Below the pieces are notes generated by a model. It did no database searches. It was not told the DNA's origin and worked only from the letters and a program-made list of their open reading frames with translations. The position numbers were made by a program, and so were the translations under genes. A DNA stretch of 64,000 nt, from the IMG/VR virus record IMGVR_UViG_3300010352_001543. One strand, given 5' to 3'. Position 1 is the first letter of the stretch. Every line of letters begins with the position of its first letter. Source of the stretch: a virus. Its lineage: Duplodnaviria > Caudoviricetes. Shown piece after piece: positions 1 through 64,000 of the stretch.

Positions 1-1646
1 TGTGAATTTCTTGCTAAGAACTGTTGTACCCAAAATTTATATTCACCGTTTTTTAATGTTGGAATATCTTTAAAGTAAATATTTTCAATTGCTAACTTGC
101 CACATGGATTTGTATTATCTAAATCTAACAATCCACCACAAGAACTTGGATGATTATGACGATCTTTTCTAAATGGCGTAGAGTATCCAATGCTTTGATT
201 ACCTGGATGTTTACACCAGGCGTCAAGGTCAGAATTATCTCTTCCATCTGTATCATTCCAGATCATGGAAAATCTTAAAACACCATCAACTCGTCCACCA
301 GCATTTTTTACAGCTTCTTTAATTTGGCTTTTACCTGCTAAGTTGCCGTTAAATGTCCACGAGTAATTATTATCCCACTTGAAAATTGGTTTACTGTCTT
401 TAACATTCGCTGTGGTCAATGAAACTAAATTTCCTTCTTGATTGTTGGATAAATAAGCCTCAACTGAAGTACATCCGGGTAGAATGTCTTTCATAAACTT
501 ATCGATGCTTACTTCTTCTATTCCGTCAAATTCGCTTCGCTTATGTCTTGTTGATGTAGATTTAACACTATCAAATATTGACACTTTTTTTATGTCACCG
601 TCGCCGACATTAACGTGAAGAATTTCAGATGCTTTGATATCATCGATTGTAGCAAACCGTCTATTAAAAGATTCTTCATATCCATTCTCTTCTACGAATT
701 TCTTAGCTTCTTCAATTTGTCTTTTTGTAATTGGAGCGGTTGCTTTCATATAATTAGCAGGATCAACTCGTTTGTTCCAAGCTTTACAAGCATCGTTTAG
801 TTCTTTACCTTCGGCAAGTTCGGAACATAAAACACCCATCAATTCATTTTTAAATTTTGCGATTGGTAATTTATATGAGTTCAACCAACACCAATTATCT
901 TGTTTCTTTGGTGCTAATTCATCGTACTGTTTTTTAAGTATGATCATCTGCTCTATTTTGTACAAGTGTGTTTGACCATCAAGCAAACTGCCTTGATTAA
1001 TAAGGTCTTTCACTAAGTACAATGTATCTAATGGAATTTCTGCCATTGCTCGATGAAAAACTTGTTTGTCAGATTTATATTCACCCATTAGAGCTTCTAT
1101 AGATTTCGAATCCATATAGACAAATTCTTGTGGCAAATATAAATGCATATGATTGAAAGTCCTAAGCTCATTAGGCTTAACAACTCCATATTTTTCTGCT
1201 TCTTCTTTTGTATATCTTTTTACATTTTTTTCGATTCCAAGCTTAAATTTTTCATCGTTCTTTTTGATGTTACTATCATATGGTAAAAATTTAAGATCAT
1301 TGAAAGTTTCGAAAAAGACTTCTGAAATACCGGATGCTTTTAATGCTTCTGTAAGAGCTTTGGCCGGTGATAGATAATCTGCTGGTGCATCCACATCAAA
1401 CATTGTGATGATGTTTAGTTTTTCGTCAAGAGCAACAATGTTGCCATATCTACGAATAAAGTTATTACATAGATTACAATTATGGGTCGAACTATTCGGA
1501 TCTCTAAAGATTGGGTTGTATTCTTTCTCGAAAGAATTTATATACAATTCCCAAACTTGATGCCCGGTTAACGAGCTTCGGAATAATTTTCCAGTAGCGC
1601 ACATCTTATCGAATTGCGCCTGGATTAAGTGATTGAATTCAATCAT
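1..1646 (-). CDS. Large conserved phage protein, truncated at window edge (MIEFNHLIQAQF..., over 548 aa); C-terminal W-x(7,8)-SDLD segment resembling YfaP/DUF2135
   Basis: Manual translation is open from ATG at 1646 to the edge. Absent from the ORF track because no stop lies in the window. Preceded by promoter copy 1722-1746. Confidence 0.8.
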   Translation of the reverse strand, partial: MIEFNHLIQAQFDKMCATGKLFRSSLTGHQVWELYINSFEKEYNPIFRDPNSSTHNCNLCNNFIRRYGNIVALDEKLNIITMFDVDAPADYLSPAKALTEALKASGISEVFFETFNDLKFLPYDSNIKKNDEKFKLGIEKNVKRYTKEEAEKYGVVKPNELRTFNHMHLYLPQEFVYMDSKSIEALMGEYKSDKQVFHRAMAEIPLDTLYLVKDLINQGSLLDGQTHLYKIEQMIILKKQYDELAPKKQDNWCWLNSYKLPIAKFKNELMGVLCSELAEGKELNDACKAWNKRVDPANYMKATAPITKRQIEEAKKFVEENGYEESFNRRFATIDDIKASEILHVNVGDGDIKKVSIFDSVKSTSTRHKRSEFDGIEEVSIDKFMKDILPGCTSVEAYLSNNQEGNLVSLTTANVKDSKPIFKWDNNYSWTFNGNLAGKSQIKEAVKNAGGRVDGVLRFSMIWNDTDGRDNSDLDAWCKHPGNQSIGYSTPFRKDRHNHPSSCGGLLDLDNTNPCGKLAIENIYFKDIPTLKNGEYKFWVQQFLARNS

Positions 1647-1721
1647 AACTTACCTGTTTATTGCGTTAAACTCATAAGTACTACTTTTCCTATATGAGAA
1701 TGAGATATTTAAAATAATAAA

Positions 1722-1792
1722 GACGAAGCAAGTGTAATTTTATTGTAAACAAAAAAGAAAGAATTTTCAATTTATTTTAGAAAATTCTTTCT
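1722..1792 (-). promoter_or_regulatory. Terminator-hairpin plus promoter cassette, copy 1
   Basis: Inverted repeat AAAGAATTTTC...GAAAATTCTTT, then a T-run, then ACAATAAAA-N12-CGTC on the minus strand. Confidence 0.75.
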
Positions 1793-1822
1793 GATGATAT
1801 AAATCACAGGAACATTGACAAT

Positions 1823-2149
1823 TTATTTTTGGACGAGGTTTTTTTCTAAATCAACGGTGTACCAGTAACTATCCCAATAAACATATGCTTCCCCGTCTTT
1901 AGCATCAAATGCCCAAATTTTGGAACTGAAAAGAATGTCGTTGTTATATCCGCCTTTAAAAGTAATTGTATCCCCTATTTTCAGACCAAATTTTTCATTT
2001 TTATCTGTAAACATAGAAGATGGTTTGCTTTTAACCCATTTGTCAATATCATCTTTCATCTTTGGGTAAAACTTCGCATAAAGATCTATAACTTTTTGTT
2101 TCATGGATTCATTTAAGAATTCTTCACTTGTCAATACATGTTTTTCCAT
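1823..2149 (-). CDS. Hypothetical protein with capsid-targeting-like leader (MEKHVLTSEEFLNE)
   Basis: ORF; leader shared with many other ORFs in the window. Confidence 0.7.
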   Translation of the reverse strand: MEKHVLTSEEFLNESMKQKVIDLYAKFYPKMKDDIDKWVKSKPSSMFTDKNEKFGLKIGDTITFKGGYNNDILFSSKIWAFDAKDGEAYVYWDSYWYTVDLEKNLVQK

Positions 2150-2190
2150 ATTTTTACTTTTTTTTGTTATTATTTAAATTATATATTAAA

Positions 2191-2258
2191 GACGTTAATA
2201 ATGGAATTTTATTGTAAACAAAAAAGAAAGAATTTCAATTTATTTTGAAATTCTTTCT
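2191..2258 (-). promoter_or_regulatory. Terminator-hairpin plus promoter cassette, copy 2
   Basis: Same bipartite motif and hairpin as copy 1. Confidence 0.75.
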
Positions 2259-2260
2259 GC

Positions 2261-2350
2261 TGGTAGGAACAGGACTTGAACCTATATATAACTGAGCATA
2301 TCATCAGAGTTACCGCTTATTGCCTGTGTCTGCCATTCCACCATCCTACC
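2261..2350 (-). tRNA. tRNA-like RNA (Leu-type D arm, long variable arm) with degenerate anticodon arm; no encoded CCA
   Basis: Acceptor GGTAGGA/TCCTACC plus A73; D arm GTG-GAATGGCAGA-CAC; T arm ATAGG-TTCAAGT-CCTGT; anticodon stem pairs only 3 of 5 and lacks U33. Confidence 0.7.
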
Positions 2351-2356
2351 ATATTA

Positions 2357-2710
2357 TTAATCTACTGAAACAATTTTGAAAACAACAACGAAGTTGCTAT
2401 CTTTTGGCCAAGGTTTCCAATCTTCCCAATCATCGACTATATCAATCACAATTCCTTTTTTAGCGGCTTCGTCTTTTAATCTATCAGCAGTCGATTTTGA
2501 AGTTACTCCATGCCTATAGAAGAATCCTCGTTTAGCTACAATCGTTCCATCTTTCTTGAAAGTTATTTTATCGATTCCAGTATAAGTTGACTCGAAAAAA
2601 TTCTTTACCACTTTTTTAGTTTTAGCATCTAAAACTTTATCTACCGAAACTTCATCATCTTCATTTAAAGAATTACTCAAAAATTCTTGTCTTGTTTTTA
2701 CATTATTCAT
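2357..2710 (-). CDS. Hypothetical protein with capsid-targeting-like leader (MNNVKTRQEFLSNSLNE)
   Basis: ORF; leader motif. Confidence 0.7.
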   Translation of the reverse strand: MNNVKTRQEFLSNSLNEDDEVSVDKVLDAKTKKVVKNFFESTYTGIDKITFKKDGTIVAKRGFFYRHGVTSKSTADRLKDEAAKKGIVIDIVDDWEDWKPWPKDSNFVVVFKIVSVD

Positions 2711-2729
2711 TTTATTTTCTCTTTATTTT

Positions 2730-3116
2730 TTATTCGAAACCTAAGTCATTTGAAGGTGTTCTTCCACCACGTCCATCTTTTGCTTTTTGCATTTCTACTT
2801 GTGCTTGTTTCAATGTGATTAAAGTATACCATGCTGAGCCATAAACGGATGTTTGTTTTCCTTTGCGCTGTCCGGATTCTAAATCATAAGATTCGCCTCC
2901 AAATTCTTTTACACTTATTGATTTAGTAGCAACTGATTTCACTGTTCTTTTTTCAAAAGTATAGTACGTTCCGAGTTGTGGGTTATATCTTTACATCATT
3001 CTGACACAAGTATCACCTTTTTTCAGATCTTTAATAGTTTCAGCTTCTTCGCTTTCATTTAATTGATTTAAAGATTCATTCAAGAATTCTTCGCTGTTCA
3101 TAACATATTTTTTCAT
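2730..3116 (-). pseudogene. Leader-bearing gene (MKKYVMNSEEFLNE...) interrupted by in-frame TAA at 2991-2993
   Basis: ATG at 3116 is in frame with track ORF 2730..2942; there is a single internal stop at codon 42. Confidence 0.7.
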
Positions 3117-3158
3117 AGTTTACTTTTTTTTATTATAATATTTATTTTATATATTAAA

Positions 3159-3183
3159 GACGTCAATAATGGAATTTTATTGT
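3159..3183 (-). promoter_or_regulatory. Promoter motif copy 3 (ACAATAAAA-N12-CGTC)
   Basis: Exact motif and spacing upstream of ATG 3116. Confidence 0.7.
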
Positions 3184-3203
3184 AATTGAATATGAAAATT
3201 AAA

Positions 3204-3410
3204 TTATGTACAACCTTTTGGTTTAATTTTACCAGATTTTAATTCATCTTCGACCTGTTTTCTCATTGAATTAATAAACCAATCATCTTTTGTAAAATAT
3301 CCTGAGCAAGTCCTATATAAATCAATGTAATCAACTTTAGTTATGTTCGATGGTATTTCGGGGGCATAAATCTTTGTTAAATAAATGCAAGATTTGAATG
3401 TATTTTTCAT
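3204..3410 (-). CDS. Hypothetical protein
   Basis: ORF in co-oriented gene run. Confidence 0.55.
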   Translation of the reverse strand: MKNTFKSCIYLTKIYAPEIPSNITKVDYIDLYRTCSGYFTKDDWFINSMRKQVEDELKSGKIKPKGCT

Positions 3411-3421
3411 TTTTGTACTAA

Positions 3422-4171
3422 CTACTGAATATATTCTTTATTGAATGCTTCTTCCGATCCCATCATCTCAATCATTTTTTCTTTCCAACCTCCATCTCTA
3501 CTTTGGATAACATCCCAGCTGATATGTATATAGTTGCATCCGTTCCGGAGATTTTCAGCGTCATCACAAAGAGTATAGAAATGTGTTGGTTCGAAACTTT
3601 TCATTTCTTCTACCCATTCTTCTTTGCTCATTGGTGTTGATGAAATGATTAGATTATCAATTTCATAAGGCAATTCTAAATCCACTTGTTTCAAAAAATC
3701 ACCTTGTTCGTCCCTTGTAGCGTATGCAAAATTATCATAATAACAAGCATCAATTTTACGAACATCAGTTCCATAAAATACAACATCCTTTAAAGATTTA
3801 GCATAAAATATACTGTTCTCTGTTGAAGTAGTATCAATCTTACCGTTAATTAACCGATGTACTTTGACATCCTGATCTCTTAAGTGTTTGTTCAAACACT
3901 TTCTTGTATGCTCCAAACGGGAAGATTTTCCGAGCAGAACAATATTTTTGTTTGTATTATATTTTATATACCAAGTAAGGTACAATATTGTAGTTCTGGT
4001 AACACCAACCTGACGGGCATTACATATAACTGTTTTTTGATTTGATTCGAATGACTCTATCATTCTCTTTTGATGGCCCATCAACTTGATCTGACTACCA
4101 TCTTCCCATTTACAACAATTTTCTATAAAGTAAATAGGATCATTTTCATATAATATCTCTTCGTTTGTCAT
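3422..4171 (-). CDS. Degenerate T4 gp17-like terminase large-subunit ATPase domain (no nuclease domain)
   Basis: DPIYF..N, Q motif (HQK), ARQVGVT (Walker A lacking K), YYDNFA (Walker B lacking E), IISSTP, W..RD..W, F.kEY ending. Confidence 0.7.
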   Translation of the reverse strand: MTNEEILYENDPIYFIENCCKWEDGSQIKLMGHQKRMIESFESNQKTVICNARQVGVTRTTILYLTWYIKYNTNKNIVLLGKSSRLEHTRKCLNKHLRDQDVKVHRLINGKIDTTSTENSIFYAKSLKDVVFYGTDVRKIDACYYDNFAYATRDEQGDFLKQVDLELPYEIDNLIISSTPMSKEEWVEEMKSFEPTHFYTLCDDAENLRNGCNYIHISWDVIQSRDGGWKEKMIEMMGSEEAFNKEYIQ

Positions 4172-4189
4172 TTTTGTATTTCCTTTATT

Positions 4190-5077
4190 TTAATCTCTTG
4201 AAGTTTCTTCAAATTCATCTGTTGCTCCATAAGCATCTATTAATTGTCTTACTTTTTCTATGTCTTGTTCTTCTTTTAAAAATAAGCAAAATTGTGGATA
4301 CCAACCAACCATTCCTTCTATTTCTGGTTTATTCTCATTTAGTAAATAAACAGAATATAAAATTTCTCCACGGTCATCTGTTTGTATAGATTCAACAATA
4401 GCATCTTTCCCTCGTTCGAAAGTTTCCATATCGTCCGGAAGAATCTCTGATATTTTTACAAAATCACCAACAGAAAAAGTATGTTTTTTCGCAACTTCGC
4501 TATCGCTTGGCCTACTGTAAGGAACATGAGCATAAAGATATTTAATGTCTTTATCAAACGAATCAAGACGTTTATTTTGATCATCAAAATCATGTATTAA
4601 TGAATTGAAACTATTTGATAAATAATCGATGTAATTATGCAATAATATAATTGTTTCTTCTGTTGTTATTTCTTTTTTGAGATCATTTTTAATTAGAAGA
4701 AAATCAATTTTATGTTTTTCTAAAATATGATGTAAATATGATCGAAAATCCATTCCTTCAATCTTTGTAATATTATTAAACATTATAGTATCTTTATGTG
4801 TTAAACCCTCGGAATACTCATTTTCTATAAGAATATCACAAAAACTATAATCATCTAATAGGTTCATCATTAATTGATACTTTGTTCCATCAACTATTTT
4901 TTCAAAAACCAAACTATTTTTTGTGTGTAATGCTCCATAAGGTATAAAGTTTTCTACTCTAACAAATCCAGATTGAATCAAGAACTTATAATCCATTTCA
5001 TTTAATATTTTCATTTTAATCCTCTTCGGTAATAAAATAATCTTCTTTAAATAGTTCTTGGAAAACAAAATCAACAT
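4190..5077 (-). CDS. Hypothetical protein (true start probably at MKILNE, ~5014)
   Basis: Long ORF. Confidence 0.65.
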   Translation of the reverse strand: MLILFSKNYLKKIILLPKRIKMKILNEMDYKFLIQSGFVRVENFIPYGALHTKNSLVFEKIVDGTKYQLMMNLLDDYSFCDILIENEYSEGLTHKDTIMFNNITKIEGMDFRSYLHHILEKHKIDFLLIKNDLKKEITTEETIILLHNYIDYLSNSFNSLIHDFDDQNKRLDSFDKDIKYLYAHVPYSRPSDSEVAKKHTFSVGDFVKISEILPDDMETFERGKDAIVESIQTDDRGEILYSVYLLNENKPEIEGMVGWYPQFCLFLKEEQDIEKVRQLIDAYGATDEFEETSRD

Positions 5078-5309
5078 ATTTGTTCTCTTTTAATATAACA
5101 TAGTCATTCAAATGACAAACAATACAAATTTCTAAGTTGTTGTCAATTGGCATCTTCAAAATTGGATTGTTGTCTCTATCAAAGCAAGGTTGGACAGACA
5201 TATTATGTTGTTTGATCCAACTATAAACTTGATTTTTATTTTGGTCGGTAAATTGAACAGCCTCCACTATTTTACCAGTAACCAGCCGTTGGTACTTATT
5301 GATTTCCAT
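5016..5309 (-). CDS. Conserved small phage protein (VEAVQF..., PGDYG-like family)
   Basis: VEAVQFT...DYVI...F.E.Y pattern; similar to 10236..10550. Confidence 0.55.
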   Translation of the reverse strand: MEINKYQRLVTGKIVEAVQFTDQNKNQVYSWIKQHNMSVQPCFDRDNNPILKMPIDNNLEICIVCHLNDYVILKENKYVDFVFQELFKEDYFITEED

Positions 5310-5895
5310 TTAATCTCTCTCGTTCCTCATATTCTTTAATTATTTTATCCACTAATTCTCTTACAGTCATACATGATAAATTTTTTACATTTAAAGTTTC
5401 GTCAATGTAAGAAGGATTTTCACAATGACCAAAAGCATATGTTAAATGGATATAATCAACATCCAAATCATCTATATCAAAACTAAATTCATTACAAATA
5501 TCTATATTATAAACATCTTCACCGTAGTAATCTTTTACTACTGTTTGCATCACTTCTTTTGCTTTGTTAAGAAGTTTATGGTATTCAATGACTATATGCT
5601 TTTTGTTTCCGGGTGGAGGAATATTAGTTCTATCAAGAATTAAATCAACAAAAAGTTCCTGTTTCAACGCTTCTAAATTTTCCAAAGCTTCTATTTGTGT
5701 TTTACCATCGGCAAAGAAACTTCTAAGCGCGTTCAGAGGTGGAATATTTAGTTCTGGAATACTGGCACACCAACCTTCAAAAATTTCATCTTTGAAATAT
5801 GTTAATTTTATCTCATATTTTCGGCTCATGTATTCTTCCAACTGAGCAAGTTGATTTCCACCTAACGAATGATATATTTCTGATCTTGTCATCAT
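5296..5895 (-). CDS. HicB-like antitoxin domain fused to a phage-specific C-terminal domain
   Basis: Y.I.L.....GWCASIPEL...ADGKT..EALENL.......IPPP HicB pattern; no adjacent HicA. Confidence 0.65.
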   Translation of the reverse strand: MMTRSEIYHSLGGNQLAQLEEYMSRKYEIKLTYFKDEIFEGWCASIPELNIPPLNALRSFFADGKTQIEALENLEALKQELFVDLILDRTNIPPPGNKKHIVIEYHKLLNKAKEVMQTVVKDYYGEDVYNIDICNEFSFDIDDLDVDYIHLTYAFGHCENPSYIDETLNVKNLSCMTVRELVDKIIKEYEERERLNGNQ

Positions 5896-5900
5896 TTTAT

Positions 5901-6461
5901 TTACTCACCATCCAATTTATAAGTATTTGAAACTGTCGTATCAGGTATTTGTATAATATATTTTGTCTTAATTATATTATAATTAATATAACCAAATCGT
6001 CCTATAAATTTATTGTGTTTTGTTTTAGCGAATTCTTTCCATTTCGTAATAAGTTTATGATTGTTTTTAGTGAATACTATAGTAGCATCATCACTTCTAA
6101 TCTTTTTCAATACAACACCCGAATTTGTTTTAACATACATAATATAATACATTTCTTCCCCTATCATTCCACTTCCAAAGAACAATCCTGAACTGAAACT
6201 ACCTGTTATATTTGAATTATCTTTCAGACACATAATTTCTTCTTTTTTCTGAAGGTTCGATATATCAGCGGAGGTGAAAAGAGTACATATCAAATAAATA
6301 ATAAATCCAATCATACATCCTCCTAAACCAACTACCAGTGTAAGAGCTAACTTACCCCAGAAACAACCTTTTAAATCATCATTTGTATTCATAAAAATAG
6401 CAAAAATTATCATTGCTAATAGAGCAGTTCCACCAAGACAAATTTCTAATAATGTTATCAT
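5901..6461 (-). CDS. Membrane protein, paralog of 58294..58869
   Basis: Two N-terminal TM helices; shared LKDNS...GSF.SGLFF.SG.IGEEMYY.MYVKT and YKLDGE ending. Confidence 0.7.
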   Translation of the reverse strand: MITLLEICLGGTALLAMIIFAIFMNTNDDLKGCFWGKLALTLVVGLGGCMIGFIIYLICTLFTSADISNLQKKEEIMCLKDNSNITGSFSSGLFFGSGMIGEEMYYIMYVKTNSGVVLKKIRSDDATIVFTKNNHKLITKWKEFAKTKHNKFIGRFGYINYNIIKTKYIIQIPDTTVSNTYKLDGE

Positions 6462-6917
6462 TGTTGATTGTCCTCTAATTCTTTAGTAGTTTCATCAATT
6501 AATTGAGTAAGTCCTTTTATATTGAAATCATGAAAATCTATTTGTTCTTGGATGACAGCAAATCTAAATGAATCTTTTGAATATTCTTTTTGCCATTCTT
6601 GTAACATTACAAGACCTATTTCATAATTATGTAAATCTTTTTTCCAGCGTTCTATTATTTCATTCATGATTTTTTAGTTCCTTTTCAATTTTATTTATTA
6701 ATTTTGTTTGACTATCTATACAATAATTTGAAATATCGATTTGTTCTTGAATGATAGCAGTTTTGAAAGAACCTTTAGGATATTCTTTCTGCCATTCGAT
6801 TAACATTTCGACACCCTTTTTGTGAACTTTGTTGTCTTGTTTCCATCGTTCAATCATTCCATTTAGTTCGAAATTTTTGAAACTTTGTTGAATATATTCT
6901 TTATTACAAGGCTGCAT
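6458..6917 (-). CDS. Two tandem paralogous small coiled-coil proteins (6458..6667, 6660..6917)
   Basis: Shared IERWK.D....G..ML.EWQKEY...SF..A.IQEQID. Confidence 0.65.
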
Positions 6918-8292
6918 TTTTTCTTATCTCTTCAAATGTATATTCTTTTACAATTTCACCATTCAAAAATACAGTTTCTAGTAAATCTTTTTTATCACTC
7001 CATTCCGGATGAGTATCAAAACGTCCTTCTACTTTTACTAATTTCAATCTACCGCTCTTGCTCATCTTACCCGGATCAGTGACTGGGTTTTTAAATACCA
7101 ATACATCATTGCCTGCTACAATTACATTAGAACATTTGAAAGCGAATTTTTGTTCATCCCTGTCATGTTTCTGTAGTAAACTTCCGCCACAACCAAATGC
7201 AATGTTCTCTGCCGCCCATCCAGCATTTTTGAAAACTTTCAAAATTTCTTCAATTGTATCAATATTTACACCATCACCTTGAATGATTCTAATATGTGGA
7301 TTAAGAACTTTATAACCTTTTGAATTTATGGCGAAACCAAATCTGTCGCCAAGAATATTGATGACTTTTAGACATACTGTCGCTGGATCACCTGAATCCG
7401 GGCGGACCACTAAAACACCATCTCTATTTAAAATTTGATCTCTTAGTTCAGTTCCCCAAAGTTCCCAACAAGCATTGTAAATGTCAAATGAATCTGACAC
7501 ACAAGCTATAGTGCCTGTTGGATAAACTTCTAACATATTTCTATATGCATTCAATTCACCCAAACGACCCCATGATGTAATGGTGCTGTGCTCGGATGCT
7601 GGAATCGAAAAACCAACTATATCGTTAGTATTATAGTAGTCCATAATGAAACTTAATACAATGACATCATCTGTGCCCATAAAATTGACTAAATGGGAGC
7701 TTCCACCGATACATGCAGATTCCTCCGAACTAACACCTCTATAACCAAAACTATGAAACTTGAACAATAGTTCAGCCATTATATTTTCACATCCAGTATC
7801 TTCTAAATAGCGTTTGATTATTTTCTTTACTTCCCTGCTATAAGTAGCAACTGTACAAGGATACCAAACTTTGACTAACAATGTTTCCAAGAAATTTGTT
7901 AGCCAATAACATTTAGGATCTGTGTTTACTATAGTCATCAAAACATTCTTATAAGAAACCGGAGTTCCTTCAGGAACAGCTTTGATTTCTATCGGCAATT
8001 TACCATTATGATGTTCAACTATGTATTCCCATCCTTCACGATTAAAAATATTGCCGTGATTTCCAATATGAGTATTAATTATCTTTTCGGCTTTGTCGAT
8101 GTCTTCATTGGTAACAACAGTACCAGCTAAATATTCTTTAAGATAATACTGAAGACCATAAAATACTACATCTTCAAATTTACCGCCGCGACTTTCAAAG
8201 TATGAATAAACCTCAGTAGTGCCCAGTGGGTACTGTGGATACTGAGTATATTTATAACTATCTGACCTTAATATTATTGGTTGTTTTTCCAT
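6904..8292 (-). CDS. nadV: Nicotinamide phosphoribosyltransferase (NAMPT)
   Basis: SDSYK, YFESRGG, WYPCTVAT, FG.RG.SS, PASEHS, VSDSFD, RPDSGDP, IQGDGV, FG.GG.LLQ, K.PVTDPGK.SK.G motifs. Confidence 0.95.
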   Translation of the reverse strand: MEKQPIILRSDSYKYTQYPQYPLGTTEVYSYFESRGGKFEDVVFYGLQYYLKEYLAGTVVTNEDIDKAEKIINTHIGNHGNIFNREGWEYIVEHHNGKLPIEIKAVPEGTPVSYKNVLMTIVNTDPKCYWLTNFLETLLVKVWYPCTVATYSREVKKIIKRYLEDTGCENIMAELLFKFHSFGYRGVSSEESACIGGSSHLVNFMGTDDVIVLSFIMDYYNTNDIVGFSIPASEHSTITSWGRLGELNAYRNMLEVYPTGTIACVSDSFDIYNACWELWGTELRDQILNRDGVLVVRPDSGDPATVCLKVINILGDRFGFAINSKGYKVLNPHIRIIQGDGVNIDTIEEILKVFKNAGWAAENIAFGCGGSLLQKHDRDEQKFAFKCSNVIVAGNDVLVFKNPVTDPGKMSKSGRLKLVKVEGRFDTHPEWSDKKDLLETVFLNGEIVKEYTFEEIRKNAAL

Positions 8293-8293
8293 T

Positions 8294-8845
8294 TTATTTT
8301 GATTCCTTATTTAAAAAATTTATTATTTCATTCGCTAATTGCTCATCATATATTTTTACTAATGGTCTTTCCTCATGTAATGTTCCTGATTCATTTGTTT
8401 TACTTATTAGCCATTGATGAGTATTTGGTATCATTACAAGTTGATCATCAGAAGATATTTTATACTTGTCAGTTTCATGTAAATGATATTTCTTTGGCTT
8501 ATTCTGCATTATTCTATTATTTTGATCGTCTAAATCGATAATTTCTGGTCTATCTATAGCTAAATTATCATCTGATTTATATTCATAAAGACCATCTAAT
8601 TTACCATCACTTTTTAGATCATTCATTGTTATACTAACATGCAATTCTTCTGTAAAACGTGCAGTCATAAATTGATATCGATATTGCTCTTCTAATAACA
8701 ATTTTCCTTTTTCATCATATACTCGACCAATTCCTGTATAGTTATGGAACATTTGCTTCCAAGGATTATAATATTCTTCAGTCTTAAAAGTATAATATTT
8801 GTTTTCAAATTTAACTTTAACTTCATCAACAGGTTTCATTTTCAT
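8294..8845 (-). CDS. Hypothetical protein
   Basis: ORF. Confidence 0.6.
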   Translation of the reverse strand: MKMKPVDEVKVKFENKYYTFKTEEYYNPWKQMFHNYTGIGRVYDEKGKLLLEEQYRYQFMTARFTEELHVSITMNDLKSDGKLDGLYEYKSDDNLAIDRPEIIDLDDQNNRIMQNKPKKYHLHETDKYKISSDDQLVMIPNTHQWLISKTNESGTLHEERPLVKIYDEQLANEIINFLNKESK

Positions 8846-8851
8846 TTTATT

Positions 8852-9463
8852 TTATCTACCATAATATGTGTTATTCCATGTAATTTTACCATCGAATCCT
8901 AAATCGCTTAAGGATTTATCTAAATCATCTATAGTATTCCCAATCACTTCAATATCAATTTCAAAATCATTAAAACTTTTATGATTGACTTCTGAATTAT
9001 ATGTTCTATTGAGATTGCTGTCATATGATATATGTTGATCAAATTTTTCATCTCCTATAGGAGCTTCCAAACCTTTTATCTGTTTTTTATCATAATGTAA
9101 ATCTAAGTACCTGTCGATGGTCGCTTTTAAATAAACAGATCCGTGAAATTTGTTATGCCTTTTATGGGTCGCCCTGCCACTTAATGAACCACGAAATCCA
9201 CGAATTTTCAATAAGCTATTTGTATAGATTTTGTTTCCTTTTTTGTCTTTCTTCCCAATGTACATTCCGATACTTTCTGGAGAAACAAAATGTTGATCTC
9301 TACCATCAAGAATACAAAATCTTCTTTCACCTTTATTAGCGTCATAGTAGTGATGTAAGCATCCACTGATCCATCCTTCATTATCATATATTCTTTTGCC
9401 TCTAAATTTTACCTCAGACAAATCGATTGGACTATTCATTATTGTCGATTCTTCCATAGTCAC
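8852..9463 (-). CDS. YopX-family protein
   Basis: KFRGKR, IGMYIGKKDKKGNKIY, IEVIGN. Confidence 0.7.
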   Translation of the reverse strand: MTMEESTIMNSPIDLSEVKFRGKRIYDNEGWISGCLHHYYDANKGERRFCILDGRDQHFVSPESIGMYIGKKDKKGNKIYTNSLLKIRGFRGSLSGRATHKRHNKFHGSVYLKATIDRYLDLHYDKKQIKGLEAPIGDEKFDQHISYDSNLNRTYNSEVNHKSFNDFEIDIEVIGNTIDDLDKSLSDLGFDGKITWNNTYYGR

Positions 9464-9815
9464 CTTTCCATAATTCAGGGTTATTAAAACGATTTCCTAT
9501 TACTGCTAAGTTAGGCGAATCCAATGTTTGATAAAAATTGGAACCGCCCGCTTCATCGATTGCGTTGAAGCAAGCAAGTTTTTCATCCCAAATAACAAGC
9601 GTAGTTGTTTCATGTTTTGAATGATATAAAATATCATATCGGTAAATATCATATCCGTGTTTGTCTTCCAATCCAATTTGTTCCATTACTGGAAAATTGA
9701 ATTTATAAGCATCTTTCCAAAAAAATTCCAAATTATTGAGTTTAGAATTCCAATAAGCAAAACTTTTAGTTTCTTTATCCCAATAACGAAAACCATATAC
9801 TCTATTTTTGATCAT
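9432..9815 (-). CDS. YopX-family protein
   Basis: FRYWDK, QIGLEDKHG.DIY.YDIL, VIGNRFNNPEL. Confidence 0.8.
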   Translation of the reverse strand: MIKNRVYGFRYWDKETKSFAYWNSKLNNLEFFWKDAYKFNFPVMEQIGLEDKHGYDIYRYDILYHSKHETTTLVIWDEKLACFNAIDEAGGSNFYQTLDSPNLAVIGNRFNNPELWKGDYGRIDNNE

Positions 9816-10819
9816 CTATCCATTTCCTAATTTGTTTTTCTCTATATTCATCAAATTTATGTTCTTTCCATAAAGATATTTGATCATCCAATGTAAAATT
9901 AAGAGGATCTCTACCATTCATATAACAAAAATGATATTGCATATTTTCCATTCCTTCTTTTCCCAAGGACCAGAACCATTCTTCTGCTTCATCTTCGAAT
10001 TCATAATCAGAAGGAGTATAGAAATAAAGTTCCTTTCCGGTTCGATCCCAAAAGTGTTCGATTATTCTACATAATCCGTCATCGTATTGATTCAGTAACT
10101 CATTGACCTCATCCATATTATAAACTATTTTTGTATGATAGTTTGTGAAATTTTTACCTGGATTGATACGAGCTATTGCTCTTCCATAATTATCTAAAAT
10201 TATTTTTGGATCATGCGGTTTGCTATCTGATAATTTCATTGTTTTCCCTTTTTTAAATTTCCTTTTTCTGTAATTTCTTCATAGTGATTTAGAAAACGGT
10301 TTTCATGAAAAACACTTACATCGCCTTCATGATTTAATACTATAAAATAACCTTTTTTGAAAATTTGTTTTCTATATGAGTAATGTGTACCATCAAGTTC
10401 ATCAAGAACTTCAATAAGATTGACACCATGTTCGAATATTTCTGCTTTACCAGAAAATAACATTGCTTTAAACCAAACAGGTTCTTTATCAATTCCATAT
10501 TGAAAAGCATCAACTGGTTCACTCTTTAATCTAAATTTTCTGATCTTCATAAATAATATCTTGCCCTTAGTTTTTCGGCTCTTTCTTCTAACAATAATGC
10601 TAATTTCAAATCAGCGTCTTTTCTTGTCATTAAATTTTGATCAAGAATTTCTTGTAATTTTTCTGTTCCTATTGTTACTACCAAAACACCAGGAGTTGCT
10701 AATATATGATAATAATTATCGGCTATACCAGGGAAAATACTTAAATATGTATAAGTTTCTACCCGTCCACTTTCTATACCGTAGAAATGGTCACCTGCTT
10801 TTAAATCTGATACTTTCAT
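9802..10819 (-). CDS. Three small hypothetical proteins (9802..10239, 10236..10550, 10547..10819)
   Basis: Overlapping co-oriented ORFs (ATGA coupling). Confidence 0.6.
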
Positions 10820-10836
10820 TCGTTTTGTCCTTAAAT

Positions 10837-11186
10837 TTATTTATCAATTTTACTTTTCGTTTTCCATAATTCATAGCCTTCAGCATATAATTCCTTTGCT
10901 GATTTATTCGATAATTCTTCTATGGAAAATTCTTGTCCGAAGTCCCACGGTGTTCCATACCAACGTGGATTTGGAATATAATAATAAATAATTGTTATAA
11001 AACCTTTTTTATACTTTTAAAATCATGAATATAGTATTCGGGAATTGATGGAGCCATCGGTTGTTCAATATTTGCTGAATCATAGTCAGACCTATACAAA
11101 TCACATAAATTTCTGGTTACTTTCTCTGCTTTTTTAATGAGTTTCGTAAATTCGATATAAGCGTTTAGATCATATTCTTTTTTCAT
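10837..11186 (-). pseudogene. Gene split by a -1 frameshift at A_AAA_AAG (A6 run 11005-11010); domain shared with the C-termini of 5296..5895 and 19539..20138
   Basis: The -1 frame continues GFITIIYYY...GQEFSIEELSNKSAKEL to TAA at 10837, resembling the paralog segment SQKFTLDDIINKSVKDI. Confidence 0.6.
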
Positions 11187-11494
11187 TATCTGAAATCTCC
11201 TAACATATAACCAAGAAGCGTTGGTCCAAGTTCTTCGCCCTCATGACCATATTCAGCCAACCATACATTTGTATTTTTATCCATTTTATAACTTCCACCC
11301 TTGTAACCATTAAATGTTTCGTCAAGTGCAGAAATTGCATGATTTCTCATTTCACCGACAGTAGTGTTATCTACAGGTGTAAAAGCTACATCTTCATAGT
11401 ATCCTCTATAGCTGTCCGGTTCACCGAATCCTTTGGTGACTACTTGTTCTGCCGGATATTCCATTAATTTTACTATTACATCCATTAATTTCAT
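11186..11494 (-). CDS. Conserved phage protein (SYRGYY...GYKGG family)
   Basis: GFGEPDSYRGYYEDVAF, GYKGG. Confidence 0.65.
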   Translation of the reverse strand: MKLMDVIVKLMEYPAEQVVTKGFGEPDSYRGYYEDVAFTPVDNTTVGEMRNHAISALDETFNGYKGGSYKMDKNTNVWLAEYGHEGEELGPTLLGYMLGDFR

Positions 11495-11498
11495 TTTC

Positions 11499-11801
11499 TT
11501 AATCCTCTTGCTGATGAAGTTTATATTGTTTTAAAATATTTTCAAATTGTCTGTTTAAAAAATCTTTAGCTTCTGGAATTGAATCAAATTCGTTTTTTAG
11601 GAAAATATTTTTCCATTCACAGTTTGGATTCCCGTCTTCCATAATGTCATTTTTATACACCATCAAACGAATTTGATGAGTTTTAGCATGTATGCTACCA
11701 ACTATCTTTCCTTCGTATTTAATATAATGTATATCGTCGTAAAACGAACGGTACGCTCCGGTTGATTTTTCTGTTTTGAATGTAAATTTTTTAGCTTTCA
11801 T
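11499..11801 (-). CDS. Hypothetical protein, first gene after a promoter cassette
   Basis: ORF with AGGA RBS. Confidence 0.65.
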   Translation of the reverse strand: MKAKKFTFKTEKSTGAYRSFYDDIHYIKYEGKIVGSIHAKTHQIRLMVYKNDIMEDGNPNCEWKNIFLKNEFDSIPEAKDFLNRQFENILKQYKLHQQED

Positions 11802-11848
11802 TTTTAAATTCCTAAAGTTATTAGTTGTTACTTAATTTATAATATATT

Positions 11849-11913
11849 GACGTAGCTAATGGAATTTTATTGTAACAAAAAGAAAGAATTTTCAAAATAA
11901 ATTGAAAATTCTT
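11849..11913 (-). promoter_or_regulatory. Terminator-hairpin plus promoter cassette, copy 4
   Basis: Same motif and hairpin. Confidence 0.75.
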
Positions 11914-11941
11914 ATTGTTTTCTATATGTTCGAAATGCTAT

Positions 11942-12227
11942 TTAGAATGCATTCATTTTGATCCTTTTATGGTAATTAATCGCTTTGCATATTTCTTCTT
12001 TTTTAGCAATGAATCCTCTTTTATGTTGTTTTAACAATTCAAGCATCTGTAGGTGATTATCGATTATTAGTGAATCAATCAAACTTTTTCATTTTTTTCT
12101 AAGTTCTCCGATGTATCGATCCATCTCTCTAATTTTTACCTCCATTTCCTTGACGAGCAAGCTCAATCTTTTTTACTGGATGAATTTTAACTGGTTTGTT
12201 AGATACTTCTTCTATCAATTCGCTCAT
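11942..12227 (-). pseudogene. Probable decayed gene (extra A in A6 run 12169-12174; in-frame TGA at 12089-12091)
   Basis: Manual translation; fills an otherwise empty 290-bp gap. Confidence 0.4.
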
Positions 12228-12420
12228 TTTTATATTCCTTTGCCCAACAATCTATACAACTACTGACGTCGTCAAATGGTTCCGGACATTCCAACTTAAT
12301 GTCCAATAAATCACAAACACAATAAAGTTGTTCGACCAATCCACCGAATTCTAAATTGATTTGTTCTTGTGTTCTACTATTTACATAAGCATCAATTCTT
12401 GATAGCATTTTGTTTCCTTC

Positions 12421-13224
12421 TTAAATACTGGTCCCTAAATCTTCGATGAGGGTACCAAAGTATGCTTTAGCATCTTCTTTCTTAATAATTTTAGTGTTTG
12501 ATCGTTGAATACTATAATCATTGATAAACGCTGCACAGTTATTCTGATATACCTCATTCCAAAAATAACATGTCTCTGATTCACTCACAATGTAGATACA
12601 TATCGGTTCAATGACATCTTTTAATTGTGTTATGTAATAATGTCCAACTTCAAATTGATCAATATTTGTTGGTTCTTCAACAGCAGGTATTTTAGAAACA
12701 GTAGAACCACATGTTTCTAACAGCCAATCTAATCGATCAAGTATTCTATTATATTCATCTATACCCATTATATTTGTTCTTACTTTATGCTCACCTAATG
12801 TTTTTGTTTCTGATTCAACTTTATCACCGTCTCTAAGTTCGATAGTCAGAATTCGTTTATCTTTTAGAAATTCATCATCTATTGCTTTAAGTTCTTTTAA
12901 ATGTTCTTCGAGTTCTTTTCCTGATATTGTTCCATCAGTGGATAATTGCTCAAAATTTCGTTCCAATTCTTCAGCTGGAATATAATCACCTTATATTCTT
13001 TCGAGTATTCGACCGGTGGTTTCATCTTTAACTATTTCTTTTATATGAATATATCCACCTACTTTTGGTTGATTTTTTCTCATCCATTCTGTTCTCATAT
13101 TAATCGAATCTTTGTTCGCTAATATTATTTTTGAAGCACTTACGATCTGAACATAAGGTTCAAATGGAATAATTTCCTTGATTTTAACTGCTTCTATTTC
13201 TGCTTTACTTCTAAAGATAGCCAT
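12421..13224 (-). pseudogene. Single gene split by in-frame TAA at 12991-12993 (track ORFs 12991..13224 and 12421..12966)
   Basis: Reads ...ILERI*GDYIPAEELERNFEQL in frame; the second ORF has only a TTG start. Confidence 0.6.
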
Positions 13225-13245
13225 TTTTATAATTCCTTTTTCTTT

Positions 13246-13808
13246 TTAAATTAATTTTTCTACATATTCTTTAACATCTTCTATCGTGCCACCGGTGTTG
13301 ATAATATCTAAAATATCGTCTTTTACTATTTGGTAGTAAATTTTTTCTTGTTCTTCATCGATTACACTACATATTGTCTGAAAATCATAACCAACCTTAC
13401 TCATGGAACCGTTTGTTACATGACAAAGTAAATCACAATAATCACTTTCTAATTGATCATAAAATTTTATTTTGTGTTTCCATCTGGCTATATCACCAAA
13501 ATGATATGTTACGTAATCCTTAATATTATAAAATATACTTCTCAACCAAAATTTTAATTTCCACCAAAACATGCTAATTCCTTAAAACATTTATTTTTAA
13601 ATTCTTCTTCACTAATTCTATCATGTGCTACATGATTACTTCCACATCCACAACATGTACATATGTTCAGATCTCTGTATTCTTCCGGATATTCAATATC
13701 TAAAATACAACCCATAAATGTTTCACTATGTTCTTTGGTTCCGCACCTTGGACAAAGTTCATGCTTGATTGCATATTTTTCCATAAATGTGTCGTAAAAA
13801 TTATTCAT
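13246..13808 (-). CDS. Two hypothetical proteins; 13554..13808 is a Cys-rich Zn-finger type
   Basis: CPRCG...CTCCGC. Confidence 0.6.
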
Positions 13809-14226
13809 CTTTATTCTCCATTAGCCAAAGATCAGGATTATCAATTATATTTCCAATAACCTCATATGATATTCCGTTAGATATTTTACAAATATCACTC
13901 CCAAAAATGAAATCTTTTTTATTACATTGAGTACACCAGCCATAATCTTTCCATATGACCAATGCTAACGTTCCATCAACTTTAAATCTTACAATATCAT
14001 CTTCGAAAATTTTTTGATTATGAATGTCTCTTTTTTTTGTAAATTCTCTAAGAGTGAAAGGATCAATCTCTACACTTTCCAAAAATGTTTGAATGTACCA
14101 GATGTCACCATCTCGATAATGATAGCCATATACCCATTGACCATCTTTAATTGATTTTCCTGTAAATTCAATTGTTCTTTCCATCGTTTCGATACATGAT
14201 GGATGTTCTATTTTTGTAATAACCAT
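13801..14226 (-). CDS. YopX-family protein
   Basis: WVYG, KIFEDDIV, EVIGNIIDNPDL. Confidence 0.8.
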   Translation of the reverse strand: MVITKIEHPSCIETMERTIEFTGKSIKDGQWVYGYHYRDGDIWYIQTFLESVEIDPFTLREFTKKRDIHNQKIFEDDIVRFKVDGTLALVIWKDYGWCTQCNKKDFIFGSDICKISNGISYEVIGNIIDNPDLWLMENKDE

Positions 14227-14229
14227 GTT

Positions 14230-14509
14230 TTATATCGACCTCATGAATTGTGTTAGATCGTTCATTCTTCCAGAACACAATTCCATTTCATTATGTATTT
14301 TTTCTTTTCGATTTTGCAGATAAGTATATTTCCATGAATCGGCCGGATATTCTTTCTGCCATTCACTTATGTTGTTTAATTCTCTTCTGATGTCTTCGAT
14401 TAATTTTTTCCATTCTTCTAACTCATGGTTAGTTTCTGATTTAATACGTTCGACAGTTTCTAAGATTTCTTTTTCAGTGAGCTTGACTTGTTTTGTATCT
14501 TTTTTCCAT
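14230..14509 (-). pseudogene. Frameshifted paralog of the EWQKEY family (extra A in A6 run 14500-14505)
   Basis: Removing one A gives a 92-aa ORF MEKDTKQ...EWQKEYPADSW. Confidence 0.55.
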
Positions 14510-14526
14510 TTTAATAATTTCCTATT

Positions 14527-15066
14527 TTAAATTTTAAGAATATGTTTTTTTAAAATAAAATCTTTTAATCTTTTAGCGGCTTCTTGTGGAGTATGCCCAT
14601 CGAATTCAAACAATACCTTCTCCGTTTCAGGAATTCTAAATAAATCCCAATCTTTCATTTCATAGTGATTTGTAATTTGACCTGTTGGTAATATAGCAAC
14701 TACAATGAACCATCCACCGCCAAAACATTCCTCTCCATCGAAATGACGTTTTGATTTATGAACGTTATTTTCCGGAACAAAATTCGAATTTCCATTCTTA
14801 TTATGATACTGCCATTCTCTTGACCAACTATTAAACAAAGCAGCATTATAAAGCATCCGATATTCATATAGCTCATCGAATGTGTGGTATCCGTCTGAAA
14901 TGCCACCAGGCGAACAATTTAATTTAAAATCATTCGCCTTTTCTAAATCTTCTATCTGTTCGTTAATAGATTTGATTTGAAAATTGATTTCTTTGTATAT
15001 TTCATTGAAACTTCTTTCTAAACCTGCTTTCTTTTTATTTTTGACCAAATTTTCTTTTACTTCCAT
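14527..15066 (-). CDS. WDGH-domain phage protein
   Basis: SDGYHTFDELY, KSKRH.DG, GWFIV, GQITNHY, WDLF, FDGHT. Confidence 0.7.
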   Translation of the reverse strand: MEVKENLVKNKKKAGLERSFNEIYKEINFQIKSINEQIEDLEKANDFKLNCSPGGISDGYHTFDELYEYRMLYNAALFNSWSREWQYHNKNGNSNFVPENNVHKSKRHFDGEECFGGGWFIVVAILPTGQITNHYEMKDWDLFRIPETEKVLFEFDGHTPQEAAKRLKDFILKKHILKI

Positions 15067-16142
15067 TTTCTAAATATCCTTTTGATTAATTTCTTTAAAA
15101 ATCTTTGTTTTTGATAATCCTCCATTTGTTCTTTGAATGTAGGTGGAATTTCAGTAGAGCAATAATCAATATCTACAACTATAGTTATATTAAAACTTGC
15201 ACTCCTATCCAAAGCATACGCGCTTATCCAACCAGGACTACACCATCCCATCATTCCAGAATCATCTGAAAGTATAATATTTTTACAATAATCCTTTTTA
15301 AAATTATATTTATGATGTATTAAAACAATCCAATCCTCAACATATTTACTCATTTCGGGAGTGTTTATGTTTACTGTATAATGATTATCTGAATGTTCAA
15401 CAACATCTAGCCAAGTCTCATTTATTTTAATTTTCATTTTTCACCCATTTTATTTCTTTTCGAATTTTTTGAATTTCTAAATTTAGAGATTCAATACAAT
15501 TTTTATGTTGTTTGATCAAATCTTGTTTTCTATCTATTGTTTTAAACAAAATTTTCAGTTCAATTTCTTTTTCTTTGGCTGTCATCATTTTTTAAATTAT
15601 AATGTGTTTATTCTTCTCTTCTAACTGTTGGTCTCTCTTTGATATAAAATAATTATACAATTTGATCTTTTCTTGATTATATTGTTCGATTAATTCTGGG
15701 TTTTCTTTTATTTTATTAGCCACGTATAGAGCGTCATTGTAACTACTAAATGCCATTGGAAATTCACAACCAATATTATTACCAACTTTGGCGGCATGAT
15801 AAATATGTTTCCAAGGATCTACCGGTAAATACTTTCCGAACATTCTACCTGTATTTTTGAATCTGTACATTAATATGTATGTATCAGATACATATTCTTC
15901 GTCGTATTTTATCAATAATTCAATTTCTTTGTCTGTCATTTTCCTAACATCTCTTTGACTTTTTCATCTATCTTTTGTTGTTGATATTTATGTTCTTCTT
16001 TTATACTTTCTTTATATGACCTTTTGTACTCAGCAGCGGCAAATAAAATATCCAAAAATTCCTCTTCTGTTGGAAGAGGCTTAGTTGGATCATAATGAAG
16101 AATACCATCTTTAAATTTTTCTGATTCTATAAGCGATGACAT
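15057..16142 (-). CDS. Run of small hypothetical proteins (15057..15437, 15592..15939, 15936..16142)
   Basis: Co-oriented ORFs. Confidence 0.55.
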
Positions 16143-16585
16143 GGCGGAACCTCACATTCAAAAATATCTGCATTTTCGTAAATATTACCAAGTTTCTTAA
16201 TTGATGGGACCGGAAAACCATCTCGTGATAGTCTATGTTTCATCCAAACATTTTTATTAGATTCATATGAATATGGATAATACAAAGACCAATCAAAATC
16301 TTCTTTTATAATATAACCAATAATACCGCTAAGAAAATGGTCGTTTACCTGGACAATATCATGTCTGAATAATTTCTGACCATCATCGTCATCAACTCCA
16401 GTATATTGTAGAAAGATTAAATCCTTGTTTTCTACTGTTTTCTCTTCACCTAAGGAATTCATGAAAGTTGCTTGACTAATTCCTTGAGGCGCATTCTCGA
16501 ACGATATGCTGGTTAAAGCAATATAAAATTCCTTTTCTCTTTTGTCATATACATTAAATTCAATTAGATCATTAGCTACGTTCAT
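16127..16585 (-). CDS. YopX-family protein
   Basis: LQYTGVDD.DG..LF..DIV, LGNIYEN. Confidence 0.8.
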   Translation of the reverse strand: MNVANDLIEFNVYDKREKEFYIALTSISFENAPQGISQATFMNSLGEEKTVENKDLIFLQYTGVDDDDGQKLFRHDIVQVNDHFLSGIIGYIIKEDFDWSLYYPYSYESNKNVWMKHRLSRDGFPVPSIKKLGNIYENADIFECEVPPCHRL

Positions 16586-18721
16586 GGTCTCCTGCCTTGA
16601 AAAGTGATTCCAATGCTTTCGCTAAATTCACCTCATTTATCTCATCTTCCACTAACAACATCCATATATTGCTTTGTGAATTAGAAATTTCTAAATCATC
16701 AAACCGATCCCGGTACCTTGCTGAATTGTAAAGATTGAAAGTTGTATTGTTATCCACTAAGTATTGTGTATCCATTCTGAAATACGCAGTTCCGTTCATT
16801 TCAAAATATAGCACCATGTGGTTGTCATTCATTTGCTTTTCGATCATTTGAAATTTTTCTAAACTGTACATGGTTAATAATACTCCGTAAATACATAGTA
16901 GCCATTCATAAAGTCACCTCCAGCATAGCAACTTATCCTACGATTACCGCAAGTACATCTCCGGTCACCGCGGGTGTATGTATCGCATTCGTCACAGCTA
17001 TTAATTTGCATTAACGTACCAACCGGGTATTGTTCATCCAACCATCTTGCACCTAAAATTTCGTTTACTTCATCGAAGATTTGGTTTTCTGTTTTCCCTT
17101 CAATTGGGATGTTTAACTCACTCGCTTTTACTAAAGTCATCTGAAGACGTTTATTTCGTTGATCCCTTTGCTTAATTTGTTTATCAACTTCAAGTTTCAG
17201 ATTATTGTAGTAATCGATAAATGTATTACTTCTGTTCCTTAGATTAATACAATCAATTTCTATACCATTGACCACATGAGTATGATTACTATAAGAATTT
17301 TTCCAATTTGGTGGACTATTATAATACAAACTATATTTTGTTATAATTTCATCGTACATGGTTGAATAAGCTTTGGTTCTTTTACCTTTTGTTGCCTTTG
17401 TAGCTATTCCAAATGATCTAAATAAGTCCTCCAAGTATGCTTCTATTTCTAAACGTGCTTGATGACGTTTTCGTCCAACGGTTATGTTATGACCCTCCAT
17501 ATCTAATATTTGCTCATGGATTTGTTGAACTGCTTCAACCGGCATATTATAAAGTTTCTGTAAATCTCTTATGAATGATAAATCATTCAATCCATAATCA
17601 GCAAAACCTTTGTACTGCTGTATGTTAGCCATTATTTCTTTAATTTCGTTTTTTGTTTCTTCTAACATTTTAAAATTCCTCTTCATTATTATAAACCAGG
17701 AGTTCGAGAAAATAGTCTTCAAGTAACATTATTTTCATTTCATCACTTTCTGGAAAATTGTTTCCGCTTGGAGACTTGTAAGTTAATAAGTGCCGATATG
17801 CTGCACCGCTTGATTTAAATACTTGATTGTCTATCCTTGTATCCGGAAAATCTTTTAACACTACCACAAATAACTTGGTAGTGTATAATTTTTCATCTTC
17901 CATAGTTTACAAATTCTCGAACATTTTTTTGATTCTTAAATATCTTTCTCTGGTCCGGTACGGATTTTTGTCTATAAAGAACATAAGGACACAGTTAGCA
18001 AAAATTACTAAAAGACATACACACAATCCAGTAACCGCTGTTTTTAAGTCTTCACTAAGCATCATAAATACAGTGTATACTATAATTATTAGTGATATGA
18101 AATTGATCCATCCAGTTGCTTTCATTTTTTAATTTCCTGAGTTGTTTAAGACTTTTTTGAATTTGTAAATTGGATAAGTTCTTGCTTCATCGTCATAAAT
18201 TGCGGTAAAGGTTCTTTTATTGCTTTTTACAAATTTAACAGGTATATCATTTGTTAATAAAACCATATCACCTTTGTTTAATTTCTTGATTGCAAGGTAC
18301 TGTTCGAGTGTTCCATTTGGTATCATCTTATTACCTTTTCAGTTAAATTTCCTAAAATAGTTATTTGAGAGTTAATATCCAATCGTATGATTGCAGAATT
18401 TTTTACAAAAGGAGAAGTAACAATCCAATTGTCTTCAAATCTATCAAATTTATAAAGATTATTGCATTCATCAAGGAATATATCATTTTTTTCAAGAAGA
18501 TGTCCGACTTGTTTTTCTTTTATTTTTTGTGCTTGTTTTTCCGTCATTGACACAAAACAACCATATCCTATTCTATACTCTATATCATCGATAATAGCAT
18601 TGAAAGTTTTCTGGTTACGGTGCTGAAAGATTGCTGTCTGTCCATTATTTAATAGAATTTCATAACCATATCTTAATTGAGATAATTCATTTAATCTTTG
18701 TTCATTTGTCGTTGTTTTCAT
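16572..18721 (-). CDS. Run of hypothetical proteins, including 16874..17722 with a C-terminal Cys cluster (C..C...RRC.CGNRR)
   Basis: Co-oriented ORFs downstream of promoter copy 5. Confidence 0.55.
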
Positions 18722-18768
18722 TTTTATTTTTCCTAAAATTATTAGTTAATGTTTAAATATAATATATT

Positions 18769-18836
18769 GACGTAGCTAATGTAATTTTATTGTAAACAAA
18801 AAGAAAGAATTTTCAATTTATTTTAGAAAATTCTTT
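18769..18836 (-). promoter_or_regulatory. Terminator-hairpin plus promoter cassette, copy 5
   Basis: Same motif and hairpin. Confidence 0.75.
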
Positions 18837-18843
18837 AAATATT

Positions 18844-21462
18844 TCAATAATACCTTAATTTTTGAATATCTTTGATTAGAATAGCTTCTTCTTTTTTAAT
18901 TTCTTCTAATCTTCGCTGAAGCATTTCATCATCTTCTAATTTCTTTTCTTTTTCTTTTAGGTACTTAGCAGTTTTCTTTTCTTTTGTTTTCCTTGCCTTA
19001 ACTTCTTCATCAGTTTCTAATCTGATATATTTAACATAAGCACTGACCGAACCTTCTACATAACTTTTTAAATGAATGGATACTTTTTCATACATTTCCA
19101 AACGATGTTTAACATCATTAATATATGTAATAACTTTGTCGACAGGTCCGTTAAATTTTTTGATATTTAACTCTTCATTGATTTCTTTTTTAAATCTCTC
19201 AATTTCCATTAAATTTTTCCAAACAACCTATTGTACCAAGCATTGTTGAATTTTCCTACTGGTGAATTGAACCGAATTTTACCTGAACCAGTCATCAGCC
19301 AATTTACTGGAAATGAAGAAAAGAGTAACAACGCCCATACGACAAATAATGGAAATGTCAACCGCCATAAAAAATTAGTCTTTTTTGGTGGTTCTGATTC
19401 TTTGATGATCCGGTACTCGCTGTTCCTAAGTTCATCCGTTATTAACTGAATATCTTCTCTATTATAGCCCATTGCTTGAACTATCATTTTTGCCAATTCT
19501 TCATAAGGAACTTGGCTATACTTATACATATTTAACATTTAGTTACCTTCATATTTTTCTTTAAGTTTTAAATACTGTTCATATTGTTGTTTTTCTAATC
19601 TTTCATTTCTTTCTTTTTCAAACAATTCTTTTTTTCTATCAGCTTCTTCTTTTTTCTTTCGATTTTCTTCTTTTATAACAAATAATCGTTCATTGGAAAT
19701 ATCTTTTACCGATTTGTTTATTATATCATCTAATGTGAATTTTTGTGAATAATATTCTGGTTCATAGCAACCCGAGTTAGGCCATCTATCAAATTCATAT
19801 GTAACTTCAAATTCTCCATTTTCCATACAACCAAAATCATAACTAAAATCACTTTCATGTTTAGAGTAGTTAACATTTGGGTATTCTTCTGCAAATAAAC
19901 TTAATGTGACATCTTTTGCTTTTTCCAATATTTTATTAAATTCTTTAAAAACATTTTGCTTAAATATTACATTTTCGTATTTTTCAACTATAATATCTTT
20001 TGAAGTACAAAAAAGATGATTTATATAACCTTCATAATAATCATTAATATATCCAGCATCTGTAATACCAGCTGTTATTTTCATATCTTTTAGGATATCT
20101 TTCTTTGCTTCTTCCGTTTCTATTATTACCATTGGCATAAATTTATTCTCCTAATATATTTTCTACAAAATTCTTTTTCCAATCAGATTCTTGTTTTGAT
20201 AAATATGATTTATACTCTCTTTCAACATATTCAGCAAATCTTCCCATAATAGGAATTTCTATCGTGATAATATAACTATCAGGCAAACTGATTTCACATT
20301 CCCAAATGATTTTTGGGTCGTCGTTATTGTGTCCCCCACCACAGTCTTTTAGAATAAAGCGTAGACGAAGACTCCCATCAATAATTTTGAAATAAAAATA
20401 TTTTAAATAATTTATATTGTCAGCTTTCCAATATTCTATATTATATACATCTAACTTTTCCATTCCTGAGTATCGCCAATAATACCCTTCTTTTGTGGAT
20501 ATTAATGTTGCTTGGTGAGTTTTTAAAAGTTCTATTATAGATGAAGGATTGATCACTTGGTGACAACCTGTTGATATTTCACCCATCAGTGATAGTATCT
20601 TAAATAATCTTGCTTCTTTTTCTACTATTGTCATTTTACTCATCCTTTGCTTTATCAAAATAACATAATTGAATATTTGAGCAATCTCTCATTGGTTCAA
20701 CTTTAGGTAAATCAAATTGAATTACATATTTAACAATTACATTCGCTAATTTTTTGAAAAATTCACTAATCATTCTATCTAATTCAAGTTCTTCATTTTT
20801 TGTAAGTTCATTTTCCATATTATTCCTCTTTAAATTTATCTTCCCCATAATCCATTTTTATGACTATCATATGTGGTTCAGAAATATCAACCGATTCAAG
20901 ATAATCATTTAATTGTTTTTCAGTTGGTGTATGTTGTAATATATCAAACAATTCCATCCATTTTAGATAATATTTATATGCTTGTTCATTTGCTTCTTTA
21001 TCATCCTCATCATCCTCATGAATCATAATTTTTACGTCATTGTCAATTTGTTCAAGCAATTTATTTGTAAAAATTCTTTTTGATTCTACCGTTTTTGAAA
21101 ATGCAGGAATATTTGACCAATACGTTATCCATTTCGGAGTTTCATCTTCTTCTATCAAAATACACCATAATCTCTCTTTTAGAGATTTGTGTTTGTTATA
21201 TCCTATCCATTCCATTTTATTCCTCGTAGTTGGTTATATCTCCATGAAAGAGTTTATCATGGTTTTGACATTCATCGTCAATAATGTCAATTTTTCGTAT
21301 AACACCTTTTTGAGCTGAATAGTGATGACCCTCATAACTAAATTCAAAACCACTATCTCTCATACAAATTCCCATAAATTCACCATCTCTGGTTTTTAAA
21401 CCAACACCAGAGAAAACTTCTTCCAAAAGTATGCCTCTGTCTGAATCTACACTTATTTTCAT
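18844..21462 (-). CDS. Run of seven hypothetical proteins (18844, 19209, 19539, 20143, 20636, 20820, 21217)
   Basis: Tightly packed co-oriented ORFs; 19209..19538 has one TM helix. Confidence 0.6.
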
Positions 21463-21465
21463 TTT

Positions 21466-22368
21466 TTATTCTTTCCCAAAAATTTTAACTTTATTTTCCA
21501 TTAATTTGTAGAACAATTCTCTATGTTCATTAACTATATCAGATTCTTTTATTTGGTCGATATGAAAAAACTTCAATTCCGCAATGTCATCATTTGGTAT
21601 TGGATTTCCAAAGATATATTTAGCAGTAAAGAATGAGGTCATGATTTTATCGTACTCGGAACGATACCGCCAGTCATCGATTCTATGAGATGATAAGTAT
21701 GTAATATCTCCAATTTCAATTCCTGTCTCTTCTGAAACTTCACGCTTTACCGTATGCTCCAATGATGAATCTTTTATATCAACAAATCCACCAACAAATC
21801 TGTATTCTTTCTCGTGTGGTTTCCTTGCCATTAGAATTTCGAAATTTCTAATTATAGCAACGTCGACCGTTTGATAAGAAATATCGTACTTGTGGAAACT
21901 TCCATAAATTACACCTGCTCTAAAATCTTCAGAACATCTTGTATCATTTTTAATAGAATTTCTCATTTCAGTTGCTGAAGTATAAATGTTGGTGGAAATT
22001 TCTTTAGTTGGAAACTTACCTGAGTAGTAAGGAATAAATGAATCCCGGCTTCCATAGAGAACAACTGATTCATGTTTAACAATCTCATCTATTCTACTAT
22101 CAAGATTGTTGCTCCAATCCTTGTCATCCCTCATATCAGGAATTGATTGAACTATAACATTCGGATAAGCAGATTCGATCATAACCTTACGTGTGAAGAA
22201 GTCAAGTGGATTTCTTTTACTATTTTGGTTTGAAATACCAAGAAATATAATAACACGTTTGTGATTTGATACAACTTCATCTATCAAATTTCGATGTCCT
22301 TCATGAAGTGTCGCTGTTTGAAAACGTCCGACAATAACTGCTGTATCAAAAATTGTTTCTTTATTCAT
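21466..22368 (-). CDS. nadM: Bifunctional NMN adenylyltransferase / Nudix (ADP-ribose) hydrolase, NadM-Nudix type
   Basis: VGRFQ..LHEGH, RNPL, SATEMR; Nudix box GGFVD...REVSEETG. Confidence 0.92.
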   Translation of the reverse strand: MNKETIFDTAVIVGRFQTATLHEGHRNLIDEVVSNHKRVIIFLGISNQNSKRNPLDFFTRKVMIESAYPNVIVQSIPDMRDDKDWSNNLDSRIDEIVKHESVVLYGSRDSFIPYYSGKFPTKEISTNIYTSATEMRNSIKNDTRCSEDFRAGVIYGSFHKYDISYQTVDVAIIRNFEILMARKPHEKEYRFVGGFVDIKDSSLEHTVKREVSEETGIEIGDITYLSSHRIDDWRYRSEYDKIMTSFFTAKYIFGNPIPNDDIAELKFFHIDQIKESDIVNEHRELFYKLMENKVKIFGKE

Positions 22369-22706
22369 TCTCTTCCCTCAATTTTTATTATATTCATAAA
22401 ACTTATATGAATTATCTAATAATGACATTTCATTACTTTCTTTAATTAAAGTGTTTAACATTTCAACTAAAATATTATTTATTCTTCCAGACATACACGA
22501 TATATCTCCAACTAAATTATATAATTCATTTTTGAGTTCACTATATTCAGGCATGTTAAATTTATCTTTATCAAGTGGACGTAAAAGAGTTATCATATCT
22601 TTATTTGAATAAAATATCCTGGAATTAATACTTGATACATTACTATACATTTCGATCAATTCTAATCTCATTTTTTCTTCGTCGGGTAAATCTGTACTAT
22701 ATACTA

Positions 22707-23105
22707 TCATCTTTTAACCTTCTTAGATTTGGGTTCCTCGTAAATATTACCAACGATTTTCATTGATTCATTGTCTATATACCGATCAATATAATATTCA
22801 TGATTTATTGATTTCCATACAAATTGTGATTTATCTTCGTTAAAATAGATTATACATTTATCTTTTAAGCGAGTATGATAAACTATATCTCCAGTGAATA
22901 TCTTCTTACCTTTAATATCTTTTTTACCTATATACTGCATTATATCAAATTCTTCATAATCAAATGGTGAAAATCCAATATATGGTTTGTCCCATGGAAT
23001 TTCAGGAGCGTCTCTTTCAAGACGCCTAAGTTCAAATTCGATAGGATCGTAAATCATTTTCTTATTTTCTTTGTCCCAAGCTCTGAATTCTAAATTATTC
23101 ATCAT
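22707..23105 (-). CDS. YopX-family protein
   Basis: FRAWDKENKKM, MQYIGKKDIKGKKIFTGDIV, IVGNIYE. Confidence 0.85.
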   Translation of the reverse strand: MMNNLEFRAWDKENKKMIYDPIEFELRRLERDAPEIPWDKPYIGFSPFDYEEFDIMQYIGKKDIKGKKIFTGDIVYHTRLKDKCIIYFNEDKSQFVWKSINHEYYIDRYIDNESMKIVGNIYEEPKSKKVKR

Positions 23106-24861
23106 CTGAACTCGCTAACATTTGTAAAATATAATTATTTTTCCATTCATCATCTTTCAACTTTTTATAACGATCCAATGCTTCAGATGCTTTAAATCTA
23201 ACTTTATCCATTAATTCGTTTTCTATTTTAAGAATATATTTGATTGGATAGACTACTTCAAAATCAAATAATATTTTACTATTGTCAATATTATTCATAC
23301 CTATAAATAGACAATGTAACTCATCATTTTGATTACTAAGTGTGCATTTTATTTGTGGATCTTTTTTAACAAGATATTCCCAGTCTAAAGGAAATTCTTT
23401 ATTATTTCTTCTTATGTTAGAATCATAGAAATTTTTGGATATTATAGTATTATCTTTTCCACTATTAAATTGATCAATCATTTCTTTAGAAATTGATCGA
23501 TATAAATCTAATGGTCCAAACTTTTTCAAAATTCCCATTAATGTATTTTGTTTTGTATCTTTTTTCATCTTATCTCATATCCTTCTTTTTCGTAATCAAA
23601 TAAAATATTTCTAAATTTTTCTATAAGCTCATCACAAATTTTTGAACTTAGAAAATCACCATATTTCAAAAATGTTTCTTTTTCTATTTGTATATTGATA
23701 ATTGATCGATTAAGAAAATCTATTCTATTATAAGCCGATATAAAAGTTCTGTTCTTAACCGGTTGTTTAAAATTTTTAGTCTTCATTAATGCTCATCAAT
23801 TTCATAAGATTCACATTCTAATCTTGCAATACTATCATCATCCGAAAATTCTAAAAACGAAATACTAAAAATTTCACCTGTTTCGTTGAAAAAAGGTCTT
23901 ACATAATCAGCATTTGTAACCATTAAACATTTCATGTCACTAAAAGTATCACTTCTTGATTTGTTATTAGAAATCCAATTCAAAAAGAAATCTATGTCAG
24001 TTTTTTGAATTAATGGTACATCAATTGTTAAATCTTTTCGAAAAATACAATTGTAAAATGTCTTAGTTCCAATTGTTAGATTTATTTTCATTTTTTAATC
24101 AGTTCCTTCAAAAGCCTTATATGCTAAATCATAAATTACAATGACCGGAACCATTGTAGCATCTATAGTAAATAATGTGTATTCATCGATTTTGAAATGT
24201 CGTTGTACTGGCGTGTCAGCATATCCAACATACATTTTTGTTGATTCGTAATATTCTATCTCAGCTATAATAGTATGTTCGATTTTGGTGCTATATGATC
24301 CGATAACTGGATGACCTACTTGATATTGAATATTAGTGTTTAATATAATTAAACCTTTAATCTCATTTTTCATTTCTATTTTATTCCTTATTATACATTA
24401 TAAATGATGTTATTTCTTAATATTGCTTTCCAATTATCTTCTTGCTTTTTCAGATATAAAGCATATTGTTGATCGATATGTGCTTTTAATTTATTTGATA
24501 TATGTTGTTCTAAGTTTATGATGAAATCGTCCAAAAGATAAAATGCTGCTTCCCAAACATAATTCTTGTTATTTATTATGTTATATTTAAACGCTTCAGC
24601 ATAACAAAATAATCTATCGTCTTTAATACTAAAACCAACTTTAATATAATTAGCAGAGGAACTCCAACCATCACCAGGCCATGTTCTTCGATCAAAAATA
24701 TCAGGTTCTCCATAAGACATATCTAACCACTTACATTCTATTATTTCTGTTTCTTTTTTATGCTCGTTTATAAATTTGATTAATTTAAGCACCGTCTCTT
24801 TATCTGAGCTATAAACAATTTCTAATTTTTTTAATATTGTTCGTAATTTATTCTTTTCCAA
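23095..24861 (-). CDS. Run of hypothetical proteins; 23095..23568 and 24391..24861 appear paralogous to 20143..20658
   Basis: Shared C-terminal Y/L.K....WK..(I/V) helix and preceding (W/F)E......I.IE pattern. Confidence 0.55.
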
Positions 24862-25338
24862 AGTGGTGTCTCCATGCTTTTAAAATATCTTTATCGGTAG
24901 GCCAATGATCAATAACATAGAATAAGTCACAATAATTAATATGTTGTGATGTATTTAATCCTCTCCACCAAACACGAGCAGTATCTATCAATGCTTCATC
25001 TGAATTTTTATACTCTTCTATTTTCAAATTAGCATAACGCTCCATAGCATTTTCTAAACCTTTTTCTGTAAATGCTGGAGTTAATATCCACCAATCTGGA
25101 AATTCGCCATTGTTGTTATATTGGTATAATTTTAATTCGTTAGAAACTTTAAAATCTTCTTCTTTTAAAATATCTTCCATTACTTTTATCATTTTATCAC
25201 ATCCTTGTAAAGTTTCCAAATAATAGTAATATCTGTAGCGGATTTATTTTCCATTTCAGCTATTCTGTGTTTCATGTCATCTTCGGTGTAATGGTCTTCC
25301 ATGAAGCTGGAGTAAACGATCTTTTCATTTGTTTTCAT
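24848..25338 (-). pseudogene. Gene split by a 1-nt deletion near 25243 (MKTNEKIV...ENK / RYRYYYYLETLQG...)
   Basis: ATG 25338 follows promoter copy 6; adding one base joins it to track ORF 24848..25219, which has only a TTG start. Confidence 0.5.
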
Positions 25339-25385
25339 TTTTTATTTCCTAAAAATATTAGTTGTTATTTAAATTATATAGTATA

Positions 25386-25454
25386 GACGTTGCTAATGGA
25401 ATTTTATTGTAAACAAAAAGAAAGAATTTTCAATTTATTTTGAAAATTCTTTCT
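25386..25454 (-). promoter_or_regulatory. Terminator-hairpin plus promoter cassette, copy 6
   Basis: Same motif and a strong hairpin. Confidence 0.75.
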
Positions 25455-25482
25455 ACTAAGTTTTATAAAGAATGATTCTTTT

Positions 25483-27928
25483 TTACAGGTTCTTTATGAT
25501 TTCACAAATTCGTTGTTCGGTAATATTCTTTTCTGTTGTCTGGGTATCTTCCCATGTATCATACACAGTGGCTTCATATAATCCACTTTCGTTAAGAATA
25601 AACATTATTGAATCACCTTTTCCGTTATGTAAAGCAGAAAAATCAAAGGAAATTTCGCCCTTACTGTTAGTGTTACCGGAAAAATAATGATAACCTTTTT
25701 GATTCATTGTTGTGAATAACCATTTATAGTCCATTTTTTAATTCCTTATTATTTCTAAAATATTTTCTTTTGGTATATCGATTTCGTGGTAAGGATTATT
25801 AACATACTCAGAAACAGGGTATATCCGGCCACCAGCATCAAATACATCATAAACAGCATTGTCTATTCCTTTAACCTTGTAATGGCTCTTTACGTCTAAA
25901 TAATTAGCAAATTTCAACCATGTTCTACTATCTGACCAGAAACCGTTCTCTTCCGATACAACCTGTAAATCTTTTTTTATGTCATTGGATAACATTTCTC
26001 TTTCAATCCAACTCCATCTTTCTCCATATGATTTTACAAGTTCATGTGGAAGAGAAATAGAAGCAATTGAATGTCGATTCAATGCATACCGAACGGCCAT
26101 CCAACAAGTAGTCCATTCAACCGAGGTCAGTGGATTATTTTCCATTTTATTTCCTTATTATTTCTTTTAAAATATATTCTTCAATTTCATAAGTTCTGCT
26201 GATCTGACCGGATGGATCGATTGTGACTTTATTATAAGGCATACGAAATATCTTATCTTCAGGTGAAATTATTTTAAGGGAACCACAAGCCATATCATCA
26301 TATGCCCAAATTTGATCATTTACTATTATTTTCTTCATTTTTGTTCTTTTTTAAATATTTTTGATATATTTTTTCTAACTCTTCCATATCTTCTTCCGAT
26401 ATTTGTAACGCATAATCTGAGCTAGCATACTCCCAATTTACCATGCCTTCTTTGTCCTGTAACCGGCTGTATTTGGTTTCTATTATTTCGTCATCCAAAT
26501 GAATTTCAGTCGTTATTTCTGAAAGGGTCAATTCTTTAAGTTTAGAAATTTCCATTATTTTATTCCTTTTTCTTTATCTGTAAATCAAGTGGAATATTCT
26601 CTACTGTCCAATTTCCAATATCAAAAATTATCGTATTAATTTCCTTTCCGTCTATCCAGTCAATTGTTATAGCTTCTTTTTTGAAATCAACCAACATATG
26701 ACAGCTATCCGAGATATCATTTTTAAAAACTAAACTCATCAACATTGTTTCTGTACTGAAATGCAAAGTACCTGGTTGTATAAGAAAAGTTGTTTCCTCC
26801 TCTTCTACTGTTTGGACGAAACTTCCGTATCCAACCGGAAATTCAATAAATGAACAGTAAGAGTCATTCTCGTAATTTAATTTTTTAGTAATGTTACTGT
26901 CGGTGGAGGTATATATTTTAACTCCGGTTGTTAATATTGTACAATTATATTCTTGTGAACTGGTTCTGGCACAGTTGAACAATATTAGCAAAAGAATTAT
27001 TAAAGCCACATAAAGCGCTTTGGTGATGAGTGGATTTTCTTCTTCTTTAAATTTTCTATTCATATATTATTTCTTTTTTATAAATCAAAACCGGTTGGTA
27101 ATTTGACTGATGGATTATTTATGGTTATCATCATTTTCCATTGATGATCATCTTTTACTGGTTCATATTTAAAATCAGTAGGAATGTAGGTTAACTCAGG
27201 GAAATCATGATAATCATAGAATGTAAAAGAAGGTAAGTTCAAACAGGAGTGAAACCATATCAACCACTCTGCTCTTGTCCGGCCACCTGTAATGTGTTTA
27301 ATTTTATTTTTTATCATTTAGTAATTCTGCTATTTGTTGAACAAGTTCAAGTTGATACTCATTTCCTTCACTCCGACTTAACGCATATTGTAAATTTTTA
27401 AGATTAAGAAATATTTCCTGTAGTGTATCAGTTTCATAAACATGTAAATCAATTTTAAATGTTTTGTTACCATGATGTCTATCATCCGTACTATCAGTCA
27501 TCAAATCTTTCAAAGAATATTTGATGCTTAATTCATTACCAAAAGCATTGAACATATATCGTTTATACCAGTCCCAACGTTCTGAATTTTCATCTATTTG
27601 CTTTGTTTCTTCTTCAGTTAATCTAAGTTGTGTTTGTACTCTCATGTTATTAGACCCATTTAGAAGTGGCATATGCGATATAATCATAGAGGTTCGGACC
27701 ATAATGACTCATATTCTCTCTGACGCCGTATTTAATAATTTTACCGGTTCTGATATTTCTGCTTTCCCAAGTCCAGTACCCGTTTCCTTCTTCATCTTCA
27801 TCACTCCTGACCGGTAATGTAAGAACTTCACTTTCTACTCCTCTGCCATATTCGAATTCGTAATGTATGTCACCGATTTTGATTTCTTCAACTATTACAT
27901 TTCCTTTAGTAAATGTCATTACAACCAT
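25483..27928 (-). CDS. Run of eight small hypothetical proteins; 26560..27063 has a signal/TM segment ending LFNC (possible lipoprotein)
   Basis: Co-oriented ORFs. Confidence 0.55.
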
Positions 27929-28575
27929 TCCTTAAATTGTTCAATAGATTTTACAAAGCAACTACAGAAATTTAAAAAGATAGGAAAATTAAGTCTTTGC
28001 TGTCTTTCAACATAATTTTTCCATTTTTCTCCAAAAAATTCTTTCCGGAGTCCTTGTGAAACTTCTAACTGTATTCCTTTACTTCTTAGATTTTTATTAC
28101 AAATGTTCTTAGATGAAACACCTTCTAAACCTTTCCTGATTTCTTGAGGAATAACGAACCCAGCTGATCTTAGTTGCATCTTAATTAAATTTTTCAGATC
28201 CGTATCAAGCCCCCCAATATACGAAAACGCATCCGCTTCATCCGCTCCATGTACAGAAATAGTAATATTTGTTTTTTCAAGTAGCTTGTCACATTCTTCA
28301 AATGAAAATTTACTTGAGGTGATATGAAGTGCTAAATTTGCTGGACCATCCGTCTGATTGTTTAATAGGCCATTAAACAGAAAATAGTTGTAGTTTCCTT
28401 GATTGGCTATTTCTTTTGCTATCTCACCGGTTCCTCCCTCGATTCCCCCGCTATGTATAGCTAAAATAGTAACATCTGAATCCCTGTCCAAATATTCGAT
28501 TGAGTAATCTTGATCTTGAACGTAGATAGTTTTAATTTCATTTACGCTTATGAACGTATCTTTTGTGTTATTCAT
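27919..28575 (-). CDS. Poly-gamma-glutamate hydrolase (PghP/DUF867 family Zn peptidase)
   Basis: AIHSGGIEGGT.E, LHITS..F, ISVHG, NICNK, GIQLE.S..LR. Confidence 0.85.
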   Translation of the reverse strand: MNNTKDTFISVNEIKTIYVQDQDYSIEYLDRDSDVTILAIHSGGIEGGTGEIAKEIANQGNYNYFLFNGLLNNQTDGPANLALHITSSKFSFEECDKLLEKTNITISVHGADEADAFSYIGGLDTDLKNLIKMQLRSAGFVIPQEIRKGLEGVSSKNICNKNLRSKGIQLEVSQGLRKEFFGEKWKNYVERQQRLNFPIFLNFCSCFVKSIEQFKEWL

Positions 28576-28686
28576 ATTTCTTATCTGCCCGTAACATTAT
28601 AGCATATAAAACTCCAAAGGAAACAACAAACATACCCATACATAAACCAGTTCCTAAAATTCGCCAAAATTCTGCTGGTATATTAT

Positions 28687-30810
28687 TCATCTTACTTTAT
28701 CCTTTAAAATAAATTTAACATAAGAAAGATGTTTATTGTCGGTCTTCGGTATACATATATTTTTTATATAACCATCATAACCATAATCGACTTCAATGTT
28801 GTAATCGCTGTTATCTTTACAAAAATAATATTGATAAATAAAATTATAATTTTCGTTAATTTGAGCAAAATAATCCCCTTCTTTTATATCTGATATTTTA
28901 CATTCTACGAAGTTGAATGCACTATCGATAATTTCATTATCTGAAATCTTATAGTTTACTTCCACAATGGTTTTGTATTTTGACTCTATTCTATATCTAT
29001 GCATACCATCAAAAAAATAAATAATATTGCCATTTTTATCCAGAAACGGGAAGTCCTTTGCTGAATATTTTGGTTTTCGTAACTCATTTAGTTCGGCCTT
29101 TACCTGTTTAATTCTATCAATCATTTTTTGAGTTCCATCTATAAGCTCCTGGTAACCTGATTGAATAATATGTAAGTATTCTATTTCGTCTGTCATTTTT
29201 TAAATTTCCTTTAATATAAATTTTCGCTAATTAAAATTGGATTTTCTTTATCAACCGCCTCAAGTCCATACCTGATTTGTTTAGCAGCTAATGCAATTTC
29301 CCATGCTTCTTTCCTATCAACGAATCTGTCTAAATTTGTTATGAATCCTTGTGATTTTAAATTATGATATTTTCTTAATTTGATAGCCTCATCCAAACCA
29401 ATTAAATCAACAATAGTTGCAAAACAATTATGGTGTCGTCTACCGGATATAACATAGCCGGTTGATATATTTTTAGGTTGATGCTCATGAAACGCTCCAT
29501 CATTGACCCAAATTGCGGCACAAAGAATATGTTCCTTATATTTTATTTTATTTGCTTCATCGATTTCTGCTAAAATACATTTGGCTGCTTCTGCAATATT
29601 CGGTACTTCATCATAGGTAGTAAACAATTTCACTGCATCTAAGTATCTATATGGATACTTAGATTCAAAAGATTTCATGTATTCGATATGTTCCTCAACT
29701 GTTCCGGTTTCAACACTTGGTGGCTTTAATTCAATGATTTCTTCTTTAATTTCTTCTTTAATCGGTCTGTAAAATTTACAACTTGGTTTGTCTGTCATTG
29801 TATCATTTATAATACATTGATAATACATCCGTAAACCTTTTCTTACTCCTCGAGTATCCAACGAACATTTATATTTATGTGATTTCGGATTCTCATAAAT
29901 ATGTTCACATGTCGTGCATAAGCTATTCGGGTTCTTTACCATTTTTATCAAACCTTGAAAATTCTTTACATTTATCACATCGATGGACGTTGAGATGTCC
30001 AGCTATATGTTCACCTTTTAAATATCCATTCTCGTCCAAACCACATTGATAATGTATAACCAAACAATTGTTGGATGCCGATGTGTCAATAGATCCCGGA
30101 GCGGTATCAACACAATGTACCCGAGATCCTACATAAAGTAATTTACAATCCAAATCACAAAATTCACTATCCAAAACTCTAATTTTAAATTCTTTCATTT
30201 TAATTCCTACTAAACAAAACTTACTGAAAATATTTCATATACCATTGCTCGTATTTTGCTTACCGGCATATCCAACGGAACGAAACGCTCTTCAAATCCA
30301 AAATAAAATTCTATATTTTTGGTGGCCGGATTAGTTAACCTCTTTCTATCTATTTTAGCATATATAGAATTGTTTCCGTTTTTGGCTATGATTAAAAAAT
30401 CTTTGAAACTGTTTTGATTTTTGTTAAATTCAACAACAATCTCATCCAACCATTTTCCATCTAATTCTTCATCTTCTCTCATTTTCCAATTCCTTTTCAA
30501 TTTTCATATAATCAAATATTTTCACATAGTCTTTAATTTCTACATCATAATCGTAATCATAACCACAATCGGTCCAACTCTTACCAAAACTAATAATAAA
30601 ATTACATTTATAAATTCCTGGCTCTAAATCAAAATCCCATTCATTTAAATCTCCTTCATATTCGAGAATACTTTTTGCTCCATCATATGATGATGAATCT
30701 TCTTCAGATTCATAGGCAAATAAATCATAATCTAACATGAATCCTTTTTGCTCAGTACTTATTGCTATTATAATAGGAATTTTATAGCATCCTGAATATT
30801 CTTCTATCAT
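28687..30810 (-). CDS. Run of hypothetical proteins; 29211..29978 has a Cys-rich N-terminus and a conserved C-terminal domain (CAAI..G.RH..QGF....RFV.R.EA..SE.LY)
   Basis: Co-oriented ORFs. Confidence 0.55.
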
Positions 30811-30830
30811 TTTTATTTCCTTAGTTAAAA

Positions 30831-30920
30831 GAGGTGAAGTGCGATCAGGTCCGACCTGATTAAGCAGTTGTTACTTTCGCGTTCCGGTTCGCCACTACAA
30901 TCATTTAGCCACTTCACCCC
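30831..30920 (-). ncRNA. Putative structured ncRNA (~90 nt)
   Basis: GC-rich intergenic island; 11-bp closing stem GGGGTGAAGTG/CACTTCACCTC followed by TTTT; internal helices. Confidence 0.55.
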
Positions 30921-31592
30921 AGTTAAATTATTTTAATATCATTATATTGTTTTTCTAAATCTTCTACAGTCGCTTTATTTTCTTCTAATTCTTTGGTAAG
31001 TTCTTTGATTCTTTTTTCTTTTTGTTCTATATTTTCATAAAGACGACCGATTTTGGTTTTTAGTGTTCTCATTTGGAAAAAACTTTCTAATTCTTCTTCA
31101 CTAAAATAGAACCTATCAACATCAATAAAGTTATCCTTTTTCCGATAGTCAGACCATAGTCTAATTTTAGTAGCTCCACCTTCTTTGAAACCCAAAGATA
31201 GAATCGGACGTAATTCGATAAAATACATTGGTCGTTTTAGTCGGTATATTGCATCCGGACCATATCGACCGAAATAACATCCATTGAAAACACCAAAGGT
31301 TGTATATTTAATTAGTTTACTCATAATTCAACAAAGCCTTCTGAAATTAATGCTTCTTTTATTGCTTCTTTGAGCATTTTATTTCCTTTGTCATAAATTC
31401 TGGTTAACTCATCCTCCACAAAGGTAACATCATCGATAAAATTTTCTCTCATTTCTTTCAACCGATCAGAATCATATATACCTTCATATAAGCATATATT
31501 AAAATCATTTTGAAAAAGAGAAGCAATATTTTGAATTTTAATTTTAAGATTGGTTATTCTATCAAACAATTGGTGTTGCCTTGTATTATCCA

Positions 31593-32302
31593 TTATTTGG
31601 TTCTCCCGAATACACTATAGCCTATAATTTTACTAACTAATTCGAATTCCGTTTCTGGTGGTAAATGCTTTGACCAAATCTTTAATGCTCGAATAAAACT
31701 TTTAATAGAATAGATTCCATTAAATCCATCAAAACAGTCATATCCTTCTCTTACATATTTTTCGCTATTTTCTAATGTATCCCATCTACAATCTTTTAGC
31801 ATTGGATTGAATTTTCCTTTGTAGTAACATCGTAGGTTTCTATCAATGGAATCTACACAGAAAAAATGATGTCGTTTTCCACTATCATTCCGATTTTTAT
31901 GTACCTGCCCTTGATCTTTGAAAGATCCTTTTTTGATTCTCTGTCCTTTCGGAGCTTCATATTTTAATTTCATTATTTTGTTCTCCCAAATACTCTATTG
32001 TTAGGTATCGAACTATATAAAACGAATTCTGTTCCGGATGGTAAATATTTAGACCATCTTTTTAATGCTTTTCTGAAAGCTTTAACAGTATGCACTGTTT
32101 TACAGGCATTGGAACAATCACAACCAATATTTCGATAAGATTCTATTTCTTCTATACTGTCCCAAAGTTCAGCTCTAATTTTTGGCTTATCTGGAAAAGC
32201 GACTCTACTGTAAAACCATATATTGATGTCTTTAGCCACAACGTGCATAAATTTACTACGTTTTATTCTATTGTTCTTTTGTGCTTCGTATTTTAGTTTC
32301 AT
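31593..32302 (-). CDS. Tandem paralog pair (31593..31973, 31973..32302)
   Basis: Both start MKLKYEA..RIK and end WSK.LP..TEF.L.S.I....VFGRTK. Confidence 0.7.
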
Positions 32303-32514
32303 ATTTGAAATCCTTCTGGATATTTGGTTGTAAGTGGTCTGTAATCACCATAACCCTTTTGTCCACAAGCAGGACATATCATTGTAGGAATAACATTATT
32401 ATGAAAATTTTCATCATCATATCCACGTTGCTCAATTTCAAAATCACAAAATTCACAAACATAAATTGCTCGGAAGTCCCTTCTATGCTGGCTCGTTATT
32501 TCTTTAATTTTCAT
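32299..32514 (-). CDS. Zn-ribbon phage protein
   Basis: RRDF.A.Y.CEFC...GYDD..FH..VIP.M.CP.CG. Confidence 0.65.
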   Translation of the reverse strand: MKIKEITSQHRRDFRAIYVCEFCDFEIEQRGYDDENFHNNVIPTMICPACGQKGYGDYRPLTTKYPEGFQI

Positions 32515-33471
32515 TTTCTATAATTCCGCTAACTGTTTTTCTAGAATTTCCAGTTTGTTTTTGTTATGATTGTAGATCAAATCCAAAACAGCATCTGCTA
32601 ATTCAATATCTGTAGTTAATACTTGAAATACTCTGCTTCTGTTACTTGCTATTCCATAATAGTATTTCATAAAACCGATAGATTCATATCCGGTATCGTA
32701 TGCACCCTTTGAATCAACTCTATTATCTATCAAATAATTGATATCTCTAAGTTGAGTTATCTTGTTTCTCAAATCATTTGCTTGTTGTAATGTTTCTAAT
32801 TCCATTATATAACCACTTCCCTAAGTTTTGAACAACTAACACATCTATATCTTTCTTCTGTAATTCCTTCTTGAAATCCACTACAGAAGAATGGAAAAGT
32901 TTTATCTTCGTAATGTAATTCTTGTAATGTAATTCTAAAATCATCACATGATGGTGAACATATAGAATTATTTAACGGATCAACCGTTATTTCAGCTTCT
33001 CTTAAAGCTACGATTATTTTCTTACCGTCAGTCATTTTCTACTTCCATTTACCGTTTTTAAATCTGATTTTCCGAATACTATCCCTGAATTCTTGTTTAA
33101 CTTCTTCAGTGAAGCTATAACTTGGTGTAATAAAATTGTGCATATTGCCAAATTTTACTTCAATAGGCATCATGCTTATCATTTCTTGGTATTTTTCCAA
33201 AGCAAATTTTATCATCTCTGGGTAACTTTCTATTATGTCAATATGCTTATTGTTAAGATCAACTACTCCACGTCCGAGTTTTTTATCACCATTAATCCTA
33301 CTTCTTAAAACTCTCATATTATACTGAAACTCAGAACATGCTAAACCTATCTTAAGACCATCCATCACTGTTAAATTATCTTCGTTTTCTTTGACCCAGT
33401 CGATAAAGAATGGTCCAACAGAAGCAGCTTCTTGATCAGGGAAGATCAAAAAGTTGGAAATGTTAAAATCT

Positions 33472-33735
33472 TTATGCATCTTCATCCTCGTCATCATAAT
33501 ATTCATCTTCGTCTTCAAATGGATCAAAAGTATTTTCAGTTAATGTATAAAGAAGATGATTATAATCACCGGAAGTACATTCAGCTATAACAGCATCGAT
33601 TTCTGCTTTTGGTGTTCCTTGTTCTTTTGCTGCTGATTTAAATGCTCCTATTAAACTAAAAGCGTTTCCATCTAATCCTACAAGTTGTAATTCAACTAAT
33701 TCGGTTACTTTCTTTAAATCATTCATTTTTTTCAA
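33472..33735 (-). CDS. Small DGNAF-motif phage protein; paralog at 46478..46771
   Basis: LVGLDGNAF...SGDYNHLL; shared EQGTPK.EIDAVI.EC. Confidence 0.65.
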   Translation of the reverse strand: MKKMNDLKKVTELVELQLVGLDGNAFSLIGAFKSAAKEQGTPKAEIDAVIAECTSGDYNHLLYTLTENTFDPFEDEDEYYDDEDEDA

Positions 33736-33777
33736 ATCCTCTAAAATTATTAGTTTGTTATTTAAATATAATATATA

Positions 33778-33802
33778 GACGTTGCAATTGGAATTTTATT
33801 GT
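33778..33802 (-). promoter_or_regulatory. Promoter motif copy 7
   Basis: ACAATAAAA-N12-CGTC. Confidence 0.7.
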
Positions 33803-33825
33803 AACAAAAAAGAAAAATAATTAAA

Positions 33826-33861
33826 AAGATGTCTTTAATTTTCGATCATCAAAGGCATCTT
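33826..33861 (-). terminator. Possible terminator hairpin
   Basis: AAGATGCCTTT...AAAGACATCTT followed by T-rich tract on the minus strand. Confidence 0.45.
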
Positions 33862-33877
33862 ATCATCGGAGAAATAT

Positions 33878-34813
33878 TTATATAGCAGAAATATCTGCTC
33901 GTCTCATTTTCTTTTTAATCTCTTCTAAATCACTTACATTCTCAATGGAAATCAATGGCGCCGGTTCTGGGAGAACTTCAATACACCGTCCAAGCTCATC
34001 CGTTATATCTTTTTTAAGTACCCATTTAGTTTTTCCCAACATCGAAGGAACAAATTCATAACATATTGAAGTGTCTGTTATTTCTAAAATCCGGATACAT
34101 CTTACATCATAATGTTCAGGTGTATTTCTTTTGAATAAATACCGATATCCAGCAATATATTCAGTAACTAATGGTTTTGAAATATACGCTACATACAATC
34201 CATTCCACCAATTTTTCATATCACCATTATAATCAGCGGGTAGTTCAGTTTCCCAAAGAACATTGTATCCCAAATCTTCGAACGCCATTCGGGTTCCTTC
34301 TTTTGCGTTTCTGTCATTCCAATCATCGACTATGCATATAAACCTATCTTCCAAAAATGGATTCAAATAAATAAATGCATTGTACTGGTCAGACTCGGTA
34401 TGAGCCCCGTCATAGAAATAAACATTGAATTTATCAAACTCGGAGTAATCAATATTTTTGAAATCATTATTTATAAGCAGTGATTTATTATGCCCTAAGT
34501 AGGTTTTGATATTATTCCATGAAATATCGAGCATGTCGGCTGCTTCTTCACCGCTTAAAAATTCAGAGAAATTATCCACCGCAATTGATTTGTTAGTTTC
34601 ATTGTTATAGTTTGCTGATATGAAAGTAGAACCTTTCCATATTCCAACTTCTAAATAATTAGTGTTTTCATGAAGATGGAGAAGGTTATTTAGAAAATGC
34701 CTTACCTTAGGACTTGACATTCCGGGCAGTTCTAAAATTTCCTTTGTTAATTGTGATTCTCCCAATTCAGCCAGCTGAATTGATTTTTCAATTATTTCTA
34801 TTGTTTTGTTCAT
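33878..34813 (-). CDS. Class I SAM-dependent methyltransferase (Methyltransf_24-like) with appended phage domain
   Basis: YLEVGIWKGST, VDNF, FYDGAH, IVDDWN. Confidence 0.85.
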   Translation of the reverse strand: MNKTIEIIEKSIQLAELGESQLTKEILELPGMSSPKVRHFLNNLLHLHENTNYLEVGIWKGSTFISANYNNETNKSIAVDNFSEFLSGEEAADMLDISWNNIKTYLGHNKSLLINNDFKNIDYSEFDKFNVYFYDGAHTESDQYNAFIYLNPFLEDRFICIVDDWNDRNAKEGTRMAFEDLGYNVLWETELPADYNGDMKNWWNGLYVAYISKPLVTEYIAGYRYLFKRNTPEHYDVRCIRILEITDTSICYEFVPSMLGKTKWVLKKDITDELGRCIEVLPEPAPLISIENVSDLEEIKKKMRRADISAI

Positions 34814-36839
34814 TTTGTTTTATAGCCCATTTTAGTTCATCTTCGTTATTTCTCTTCTTAGCATCAGTTGGGTCAGCAAACCACTCAATAATTTTGTATT
34901 GATAATCTAATTTTTCTTTTGTTTCCCATGCAGAACTACCTTGAATGGAATTATCAGGACAGTACATTTTATAACAAATTGAAGTTTCTGTTATCATTAA
35001 AACCTCTATTGCTTCGAGAAATGAAGTGCTTCGAAGCTGCAACAGGTAACATATACCTGTTTGCATATCCTTTGCATATAATTGTTCTTCCATTAAAATT
35101 TCCTAATGAATTATTATTCCACTACCTTCTTTGGTTTCAGTGTCTTCATCCAATGTTTCTAAGTCGGTTAAATAAGAAAAGAAAGCATCTTTGATAGATT
35201 CTATGATCATGTCTATGAATCCATTTACTGAATCTATAAACTGGTGTTTTCTGGTTTCTTCATCTTCAATTAATTCAATTGCTTTAGTTGCGATGTCTTT
35301 GGAGCCGAATACTCTACCGGTGAATTCTTCTTGTAAAAATTCTTCACTGTCATATACTATGACGAAATAATCATTAAATTCTTTTGAATTTTCAGATACG
35401 AAAGTTGCTAATTGCTTGTTCATTTTTAAGTTTCCTTGTTTTTATTGTTTTTGGATGGACCACTCTGATCTATCCGTTTTTTATTTCTTTTTATAATAAC
35501 CACAAAAATAGTTAGTTATTATCATAATGATCTCACCTACAATAATACCAATCAAAAAATATTTCATTTTTGCTCTCCGTTGTAAATTTTTAGGTGTTCG
35601 TGAGATAAGTAAGAGATCGTGTCAATCTCCGCTGGTATGATAATTCTCATCAGTGCATTGTCATTTCTATTATTCTTCAACATCCGGATGGAGTCATCTA
35701 TCTCAGTAATGACAAATTCAGGAGCTCCAAATTTTCTACATAATTCTTTCTTGCGTTTGATTTCATCTATGGCATTTTGGTTATTGGTTCGCCCGGAAGT
35801 AAATACCAAAAAATTAATTGATATGAAAATCAAAACTTCTAAGAGGATGATCCATATTTTTTTAGTTCTAATCTTCATTTTCATTTTTCCTATAAATTTT
35901 ACTCATCAAATCCATCAATGATTGCTCCAACTGGTTTTCTTGAAATTGTTGGAACAAACTCATATGTAATGATAACATAAATGATGGAGATGCTTTGGTA
36001 ATATTAACCGGTATTACCTTTGTGCCCTCGGTGTCCTTCGTTACTTCTAAAATAGGAAAATTTAATTCTTCTCCGGTTACATTATGAGAAGCAGTTACCG
36101 TTATTTTATTATTTTCTAATTTAAACTGGGCCATTGTTGAGATCCTCTAATTTTTGTAATTTTTTGGTTAAATTAATATATTTAATCAATTCTTGTAATA
36201 AGTCATTCAATAATTTTAGTTGCTTTGCTGTTACCCTTATACTAACTACTAAATTTAATGTAGAGCATATTTGGAAGTTGATAAAATTGTTCACTTGATA
36301 AAATATTTTTAACTCGGTATTAGGTGTTAAACTATCATAGTAAGTTCCTATGTGTCCAAAACATTTTTCTTTTTGATTAATTTTATAATTTAATCCATTT
36401 ATGCTACTGCATAAGGTTCTGAAGTCAACCATTGTCAAAACAATATGACCACAAACATTCAAGTAGTCTAATCTTATAATAACATAATCGTTGTCTCTTC
36501 CATCTCCAGAATAATCAATTTGGATTGAACTTAAGCAATCCGAATGAAATGCCATATATCCATCTGATTTGGTTATTCTATACATATTCATCAAACTCCC
36601 AATTACTTATATCTTCTGCTTTGTATTCATACTCTTTCACCGCCTGTTCCAACATAGGATCAGGGTCAACCAAGTCCGGGTCAAAATCCGGGATTTCTAC
36701 GTATATGTTAAACGTGACTGTTATCCTGGCTTTGACCATTGGTCGGTCATCTCTTTCATACTCATATTTTTCATCTTCAGCTAGAAACATTTTATTTACC
36801 TCTAAAATTATTAATTGTTATTTTAATTTATATAGTATA

Positions 36840-36864
36840 GACGTTGCAATTGAAATTTTATTGT
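36840..36864 (-). promoter_or_regulatory. Promoter motif copy 8
   Basis: ACAATAAAA-N12-CGTC. Confidence 0.7.
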
Positions 36865-36878
36865 ATATAAAAACAAAA

Positions 36879-36904
36879 AAGATTCGGAATTTCTTCCGAA
36901 TCTT
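36879..36904 (-). terminator. Intrinsic terminator
   Basis: AAGATTCGGAA-4nt-TTCCGAATCTT followed by a T-run. Confidence 0.7.
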
Positions 36905-37536
36905 ATAAAAAAGAAAAATTATGAAAAGTAAAACATGTAAAAAGAAAAGAATGAAAGTTATTTTAAAGGAAAGGAATCAAGTTGTTTCTTGATTATAGTA
37001 TATATTAACAACAACTGTTCATCATTCAAAGTAATTTCTAAATCATCCTTGTTATAAGCACTTTGAAAAATTAAAATTGTCTTATCTTCATCAAATATGG
37101 CTTTAATGGTGTTTTTATTATTCCTGCCATCGTCCCGACAATCGGTGAAATCAAATTCCAATTCACTGAATTTAAATTGACCATGTTTTATAGCATTATT
37201 TAAAAACTCCATGAACATTTTTACCTGATGTTTGAAAACAGTTTCCATAATGACTTTGAACTTGTCTGATGTAATTTTTAAGTAATGGTACCCTGCCGCT
37301 TCATTGGTGGATCGGGACATTAGCTGAATTTTTAATTTTGTTTTTTTATTTTTCTTCAAGCAATTAACAAAAGAAACCGGTCCGGTAGGTTCCAGTTCTG
37401 TTTCTTCTAATTGTTCATTTAATATTGAAAGTTTTTGCATTTTTTAATTTGTTCTGTTTTTGCCGGTTATTTCTAAGAAAGCCTTGTCCAATTCTTTTTC
37501 GTTTTTAAATGTTTCATAATTTATTTCTGAAGTATA

Positions 37537-37561
37537 GACGTAACAATTTAATTTTTATTGT
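37537..37561 (-). promoter_or_regulatory. Promoter motif copy 9
   Basis: ACAATAAAA-N12-CGTC. Confidence 0.65.
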
Positions 37562-37567
37562 AAATTT

Positions 37568-37978
37568 CTATTTACCCCAACCAACTTTTTCTAACGCCTT
37601 TAAAAAATTTTCTAATGATTTTCTGATCAGTGCTTCATAAGTACCTCCATTAATATCATTCTTATTTAATAATACTATTATATCTTCTAAACATTTTTCT
37701 ATTTCCTTTTTATTAGAAGGTAATTTACATGAACCGTATGTTCTTCCACTAGACATCCAAACTAGAAAAAAACTAGTAGAATTTCCATCTGGGTGATCTC
37801 CTTTGCCTTTATAATTAACTAATCCACCTGTGAAAAACTCAAAGTTATAAACTATAGATCGTTCATCATTATAAATTGTGTAGTCTGCTGATTTTTCTTT
37901 ACCGGTAAAACGGATGGAACCGGTTTTATAAGTTTTTTCTTCATTTAAGAATTCTTCTCTTGTTTTTAAGTGTTTCAT
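37568..37978 (-). CDS. Hypothetical protein with capsid-targeting-like leader (MKHLKTREEFLNE)
   Basis: Leader motif. Confidence 0.7.
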   Translation of the reverse strand: MKHLKTREEFLNEEKTYKTGSIRFTGKEKSADYTIYNDERSIVYNFEFFTGGLVNYKGKGDHPDGNSTSFFLVWMSSGRTYGSCKLPSNKKEIEKCLEDIIVLLNKNDINGGTYEALIRKSLENFLKALEKVGWGK

Positions 37979-37995
37979 ATTTTTATCTTTTTATG

Positions 37996-38598
37996 TTAAG
38001 CAACATTATCTTGAATATACTTGATCAAACGAGATAAATCCGTGCCCCAATGATCTTCGGGAAATTCTTTAGTTGTTAAATCTTTCCATTTAGGGTTAGC
38101 ATAATCTTTAATTTTAGCACCTTTTGGATACTCTATTATAGCAGGTGAATTTAGACCATCATAATTCAATGAGCCCAAAACAAAAAATCCACCTTTATTG
38201 TTTTTCAAAGCCATACCATCCGTACTGCTTTTACTCCATTTACCGTCGATTTCTCTTTGATAGTAAATACAAGGAACATATACTGGATCACAATGTAGTA
38301 TAAATTCTACATCATCTTTTCTTTTTTTGATTAATTTCCATAAATTGTCTACTTCCGATAGTTCTTCTTCTGTTCTTATAATACTATCGGGTTTGATAGT
38401 TTTTGATTCATTTAAGAATTCTTCTCTTGTTTTTACATGGTTCATAATTTTTACTTTTTTGTTATTAATTTTAATTTCAATATCAGGCAGCATACCATCG
38501 AAATATTCTCTATTAAATTTTTTATATAAGTCTTTAATATCATTGGAAACCGACAGCTTCTCGTTGATGGACTCAATATAGTTATATATAGTTTGCAT
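37996..38598 (-). CDS. SprT-like N-terminal remnant (from 38598) fused in frame to a leader-bearing gene starting at 38445 (MNHVKTREEFLNE)
   Basis: LYKKFNREYFDGMLP followed by an internal leader motif. Confidence 0.55.
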   Translation of the reverse strand: MQTIYNYIESINEKLSVSNDIKDLYKKFNREYFDGMLPDIEIKINNKKVKIMNHVKTREEFLNESKTIKPDSIIRTEEELSEVDNLWKLIKKRKDDVEFILHCDPVYVPCIYYQREIDGKWSKSSTDGMALKNNKGGFFVLGSLNYDGLNSPAIIEYPKGAKIKDYANPKWKDLTTKEFPEDHWGTDLSRLIKYIQDNVA

Positions 38599-38599
38599 A

Positions 38600-39127
38600 C
38601 TATGAATTTTGTTTCTTTTTACTTCTACCGGCATACTCTTCGATATCCTCTTTAATAGTGTCATAGAAATCTTCTATGTGATCGAAAACAGCAATCAGAT
38701 GTTTACATAAAGCACCTTCTAAGTTTGGATTTTTGATTTCAGGTGGCCTGTCTTCCGGGCGGATTCCATAATCATCAACATCCGCCATATATTGGTAGCC
38801 ATGAAATAAAAAGTCCTGGCAAGAACAATAAACATGAATATCACCAGCCTGTATAGCGGTTTCTATTTTTTCTTTGGTATCATATTTCTTCGATCTACTT
38901 ATTTGCCGGTAGTCAGGAATTCTAACCATTATGTTATGTTCTGTTCCGCTACCATTTGGATCAGTCGCGATAAATTTCAGTGTTTTTATTCTATCGTTTT
39001 TTACACGATGAGCCATTCCAGTATACCTAACTTGGATTTCCTTTGCTCTTGTTTTGCGTTTGCCTTCTGAATTTTTGATTAACTCATGTAGCATTCGCTC
39101 ATCTAATATGTTTGAAAGTATTTTCAT
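38600..39127 (-). CDS. SWIM-type zinc-finger protein
   Basis: VYCSCQDF...G.LCKHL. Confidence 0.7.
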   Translation of the reverse strand: MKILSNILDERMLHELIKNSEGKRKTRAKEIQVRYTGMAHRVKNDRIKTLKFIATDPNGSGTEHNIMVRIPDYRQISRSKKYDTKEKIETAIQAGDIHVYCSCQDFLFHGYQYMADVDDYGIRPEDRPPEIKNPNLEGALCKHLIAVFDHIEDFYDTIKEDIEEYAGRSKKKQNS

Positions 39128-39130
39128 ATA

Positions 39131-39973
39131 TTATATATTTAAGTCCGGTTCCGGAAGAAATTGTAAGTCCAGCGCATTTTTAAAATCTTCAAGTATCTGT
39201 TCTTTAAGGCCACCGAACAAATTAAATTTTGGATTATCCAAAACAGCCAACAGCGATTCATATGTTTTAGCATCTTCTATAGTAAAAGTTGGCCCAAGAA
39301 TTATATGAACCAATTCCTCTGGGTCATTAGTGATTATCTCTAAAACTGTTTTGGATGCTGTTTTTCTTATCTGTCCTTTTTTACCAACATATGAATATTT
39401 GGTTTTTTTCAATCCTTTGGAAAGGTCCAGCGCATATCGATCCATCTCTTTTATTTCACCATCTTTGTTATACGCTATAGAAAAAATAAAATTTCTCGCT
39501 ATGGCAATCAAAAGAATATTTCTATAGTAACTTTTGTACTTCGATTCATTTATTCTGTAGTCCGGAGAATAGCTTGCAAATTTTGTCCATTCGATTGAGT
39601 CGGTTAACATCAAATCCACTTGAACAAATTCCTTTTTCGTATAAGGAATAGGAAAAGCAATTGAAACTATATTGAAACCAATTGTCAGTTTCACTTCAAG
39701 ATCAAAAGCATTTTCTAATGCTTCTTTCAAAACATTCAAAACATCTTCATACTTACAATTCAGTACATTACAAAGTGCTTGTTTGTCCACCGCTATGTCA
39801 AGGTCTCCTGAAAGGTCATCAATTCCTGGTTTCTTTCCGGCAGAACCTACTAAAGCGTATTGATTTTTGTTTAGCCCCATAACAAAGAAAAATTGACTTA
39901 CTACAGCATAGTAGGTTTTATCAACTTCGTATTGTTTTATTGGTCGAGTGTATTCAAAAAGATTCCCACCCAT
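39131..39973 (-). CDS. Pol-beta superfamily nucleotidyltransferase
   Basis: LVGSAGKK...SGDLDIAVD and VQVDLM (GS plus DxD plus third D). Confidence 0.75.
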   Translation of the reverse strand: MGGNLFEYTRPIKQYEVDKTYYAVVSQFFFVMGLNKNQYALVGSAGKKPGIDDLSGDLDIAVDKQALCNVLNCKYEDVLNVLKEALENAFDLEVKLTIGFNIVSIAFPIPYTKKEFVQVDLMLTDSIEWTKFASYSPDYRINESKYKSYYRNILLIAIARNFIFSIAYNKDGEIKEMDRYALDLSKGLKKTKYSYVGKKGQIRKTASKTVLEIITNDPEELVHIILGPTFTIEDAKTYESLLAVLDNPKFNLFGGLKEQILEDFKNALDLQFLPEPDLNI

Positions 39974-40112
39974 TTCTTGTTCCTATTAATTGTTAGACAT
40001 GTTCATATTTCTGTTTTGCTTTGTTGTTATATGGATTTCGATACTCATTTAACCTTACAATAGCAGAAATTATCAAAAATCTCATATAAGCGATTTATGA
40101 GATCATTTTATA

Positions 40113-40137
40113 GACGAATACATTTAAAAATTATTGT
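40113..40137 (-). promoter_or_regulatory. Promoter motif copy 10 (variant ACAATAATT-N12-CGTC)
   Basis: Same spacing, intergenic. Confidence 0.55.
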
Positions 40138-40139
40138 TT

Positions 40140-41066
40140 TTATTTTACAAATACTTTGCCACTTACATGACAAACTGTCCGGACATATTCCTCTGTGAAA
40201 TCTTCTTCATTGTCAGCGCAGTAGTAATTTTTCTTCACTGAAATTGGACCATCTTCTAATGTTTCTAAATAGTTTCCAACACAATAAAAACTTCCATCTA
40301 TCTTTTCGGTTACACCTTTTAAACTTGTTAATTTGTTATTATAACAAGCATAATCACCATCAACAAACAGTGGACCATTCAATATTTCTGTTAATTGATT
40401 ATCTCCGCAATTAAATTCTCCTTTAACTTGTCGCGGAAAATTAGTGGAATATTTTAGATTGTTTTCGCTACAATTGAAATCTCCAGAAATGTAACCAAAT
40501 TGAATAGGTAATGTATCTTCATAGTATCTTTTAATCTTAACATCGCCATGAACATGACAAACACCATTGGTTATCTCAAAAGTTCCTTTAACCCAAGATT
40601 TTATCAATTTAGTTAATGTAACATCTGCTGGTATAAATATCTTAGAAGGGTCTAAATGGTTACTTTTTAAAATCTCTTTTACTCTGCTTGATACATCCCA
40701 GTTGGTATTATCATATCTATATCTACTTTTAGACCAACCATTAGACCCATTAGCATACGCTTTAAACATCCCATTAGCAAAAACAAAAACAGCATAAAAA
40801 TCTGTTATTATTTTTTCTTCTTCTCTATCTACATAATTATTCACTACAATATAGTACTCGGTAGTTTCTAATTGTAAAGGTGAGCTATCTAAATTATAAT
40901 CTTTGAATAAACCACCGAATGTTGTTTTATTATCTATCAAAAATTGTCGAGCTTCGTCTTGTGATGTTGGATGAAAAATAAGCAAAGTGTTAGATTTATA
41001 CACTATTGGAAGATTATTTTTAGTTACAATTAACTCTTCATTTATTATAGTTGAAATAGTTTTCAT
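40140..41066 (-). CDS. LRR-like repeat protein (G.F.C..N.L..L...P repeats) with leader MKTISTIINE
   Basis: About five 22-aa repeats in the C-terminal half. Confidence 0.75.
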   Translation of the reverse strand: MKTISTIINEELIVTKNNLPIVYKSNTLLIFHPTSQDEARQFLIDNKTTFGGLFKDYNLDSSPLQLETTEYYIVVNNYVDREEEKIITDFYAVFVFANGMFKAYANGSNGWSKSRYRYDNTNWDVSSRVKEILKSNHLDPSKIFIPADVTLTKLIKSWVKGTFEITNGVCHVHGDVKIKRYYEDTLPIQFGYISGDFNCSENNLKYSTNFPRQVKGEFNCGDNQLTEILNGPLFVDGDYACYNNKLTSLKGVTEKIDGSFYCVGNYLETLEDGPISVKKNYYCADNEEDFTEEYVRTVCHVSGKVFVK

Positions 41067-41092
41067 TTGTTTAATTTTTATAGTATATATTT

Positions 41093-41188
41093 TTAATTAC
41101 AATGACCTGTGGTTCCGCCGCAATGTCCGCTCATTATTGTTTCGATAATTTTCGAAATTTTTCTTAATAATTTGGTGTACATTTTCAT
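41093..41188 (-). CDS. 31-aa peptide MKMYTKLLRKISKIIETIMSGHCGGTTGHCN, candidate RiPP precursor
   Basis: ATG overlaps the radical SAM stop (ATGA); GC-richer core with a duplicated GHC motif; below the ORF-track length cutoff. Confidence 0.65.
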   Translation of the reverse strand: MKMYTKLLRKISKIIETIMSGHCGGTTGHCN

Positions 41189-42045
41189 CTCCATTGATTA
41201 GTTAAATTGCCATTTTCATAAATAACTCCATATTTATTTTGTCCTGGTCTGCTTAATAATTTGCTTACTACCTTAACACCATCCATAAACGATGCTTTTA
41301 AAGTTTCTTCACATAGAAAACAAGAACGTTTCAAAAGTAGCGGAGTTCTTAAACCTGGTATAATTTTGGTAGTGTCCAAAAAAGACTGACAACCATGATA
41401 AAAAGGTGAGCCTAAATCTATTCCGAATGTCTTTTCAAATGAAACGAAATGATTCTTACCGTGTTGAATTTCAGAAAGTTTAATCTCATTAAATCCCATT
41501 TTATCGTAATGTAACAAGCAATTAGTTATATCCTCTTTTGTATATAAGTGAGGTTTTACTATATTCAAATTGATTCTTATTTTTTCCTTGTTGGGTAATG
41601 AATCGTAAAATTTTTGCCTATCATATTTTGATTTTACTTTCCGAATGTCATCCGCTACATCTTCTTTGTAATGTTGAACGGAAAGATTGATTCCATCTAA
41701 ATTTTCCATTAGTTCAACAAATAAATCGAACCTGTCTTTACATATTTTCGGAACGGCCGTAGTGACATAAATTTTAAGGTTGGTTTTTTCCTTGATTTGT
41801 TTTACACAGTCCAGCAATTCAGGTAAATACAAACAAGGTTCTCCTCCTAAAAATAAGACATCATCATATCCGGATTGATTTTCAACTATTGTCTTTACGA
41901 TTGCACTTACATCCGGTTTATAAATACCTAAACCATCGTATTTCAGATCAATGCAATGATCACATCTATTGTCACAAGCGCTGGTGAAATGCACATCGAA
42001 AGAGTTGTACAAACCATCACAACAATTTTTCTGTAATTTTTTCAT
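41185..42045 (-). CDS. Radical SAM enzyme
   Basis: CDNRCDHC (CxxxCxxC), FLGGEP, INLS; extra Cys in GCQ and SCFLC. Confidence 0.9.
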   Translation of the reverse strand: MKKLQKNCCDGLYNSFDVHFTSACDNRCDHCIDLKYDGLGIYKPDVSAIVKTIVENQSGYDDVLFLGGEPCLYLPELLDCVKQIKEKTNLKIYVTTAVPKICKDRFDLFVELMENLDGINLSVQHYKEDVADDIRKVKSKYDRQKFYDSLPNKEKIRINLNIVKPHLYTKEDITNCLLHYDKMGFNEIKLSEIQHGKNHFVSFEKTFGIDLGSPFYHGCQSFLDTTKIIPGLRTPLLLKRSCFLCEETLKASFMDGVKVVSKLLSRPGQNKYGVIYENGNLTNQWR

Positions 42046-43283
42046 CGTTGGACCATGAAACTTTTGAATTCATTACCTATATGAACAAAATATGAACCGT
42101 TAGGTAAATCTGAAATATCTTCATCTTTATTTATATCAATTTGCTTAACCTCTTCTCCATAAATATTGAATATCGGAACCTTCAAATTTTCAAATTCATT
42201 AGTAAATATTGTTATTTTGTCAATTGCTGGGTTTGGAAATATCTCCGCTCTATCTTTTATTATATGATTCACGCACATACGAATGTTGAAGTCTGATAAT
42301 TTAGCCCGGAACATCCCTGAAGGAGAGCCAAACGCATAAACATAGTCTCCATTAATAATCAAATTTTTAATATTGATATTACTCATTCCTTTGGTTTGTA
42401 TCCAAGTATAACCCTTATTTCCGGTTGCCCAAACACCAGTTCCCATTGTAGCAACAAATAATCTATTTTCTGAATCTGTTACTATTGATGATATGTATTT
42501 AAGTTTAATATTTTTGTTGAGATAATTAAATGTTTTGCCGTTATCTATACTCGAGAACACCTTTCCTAACCTCGTACCCAAATATAGTATAGAATCCGAT
42601 AAATTTGTTGACCTTATACCATCTGCCAATTTTATACCATCGACTGATCGTAATTTTAGTAAATCCCAACTAGATTGAATGCTTTTCGAATAATATAAAT
42701 ATACTTCGTTTGAAGGTCCTTCGCTTGCTGGTAAATTCATATAGACGCCGTTTTTAGTCATTGTTATCGTTTCGATATCTAATGGAAGATTATCATCGGA
42801 ATACATCCAAACCCATTTATCACCATCAGTAAGACATTTAGAATATACCTGAGTGCCATTAGATAAACCTTCTAACAATATAACTACGTTGATGTCATCA
42901 ACGGCTATTGAAGAAATTCTCCAATGCAATAGTTCTTTATTAGAAGAACACCATTTTAAATTTTCCCAGCTACCGCCTAAATTAGTCGATACCCATAACT
43001 TAGTTGTGTCACCAGTTGTAGCAACAAATAAATTATTTTTATATACTTTTATTGAACTTACTGAATGATTGAAAGATTCAATTATTTTTCGATTCCAAGT
43101 TTTCCCATCATCAGAGGAAACAAACAGTCCTGTTTTTGTTCCGATAACAAGATTGTTATCTATAGAGGCCATACACCTAATTTCCGTTTTTGATATCTCG
43201 TTGTTTAGTATTTCCCATTGAGCGTTTGCTGTTGATACACAGACACAAATAATAGCGAATAGCAAAGTTGTTAATTTTTTCAA
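42042..43283 (-). CDS. Secreted BNR/Asp-box beta-propeller protein with T9SS type A C-terminal sorting domain
   Basis: Signal peptide ending ANA-Q; S.D.G.TW repeats; IFPNPA...IFNIYG...DISDLPNGSYFVHIG...F.V.R. Confidence 0.85.
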   Translation of the reverse strand: MKKLTTLLFAIICVCVSTANAQWEILNNEISKTEIRCMASIDNNLVIGTKTGLFVSSDDGKTWNRKIIESFNHSVSSIKVYKNNLFVATTGDTTKLWVSTNLGGSWENLKWCSSNKELLHWRISSIAVDDINVVILLEGLSNGTQVYSKCLTDGDKWVWMYSDDNLPLDIETITMTKNGVYMNLPASEGPSNEVYLYYSKSIQSSWDLLKLRSVDGIKLADGIRSTNLSDSILYLGTRLGKVFSSIDNGKTFNYLNKNIKLKYISSIVTDSENRLFVATMGTGVWATGNKGYTWIQTKGMSNINIKNLIINGDYVYAFGSPSGMFRAKLSDFNIRMCVNHIIKDRAEIFPNPAIDKITIFTNEFENLKVPIFNIYGEEVKQIDINKDEDISDLPNGSYFVHIGNEFKSFMVQR

Positions 43284-43294
43284 TTTGATGTTCC

Positions 43295-44734
43295 TTAAAT
43301 AATAAATTTATAAGCAATATATTTTCCGTCTTGAAGCGTATAAAAAATATACATTCCGTGGACCAAATTTTTCCTAATTAGTATGTCTATTGGTGTCCAT
43401 GAATGAAATCCCGAATCCAATAATTCTCCATTCATTGAAAAACACCACCAGGTTGTTTCGGATGTTTCGTTTTGTCTTAATTCAAGCGGAAGCACTACAT
43501 AAACACCACCATCCACGATCTCGGCAAATATGCTTTTTGTTTTTGAGAAAGTTGTTTCGTCCTTAACAGTTTGCGTTACTCCGTTGTTATAGATAAGTTT
43601 TAAATTTATGCTATCTTTTCTAATTTTTGATATATCTATTTTTAATTTTTCGTTCTCTTTTTTTAGTTCTAAGTTAATAACGTTTAAACTGTCATTTTTA
43701 TCAGATAAATACTCATTTAAGGAATCCTGTTCATTGTATTTTTCTTTTAACTCGTTTAATCTCGCTAAGGTCCGTTCACAACTATCCCTGAAAATTATTC
43801 CTTCTTTTATTGCAACTTCACAAGGATTACCAACTGTGAATTTGGCCATCTGAACAATTCGGAAATTTCCGTCATCAACAACACAATCTATATTATATTC
43901 ACCATTTTTATTGAATTTAACAGTAGCAGATTTTCCATCAAAGTAGTTGAAATCATTTACCAAAGCATTATCGAAATACGTGACAATTTTTACATATTTA
44001 AAATTGGAAGATTTCTCATATTCAATTATTTCATTGGTCCCGATTTCTCTTTGTCCCCACTTATTCAAGACTTTGAGAAAAACCTCTTTTTCTTTATATG
44101 GTATCGTTGGAGTTTCACATACCACTTGAACCGGATTATCATAATATAATTGGAAAATTGCAGGATTTTTGATGTTTCCATTACTAAGTGGCATTGTCAT
44201 AACGGATTTGTTTTCCGGGATGGTATATGTTTCCCAACGTCTCCATGAACTTCCATTATCGATTGAATATCTAAGTGTCATTTCATCCGGAGCTTCTGAT
44301 GGGTCAAATTTGACATAAAATTGATGTTCTGAATTATTGAAAATTGTGTCAGGGTATGAGGCAAATGAAAACTTATCTGAGTATTTACAAACTACGCTAA
44401 ATGTATTACTATTAACCCATTCGTTATCAATCTTACAAAAAATTCCAATTTTTGTAACTCCTGTCTCTTTTACTTTGAATGTAAATTGAACTGGGTTGTT
44501 TATCCATACGGTAGGTTCTGTTAAATTTTTCCAAGTTGTTCCGTTATTCACCGAGTAAGCAAAATAATACATGGAACTTTTTGAAGGTACATCATTTTGA
44601 TATTCGATTGTGTAACTTCTGCCAAAAAAACATTCGGTAGGAGTTGTAATAAATTCACCAGCTTTGACAGGTTTTGTGCATGCTACTATTAATGCTATAA
44701 TTGCAAAAATCAACATCATTAATAATTTTTTCAT
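43295..44734 (-). CDS. Secreted multi-domain beta-rich protein with coiled coil and degenerate T9SS-like C-terminus
   Basis: Signal peptide; YS.(N/D)NG..W boxes; FSMNGELL...L..GMYI......YKFII. Confidence 0.65.
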   Translation of the reverse strand: MKKLLMMLIFAIIALIVACTKPVKAGEFITTPTECFFGRSYTIEYQNDVPSKSSMYYFAYSVNNGTTWKNLTEPTVWINNPVQFTFKVKETGVTKIGIFCKIDNEWVNSNTFSVVCKYSDKFSFASYPDTIFNNSEHQFYVKFDPSEAPDEMTLRYSIDNGSSWRRWETYTIPENKSVMTMPLSNGNIKNPAIFQLYYDNPVQVVCETPTIPYKEKEVFLKVLNKWGQREIGTNEIIEYEKSSNFKYVKIVTYFDNALVNDFNYFDGKSATVKFNKNGEYNIDCVVDDGNFRIVQMAKFTVGNPCEVAIKEGIIFRDSCERTLARLNELKEKYNEQDSLNEYLSDKNDSLNVINLELKKENEKLKIDISKIRKDSINLKLIYNNGVTQTVKDETTFSKTKSIFAEIVDGGVYVVLPLELRQNETSETTWWCFSMNGELLDSGFHSWTPIDILIRKNLVHGMYIFYTLQDGKYIAYKFII

Positions 44735-47700
44735 TGATCCATCCCATCTAAAGTAGTTTGTAATTCATCGTATATTGATGGTTCGATGCGAAATCCATAA
44801 CGTTTATAAAATTCTGCTACTTTACCATAATCTGTTACAATAGTTGCTTGATGATCGTCATATAAAAGTGAAAAAACCAATTTTTTTCTATTTTTAAATT
44901 TTTCATCAAATGAATCTTTACTTATATTTTTTAAACCAATTTTCATATCAAATGATGCCCAATTACATATAGCATACAAATCTTTGTATTTAGTAATTTG
45001 TTTATGTAAATATGTAGGTGATTCTATCTTGACAGGACATCTCATTTTCAAAATATAATATCGAGTTCCTGCGATATCTAACCTTGGAGGAATTACTTCA
45101 GAGAACTGTATTATACGCATAATATTTGCTAAAAAATTGAAAAATTCCTCTATTTTTTCAATAGGTTCATTATTGTCTGGATAAGGTAATCTAAGTGTTA
45201 ATTCATCCATATTTACAATCTTGCCGTCTCTAATACCTTCATAATTATGTCTGAAAGAATAATCGTAATATTCTATTAAGTGAAGATAATCAATAGCTTC
45301 GGCTACTGTTGTTTTTTGTTTTAATGTAAACATTTTAATTTTCCTTGTTGTTTAAATTATAAATTTCTAACGCTTTTTTATTTGTATATGTTCCATCATC
45401 ATTCAAAATATATTCATCTGAATTTTTTAATTCATCTATGGTCAAAGTTTGGTATGACTTTGACCAAGTTCCATCACCAGGAACCCACGGCATCTTTACT
45501 TCTATCATAGTCTTTCCTTCTTTGGCAAGTATTGCGTTTTCTGCTTCAAAGTGACTCATTCCAGTAGTAGCGCATAACGTTTCAATATCATAATGATATT
45601 GTTCAAATTTAGGTGAATGAGAATTGTCTTCTGGATTGTAGGTGAAAACTACTCCACGATTTCGTTCTTCTATAGTAAAATTAGTTATGCCACTATTTAA
45701 ATATTGCCTGAATTTCATATGAACATCCAGACCAGATTCATAGTATATTGAAGTATTAATTATAATAGAAGCACATTCCCAATTATCTAATTCATAGTTT
45801 TCTGAATTTGCCCTTACACTTATAACTTTGTCATTCAAATGATTATTCAATATATCTTTGATAGTATTTGAATAATCTTTAATGCTATCTGATGATACCG
45901 GTGTTACAGTAGGATCTAATTCTTCTAATTCAGTATTAATATCCATACTAAATCCGACAGTGTTTTTAATTCTTTCTTTCATTTTTTTAATTTTTCTTAT
46001 ATTTTATAAATTTATTTCTCTTCCACAAATTTCTTCCAGTTCTTCATGGTATATCCATTTTTTGGCTATGAGTGATTCAATGCCCATATCATCAGTTGTT
46101 TTGTTGATAATAAAACCATCGTCACTATCGTCACCACAAACACAATAAATTGTCAGTTTCTTATCATCTGGCATTTCTTTACCATCCGGACCATATATCG
46201 AATTAAAATCATCTAAATGGTCATAACATAATCCAATAATAAGATCATTCTCTTTGTCTTTTTCGGTATATGGCATTACAAACATACTCCTTGTACATCT
46301 TCTATTTTTGTTATGATCCCTTTTCTTTTTTTGGTTTCTAAATAGGTGTTTAGTACAGAGGGAATATCTGTTATTGGTGAATCAGTGTAAAAATGACCAG
46401 TACTTTGTTTAACATTTCCAGTGCTTCCATCATCCATTTTTGCAATTGTATAATAATTTACTTTATAACTCATTTCATTATTCCATATTGTTTAAATCTA
46501 TTAAAACATCATCATCAGAATAACTATTTTCATATATAATATCAGTTATTCTTTTCATATATCGTTCTGTATCTGGTATCATCTGAACGTTACCACATTC
46601 AATTATAACCGCATCAATTTCTTCTTTTGGAGTACCTTGCTCTGTAGCAACTTTCTTAAATTCATCCAATAATATCATAGTATTTTCGATGGGTATGAAC
46701 TCAATTAACTTATGTTCGACACTTTTCCAATTGAATTTTACTAATTTTGTTACTTTTCTATAATCTTCCATTTTCTTAATCCTTATTTTTTAATTCTTTC
46801 ACATTTTTCACATTTATAATAACTATGACCATCTAAATAAACTTTACTAATAAGATAATAATCATGAATACAAAACGTTTGTTTAATTAATTTACGAAAC
46901 CACAATATTAAATCACCTATCATATTATATCTCCATTATACCAAAATAATTCTCCATTACTATCCGATAAATTAGATTTATTAGTGGTAACTGATTCATT
47001 TTCTTCTAATAAATAATCATCAACTTCTTTTGTATATTCATCCAACTTAACTATGGCTCCTTGATAAGAACATTCTATTTTTTCTGGAATAATTTCATTA
47101 TCCACCATATCATGAAAATAAGTTAATAAATTTCGAATACATCTCAATTCGATTAAATCTTTAAATTCCATATTGATTAATTTCCTATATAATCCCAAAA
47201 TTTTAATGTCCAAATTAATAACACAATTGCGGTAAATAAAGGTAATATAGATGATATAAATAATTTACGTTTATTTACTACGTAATTACTCCATACACCT
47301 TGTTTTACATCCATATCAACTAAAGAGATTATGGATAATGTTAACAAAATTGCGTAAATTGCAATACCTAAATTAGTCCATGTCAAGATTTCCATATTAT
47401 TTACTCTGTTTAATCCAAATATCATACATACTATTAAAATCTCTAAAAACTTCTCCAAAGAACAATCCACCATCTTCAAAATCTAAGGGTTGATTTCTTA
47501 TCTTAGCTGACTCAATAATACATTTTATAAATTCTACATAGTTTCTCGTTTCTTCACTTATGATGTGATAAAATGGTAATGGTGGAAGCGAAAATACATC
47601 GAGTTTATCATTAGGTAATATTGGTCGGTTTAATAATTCCGAAGAAGTTATCAATAGTTCCATTTTTTTAACAAAATCTTTTGTTACTGTAGTTAATTTA

Positions 47701-49142
47701 GCTTCCTTTTCCATTTCATATTCAGCTTCAATTTGTTCTGCTGTTTTTCTATTTGCTTTATCAAAAAACAAATATCCTATTGCATCACCTATCCAACTCA
47801 TTATATAATTCCAAAATATTTAAAAATTTGTACTCCTGCATATAAAATGCAGAATATCGGAACTAATTTTCCCATAATCTGACAGAAAATTGTAAAAATA
47901 TTATTTGGTCCTCTTACTTTCAAAAAGAAAATAACCAAAGCTATCACTATTACCGCAAAGTGGTAAATTAATGTTATTGTGTTCATTATCTAAACCTCTA
48001 TATTTCTATTTCTTAAAATCTGACATACGTCCGATGCTTCATTTTTATTACTACATCGGCATATAATATTTTTAGAATTGTAAAAATTATATACTAAAAA
48101 ATATGGTACTTGTTCTTTTAATGTTTTTGTGATTGTGTTATTATGAGAATAATCGACTTTCCAAACGAACGGTAAGTAATCCATATTTGGAAGAGGATTC
48201 TTATCAACATCAATTTTGTGTTCATTTAAGAAAACATAAAGTTTATGAGCTTGCTTTTTATCACCAGAACTATAGATAACCTTTTTAGGGTCATTCCTTT
48301 CACAAATAACATAGGTATGTTCACAATCTTCTTCTGTTCGTATATCATTGTTAAATGTTATCATATCTCTCATTTGATATCGCCACTTCTTAATATCTTC
48401 AATTGTCAAACTTTCATAAGTTTTCTTAGCATCTTCTAATGAGAATTGTTGGTCATTTAGATTATTACAAATTTCATTTGCTTCTTCTTCAGTTTTTCGA
48501 TAACAAATAATGTCCTCATAATTACCTTCTTCTAAAGTCTTGTATGGTAGATACACATACCACGGAACGTCTGATCGTACTACAGATTTTGCAACAAGAT
48601 ATTCCAGTGTTTTATCTACGGTTGGTCTAATTCCACAATTCCACTCATACATCCGAACAAGATATTCAATTTTCTCTTCGGTCGTCATTTTATCTAATTC
48701 TTTCCGTTTCATTTTACCGCTTGTTCTTTTCTATTATTTGTTTTTCTAATTGTAATATTAATTGGTTAATTACCATATTATGAGTATCAATTCCAAACTG
48801 AGCATTAACATCCAATATTTGTTCCAATGAAACTTGCATCGTTGCTTTTACTCCTTTTTCTTCCAGCGAAAGGGTCATTACTCTGCTTCGTGGTAGAAGT
48901 CTATCAATGCTGGTATCCGGTTGACCTATAAATAAAATATGACTATCTTTTAACTCGATTGGTTTATCATTATTGAACCCAACTACAATTTGAAACCATT
49001 TGTAGCCTGATTCTGAACTATAAGTTCTAACCAATGATTCTGGATCTAATTGGTTCAATCCCATTATTTTATTAGTTACGTCATTATAGATTATTTCAAA
49101 GGCTAATCTATCTTTACCTGTTAAATCTTCACATACTGTCAT
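44731..49142 (-). CDS. Run of about 12 hypothetical proteins, including two small membrane proteins (47177..47479, 47801..47986)
   Basis: Co-oriented ORFs downstream of promoter copy 11. Confidence 0.55.
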
Positions 49143-49189
49143 TATAGAATGTCCGTATTTAATTTTAAAATATTTTGTTATTTAATTAA

Positions 49190-49257
49190 GACGATATAGA
49201 TATAATTTTATTGTAACAAAAAGAAAGAATTTTCAAAATAAATTGAAAATTCTTTCT
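49190..49257 (-). promoter_or_regulatory. Terminator-hairpin plus promoter cassette, copy 11
   Basis: Same motif and hairpin. Confidence 0.75.
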
Positions 49258-49276
49258 GTTTTATATTTTGTTTTAT

Positions 49277-49468
49277 TTAGGCAAAGTTTTCTTCACAGAA
49301 TAGGTTACCATCATAAAACATAATTTCACCTTCTTCATCGAATTCTATTACGTAAGACGCGGTTAAGTCAATTCCGTAGTCTTCTTCGAATTCGGATAGA
49401 ATTATCAAAGCTTTTCTTTTTGCTTCGTCGCTTAATTCATTTAGTCTGTATACGTTTAATGTTCTCAT
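49277..49468 (-). CDS. Small acidic hypothetical protein flanked by two cassettes
   Basis: ORF with RBS; LSDEAK..A motif. Confidence 0.65.
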   Translation of the reverse strand: MRTLNVYRLNELSDEAKRKALIILSEFEEDYGIDLTASYVIEFDEEGEIMFYDGNLFCEENFA

Positions 49469-49516
49469 TTTTTTAAATCCTAAAGTTATTAGTTTGTAAT
49501 TAATTTATATAATATA

Positions 49517-49583
49517 GACGTCGCTAATGGAATTTTATTGTAAACAAAAAGAAAGAATTTTCAAAATAAATTAAAAATTCTTT
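49517..49583 (-). promoter_or_regulatory. Terminator-hairpin plus promoter cassette, copy 12
   Basis: Same motif and hairpin. Confidence 0.75.
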
Positions 49584-49605
49584 AAATACTACTATTTTAT
49601 TCTTT

Positions 49606-50190
49606 CTAAACCATCTTTTGGATCTGTTCAAATTCATCATCATAATCACTGAACCAGTCGGCCACCTGAGAAATCAAATCTTTTAAGTTTTCTTTCCATT
49701 TTTGGATTATGTCAGCTATTCCTTCGTCGACAGTATCTTTCTTGACTGAAGATAGTTTGGAAACGGTTCTAACTGTTGTTGTACATTCCTCTATCAACTC
49801 ATCCGCTATTTTCTTGAGCTTAGGAGTTAATTTTTCATAGATAGCTTTGAACAATTTTTCATAGTTCACTTTTTTAGATTCTGATTCAGCGCTGAAGGTC
49901 ACTGCAAATTCCTCCAGTTGTATCACCCGTGTCATGAATTCATCACCAACATCAAAAAAGTCAGTTCCTAATTTTTTCACTTCTGCTTTCAGTGGTTCCT
50001 GTTCTTTGGTGAACTTTTTGATTTTTATATCAAGTTCATAGAACTCGGAAATTAGTTTTTTCATTTCCCTTGTCTGCTTGTTTGACTTTTGAAAAGAGGC
50101 AAACAACTTCTTAGTTGTTTCCGTGTATTTTATTAACTTGTTATCCAATCGGGATTCATTTATAAATTCACAAAATTTTAATACTTTCAT
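49606..50190 (-). CDS. Helical protein with capsid-targeting-like leader (MKVLKFCEFINE)
   Basis: Leader motif. Confidence 0.65.
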   Translation of the reverse strand: MKVLKFCEFINESRLDNKLIKYTETTKKLFASFQKSNKQTREMKKLISEFYELDIKIKKFTKEQEPLKAEVKKLGTDFFDVGDEFMTRVIQLEEFAVTFSAESESKKVNYEKLFKAIYEKLTPKLKKIADELIEECTTTVRTVSKLSSVKKDTVDEGIADIIQKWKENLKDLISQVADWFSDYDDEFEQIQKMV

Positions 50191-50192
50191 TT

Positions 50193-50696
50193 TTATTTAT
50201 TATTTTTAAACTTAATATCTTTAAAATTACTTACCAACAATTCATATAAACCGTTGAAATTTTCCTCATAGTCAATATCAAAATGTTCTTCCCACCAGTT
50301 TTCACTAAAATCTGATATTTCGTCTTCTGATTGGTTTTCATATAAATTTACAACGATAATATATTTATGTAATTGTTTAATATCTTTAAAAACCTGTTCC
50401 TCCATTTCATCCCGAACTTTCCTGCCATTTAATGAAGTTCCGGAGTAATCGTATTGGAAAGGTTCGATTTTATAGTTATTAGACAACTTATCACCATCTA
50501 TTTCTAAACGAACCGGATACTCGGAAGCTATTGTTTTTATAGCATTTTTATCTCTTGTAAATGAAATCGTTCCATGATTATACGATACTTTTAGGATATC
50601 GCTTTCTAATATTTTTAGAAGGTTATCAATTGTAGTATGATGATACAATACTCCAACTTGTTTATTCTCATTTATAAAATCAGCTAAGGATTTCAT
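50193..50696 (-). CDS. ADP-ribosyltransferase-fold protein with leader (MKSLADFINE)
   Basis: LYHHT...L.KIL.S..L, ISFTR, EMEE motif order. Confidence 0.55.
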   Translation of the reverse strand: MKSLADFINENKQVGVLYHHTTIDNLLKILESDILKVSYNHGTISFTRDKNAIKTIASEYPVRLEIDGDKLSNNYKIEPFQYDYSGTSLNGRKVRDEMEEQVFKDIKQLHKYIIVVNLYENQSEDEISDFSENWWEEHFDIDYEENFNGLYELLVSNFKDIKFKNNK

Positions 50697-50700
50697 TTTT

Positions 50701-50907
50701 TTATTTATTATTTTTTACAAGGCGTTTAGCACCCTTAACTTCTTCTTTTAGAAATTCATATGCTTCTTTGTAATCCTGAGATCCCATCAACTCGGCATAA
50801 CTCCATACCATTTGAGACAGAATGCTCTTAGAGCAACTGTCTATTAAAACTGCCATTTTTTGCTGATAAACCTCTTGTTCATCATCTGCTTCGTTTAAGT
50901 ATTCCAT
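50701..50907 (-). CDS. Small protein with short leader (MEYLNE)
   Basis: ORF. Confidence 0.55.
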   Translation of the reverse strand: MEYLNEADDEQEVYQQKMAVLIDSCSKSILSQMVWSYAELMGSQDYKEAYEFLKEEVKGAKRLVKNNK

Positions 50908-50918
50908 CTTTCTTTCTA

Positions 50919-51818
50919 TTATTTTACAAACATATTAATCATGCTTTGTATCATATCTAACGTACCACTTATAGTAAAATATTTCAGATGTCCTTTTTGA
51001 ATATTTTTACTATTATCCGAAATGAATTTCTTTAAATCATTATTCATAGGAAATGATTCTAAAACAGCTACAGCGAAATCAGAATCCATGATTAATATCA
51101 TTTTTTTAATATTTTCTATATCCGAATATGAACTCTTTATATCAGCTTTCAAGTAATCTAATATTTTTCGTTCTTTTTTCCATTCACTGTCCATGATGTC
51201 TAAATCAACTTCAGCTTCTACCTCACCATTTTCTATACTGAAAATATAAGAATCCAATGACATAATAGTAACGTCATATTCTCCACCAAGTAAAACTACT
51301 TCATCCTCTCCTTCATCGTAAAAATCTAAGTTTGTTAAATCTACTAAAATTTCTTCTGGACGAGCAACATAAAAAACAAGAACTCCAATTCCTATTAAAT
51401 CACCTTCTTCGTAATCATTATCTAAAAATTCTGTATTATCAACCCATCTCTTTTCAAGACTGTCATATTTTGGATTAGCGAATTGTTTTGCAACAGTTGG
51501 ACTTTTTGTCCATGAGGTAGGACTTTTATGTTTTATTTTTACTTTGGTTCCTCTTTTTAATTTTGATAAATCGGTTCCGAAAAAATCTCTGAGATCAGAT
51601 TCGGTTTTGAATTTATAACCTCTCATTAACTTCATACTACTCAGATTTTTTGAAAAATGTCGTAATTCAGAATCAACTCTTCGAGTATACTCTCGCAATG
51701 CCCTTGTACTACCCTCCATCCAACTATTTAAAAAATCTATTGTTGGTTCAGTTAGGAATTGCTTTTTTATTTTCATACTTTCTATGACAAATTCACTAAA
51801 ATTAAAAATTCTTGACAT
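50919..51818 (-). CDS. R-S-E type ADP-ribosyltransferase with leader (MSRIFNFSEFVIE); start corrected to 51818
   Basis: LMRG, PTSWT...VAKQFA, EDEVVL. Confidence 0.7.
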   Translation of the reverse strand: MSRIFNFSEFVIESMKIKKQFLTEPTIDFLNSWMEGSTRALREYTRRVDSELRHFSKNLSSMKLMRGYKFKTESDLRDFFGTDLSKLKRGTKVKIKHKSPTSWTKSPTVAKQFANPKYDSLEKRWVDNTEFLDNDYEEGDLIGIGVLVFYVARPEEILVDLTNLDFYDEGEDEVVLLGGEYDVTIMSLDSYIFSIENGEVEAEVDLDIMDSEWKKERKILDYLKADIKSSYSDIENIKKMILIMDSDFAVAVLESFPMNNDLKKFISDNSKNIQKGHLKYFTISGTLDMIQSMINMFVK

Positions 51819-51823
51819 ATGTT

Positions 51824-52276
51824 TTATTTGAGTAATTTTTCTATTGCTTGTTTTTCTTTCTTGGAAACTTCTACTACTATTTCCAGGCAACCCAGTTCTT
51901 CCATTGCTTTTGTTCGGTGACGACCATCAGAATATGAAATTCCGTCTTTACCTTTGAGATCTATCAAAGGAGCTTCCAACAACCAATCTTTTTTATCTTG
52001 TTTTGGAAGATTAACTATTCGGCTTACAAAATCAATGTATCCCTGTATTCTCCCGCCTAACGACATGTTTCTATCAACTACAAATTCTGGATCTGTCTCC
52101 GCGTGAATATGAAGCAAATTTTTAACATTAACAATAATGAAACAATCGTTTGAATGTCTAAGTTTAAAATTTTTCAAGTCCAGTAGATAATCTCTGATCA
52201 ATTGAGTATCAGTGGACGGTTCTATTTCTTTTAAGTACACTTCGTTTAGAAACTCCTTAAATTTTAAAACATTCAT
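51824..52276 (-). CDS. ParB/Srx-like domain protein with leader (MNVLKFKEFLNE); start corrected to 52276
   Basis: P.I.......DGRHR..A..ELG. Confidence 0.6.
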   Translation of the reverse strand: MNVLKFKEFLNEVYLKEIEPSTDTQLIRDYLLDLKNFKLRHSNDCFIIVNVKNLLHIHAETDPEFVVDRNMSLGGRIQGYIDFVSRIVNLPKQDKKDWLLEAPLIDLKGKDGISYSDGRHRTKAMEELGCLEIVVEVSKKEKQAIEKLLK

Positions 52277-53137
52277 TTTAAGTTCTTTTTCTTTATATAT
52301 TCGCTTTAGCCGCTTCAACTATTTCTTGAATTGTCTTCTTGTCTTTTAGTAATTCTTTGATTCCGAAATCCTTTGCAAACGCTCTCATGATTTTTTTCTC
52401 GTTCGGTCTTTTTACATCATCTTCGTTTTCATAAATATCAACATCAAAAATATAATTTATGTTCTTGTCGATCATGATTTGAACTATGTATTTAATATAT
52501 TCAAAATAAATTTGCTTTTGATTATTATGGACCAATTCAGGTTTATTAATAAATTCAAAAGGATCTGCTATTACCGCTTCCGGGTAGATTCCTTGAAGCA
52601 TTTTCTTGGCTGATTTAAATTTCTTTTCATTTAAAATCCGGGTCGATTCAATATGTCCTATCAATTGTATTCTTTTTTGTTCTTTCATTAAAATCCTTAT
52701 CGTTTGTTTTTAAGTTCTTGCTATCAATACAATAGCTAATGCAAGAACTACCATAATTAATACAAAGAGTGCTTCATTCTTTTGCTCTTTGTTTAGCTTG
52801 TTTATTATTTTCATTTTTTCTCCAAATATCTAACCTATATGCTTTACCTTTTCCGGCGTCTTCTGATGATTTAATTCCATAAGGAAAGCACATATTTAAA
52901 ATAAATCTTTTGTTGTAGATCATAGTAAATCCTTCTCTTTCGAAATCGTACCATCCCCAATAATCAGAGGTTGGAATATCTTTTTCGTTTTCTAAGATTT
53001 CTTGATTTTCCGAAATCTTCATCTCAACTTCTACAATATCTTCTGCCTTTTTGCCATACAATGAAGCAGTTATTGGACTAATTCCAAAATCAAAAAACTC
53101 ACCATCTTCATGCACTATAACATTTTCATTGAATATT

Positions 53138-53827
53138 TTATCTTTCATCGTCTTCTCTAATCTCAAATATTTCCAATTCGTCTAAATTTATAAAATTGCA
53201 TTGTTCGGTGTAGTTCCTATCACTTTGATGAAAATGCCCGGACACCCACCACTTGCAGTTGCTTTGGCTATAAATTTTTTCTATAAGTTTTCTTTCACTT
53301 ATCAAATCTTTAGCTAATTTTTCATCCTTAGTTAACCAGTAATCCAAAACAATGGATGATGGTATTTTAGCAAAGTACATTGGTGTCGGAACATGGGTAA
53401 CTAAAATATCACAACTACAATCGAAATTCTTAGGAATTCTTTTTATAGTTTCATTCTTCCACCAACTAACATCAGGTATTCTGCTTTTCCTATCCAATGA
53501 AATTCCTCCACCAACAAACAGAACAACCTTTCCTTCGATTGTTAATTTGGTATAATCATCAACGAAACAAATATTAGGATAATCAGAAGCTCCTCCGCTC
53601 CAATATGCTGGGTTATCGTGATTGCCTCTAACTACATAAAGAAGACAGTGATTTTCAACTAAACAATCACTTAATCTTTTTAAGTTTATTATATCAAGAT
53701 GATCATAAATATCGGAAACAAACCCCACTCCTATGTCTCCAACCTGGATTATTGTTTCATTTTGACAATTTTTTATCAATTCGATAAAAGTCAAAAATTT
53801 TCCGTGTATATCTCCTACATATATCAA
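53138..53827 (-). CDS. Calcineurin-like metallophosphoesterase
   Basis: GDIHG, VGD, RGNHD, VTH, GHFH. Confidence 0.9.
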   Translation of the reverse strand: MIYVGDIHGKFLTFIELIKNCQNETIIQVGDIGVGFVSDIYDHLDIINLKRLSDCLVENHCLLYVVRGNHDNPAYWSGGASDYPNICFVDDYTKLTIEGKVVLFVGGGISLDRKSRIPDVSWWKNETIKRIPKNFDCSCDILVTHVPTPMYFAKIPSSIVLDYWLTKDEKLAKDLISERKLIEKIYSQSNCKWWVSGHFHQSDRNYTEQCNFINLDELEIFEIREDDER

Positions 53828-54069
53828 CTGTTTACTCCATCCATTTTCATTTTTCTAAACATAACATGACCAGCTATTTTCGTCTTCAAACCAGTCTAAT
53901 TCTTCTAAACGTTTTATGTCTTTTTCATCAGTCACCATTTCGTAACATCCTATCCATAGCTGAACATGTTCAGCTACAACACCACTATCGCCATTGTGTT
54001 TAGTTTTCCATTCATGAACATACTTGTTAATTATATTCAATCCTTCTAATAATCTTTCAATACTCATTT

Positions 54070-55164
54070 CTAATCCTTATTAATTTTTAAATCATATACT
54101 TGGCTAAGTATTTTTACCTTTGCTCTTCCAAGACCCCTGATATTATTTATTGTAGGACAAGCTACATAAACGACGCCTTCTGCAGGATGATCATTAGGAT
54201 ATTTTAATTCATTAGATATTTTCAAACCTTCTTCTAATGAAGGCAGTTTATCAATAAATAATCGAGGAACAGTTTCTATATCACACATCCAAAGAAATCT
54301 TATGAATTTATCATAGTCAATAAAACCTACATATTTTTCTGAAACTATATAAATATCAAATGCGTAAAATTTCTTTTCTGTTAAACCCATTCTATTTTTT
54401 TGGATACCTGGACCACAAATTTCACCCTGTAGAACCAATTTTTCAATTTTTCCATAATCATCTAAAATGCCATTAATAGATTCATATAACATATTTGTAG
54501 TGCAGTATTTGAAATTTACCAACATCCTACCAAAAATATTGTACTTCTTTTCGACTTCATGATAAAATGATGTTTCATTTTTAGTAATATCAAGATTTCT
54601 ACTACATATAATTCGTTGATTTTCTTCATCTTCTAAAAAATCAATCATGTAACTGGCTGATGTACCATCCATTTTCATTGTGGCATACCATTTCATATCT
54701 TTCAAAGGTTCTAAAATTCTAATAACATTTTGGTATCTTTCAGCATCTGATTTTTCTGCCCAAGCCGGCCAATTTTTTCCACCACGAGGACTATTCATCT
54801 GACCCTCTTCTGGAGGTTCATATTTTATTATACCAAAATGATCAGCATAATCCTCACCAACTTCAGCATTTTCAGGAGCATCAACTATTAAACCTTGGCT
54901 GAAAATTTGACGTAATTTAATTGTTTTGATTCTCGCCATACCATTTAATCGAGCATCTTTTACTAAAAATTCAAACTCTGGACGATTAACTGGAACTAAA
55001 GAATCAACTGGAACATAAACTACTTTTTCACCTATACTGCGTTTTCCTAATTTATCTATACAAGTCCAACCTATTTCATTGAACGTAATAATATCTAATG
55101 AATCTGCATTTGGGTGTTTTTCTACTGTTTGTACTGTTACACAAGGCACACTAAATATACTCAT
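54070..55164 (-). CDS. ATP-dependent RNA ligase, DRB0094 (Rnl5/Rnl2-like) family
   Basis: HPNADSL N-domain, SQGL, KMDGTS, QGEICGPGIQKN, FDI, EGVV. Confidence 0.88.
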   Translation of the reverse strand: MSIFSVPCVTVQTVEKHPNADSLDIITFNEIGWTCIDKLGKRSIGEKVVYVPVDSLVPVNRPEFEFLVKDARLNGMARIKTIKLRQIFSQGLIVDAPENAEVGEDYADHFGIIKYEPPEEGQMNSPRGGKNWPAWAEKSDAERYQNVIRILEPLKDMKWYATMKMDGTSASYMIDFLEDEENQRIICSRNLDITKNETSFYHEVEKKYNIFGRMLVNFKYCTTNMLYESINGILDDYGKIEKLVLQGEICGPGIQKNRMGLTEKKFYAFDIYIVSEKYVGFIDYDKFIRFLWMCDIETVPRLFIDKLPSLEEGLKISNELKYPNDHPAEGVVYVACPTINNIRGLGRAKVKILSQVYDLKINKD

Positions 55165-55166
55165 AT

Positions 55167-55478
55167 CTAATCCTTCTCAATTATAATCTTTCCATTTTTG
55201 ATTATGCTATCGACCATCCAGTCGTAACCCATAATTCCGTTTGATTTCTTTTTTATTTTAGTAGCTGTTGCGGAGTCACATTTTTTAACTTGTATGTTGG
55301 CTCCCCATCCATCATCCCAACGATAATAAAAATTTGCTTCTTCTTTACCATTAAGAACTCGATCAACTACTTTTTTCTCTACTTTTCTAAATACAAAGTG
55401 GAGATTTTTTGCTCCTGTCCAAACTCCATTCCAACTTCCGCAGTTAGGCATGGTGAGTTCAAAACTTAATATATTCAT
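55167..55478 (-). CDS. Conserved phage protein (SWNG.W...DGW.A family)
   Basis: FELTMPNCGSWNGVWTG, WDDGWGA, GYDWMVDSI. Confidence 0.65.
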   Translation of the reverse strand: MNILSFELTMPNCGSWNGVWTGAKNLHFVFRKVEKKVVDRVLNGKEEANFYYRWDDGWGANIQVKKCDSATATKIKKKSNGIMGYDWMVDSIIKNGKIIIEKD

Positions 55479-55512
55479 TTTTGTTATTCCTTAAACGTTG
55501 TATATAAATATA

Positions 55513-55537
55513 GACAAACTAAACAAACTTTTATTGT
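55513..55537 (-). promoter_or_regulatory. Promoter motif copy 13 (variant TGTC)
   Basis: ACAATAAAA-N12-TGTCTATA. Confidence 0.55.
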
Positions 55538-56069
55538 CTTTAAATTTGTATTTTCTGGCCATTGTAGTTAAATATTTGAATCATCGACTTGGCTATTTCA
55601 CTTCTACCAAAATCTTCAAAAGTGAAGTTGAAGAATAGATGACTCATTACTTTCAATTTTAGTTCTTTGGGTAGATCAAAAGGATTATCATATTCTAAGT
55701 ACCAAGTTGTTTGTTCATATGCATCATAAATCATATCTTTTAATTTTGTGCAGTGTTCAATATCTACACTATAGTTATGGCATGCTGGATTATTTTTACA
55801 TTCTTGTCTATGTGATTTTGTCATATTGTCCTTTGTTGTATTTCTTGAACAAAATCTTGTAATATATGTAACCGAACAGCTGATTTACTTCTGGTGTATC
55901 CGGATTGAGCCATAGAATCAAAACACGGCTGACAAATCCATCCGGAGGTCTTTTCACCGGTCCAATTGTCTATACACTCTATAAATTGACCATGTCCTCC
56001 ATCAGCGTGGTTCTTGCATGACGGAACTAAACATTTCATTTTTTCTCTCATGTCTTTCTCTCTTAATAA

Positions 56070-57338
56070 TTATAACATATATTTATTATTTTCTTCTTCT
56101 ATTTCGTCTGTTTCATGTCGTAATACTTCAAATGTATTTTTAAATGAGTAGATATCAGACAATGTAATTTGTTTAGTAACTGGCATATCAATTCCTAAAA
56201 CATCTATTAATTTTTTAGCTCTATCTACAGGAATTTTTGAAAATTCTTTCTTTGATAACAACCTACCACTTCTTAATAAGGCTGAATCTAATTTATGTTC
56301 AGTATTAAAGGTAGCAATTACTTGAAATCCTAACATATCATTTAAAATACCATCACTGAGATTTAAAATGTTAGATACACCATCACCCCCACCGTTGTCC
56401 CTACTATGCAGTAATGGTTCTGCATCTTCTATAATTGATATTAAATTCTTTTTGTCATCTTCTTGAGCATAATCCATAATAAAAGTAATGAAATCTGGTC
56501 TCATGATATTTACAACCATATCGGCAGAAACATATAAAAACCTTTTATCGTCTTGAGATAGATCTTTAATTAAATTTTTAATGCAGTAAGTTTTTCCGGT
56601 TCCTGGAAAACCATGAAAAATAACTAATCCTTTTGTGTTATTTTTTATTAAGTTTTTCAGATCCTTATAATATTGCTCAAATCCATTACCGTAATGTAAG
56701 TCTAAATTAGTAAAAGGTCCTATATTTTTCATTATATTAAAATTTCTTACTATAAATCCTATATTATTTGCTGTAACAATACCAACATCGGCGGTAACTG
56801 TATTTTTGACTTCTCTATGTTTTTTATAAATATTTTTAATATTTTCTACTTCATCATTTAATGAAACATCATATACTACACAAGAAAAACAGGTTTCTGG
56901 TTCTTTTGTTTTATATAAATAATATTCGATATCAATATACAATTTTTCTTTTAATTCAAAAGAAATGAAATAGGTTCGTTCAATATTTCCTTCTGAACTT
57001 CGATTAAAAATACATTTAATATCAGGATAATTGATTTTTAAATCTTGTATGATGGTTATTAAATTATAATGCCAATGAAAATTATATTCGAAAGGAAATT
57101 GTTTGTGTTCTCTTATAAAATAATACGTAGACGAGAACATTGGATGGTTGTAATTACCACCATCATTTCCTTCATACCTTGGAATTTGTTTATAGTTAAC
57201 CATTTTTTGTGGAATGGTTGATATTAATTCTTCCAATTCTTCTTTTCTTAATATTTTCTGACCTATACTTTTTTCTTTTGGTTTTAATCTTTCTGCCATA
57301 TCTTTCCTTAGAAATCTCCGTATTGTACTTGTAAACAT
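56070..57338 (-). CDS. AAA+ ATPase
   Basis: GFPGTGKT, IIEDAE, ATFN, ALLRSGRL. Confidence 0.88.
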   Translation of the reverse strand: MFTSTIRRFLRKDMAERLKPKEKSIGQKILRKEELEELISTIPQKMVNYKQIPRYEGNDGGNYNHPMFSSTYYFIREHKQFPFEYNFHWHYNLITIIQDLKINYPDIKCIFNRSSEGNIERTYFISFELKEKLYIDIEYYLYKTKEPETCFSCVVYDVSLNDEVENIKNIYKKHREVKNTVTADVGIVTANNIGFIVRNFNIMKNIGPFTNLDLHYGNGFEQYYKDLKNLIKNNTKGLVIFHGFPGTGKTYCIKNLIKDLSQDDKRFLYVSADMVVNIMRPDFITFIMDYAQEDDKKNLISIIEDAEPLLHSRDNGGGDGVSNILNLSDGILNDMLGFQVIATFNTEHKLDSALLRSGRLLSKKEFSKIPVDRAKKLIDVLGIDMPVTKQITLSDIYSFKNTFEVLRHETDEIEEENNKYML

Positions 57339-58291
57339 AAATAACCAGCATCACGCCACATTTTGACTACTGAATTCCGGTCATCAAGAATAAAATCAAT
57401 ATAGCTTTGTTTTCTAACTTGCTCAAATAATTCCATTTTGACTATTGAATCTTTCCTTCGATCATTCTTTGGACGCATAAACAGTTGTAGATTTTTCATT
57501 AACATGTTTGCTCTTAACATTCTATATTTTTCATCTTGAGCTGTATAATCAGGAAAAACTCGTTTCACATTTTCTAAATTAAACATTTTTTGTATTATCC
57601 ACCTTTCCGTTTCACTTCTACAAACCTCATCTCTTCCGGACATAAAAATGATTTGGTGTGTTGCTGCATACCTTATGACTATATCAACTACTGGTTGATT
57701 TATATCATCATTATAAACTTTACACCAATCAAATGGTCCTCTATCTTTTCTTATAGCAACCGTTCCATCAATATCAACTATGATCGTTTTTGGCATATCC
57801 GGGTCCTGCCATACATAAGGTGTAATAAATGTATCTTTATTCAATGTATCTGCAATTTCCTGTTGAGTTTTCTTTTCAATATACTTGGTGTACATTGATG
57901 TTATAACACTTTCCGGAACTTTCTTTTCTCTTAGAGAATTTCGCTTTAGTGCTTCATCCAGTGATACCTCAAAAAACTTAACTTCTATTACCAATTGTCC
58001 TGCTTCGATCAAGTCCCGGACAAGACCATAAATATGATGATAGTGTTTGTCTTCAAAATTAGTATCATCAACAATGACGCTCAGTCCTTCAGACAACGCT
58101 TTTAAAATTATTTGATCTCTAATTTCAATGATCATTTTTTCATTCTGTTTTGAAAATTTACTGGCATGGCACATTGCCCGGAGTTCATCTTTATTGGTTC
58201 TGATCCAACCCGGATTGTTTTTCAAGAATTCTAACGCCCATGTGGTCTTTCCACTTGCTGGGAGACCCTGTAGTATAGTTATTTTTTGCAA
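57308..58291 (-). CDS. pseT: Polynucleotide 5'-kinase / 3'-phosphatase (T4 Pnkp-like)
   Basis: GLPASGKTT, VDDTN; HAD motif DIDGT, SGR, DDR. Confidence 0.92.
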   Translation of the reverse strand: MQKITILQGLPASGKTTWALEFLKNNPGWIRTNKDELRAMCHASKFSKQNEKMIIEIRDQIILKALSEGLSVIVDDTNFEDKHYHHIYGLVRDLIEAGQLVIEVKFFEVSLDEALKRNSLREKKVPESVITSMYTKYIEKKTQQEIADTLNKDTFITPYVWQDPDMPKTIIVDIDGTVAIRKDRGPFDWCKVYNDDINQPVVDIVIRYAATHQIIFMSGRDEVCRSETERWIIQKMFNLENVKRVFPDYTAQDEKYRMLRANMLMKNLQLFMRPKNDRRKDSIVKMELFEQVRKQSYIDFILDDRNSVVKMWRDAGYLCLQVQYGDF

Positions 58292-58293
58292 TT

Positions 58294-59858
58294 TTATTCT
58301 CCATCTAATTTATAGTCGTTGGTTATCGTTCCAAAAGGAACTTCTATAATATATTTAATTTTGTCATGAATCCAATGGGAGTCATCAAAAAATCTATCAT
58401 AATCAAAAAATCTGTTATGTTCCGTGTTTTTATAAGTCATTCCTTTTGTGACTATTCTTGGTGTTGTTTTAGTATATACAACTGTAGCCTCAGAGCATTT
58501 TATCTTTTTTAAGGTAAATCCATTATGTGTTTTAACATACATTACATAATACATTTCTTCACCGATGACACCACTTGCGAAAAATAATCCGGACCGAAAA
58601 CTACCTTCTACTTGAGAATTATCTTTTAGTAGTTCTATATTTTCATAGTTATAAGCTGTTTTAATGTCCGGTGGAATATTCATACATATGATACCATAAG
58701 TAACGATACCAATTAAAAATCCAAATGCACTCATAACAAATTTAGCGAATAATAAGTAAAGAATATTTTCTTTTTTTAATACTATATCATTGGTTCGATA
58801 CTCATAAATTAAAGTGGAAACTATTGCTATTATAACGGCACTGGCTATACAAATTAATGGTAATGTCATTTTAAATTATCCAATGGTAAAACAATTTTCA
58901 TTTTTAAAAACATCTGATTCTCCATTATCCAGCAGCCACAAAATTTATTATAAGTTGTGTTAGCAATTTCTCTCCATTGCTTGATGAAATATCCTTTGTT
59001 CCCTTTTCTATAATATATTCTTACCTTATCGTCTTTTCTTAGCTGTAATGAACGAATATAGTCCTTTCCGTTCAAAGCTATTCTATATTTATATTCATCT
59101 GTTACCAATAAACAAGGCGTTCCTTTAGAAGGAACTTCGGCTAACTCATATTTATCGTAATGGTAAGTATAGTCCGGTTTTACAAACAAGAACATAACAA
59201 AAAAATATAATATTGCGCCACAAAGAGCACCTGTTAATGCAGCGAACCCAAAAGTATCATCTGCTATATAAGATATTAAACCGAATATAACGGCAACTCC
59301 AATAATTAAAATCCATACTAACATTTCTTAGTCTCCTGCTATCATAAAAATAACTAATATCCATATAATCCATAGTAATAACAATTCCATTTATTTACTC
59401 TCCTTTGGTAAAACAATAATATATTTTTCATACTTTGGTTCGAATCCACATTTAAAAATCATGTTCCTGGTAGTTTTCGGATACTCTATCCAATATTTTA
59501 TTAGTAGATATTTAGCGCCTGAAATTTTGAAATTTGTTTCTGACTTATCGATATATCTTATCGTTTCAAAATCATTTTTAACTATCAGAACTTTGTATAG
59601 GCCTTCGTTCAGTCCATCACCATTTCCAAAATATTGATCATTCCCTTCAATGTCTTTCATCTTCATCAGCTCATATTTTACTGATCTTTTTACAGTATCT
59701 TTATCAGCAGCAAGACTTATCATTATTCCTATTACCGTTCCTACAGTAAATCCGAAAACAACGCCACTTAAAACAGCCATTCCAAAATCATCAGTAAGTT
59801 TAAGCGTTATAAGCAAAGCTGCTATAAAAATTATAAAAATACAAATCCAAATAAACAT
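58294..59858 (-). CDS. Three tandem related two-TM membrane proteins (58294, 58866, 59391)
   Basis: Same architecture; paralogous to 5901..6461. Confidence 0.65.
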
Positions 59859-60231
59859 ACATTACTCACATACAAATTTAATTGTTGATTTATTATTTTC
59901 TTCATTTAAAAGTCGATTGATAATTCGAGCATTATGTTCGAACTGCGATGAATAAACCGATCTATTAGAATTTATATCTACTACATGATACTCGCTACAT
60001 ATATCTATAACGTGTTGTTTCCTAACATCAAAACGGTCTGGATTTATTTTTTCTAAAAAATATACAATAAAATCTTCTTTTACTTCTACTATTTCTTTTT
60101 CCAGTGTACTCCAAAACGTGTCTATTGTCATTTTTATTTTTATGTTAGTATCACTAGGTACTGCTTTGAATGGAAGTCCTATTTTCAAAGCACTGAAATT
60201 TACCTGACCTATTGTTATAAATTTATCCATC

Positions 60232-60525
60232 TTATACTCCGGTCGAGGCAAATCGTGGAACAAAACCATTTATAAATGTTGCAGTTTCCCGGTTGATATT
60301 ATTCTGAATACCCGATATATCATGTACGAAATTAAAATCATCAGCTACCAACAATTCATCCAATTTCAAATCAAATTCAAGATATGCCAACGCTATATCC
60401 ATCATTAATGATAGTACTGAAGTGTGTTGTATTTGTAAACTTTCTGCTCTGCTGGCAATTTCTGAAATTATTTGTAATTTTGGTTTAATTTTTTCTGTAT
60501 TTTCATATTCTGTTAATTTACTCAT
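60232..60525 (-). CDS. DUF6874-like protein
   Basis: LMMDI...L.LDELL.ADDFNF.HDI.GI...I.R......F.PRFA. Confidence 0.65.
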   Translation of the reverse strand: MSKLTEYENTEKIKPKLQIISEIASRAESLQIQHTSVLSLMMDIALAYLEFDLKLDELLVADDFNFVHDISGIQNNINRETATFINGFVPRFASTGV

Positions 60526-60536
60526 TTCTAATTTTC

Positions 60537-60971
60537 CTATCGTCTGATAAAAACATGTTCTAAAATGTCACAATGAAACGTTTCTTTATATAAAATAGCA
60601 TTAGTATCAAACCAAAGGCATTGTAAATTTTCATTAAAAAATTCATCATCCGAATCTGATTGAATACGAGACACTGTCATTTTTGGTCCTGGTATTCCTT
60701 TGACTTGAACAACATCACCAAGTTTATCGCACATATGAACACCGCCTTTGTAATTACCACGTTGGATAATTGCTTCAGGATCATCTTTTTCTGTACAAAA
60801 TGTCCAGCCGTATTTCAATAATCTGTTACCATGTTGGAAGCATCCATCATAAACCATGATACACATATCGTCGATAATTAATCTACCATTTCCGTAGTAG
60901 TCAACAAGAATGATAACTTTTTTATCATTTATCGTTTTTTTAACTGCCCAAGACAAATCTGCCATTTTCAT
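60537..60971 (-). CDS. Protein with C-terminal YodC/DUF2158-like domain
   Basis: GDVVQVK..GPKMTV...C.WF......F....L. Confidence 0.6.
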   Translation of the reverse strand: MKMADLSWAVKKTINDKKVIILVDYYGNGRLIIDDMCIMVYDGCFQHGNRLLKYGWTFCTEKDDPEAIIQRGNYKGGVHMCDKLGDVVQVKGIPGPKMTVSRIQSDSDDEFFNENLQCLWFDTNAILYKETFHCDILEHVFIRR

Positions 60972-61013
60972 ATTTCCTAAAATTATTAGTTTTGTTTTTA
61001 AATATGATATATA

Positions 61014-61038
61014 GACGTAGCAAATTAATTTTTAGTGT
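61014..61038 (-). promoter_or_regulatory. Promoter motif copy 14 (variant ACACTAAAA)
   Basis: N12 spacing to CGTCTATA, followed by the conserved leader ACTAATAATTTTAGGA. Confidence 0.6.
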
Positions 61039-61245
61039 ATAACTCTTGCTTAATTTTTTCACAAACTTCTTGAAGTGTTCCTATTGTTCCGAGAAGAGTT
61101 CCGTACTCTAAACTCCAGGGTATGTTCGGATCACTTGAAGGTCCTGATATGCCCGGATGGCCGCAAAGTTTGTCATTGTTATCTGCCACCATAAACCAAA
61201 GAGAAGTCGCTTCTCTTTGTATTGCATCAATTCTTTCTTTTCTAT

Positions 61246-61506
61246 TTATCCGTTCCATTTTTTATCTTCCCAATAATAATGATATCCGTCATACCCTACC
61301 TTCTTCCAATCATCATAAAGATTCATTGTAGATAATTTTCTTTTTGATAATTCTTGAATGACACTGGCTAAACAAAGCCATCTTGTTTCACCTTCTAAAC
61401 ACAGAGGAAATAACAAGAATTTTTTCTTTATTCTTATTCGTTTAGTTAATTTCGGTAGTTCATAGTATAAATTTCTTAATTTATTTTGCTTTGTTATCCA
61501 TTTCAT
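61246..61506 (-). CDS. Small phage protein (FLLFP...RWL family)
   Basis: ORF. Confidence 0.6.
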   Translation of the reverse strand: MKWITKQNKLRNLYYELPKLTKRIRIKKKFLLFPLCLEGETRWLCLASVIQELSKRKLSTMNLYDDWKKVGYDGYHYYWEDKKWNG

Positions 61507-61820
61507 TACTCATCCTCATCATAGTCATCATCTTCGTAATCATCTCCATTATAAGCAAAAGGATCTACACATGCTTCTTCTTCACCATCCCAACCAACAA
61601 ATTTCCAGCGATAGTGTCGATGATCACTGGCCGTTGGAACGCGATCACTATGATAACTTTTTATTTCATACTTAGCTGTCACAACAGTTAGCTACTTAAT
61701 CTTACCATTTACCTTTGTTGGAAACAGCAAGAAGTGTCTTCTTAGTTTAGTTATTTCACTTGGAGTTATGTGCGAGATATATTGACATCTCAATTTCTCT
61801 TGTCTACTAATCCATTCCAT
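61506..61820 (-). pseudogene. Paralog of 61246..61506 with internal TAG (61692-61694) at the conserved Trp position
   Basis: MEWISRQEKLR...FLLFPTKVNGKIK*L versus MKWITKQNKLR...FLLFPLCLEGETRWL; the frame continues to TAA at 61506. Confidence 0.7.
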
Positions 61821-62098
61821 TTTTTAATTCCCATTAAATTCTTGTTCAGTCATTCGTATTAATTTATTGTCAATTCCTGAAATGCCCAGAAAGTAACTAT
61901 TCCATCCATCCATTAAATACCATTCTGTTATATCTTCATCGAATACATCATTATGAGCAAATAATAATTCACTGCCTCTCTTATCTACTTGCCTTTTATC
62001 GATATAGTAATCATGGTAACTTATCGATTCTATTCTTTCAAATTGGTTCATGTCTAAACCATTTGAATATTTTGATAGGTCTATCATTTCTATTTCCT

Positions 62099-63169
62099 TT
62101 ATTCTGCATCTAAATTACGTTGATGAAATGGTTTTTCTGCTTTCGGTTTAATTAATTTCCAAATAAGCGATCTGTATTCATGGCCATCCATCATCTTAAA
62201 AATAATGCTACTAAATTCTTTGTGGTATTTCATAATATAAAGTGCCTTCTCTTTTCTTGTAGAGTCAGGCCAATCTGAAATATCCCAAAATATTTTGTTA
62301 GTAAATAACTCTATTCGTTTATACTTGTCGTTTAAATCTTTTATAACTTTCTTTACCCAATCGTAAAATTCATCCGGAACATTTTCAAGAATATAATCAA
62401 TCGATTCATTGTTGGACAACAACTCCCAAATACGACGTTCATTTATTCCGCACATCAATTTATGTAGCCGGCAGTACTCAGCATATTTTATCTTCATCCT
62501 GAACCCATTAAGAAATTTAACTACATAACCTTCAGCGTTTGTTCCATCTACTTTATCTCTAATTGTTTTATAATCACAATCATGATAAACTATCGGTCGT
62601 ATGAATGATAAGTTTCTTACGTCTTGACAATCTTTACCTGTTTCTGGATCTATAATTGTCAGTAATACCAATTCCTCTTTATCCCTGTAGTCACACACTA
62701 TCCTATTTTCCGGAAAAAGAATTTCGAAAATGTAGCTCTTTGACGGGTCCATCTTAAATAAATTATGAACATATTTTTCGAAGAGAAGACTTTCTGCTTT
62801 CTTTGCTTGATCAGAATTAAAAGATCCACGTGTAGCTGTACACCATTGCATTTTCCAATAAAATGCGATGATCATCGAACCATCGATTTTGTCTGATATT
62901 TCATACGGTAAATTTGGAATGTCTTTTCCTTTGTTTACTAATTCTTCATAGTTAAAGAATTTATCAAATGAGCGGGCAACTATATTATAATCTTTGTCTA
63001 AAATTAAACCACGACACATCATTGTCATCTCATCCCAATTTTGTTCGTATTGAGTTTGATTGGTATAGTTATAGATAAACAAATCACCTGTTTCATTTGT
63101 CTGAAAACGAATATAACCATCCTTGATGTGTTTGTTTAATTTTTCTATTTGATTAGGATTTAGTTTCAT
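62099..63169 (-). CDS. rnlA: T4 Rnl1-family RNA ligase
   Basis: CRGLI, ARSFDKFFN, KIDGS, TRGSF, FE...ENRIV, EGYVV, K.K..EY...H. Confidence 0.92.
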   Translation of the reverse strand: MKLNPNQIEKLNKHIKDGYIRFQTNETGDLFIYNYTNQTQYEQNWDEMTMMCRGLILDKDYNIVARSFDKFFNYEELVNKGKDIPNLPYEISDKIDGSMIIAFYWKMQWCTATRGSFNSDQAKKAESLLFEKYVHNLFKMDPSKSYIFEILFPENRIVCDYRDKEELVLLTIIDPETGKDCQDVRNLSFIRPIVYHDCDYKTIRDKVDGTNAEGYVVKFLNGFRMKIKYAEYCRLHKLMCGINERRIWELLSNNESIDYILENVPDEFYDWVKKVIKDLNDKYKRIELFTNKIFWDISDWPDSTRKEKALYIMKYHKEFSSIIFKMMDGHEYRSLIWKLIKPKAEKPFHQRNLDAE

Positions 63170-63966
63170 TTATGTTCATCCATTTAAAATCATTATCTGT
63201 GCTTGATATAGTTATTGTAGTTTCCCACTCAAGAGGTTTTCTGCCGGATGGTCCTTGATCACCGGTTGGTCCTGTTAGCGGTCCATCTATACCAGGAACT
63301 ATTTCAATTTCAAACGGAATTCTCGGAAGTCCAAGAGAAGGACATCTAACAACCGGTATTTCTTCTTCCGGTGGAAGAACTTCAAATATTTCAATTCTTC
63401 CATTTCTGATGTTCATGAATAAAATTAAAGATTCTTTTCCATTTTCATCTTTAACAAAAAATGATTTATCAAATACTTTAACAACTGTATAGACTTGAGC
63501 ATTTCTGAATGGTGTTCCTAATTGCCAAGGGTCATTCATATAAGTTATTACTGGATTACTCATAACCAATCTATTTCCCGGTTTAAGAGATTTAAGTATT
63601 TCTTCTATCAAGCTATTTTTTTCATGAATGAACAAATCTACTTTCTTTTGTAAATCAGCATTCTCCTTAATTAACAATCCATTTTCTTTTCTGAGATTTT
63701 CAATTTCTTTTTTCTTATTCATCTATACTATTTTCATCCAAATGATTGACAACATCAACAAGTTCTATATTGTTTTTTATAATATCTTCATAAGTAAAAA
63801 TTTCATTAAAATAGGTAGGAATTGTATTTATTTTTGTTCCGGAAAGAACATAAGTATCATTCGTTTTTAATTTTCTTAAGAAATCATTTTCGAAATATTC
63901 ATTTATGTATTTTACTTTCATAGAGTAATCATTTAGTGTAGTTACTCTACCTTCAAATGTGGACAA
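63153..63966 (-). CDS. Two hypothetical proteins (63153..63722; 63715..63966, possibly extending past the window)
   Basis: ORFs. Confidence 0.5.
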
Positions 63967-64000
63967 ACTAGGAGGAATATACGGACCATTAAGTGTAGTT

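Follow-up and report, generated by a model that had tools for sequence, protein, structure and literature searches.

Gene organization at the locus

The window analysed here is a stretch of 64,000 nucleotides from the IMG/VR virus record IMGVR_UViG_3300010352_001543, which spans 161.6 kb in full (estimated 71% complete, 30.7% G+C), belongs to a T4-like jumbo phage and holds a single copy of each of the two genes described below. Both genes lie on the minus strand. The gene at 41185..42045 (-) encodes a radical SAM enzyme of 286 aa, as delimited by the ORF list, Pfam, homologs and an AF2 model, and the gene at 41093..41182 (-), stop codon included, encodes a peptide of 29 aa, as delimited by the sequence, the ORF list and homolog comparison. 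The original prediction had described a candidate phage RiPP system with a 31-aa peptide whose start codon overlaps the enzyme stop. The overlap between the TGA (41185-41187) and the ATG (41186-41188) of the small ORF is visible in the sequence, and the 31-aa frame, starting at 41188 and ending at 41096 with its stop at 41093-41095, does exist; an in-frame ATG at 41194 would even give 33 aa. The length needs correction, however, since homologous peptides begin with M-[FYW]-T-[KR], which places the conserved start at the ATG of 41180-41182, 2 nt past the enzyme stop. ATGs occur upstream of this start because of the enzyme's conserved ...W-R codons.

The enzyme start ATG in turn overlaps the stop of the preceding gene (ATGA). 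The product of this upstream gene (42042-43283, minus strand) is an Asp-box/sortilin-like protein of 413 aa that carries a T9SS sorting domain at its C-terminus (Por_Secre_tail, 7e-11); the gene is itself preceded by one for a 479-aa secreted-looking protein (43295-44734, minus strand). The Asp-box gene is not conserved beside the pair at other loci. Because the phage carries T9SS cargo, a Bacteroidota host is indicated. On the other side, AATATATAC directly follows the peptide stop, just before a gene (40140-41066, minus strand) for a 308-aa protein whose C-terminal half consists of repeats of about 20 residues (G-x-F-x-C-x-x-N-x-L-T). The repeats look like leucine-rich repeats, and the protein matched nothing in Pfam, PHROGs or PADLOC.

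A small and distinct radical SAM family

The SAM-cleaving [4Fe-4S] cluster motif CxxxCxxC (C24, C28, C31; 41953..41976 (-)) is invariant in 79 family members compared down to 23% identity, together with C9, G67-G68-E69-P70, P99, E192, C219 and C242; D255 and K258 are nearly so. Extra cysteines outside CxxxCxxC, pointed out in the original prediction, are indeed present. They comprise C8-C9 (42019..42024 (-)), with C9 family-invariant in two enzyme alignments; C219 in a G-C-Q stretch (41389..41391 (-)), family-invariant in the family alignment; and C242-F-L-C245 (41311..41322 (-)), where C242 is family-invariant and C245 is conserved only in the clade with GHC peptides. The alignments suggest that the three extra invariant cysteines, of which C9 and C219 are each proposed as ligands, hold one auxiliary cluster, perhaps with an open iron, and that C245 serves as a fourth ligand in the GHC clade only, both being inferences from sequence conservation alone.

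Family-level annotation of the enzyme is generic. Pfam returned Radical_SAM (3e-11, 44 bits against a cut-off of 29.5) and Fer4_12 (3e-6) and nothing else; PHROGs returned generic radical SAM families (E 3e-8); and all 18 NCBIfam matches at E 0.1 were sub-threshold, including a TatD-linked radical SAM family (32 bits against a cut-off of 130). A SPASM domain was found neither by Pfam at E 0.1 nor by SPASM-bearing NCBIfam models, which scored far under their cut-offs. Pfam likewise gave no match to an RRE/PqqD-like domain, and the first barrel strand begins just 15 residues from the enzyme start. The names attached to homologs by JGI ('organic radical activating enzyme', 'PFL-activating enzyme') are generic COG labels.

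The search recovered 951 homologs that are 64-81% identical and 284-290 aa long. Since only 307 clusters out of 1.84 billion have representatives that match the enzyme at E 0.001 or better, the family constitutes a small, distinct branch, and its neighbours in the ESM Atlas are 100% viral. In one distant member, P0170 (695 aa), the family domain follows another, unrelated radical SAM domain in the same chain, making it a double radical SAM protein. A 179-aa 'HxsC-like' radical SAM protein of IAS virus, a crAss-like phage (L011:2968-3507), encoded between an RNA ligase gene and small genes, was excluded as a family member, as it matches query residues 21-160 only.

The AF2 model of the enzyme is confident (pLDDT 95.1, pTM 0.91) and places a hairpin (220-223, 236-239) followed by a helix (253-264) in its C-terminal part. 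Fold searches recovered the general radical SAM barrel with a C-terminal extension, with SkfB, MoaA and BtrN aligning through residue 286. In these model-based comparisons no single relative stands out, as viperin, MoaA, SuiB, GDGT-MAS, PFL-AE, CteB, ChlB and SkfB all fall within Z 15-17.6. By sequence profile, the closest solved relatives of the enzyme core are viperin-like (E 2e-17), over positions 16-188 only. A fold search of BFVD found no close viral relative (identity <= 25%, TM <= 0.62).

Anatomy of the peptide

The peptide divides into a leader-like half of residues 1-18 (41129..41182 (-)), delimited by the peptide alignment, which starts M-Y-T-K and forms a basic amphipathic helix, and a core half of residues 19-29 (41096..41128 (-)), in which the alignment sets out G-H-C, a 4-residue Gly/Thr linker, a second G-H-C and one last residue. 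This division into a basic amphipathic half and a tail with two GHC units is the one originally predicted. In 29 aligned peptides, H, C, G, H and C are invariant, and their conserved G, H and C codons make use of all synonymous forms (GGA/GGG/GGT/GGC, CAT/CAC, TGT/TGC), so selection acts on the peptide as a protein.

Across 38 distinct HC peptides of 25-63 aa, the first Cys lay 17 residues from the leader Thr in 23 peptides and 18 residues from it in nine, and exactly one residue followed the last Cys in 36 of the 38. The stretch between two HC units ranged from 3 to 14 residues, and most peptides carried two units (33/38), the remainder four (5/38). Mean net charge was +4.1 for the leader and -0.6 for the core. 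A conserved leader with fixed spacing and a hypervariable, repeat-expanding core give the peptide, as far as alignments can tell, the look of a RiPP precursor. No NCBIfam model matched the peptides, and searches of the peptides and their long counterparts against Pfam and PHROGs yielded nothing significant. We rejected a T4-type capsid-targeting leader, which would show an I/L-x-E cleavage site, because the Glu in the I-I-E of the window peptide is missing at that position from most homologs.

The pair recurs in unrelated phages

A wider scan collected 71 loci, 67 of which belong to the family (the radical SAM genes at L092-L095 are unrelated, and these loci were not counted). We found a Cys-motif peptide or protein directly downstream of the enzyme in 63 of the 67 viral family loci, where the enzymes are 31-79% identical; a search of homologs' 3' flanks for small HC-repeat ORFs had been suggested as a check in the original prediction. 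Among the first IMG/VR loci, with enzymes 64-77% identical, all seven had a small ORF directly after the enzyme, and all seven ORFs followed the same plan, with M-[FYW]-T-[KR], a basic helix and two HC units, the last one C-terminal. A peptide also lies beside representatives at 55, 49, 46 and 40% identity, in 5/6 metagenome contigs and in each of the six MAG contigs having a 3' flank. The cassette-bearing contigs L012-L017 come from MAGs labelled Deltaproteobacteria, Lachnospiraceae, Clostridium, Mycoplasma and Spirochaetaceae, but they are most likely of phage origin and were mis-binned with bacterial genomes. No partner was detectable at L068, L076, L087, L088 and L025 (four viral loci and one metagenome locus).

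The pattern HC-x(2-14)-GHC-x(0-3)-stop occurred 47 times in the 3' flanks of radical SAM genes and nowhere else in six-frame translations of 410 kb of related loci. Translating the 64-kb window in six frames yielded a single occurrence, and the whole 161.6-kb record likewise contained just one. On these counts, enzyme and peptide are not paired by chance. An all-against-all comparison of flanking ORFs revealed no other gene shared among eight loci, though their enzymes are 60-80% identical; because the flanking genes are unrelated, enzyme and peptide constitute a mobile two-gene cassette. No protease, transporter, immunity gene or regulator travels with the pair, as judged by Pfam at the window and by the eight-locus neighbourhood comparison; the absence of RRE, SPASM, protease and transporter had been noted from the window alone and is borne out here.

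This constancy weighs against the notion that the small ORF is an independent phage protein, membrane-active or regulatory, which merely shares its transcript with a radical SAM gene of no related function. A leader forming a basic amphipathic helix, and phage genomes dense with unrelated small genes, both fit such a protein, but it would hardly keep its adjacency in 63/67 loci while the other neighbours all change. Together with the existence of one fusion and the clade and co-folding results below, this leaves the notion with almost no credibility in our eyes.

A separate gene, with one exception

The frame of the peptide relative to the enzyme differs between loci, with gaps of -1 to +71 nt, and one locus (L040) carries two tandem copies of the peptide gene. 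We could thus dismiss the GHC tail as a frameshifted enzyme C-terminus, since the peptide has its own start and the enzymes all end in ...Y-E-N-G-x-L-x-x-W-x. Long enzyme homologs found in the homolog search were likewise rejected as tail fusions, all of these long ones being N-terminal over-calls. An apparent fusion at L038:3290-3450 proved to be a 1-nt homopolymer frameshift (A5 instead of A4 close to the enzyme 3' end), and at L083:2501-2953 the peptide leader follows directly on enzyme residue ~126 owing to an internal deletion, in either a decaying cassette copy or an assembly artefact.

The original prediction would have been refuted had homologs carried the GHC tail as the enzyme's own; its own ATG and variable frame and gap make it a separate gene, with P0125 the sole exception. 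This protein (47% identity, 346 aa, from one 3-kb contig) runs in frame past the usual enzyme end into a helical linker, then H-x-C and a terminal G-H-C, with no internal start codon before the linker; it is the only representative fused in frame without a Met, and in its relative L073 a similar tail forms a separate overlapping ORF. P0153 (361 aa, 35% identical), whose C-terminal extension resembles a MerR/excisionase-type helix-turn-helix and ends in C-H-G, may be another fused form. The P0125 fusion ties enzyme and peptide together functionally. It does not tell substrate from subunit, because fusions of an auto-modifying enzyme to its core exist among RiPPs, borosins being such a case.

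The main rival explanation is that the peptide is a detachable enzyme subunit that supplies auxiliary-cluster ligands or binds metal, perhaps in the manner of a small electron-transfer or cluster-donor module, while the true substrate is something else, e.g. a nucleotide. A gene placed downstream and translationally coupled suits a stoichiometric partner better than an abundant precursor, an in-frame fusion exists, and an auxiliary site with just three invariant cysteines could be completed by a Cys or His of the peptide. A structural subunit, however, should keep its length, and here the units grow from two to four to eight, the linkers range from 3 to 14 residues and the leaders from 9 to about 140. 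Two tandem peptide genes at one locus, and a whole class (GGCG) without any His, are equally awkward for it. We regard such a subunit as unlikely, subject to the structural and family evidence presented below.

Peptide classes follow enzyme clades

Beyond the GHC peptides, the partners fall into several classes, most of which retain the leader motif hydrophobic-T-K/R-hydrophobic. Cores of the L077 group contain G-C-H ... G-C-H at the C-terminus, and the peptides at L023:1825-1887:+ and L024:2377-2436:+ are 20-21 aa long with three or four Cys. In a clade whose enzymes are 39-46% identical, the partner is a protein of 90-125 aa in which a helical leader is combined with three to eight units of the G-G-C-G type and the final residues are G-G-C or G-R-C (one such protein is L061:3391-3717:+); cores of this GGCG class hold up to 8 Cys. 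In Lak megaphages, with an enzyme of 34% identity, a search for Cys/Gly-rich C-termini detected the next gene as encoding a protein of ~160 aa (L009:3892-4389:+), which ends in S-G-G-C-G, 8-11 residues and S-G-G-C.

These long forms raise the alternative that the Cys-motif tail marks a protein matured for a structural or virion role, of which the short GHC peptides would be minimal tag forms. The motif is C-terminal in 90-166-aa proteins of both Lak phages and the 39-46% identity clade, in keeping with a tag. None of the long forms matches a structural family in Pfam or PHROGs, however (the best, baseplate wedge, reached a non-significant E of 0.053), the window peptide is only 29 aa long, the cassette is not tied to any particular module, and the CXXX-repeat maturase model is absent from the NCBIfam matches. 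A virion role is therefore very unlikely in our judgement.

Mapped onto the enzyme tree, the peptide classes required 12 changes, compared with 34.6 under shuffled labels, and no shuffle did as well. The classes thus appear to be specific to enzyme clades, with the proviso that the tree is a quick one and that relatedness alone yields clustering; the tracking of class with clade is again difficult to reconcile with an independent, merely co-transcribed protein. Enzymes of the His-containing classes carry G11, S15, D17, D25, T95 and Q194 at strand ends and in the cluster loop, whereas those of the His-free classes have Q, E, Q, P, I and F at these positions; the Lak enzymes show the Q/E/Q pattern, as in the His-free classes. 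Such covariation is what would be expected if the core enters the active site, although the difference may reflect a single evolutionary event.

A predicted dock for the leader

We co-folded the enzyme and the peptide, each with its own alignment, together with SAM and two clusters, as had been proposed for checking the pair. The complex scored an ipSAE of 0.68, compared with 0.01 for the best of three controls, with individual runs at 0.70, 0.07 and 0.68; the runs share at least 47% of contacts, and the partner pLDDT is at least 56. In the calibration, 58 of 80 solved complexes scored this high, compared with 2 of 110 mismatched pairs. These calibration counts hold only roughly, because the input of own alignments and riding ligands differs from that of the calibration. 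Radical SAM enzymes have been solved in complex with their leaders in SuiB, CteB and ChlB, and the pass may partly be due to likeness to these structures.

Confident contacts in the predicted complex involve Y, T, L and R of the leader and the following helix turns, which lie on enzyme residues 243-263 (a strand plus helix 253-264; 41257..41319 (-)). The first S-G-H-C of the peptide also packs against the enzyme, and residues 243-245 touch the peptide. A score so far over the controls would not be expected of an independent protein. For a detachable subunit, it is a point in favour that the predicted interface adjoins C242/C245.

Comparison with known systems

The enzyme contains both the CxxxCxxC and the SAM-binding GGE motif of sacti- and ranthipeptide maturases (AlbA, SkfB, CteB, PapB), and, as in those systems, an adjacent gene encodes a Cys-containing, precursor-like peptide with a conserved leader and variable core. 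The ranthipeptide/SCIFF systems CteB/CteA and PapB/PapA are alike in placing a radical SAM gene beside a short, Cys-rich precursor of this build, and in those systems an open iron of an auxiliary cluster is believed to take up the substrate Cys; CteB also matches the phage enzyme in fold (Z 16.0, rmsd 4.4, 233 aligned). The phage enzyme differs, however, in being 286 aa long rather than about 450, in lacking SPASM and RRE and in having only three extra invariant cysteines, and its peptide matches no SCIFF or other NCBIfam model. The phage cores consist of H-C/G-C repeats at the extreme C-terminus, and the family is found only on viral contigs. The sactipeptide enzyme SkfB (Twitch domain) resembles the phage enzyme in fold (Z 15.1, rmsd 3.2, 218 aligned); in place of a full SPASM it has one auxiliary cluster, set in a short C-terminal domain, an arrangement that the phage enzyme would share if its putative auxiliary cluster is real. 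Its Cys-centred thioether chemistry on the ribosomal peptide SkfA would be a further likeness, given the chemistry inferred for the phage pair. In contrast to the phage pair, where the leader is predicted to bind the enzyme's C-terminal domain itself and nothing else travels along, SkfB carries an RRE at its N-terminus and is encoded in a larger operon that also includes export and immunity genes.

Viperins and pVips are of similar size and are the closest solved relatives by sequence (E 2e-17) and by fold (Z 17.6), and the pVip models find the enzyme as well (PADLOC, 38 bits, core of the enzyme only), which lends the subunit explanation with a nucleotide substrate some support. Family cut-offs were missed by far (NF038283, 34.1 bits against 180; TIGR04278, 18.7 against 450), which counts against it. 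Viperins hold one cluster and act on nucleotide triphosphates, whereas the phage family has three more invariant cysteines and an obligatory peptide neighbour.

The second-best NCBIfam match (E 8e-8) was TIGR04100 (rSAM_pair_X; Haft), which we take to describe a small, SPASM-less radical SAM enzyme whose partner is a short protein with a Cys motif at its C-terminus, a similar arrangement to that of the phage pair. The phage enzyme is not a member, since it scores 32.1 bits against a cut-off of 262, and paired families of the TIGR04100 type are bacterial, unlike the viral family described here. His-Xaa-Ser systems were not matched either (HxsC, 14.9 bits against 267.9; HxsB, 13.1 against 370), and the peptide has H-C units in place of the H-x-S repeats of HxsA. 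The same applies to glycyl-radical enzyme activases such as PflA and NrdG (NrdG2, 24.7 bits against 131; YjjW activase, 22.3 against 250). Of the CXXX-repeat maturases (TIGR04114/TIGR04115), TIGR04115 was not among the 18 NCBIfam matches at E 0.1, and their targets carry a Cys at every fourth residue, unlike the variably spaced H-C/G-C units of the phage cores. Overall, the enzyme reaches no curated family threshold, the peptides match no model, and a full-text literature search found no description of the family. Another phage radical SAM enzyme, which acts on DNA, is different from the one studied here (PMC8989533).

Proposed mechanism and implications

The candidate phage RiPP system put forward in the original prediction is supported, in that homologs carry the peptide and the GHC tail is a separate gene. 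Recurring in dozens of unrelated phages, the pairing probably represents an undescribed virus-borne system that makes a chemically modified peptide. We consider it probable, from the analyses combined, that enzyme and peptide are a RiPP-like enzyme-substrate pair with Cys-centred chemistry, although no modification has been observed and the chemistry rests on analogy alone. Points against this reading are the missing SPASM and RRE domains, the viperin-like nucleotide enzymes as nearest solved relatives by sequence, the one low-scoring co-folding run and the five loci at which no peptide was detected. An enzyme-substrate relation is favoured because of the conserved leader, the ruler-like spacing, the hypervariable and repeat-expanding core, the tandem precursor genes, the clade-specific cores, the active-site covariation and the predicted leader dock.

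In the mechanism that we propose for such a pair, the N-terminal helix of the peptide (aromatic-T-K/R-hydrophobic-hydrophobic-R/K) would dock on the enzyme's C-terminal domain at 243-263, as predicted by co-folding. The steps beyond docking are inferred. The 17-18-residue spacing would serve as a ruler by which the first H-C unit is brought inside the barrel. This unit would then have the SAM-cleaving cluster (C24/C28/C31) on one side and, on the other, an auxiliary [4Fe-4S] cluster with C9, C219 and C242 as ligands, joined by C245 in the GHC clade. There, the 5'-deoxyadenosyl radical would take a hydrogen from the core, with a Cys-centred modification to follow, and the second, C-terminal unit could be handled in the same way. 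The modification is probably centred on Cys because Cys is the one constant across peptide classes, and the most likely form would be a thioether cross-link of the sacti/ranthipeptide type, with the substrate thiolate on the open iron of the auxiliary cluster; this link is our best guess for the chemistry. Since the pair is accompanied by neither a protease nor an exporter, its product is likely to retain the leader and to function within the infected cell. A Cys/His cross-link and an anti-defence or signalling role remain guesses for which our data offer no support.

A broader possibility, which we hold only tentatively, is that these phages encode a virus-restricted class of ribosomal peptides. 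A minimal enzyme, lacking both RRE and SPASM, would read the leader by its own C-terminal domain and install a hitherto unseen Cys-centred modification (e.g. His-Cys or Gly-C-alpha-to-sulfur) on the C-terminal H-C/G-C units, and the metal-binding or redox-active product would be used in the infected cell, for instance against host defence.

To our knowledge, viruses have so far yielded very few systems for ribosomal peptide natural products. The present family is invisible in current phage annotation because gene callers miss the peptide genes. At about 950 bp the cassette is compact, and it is widespread, its carriers ranging from 55-kb phages to the 550-kb Lak megaphages of the gut; the pair is under strong selection while its surroundings change. 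With just two genes, it is well suited to the discovery of new radical chemistry on cysteine and, if the predicted dock is correct, exemplifies a new mode of leader recognition without an RRE. It also raises the question of what a phage would gain from a modified His/Cys peptide inside an anaerobic host.
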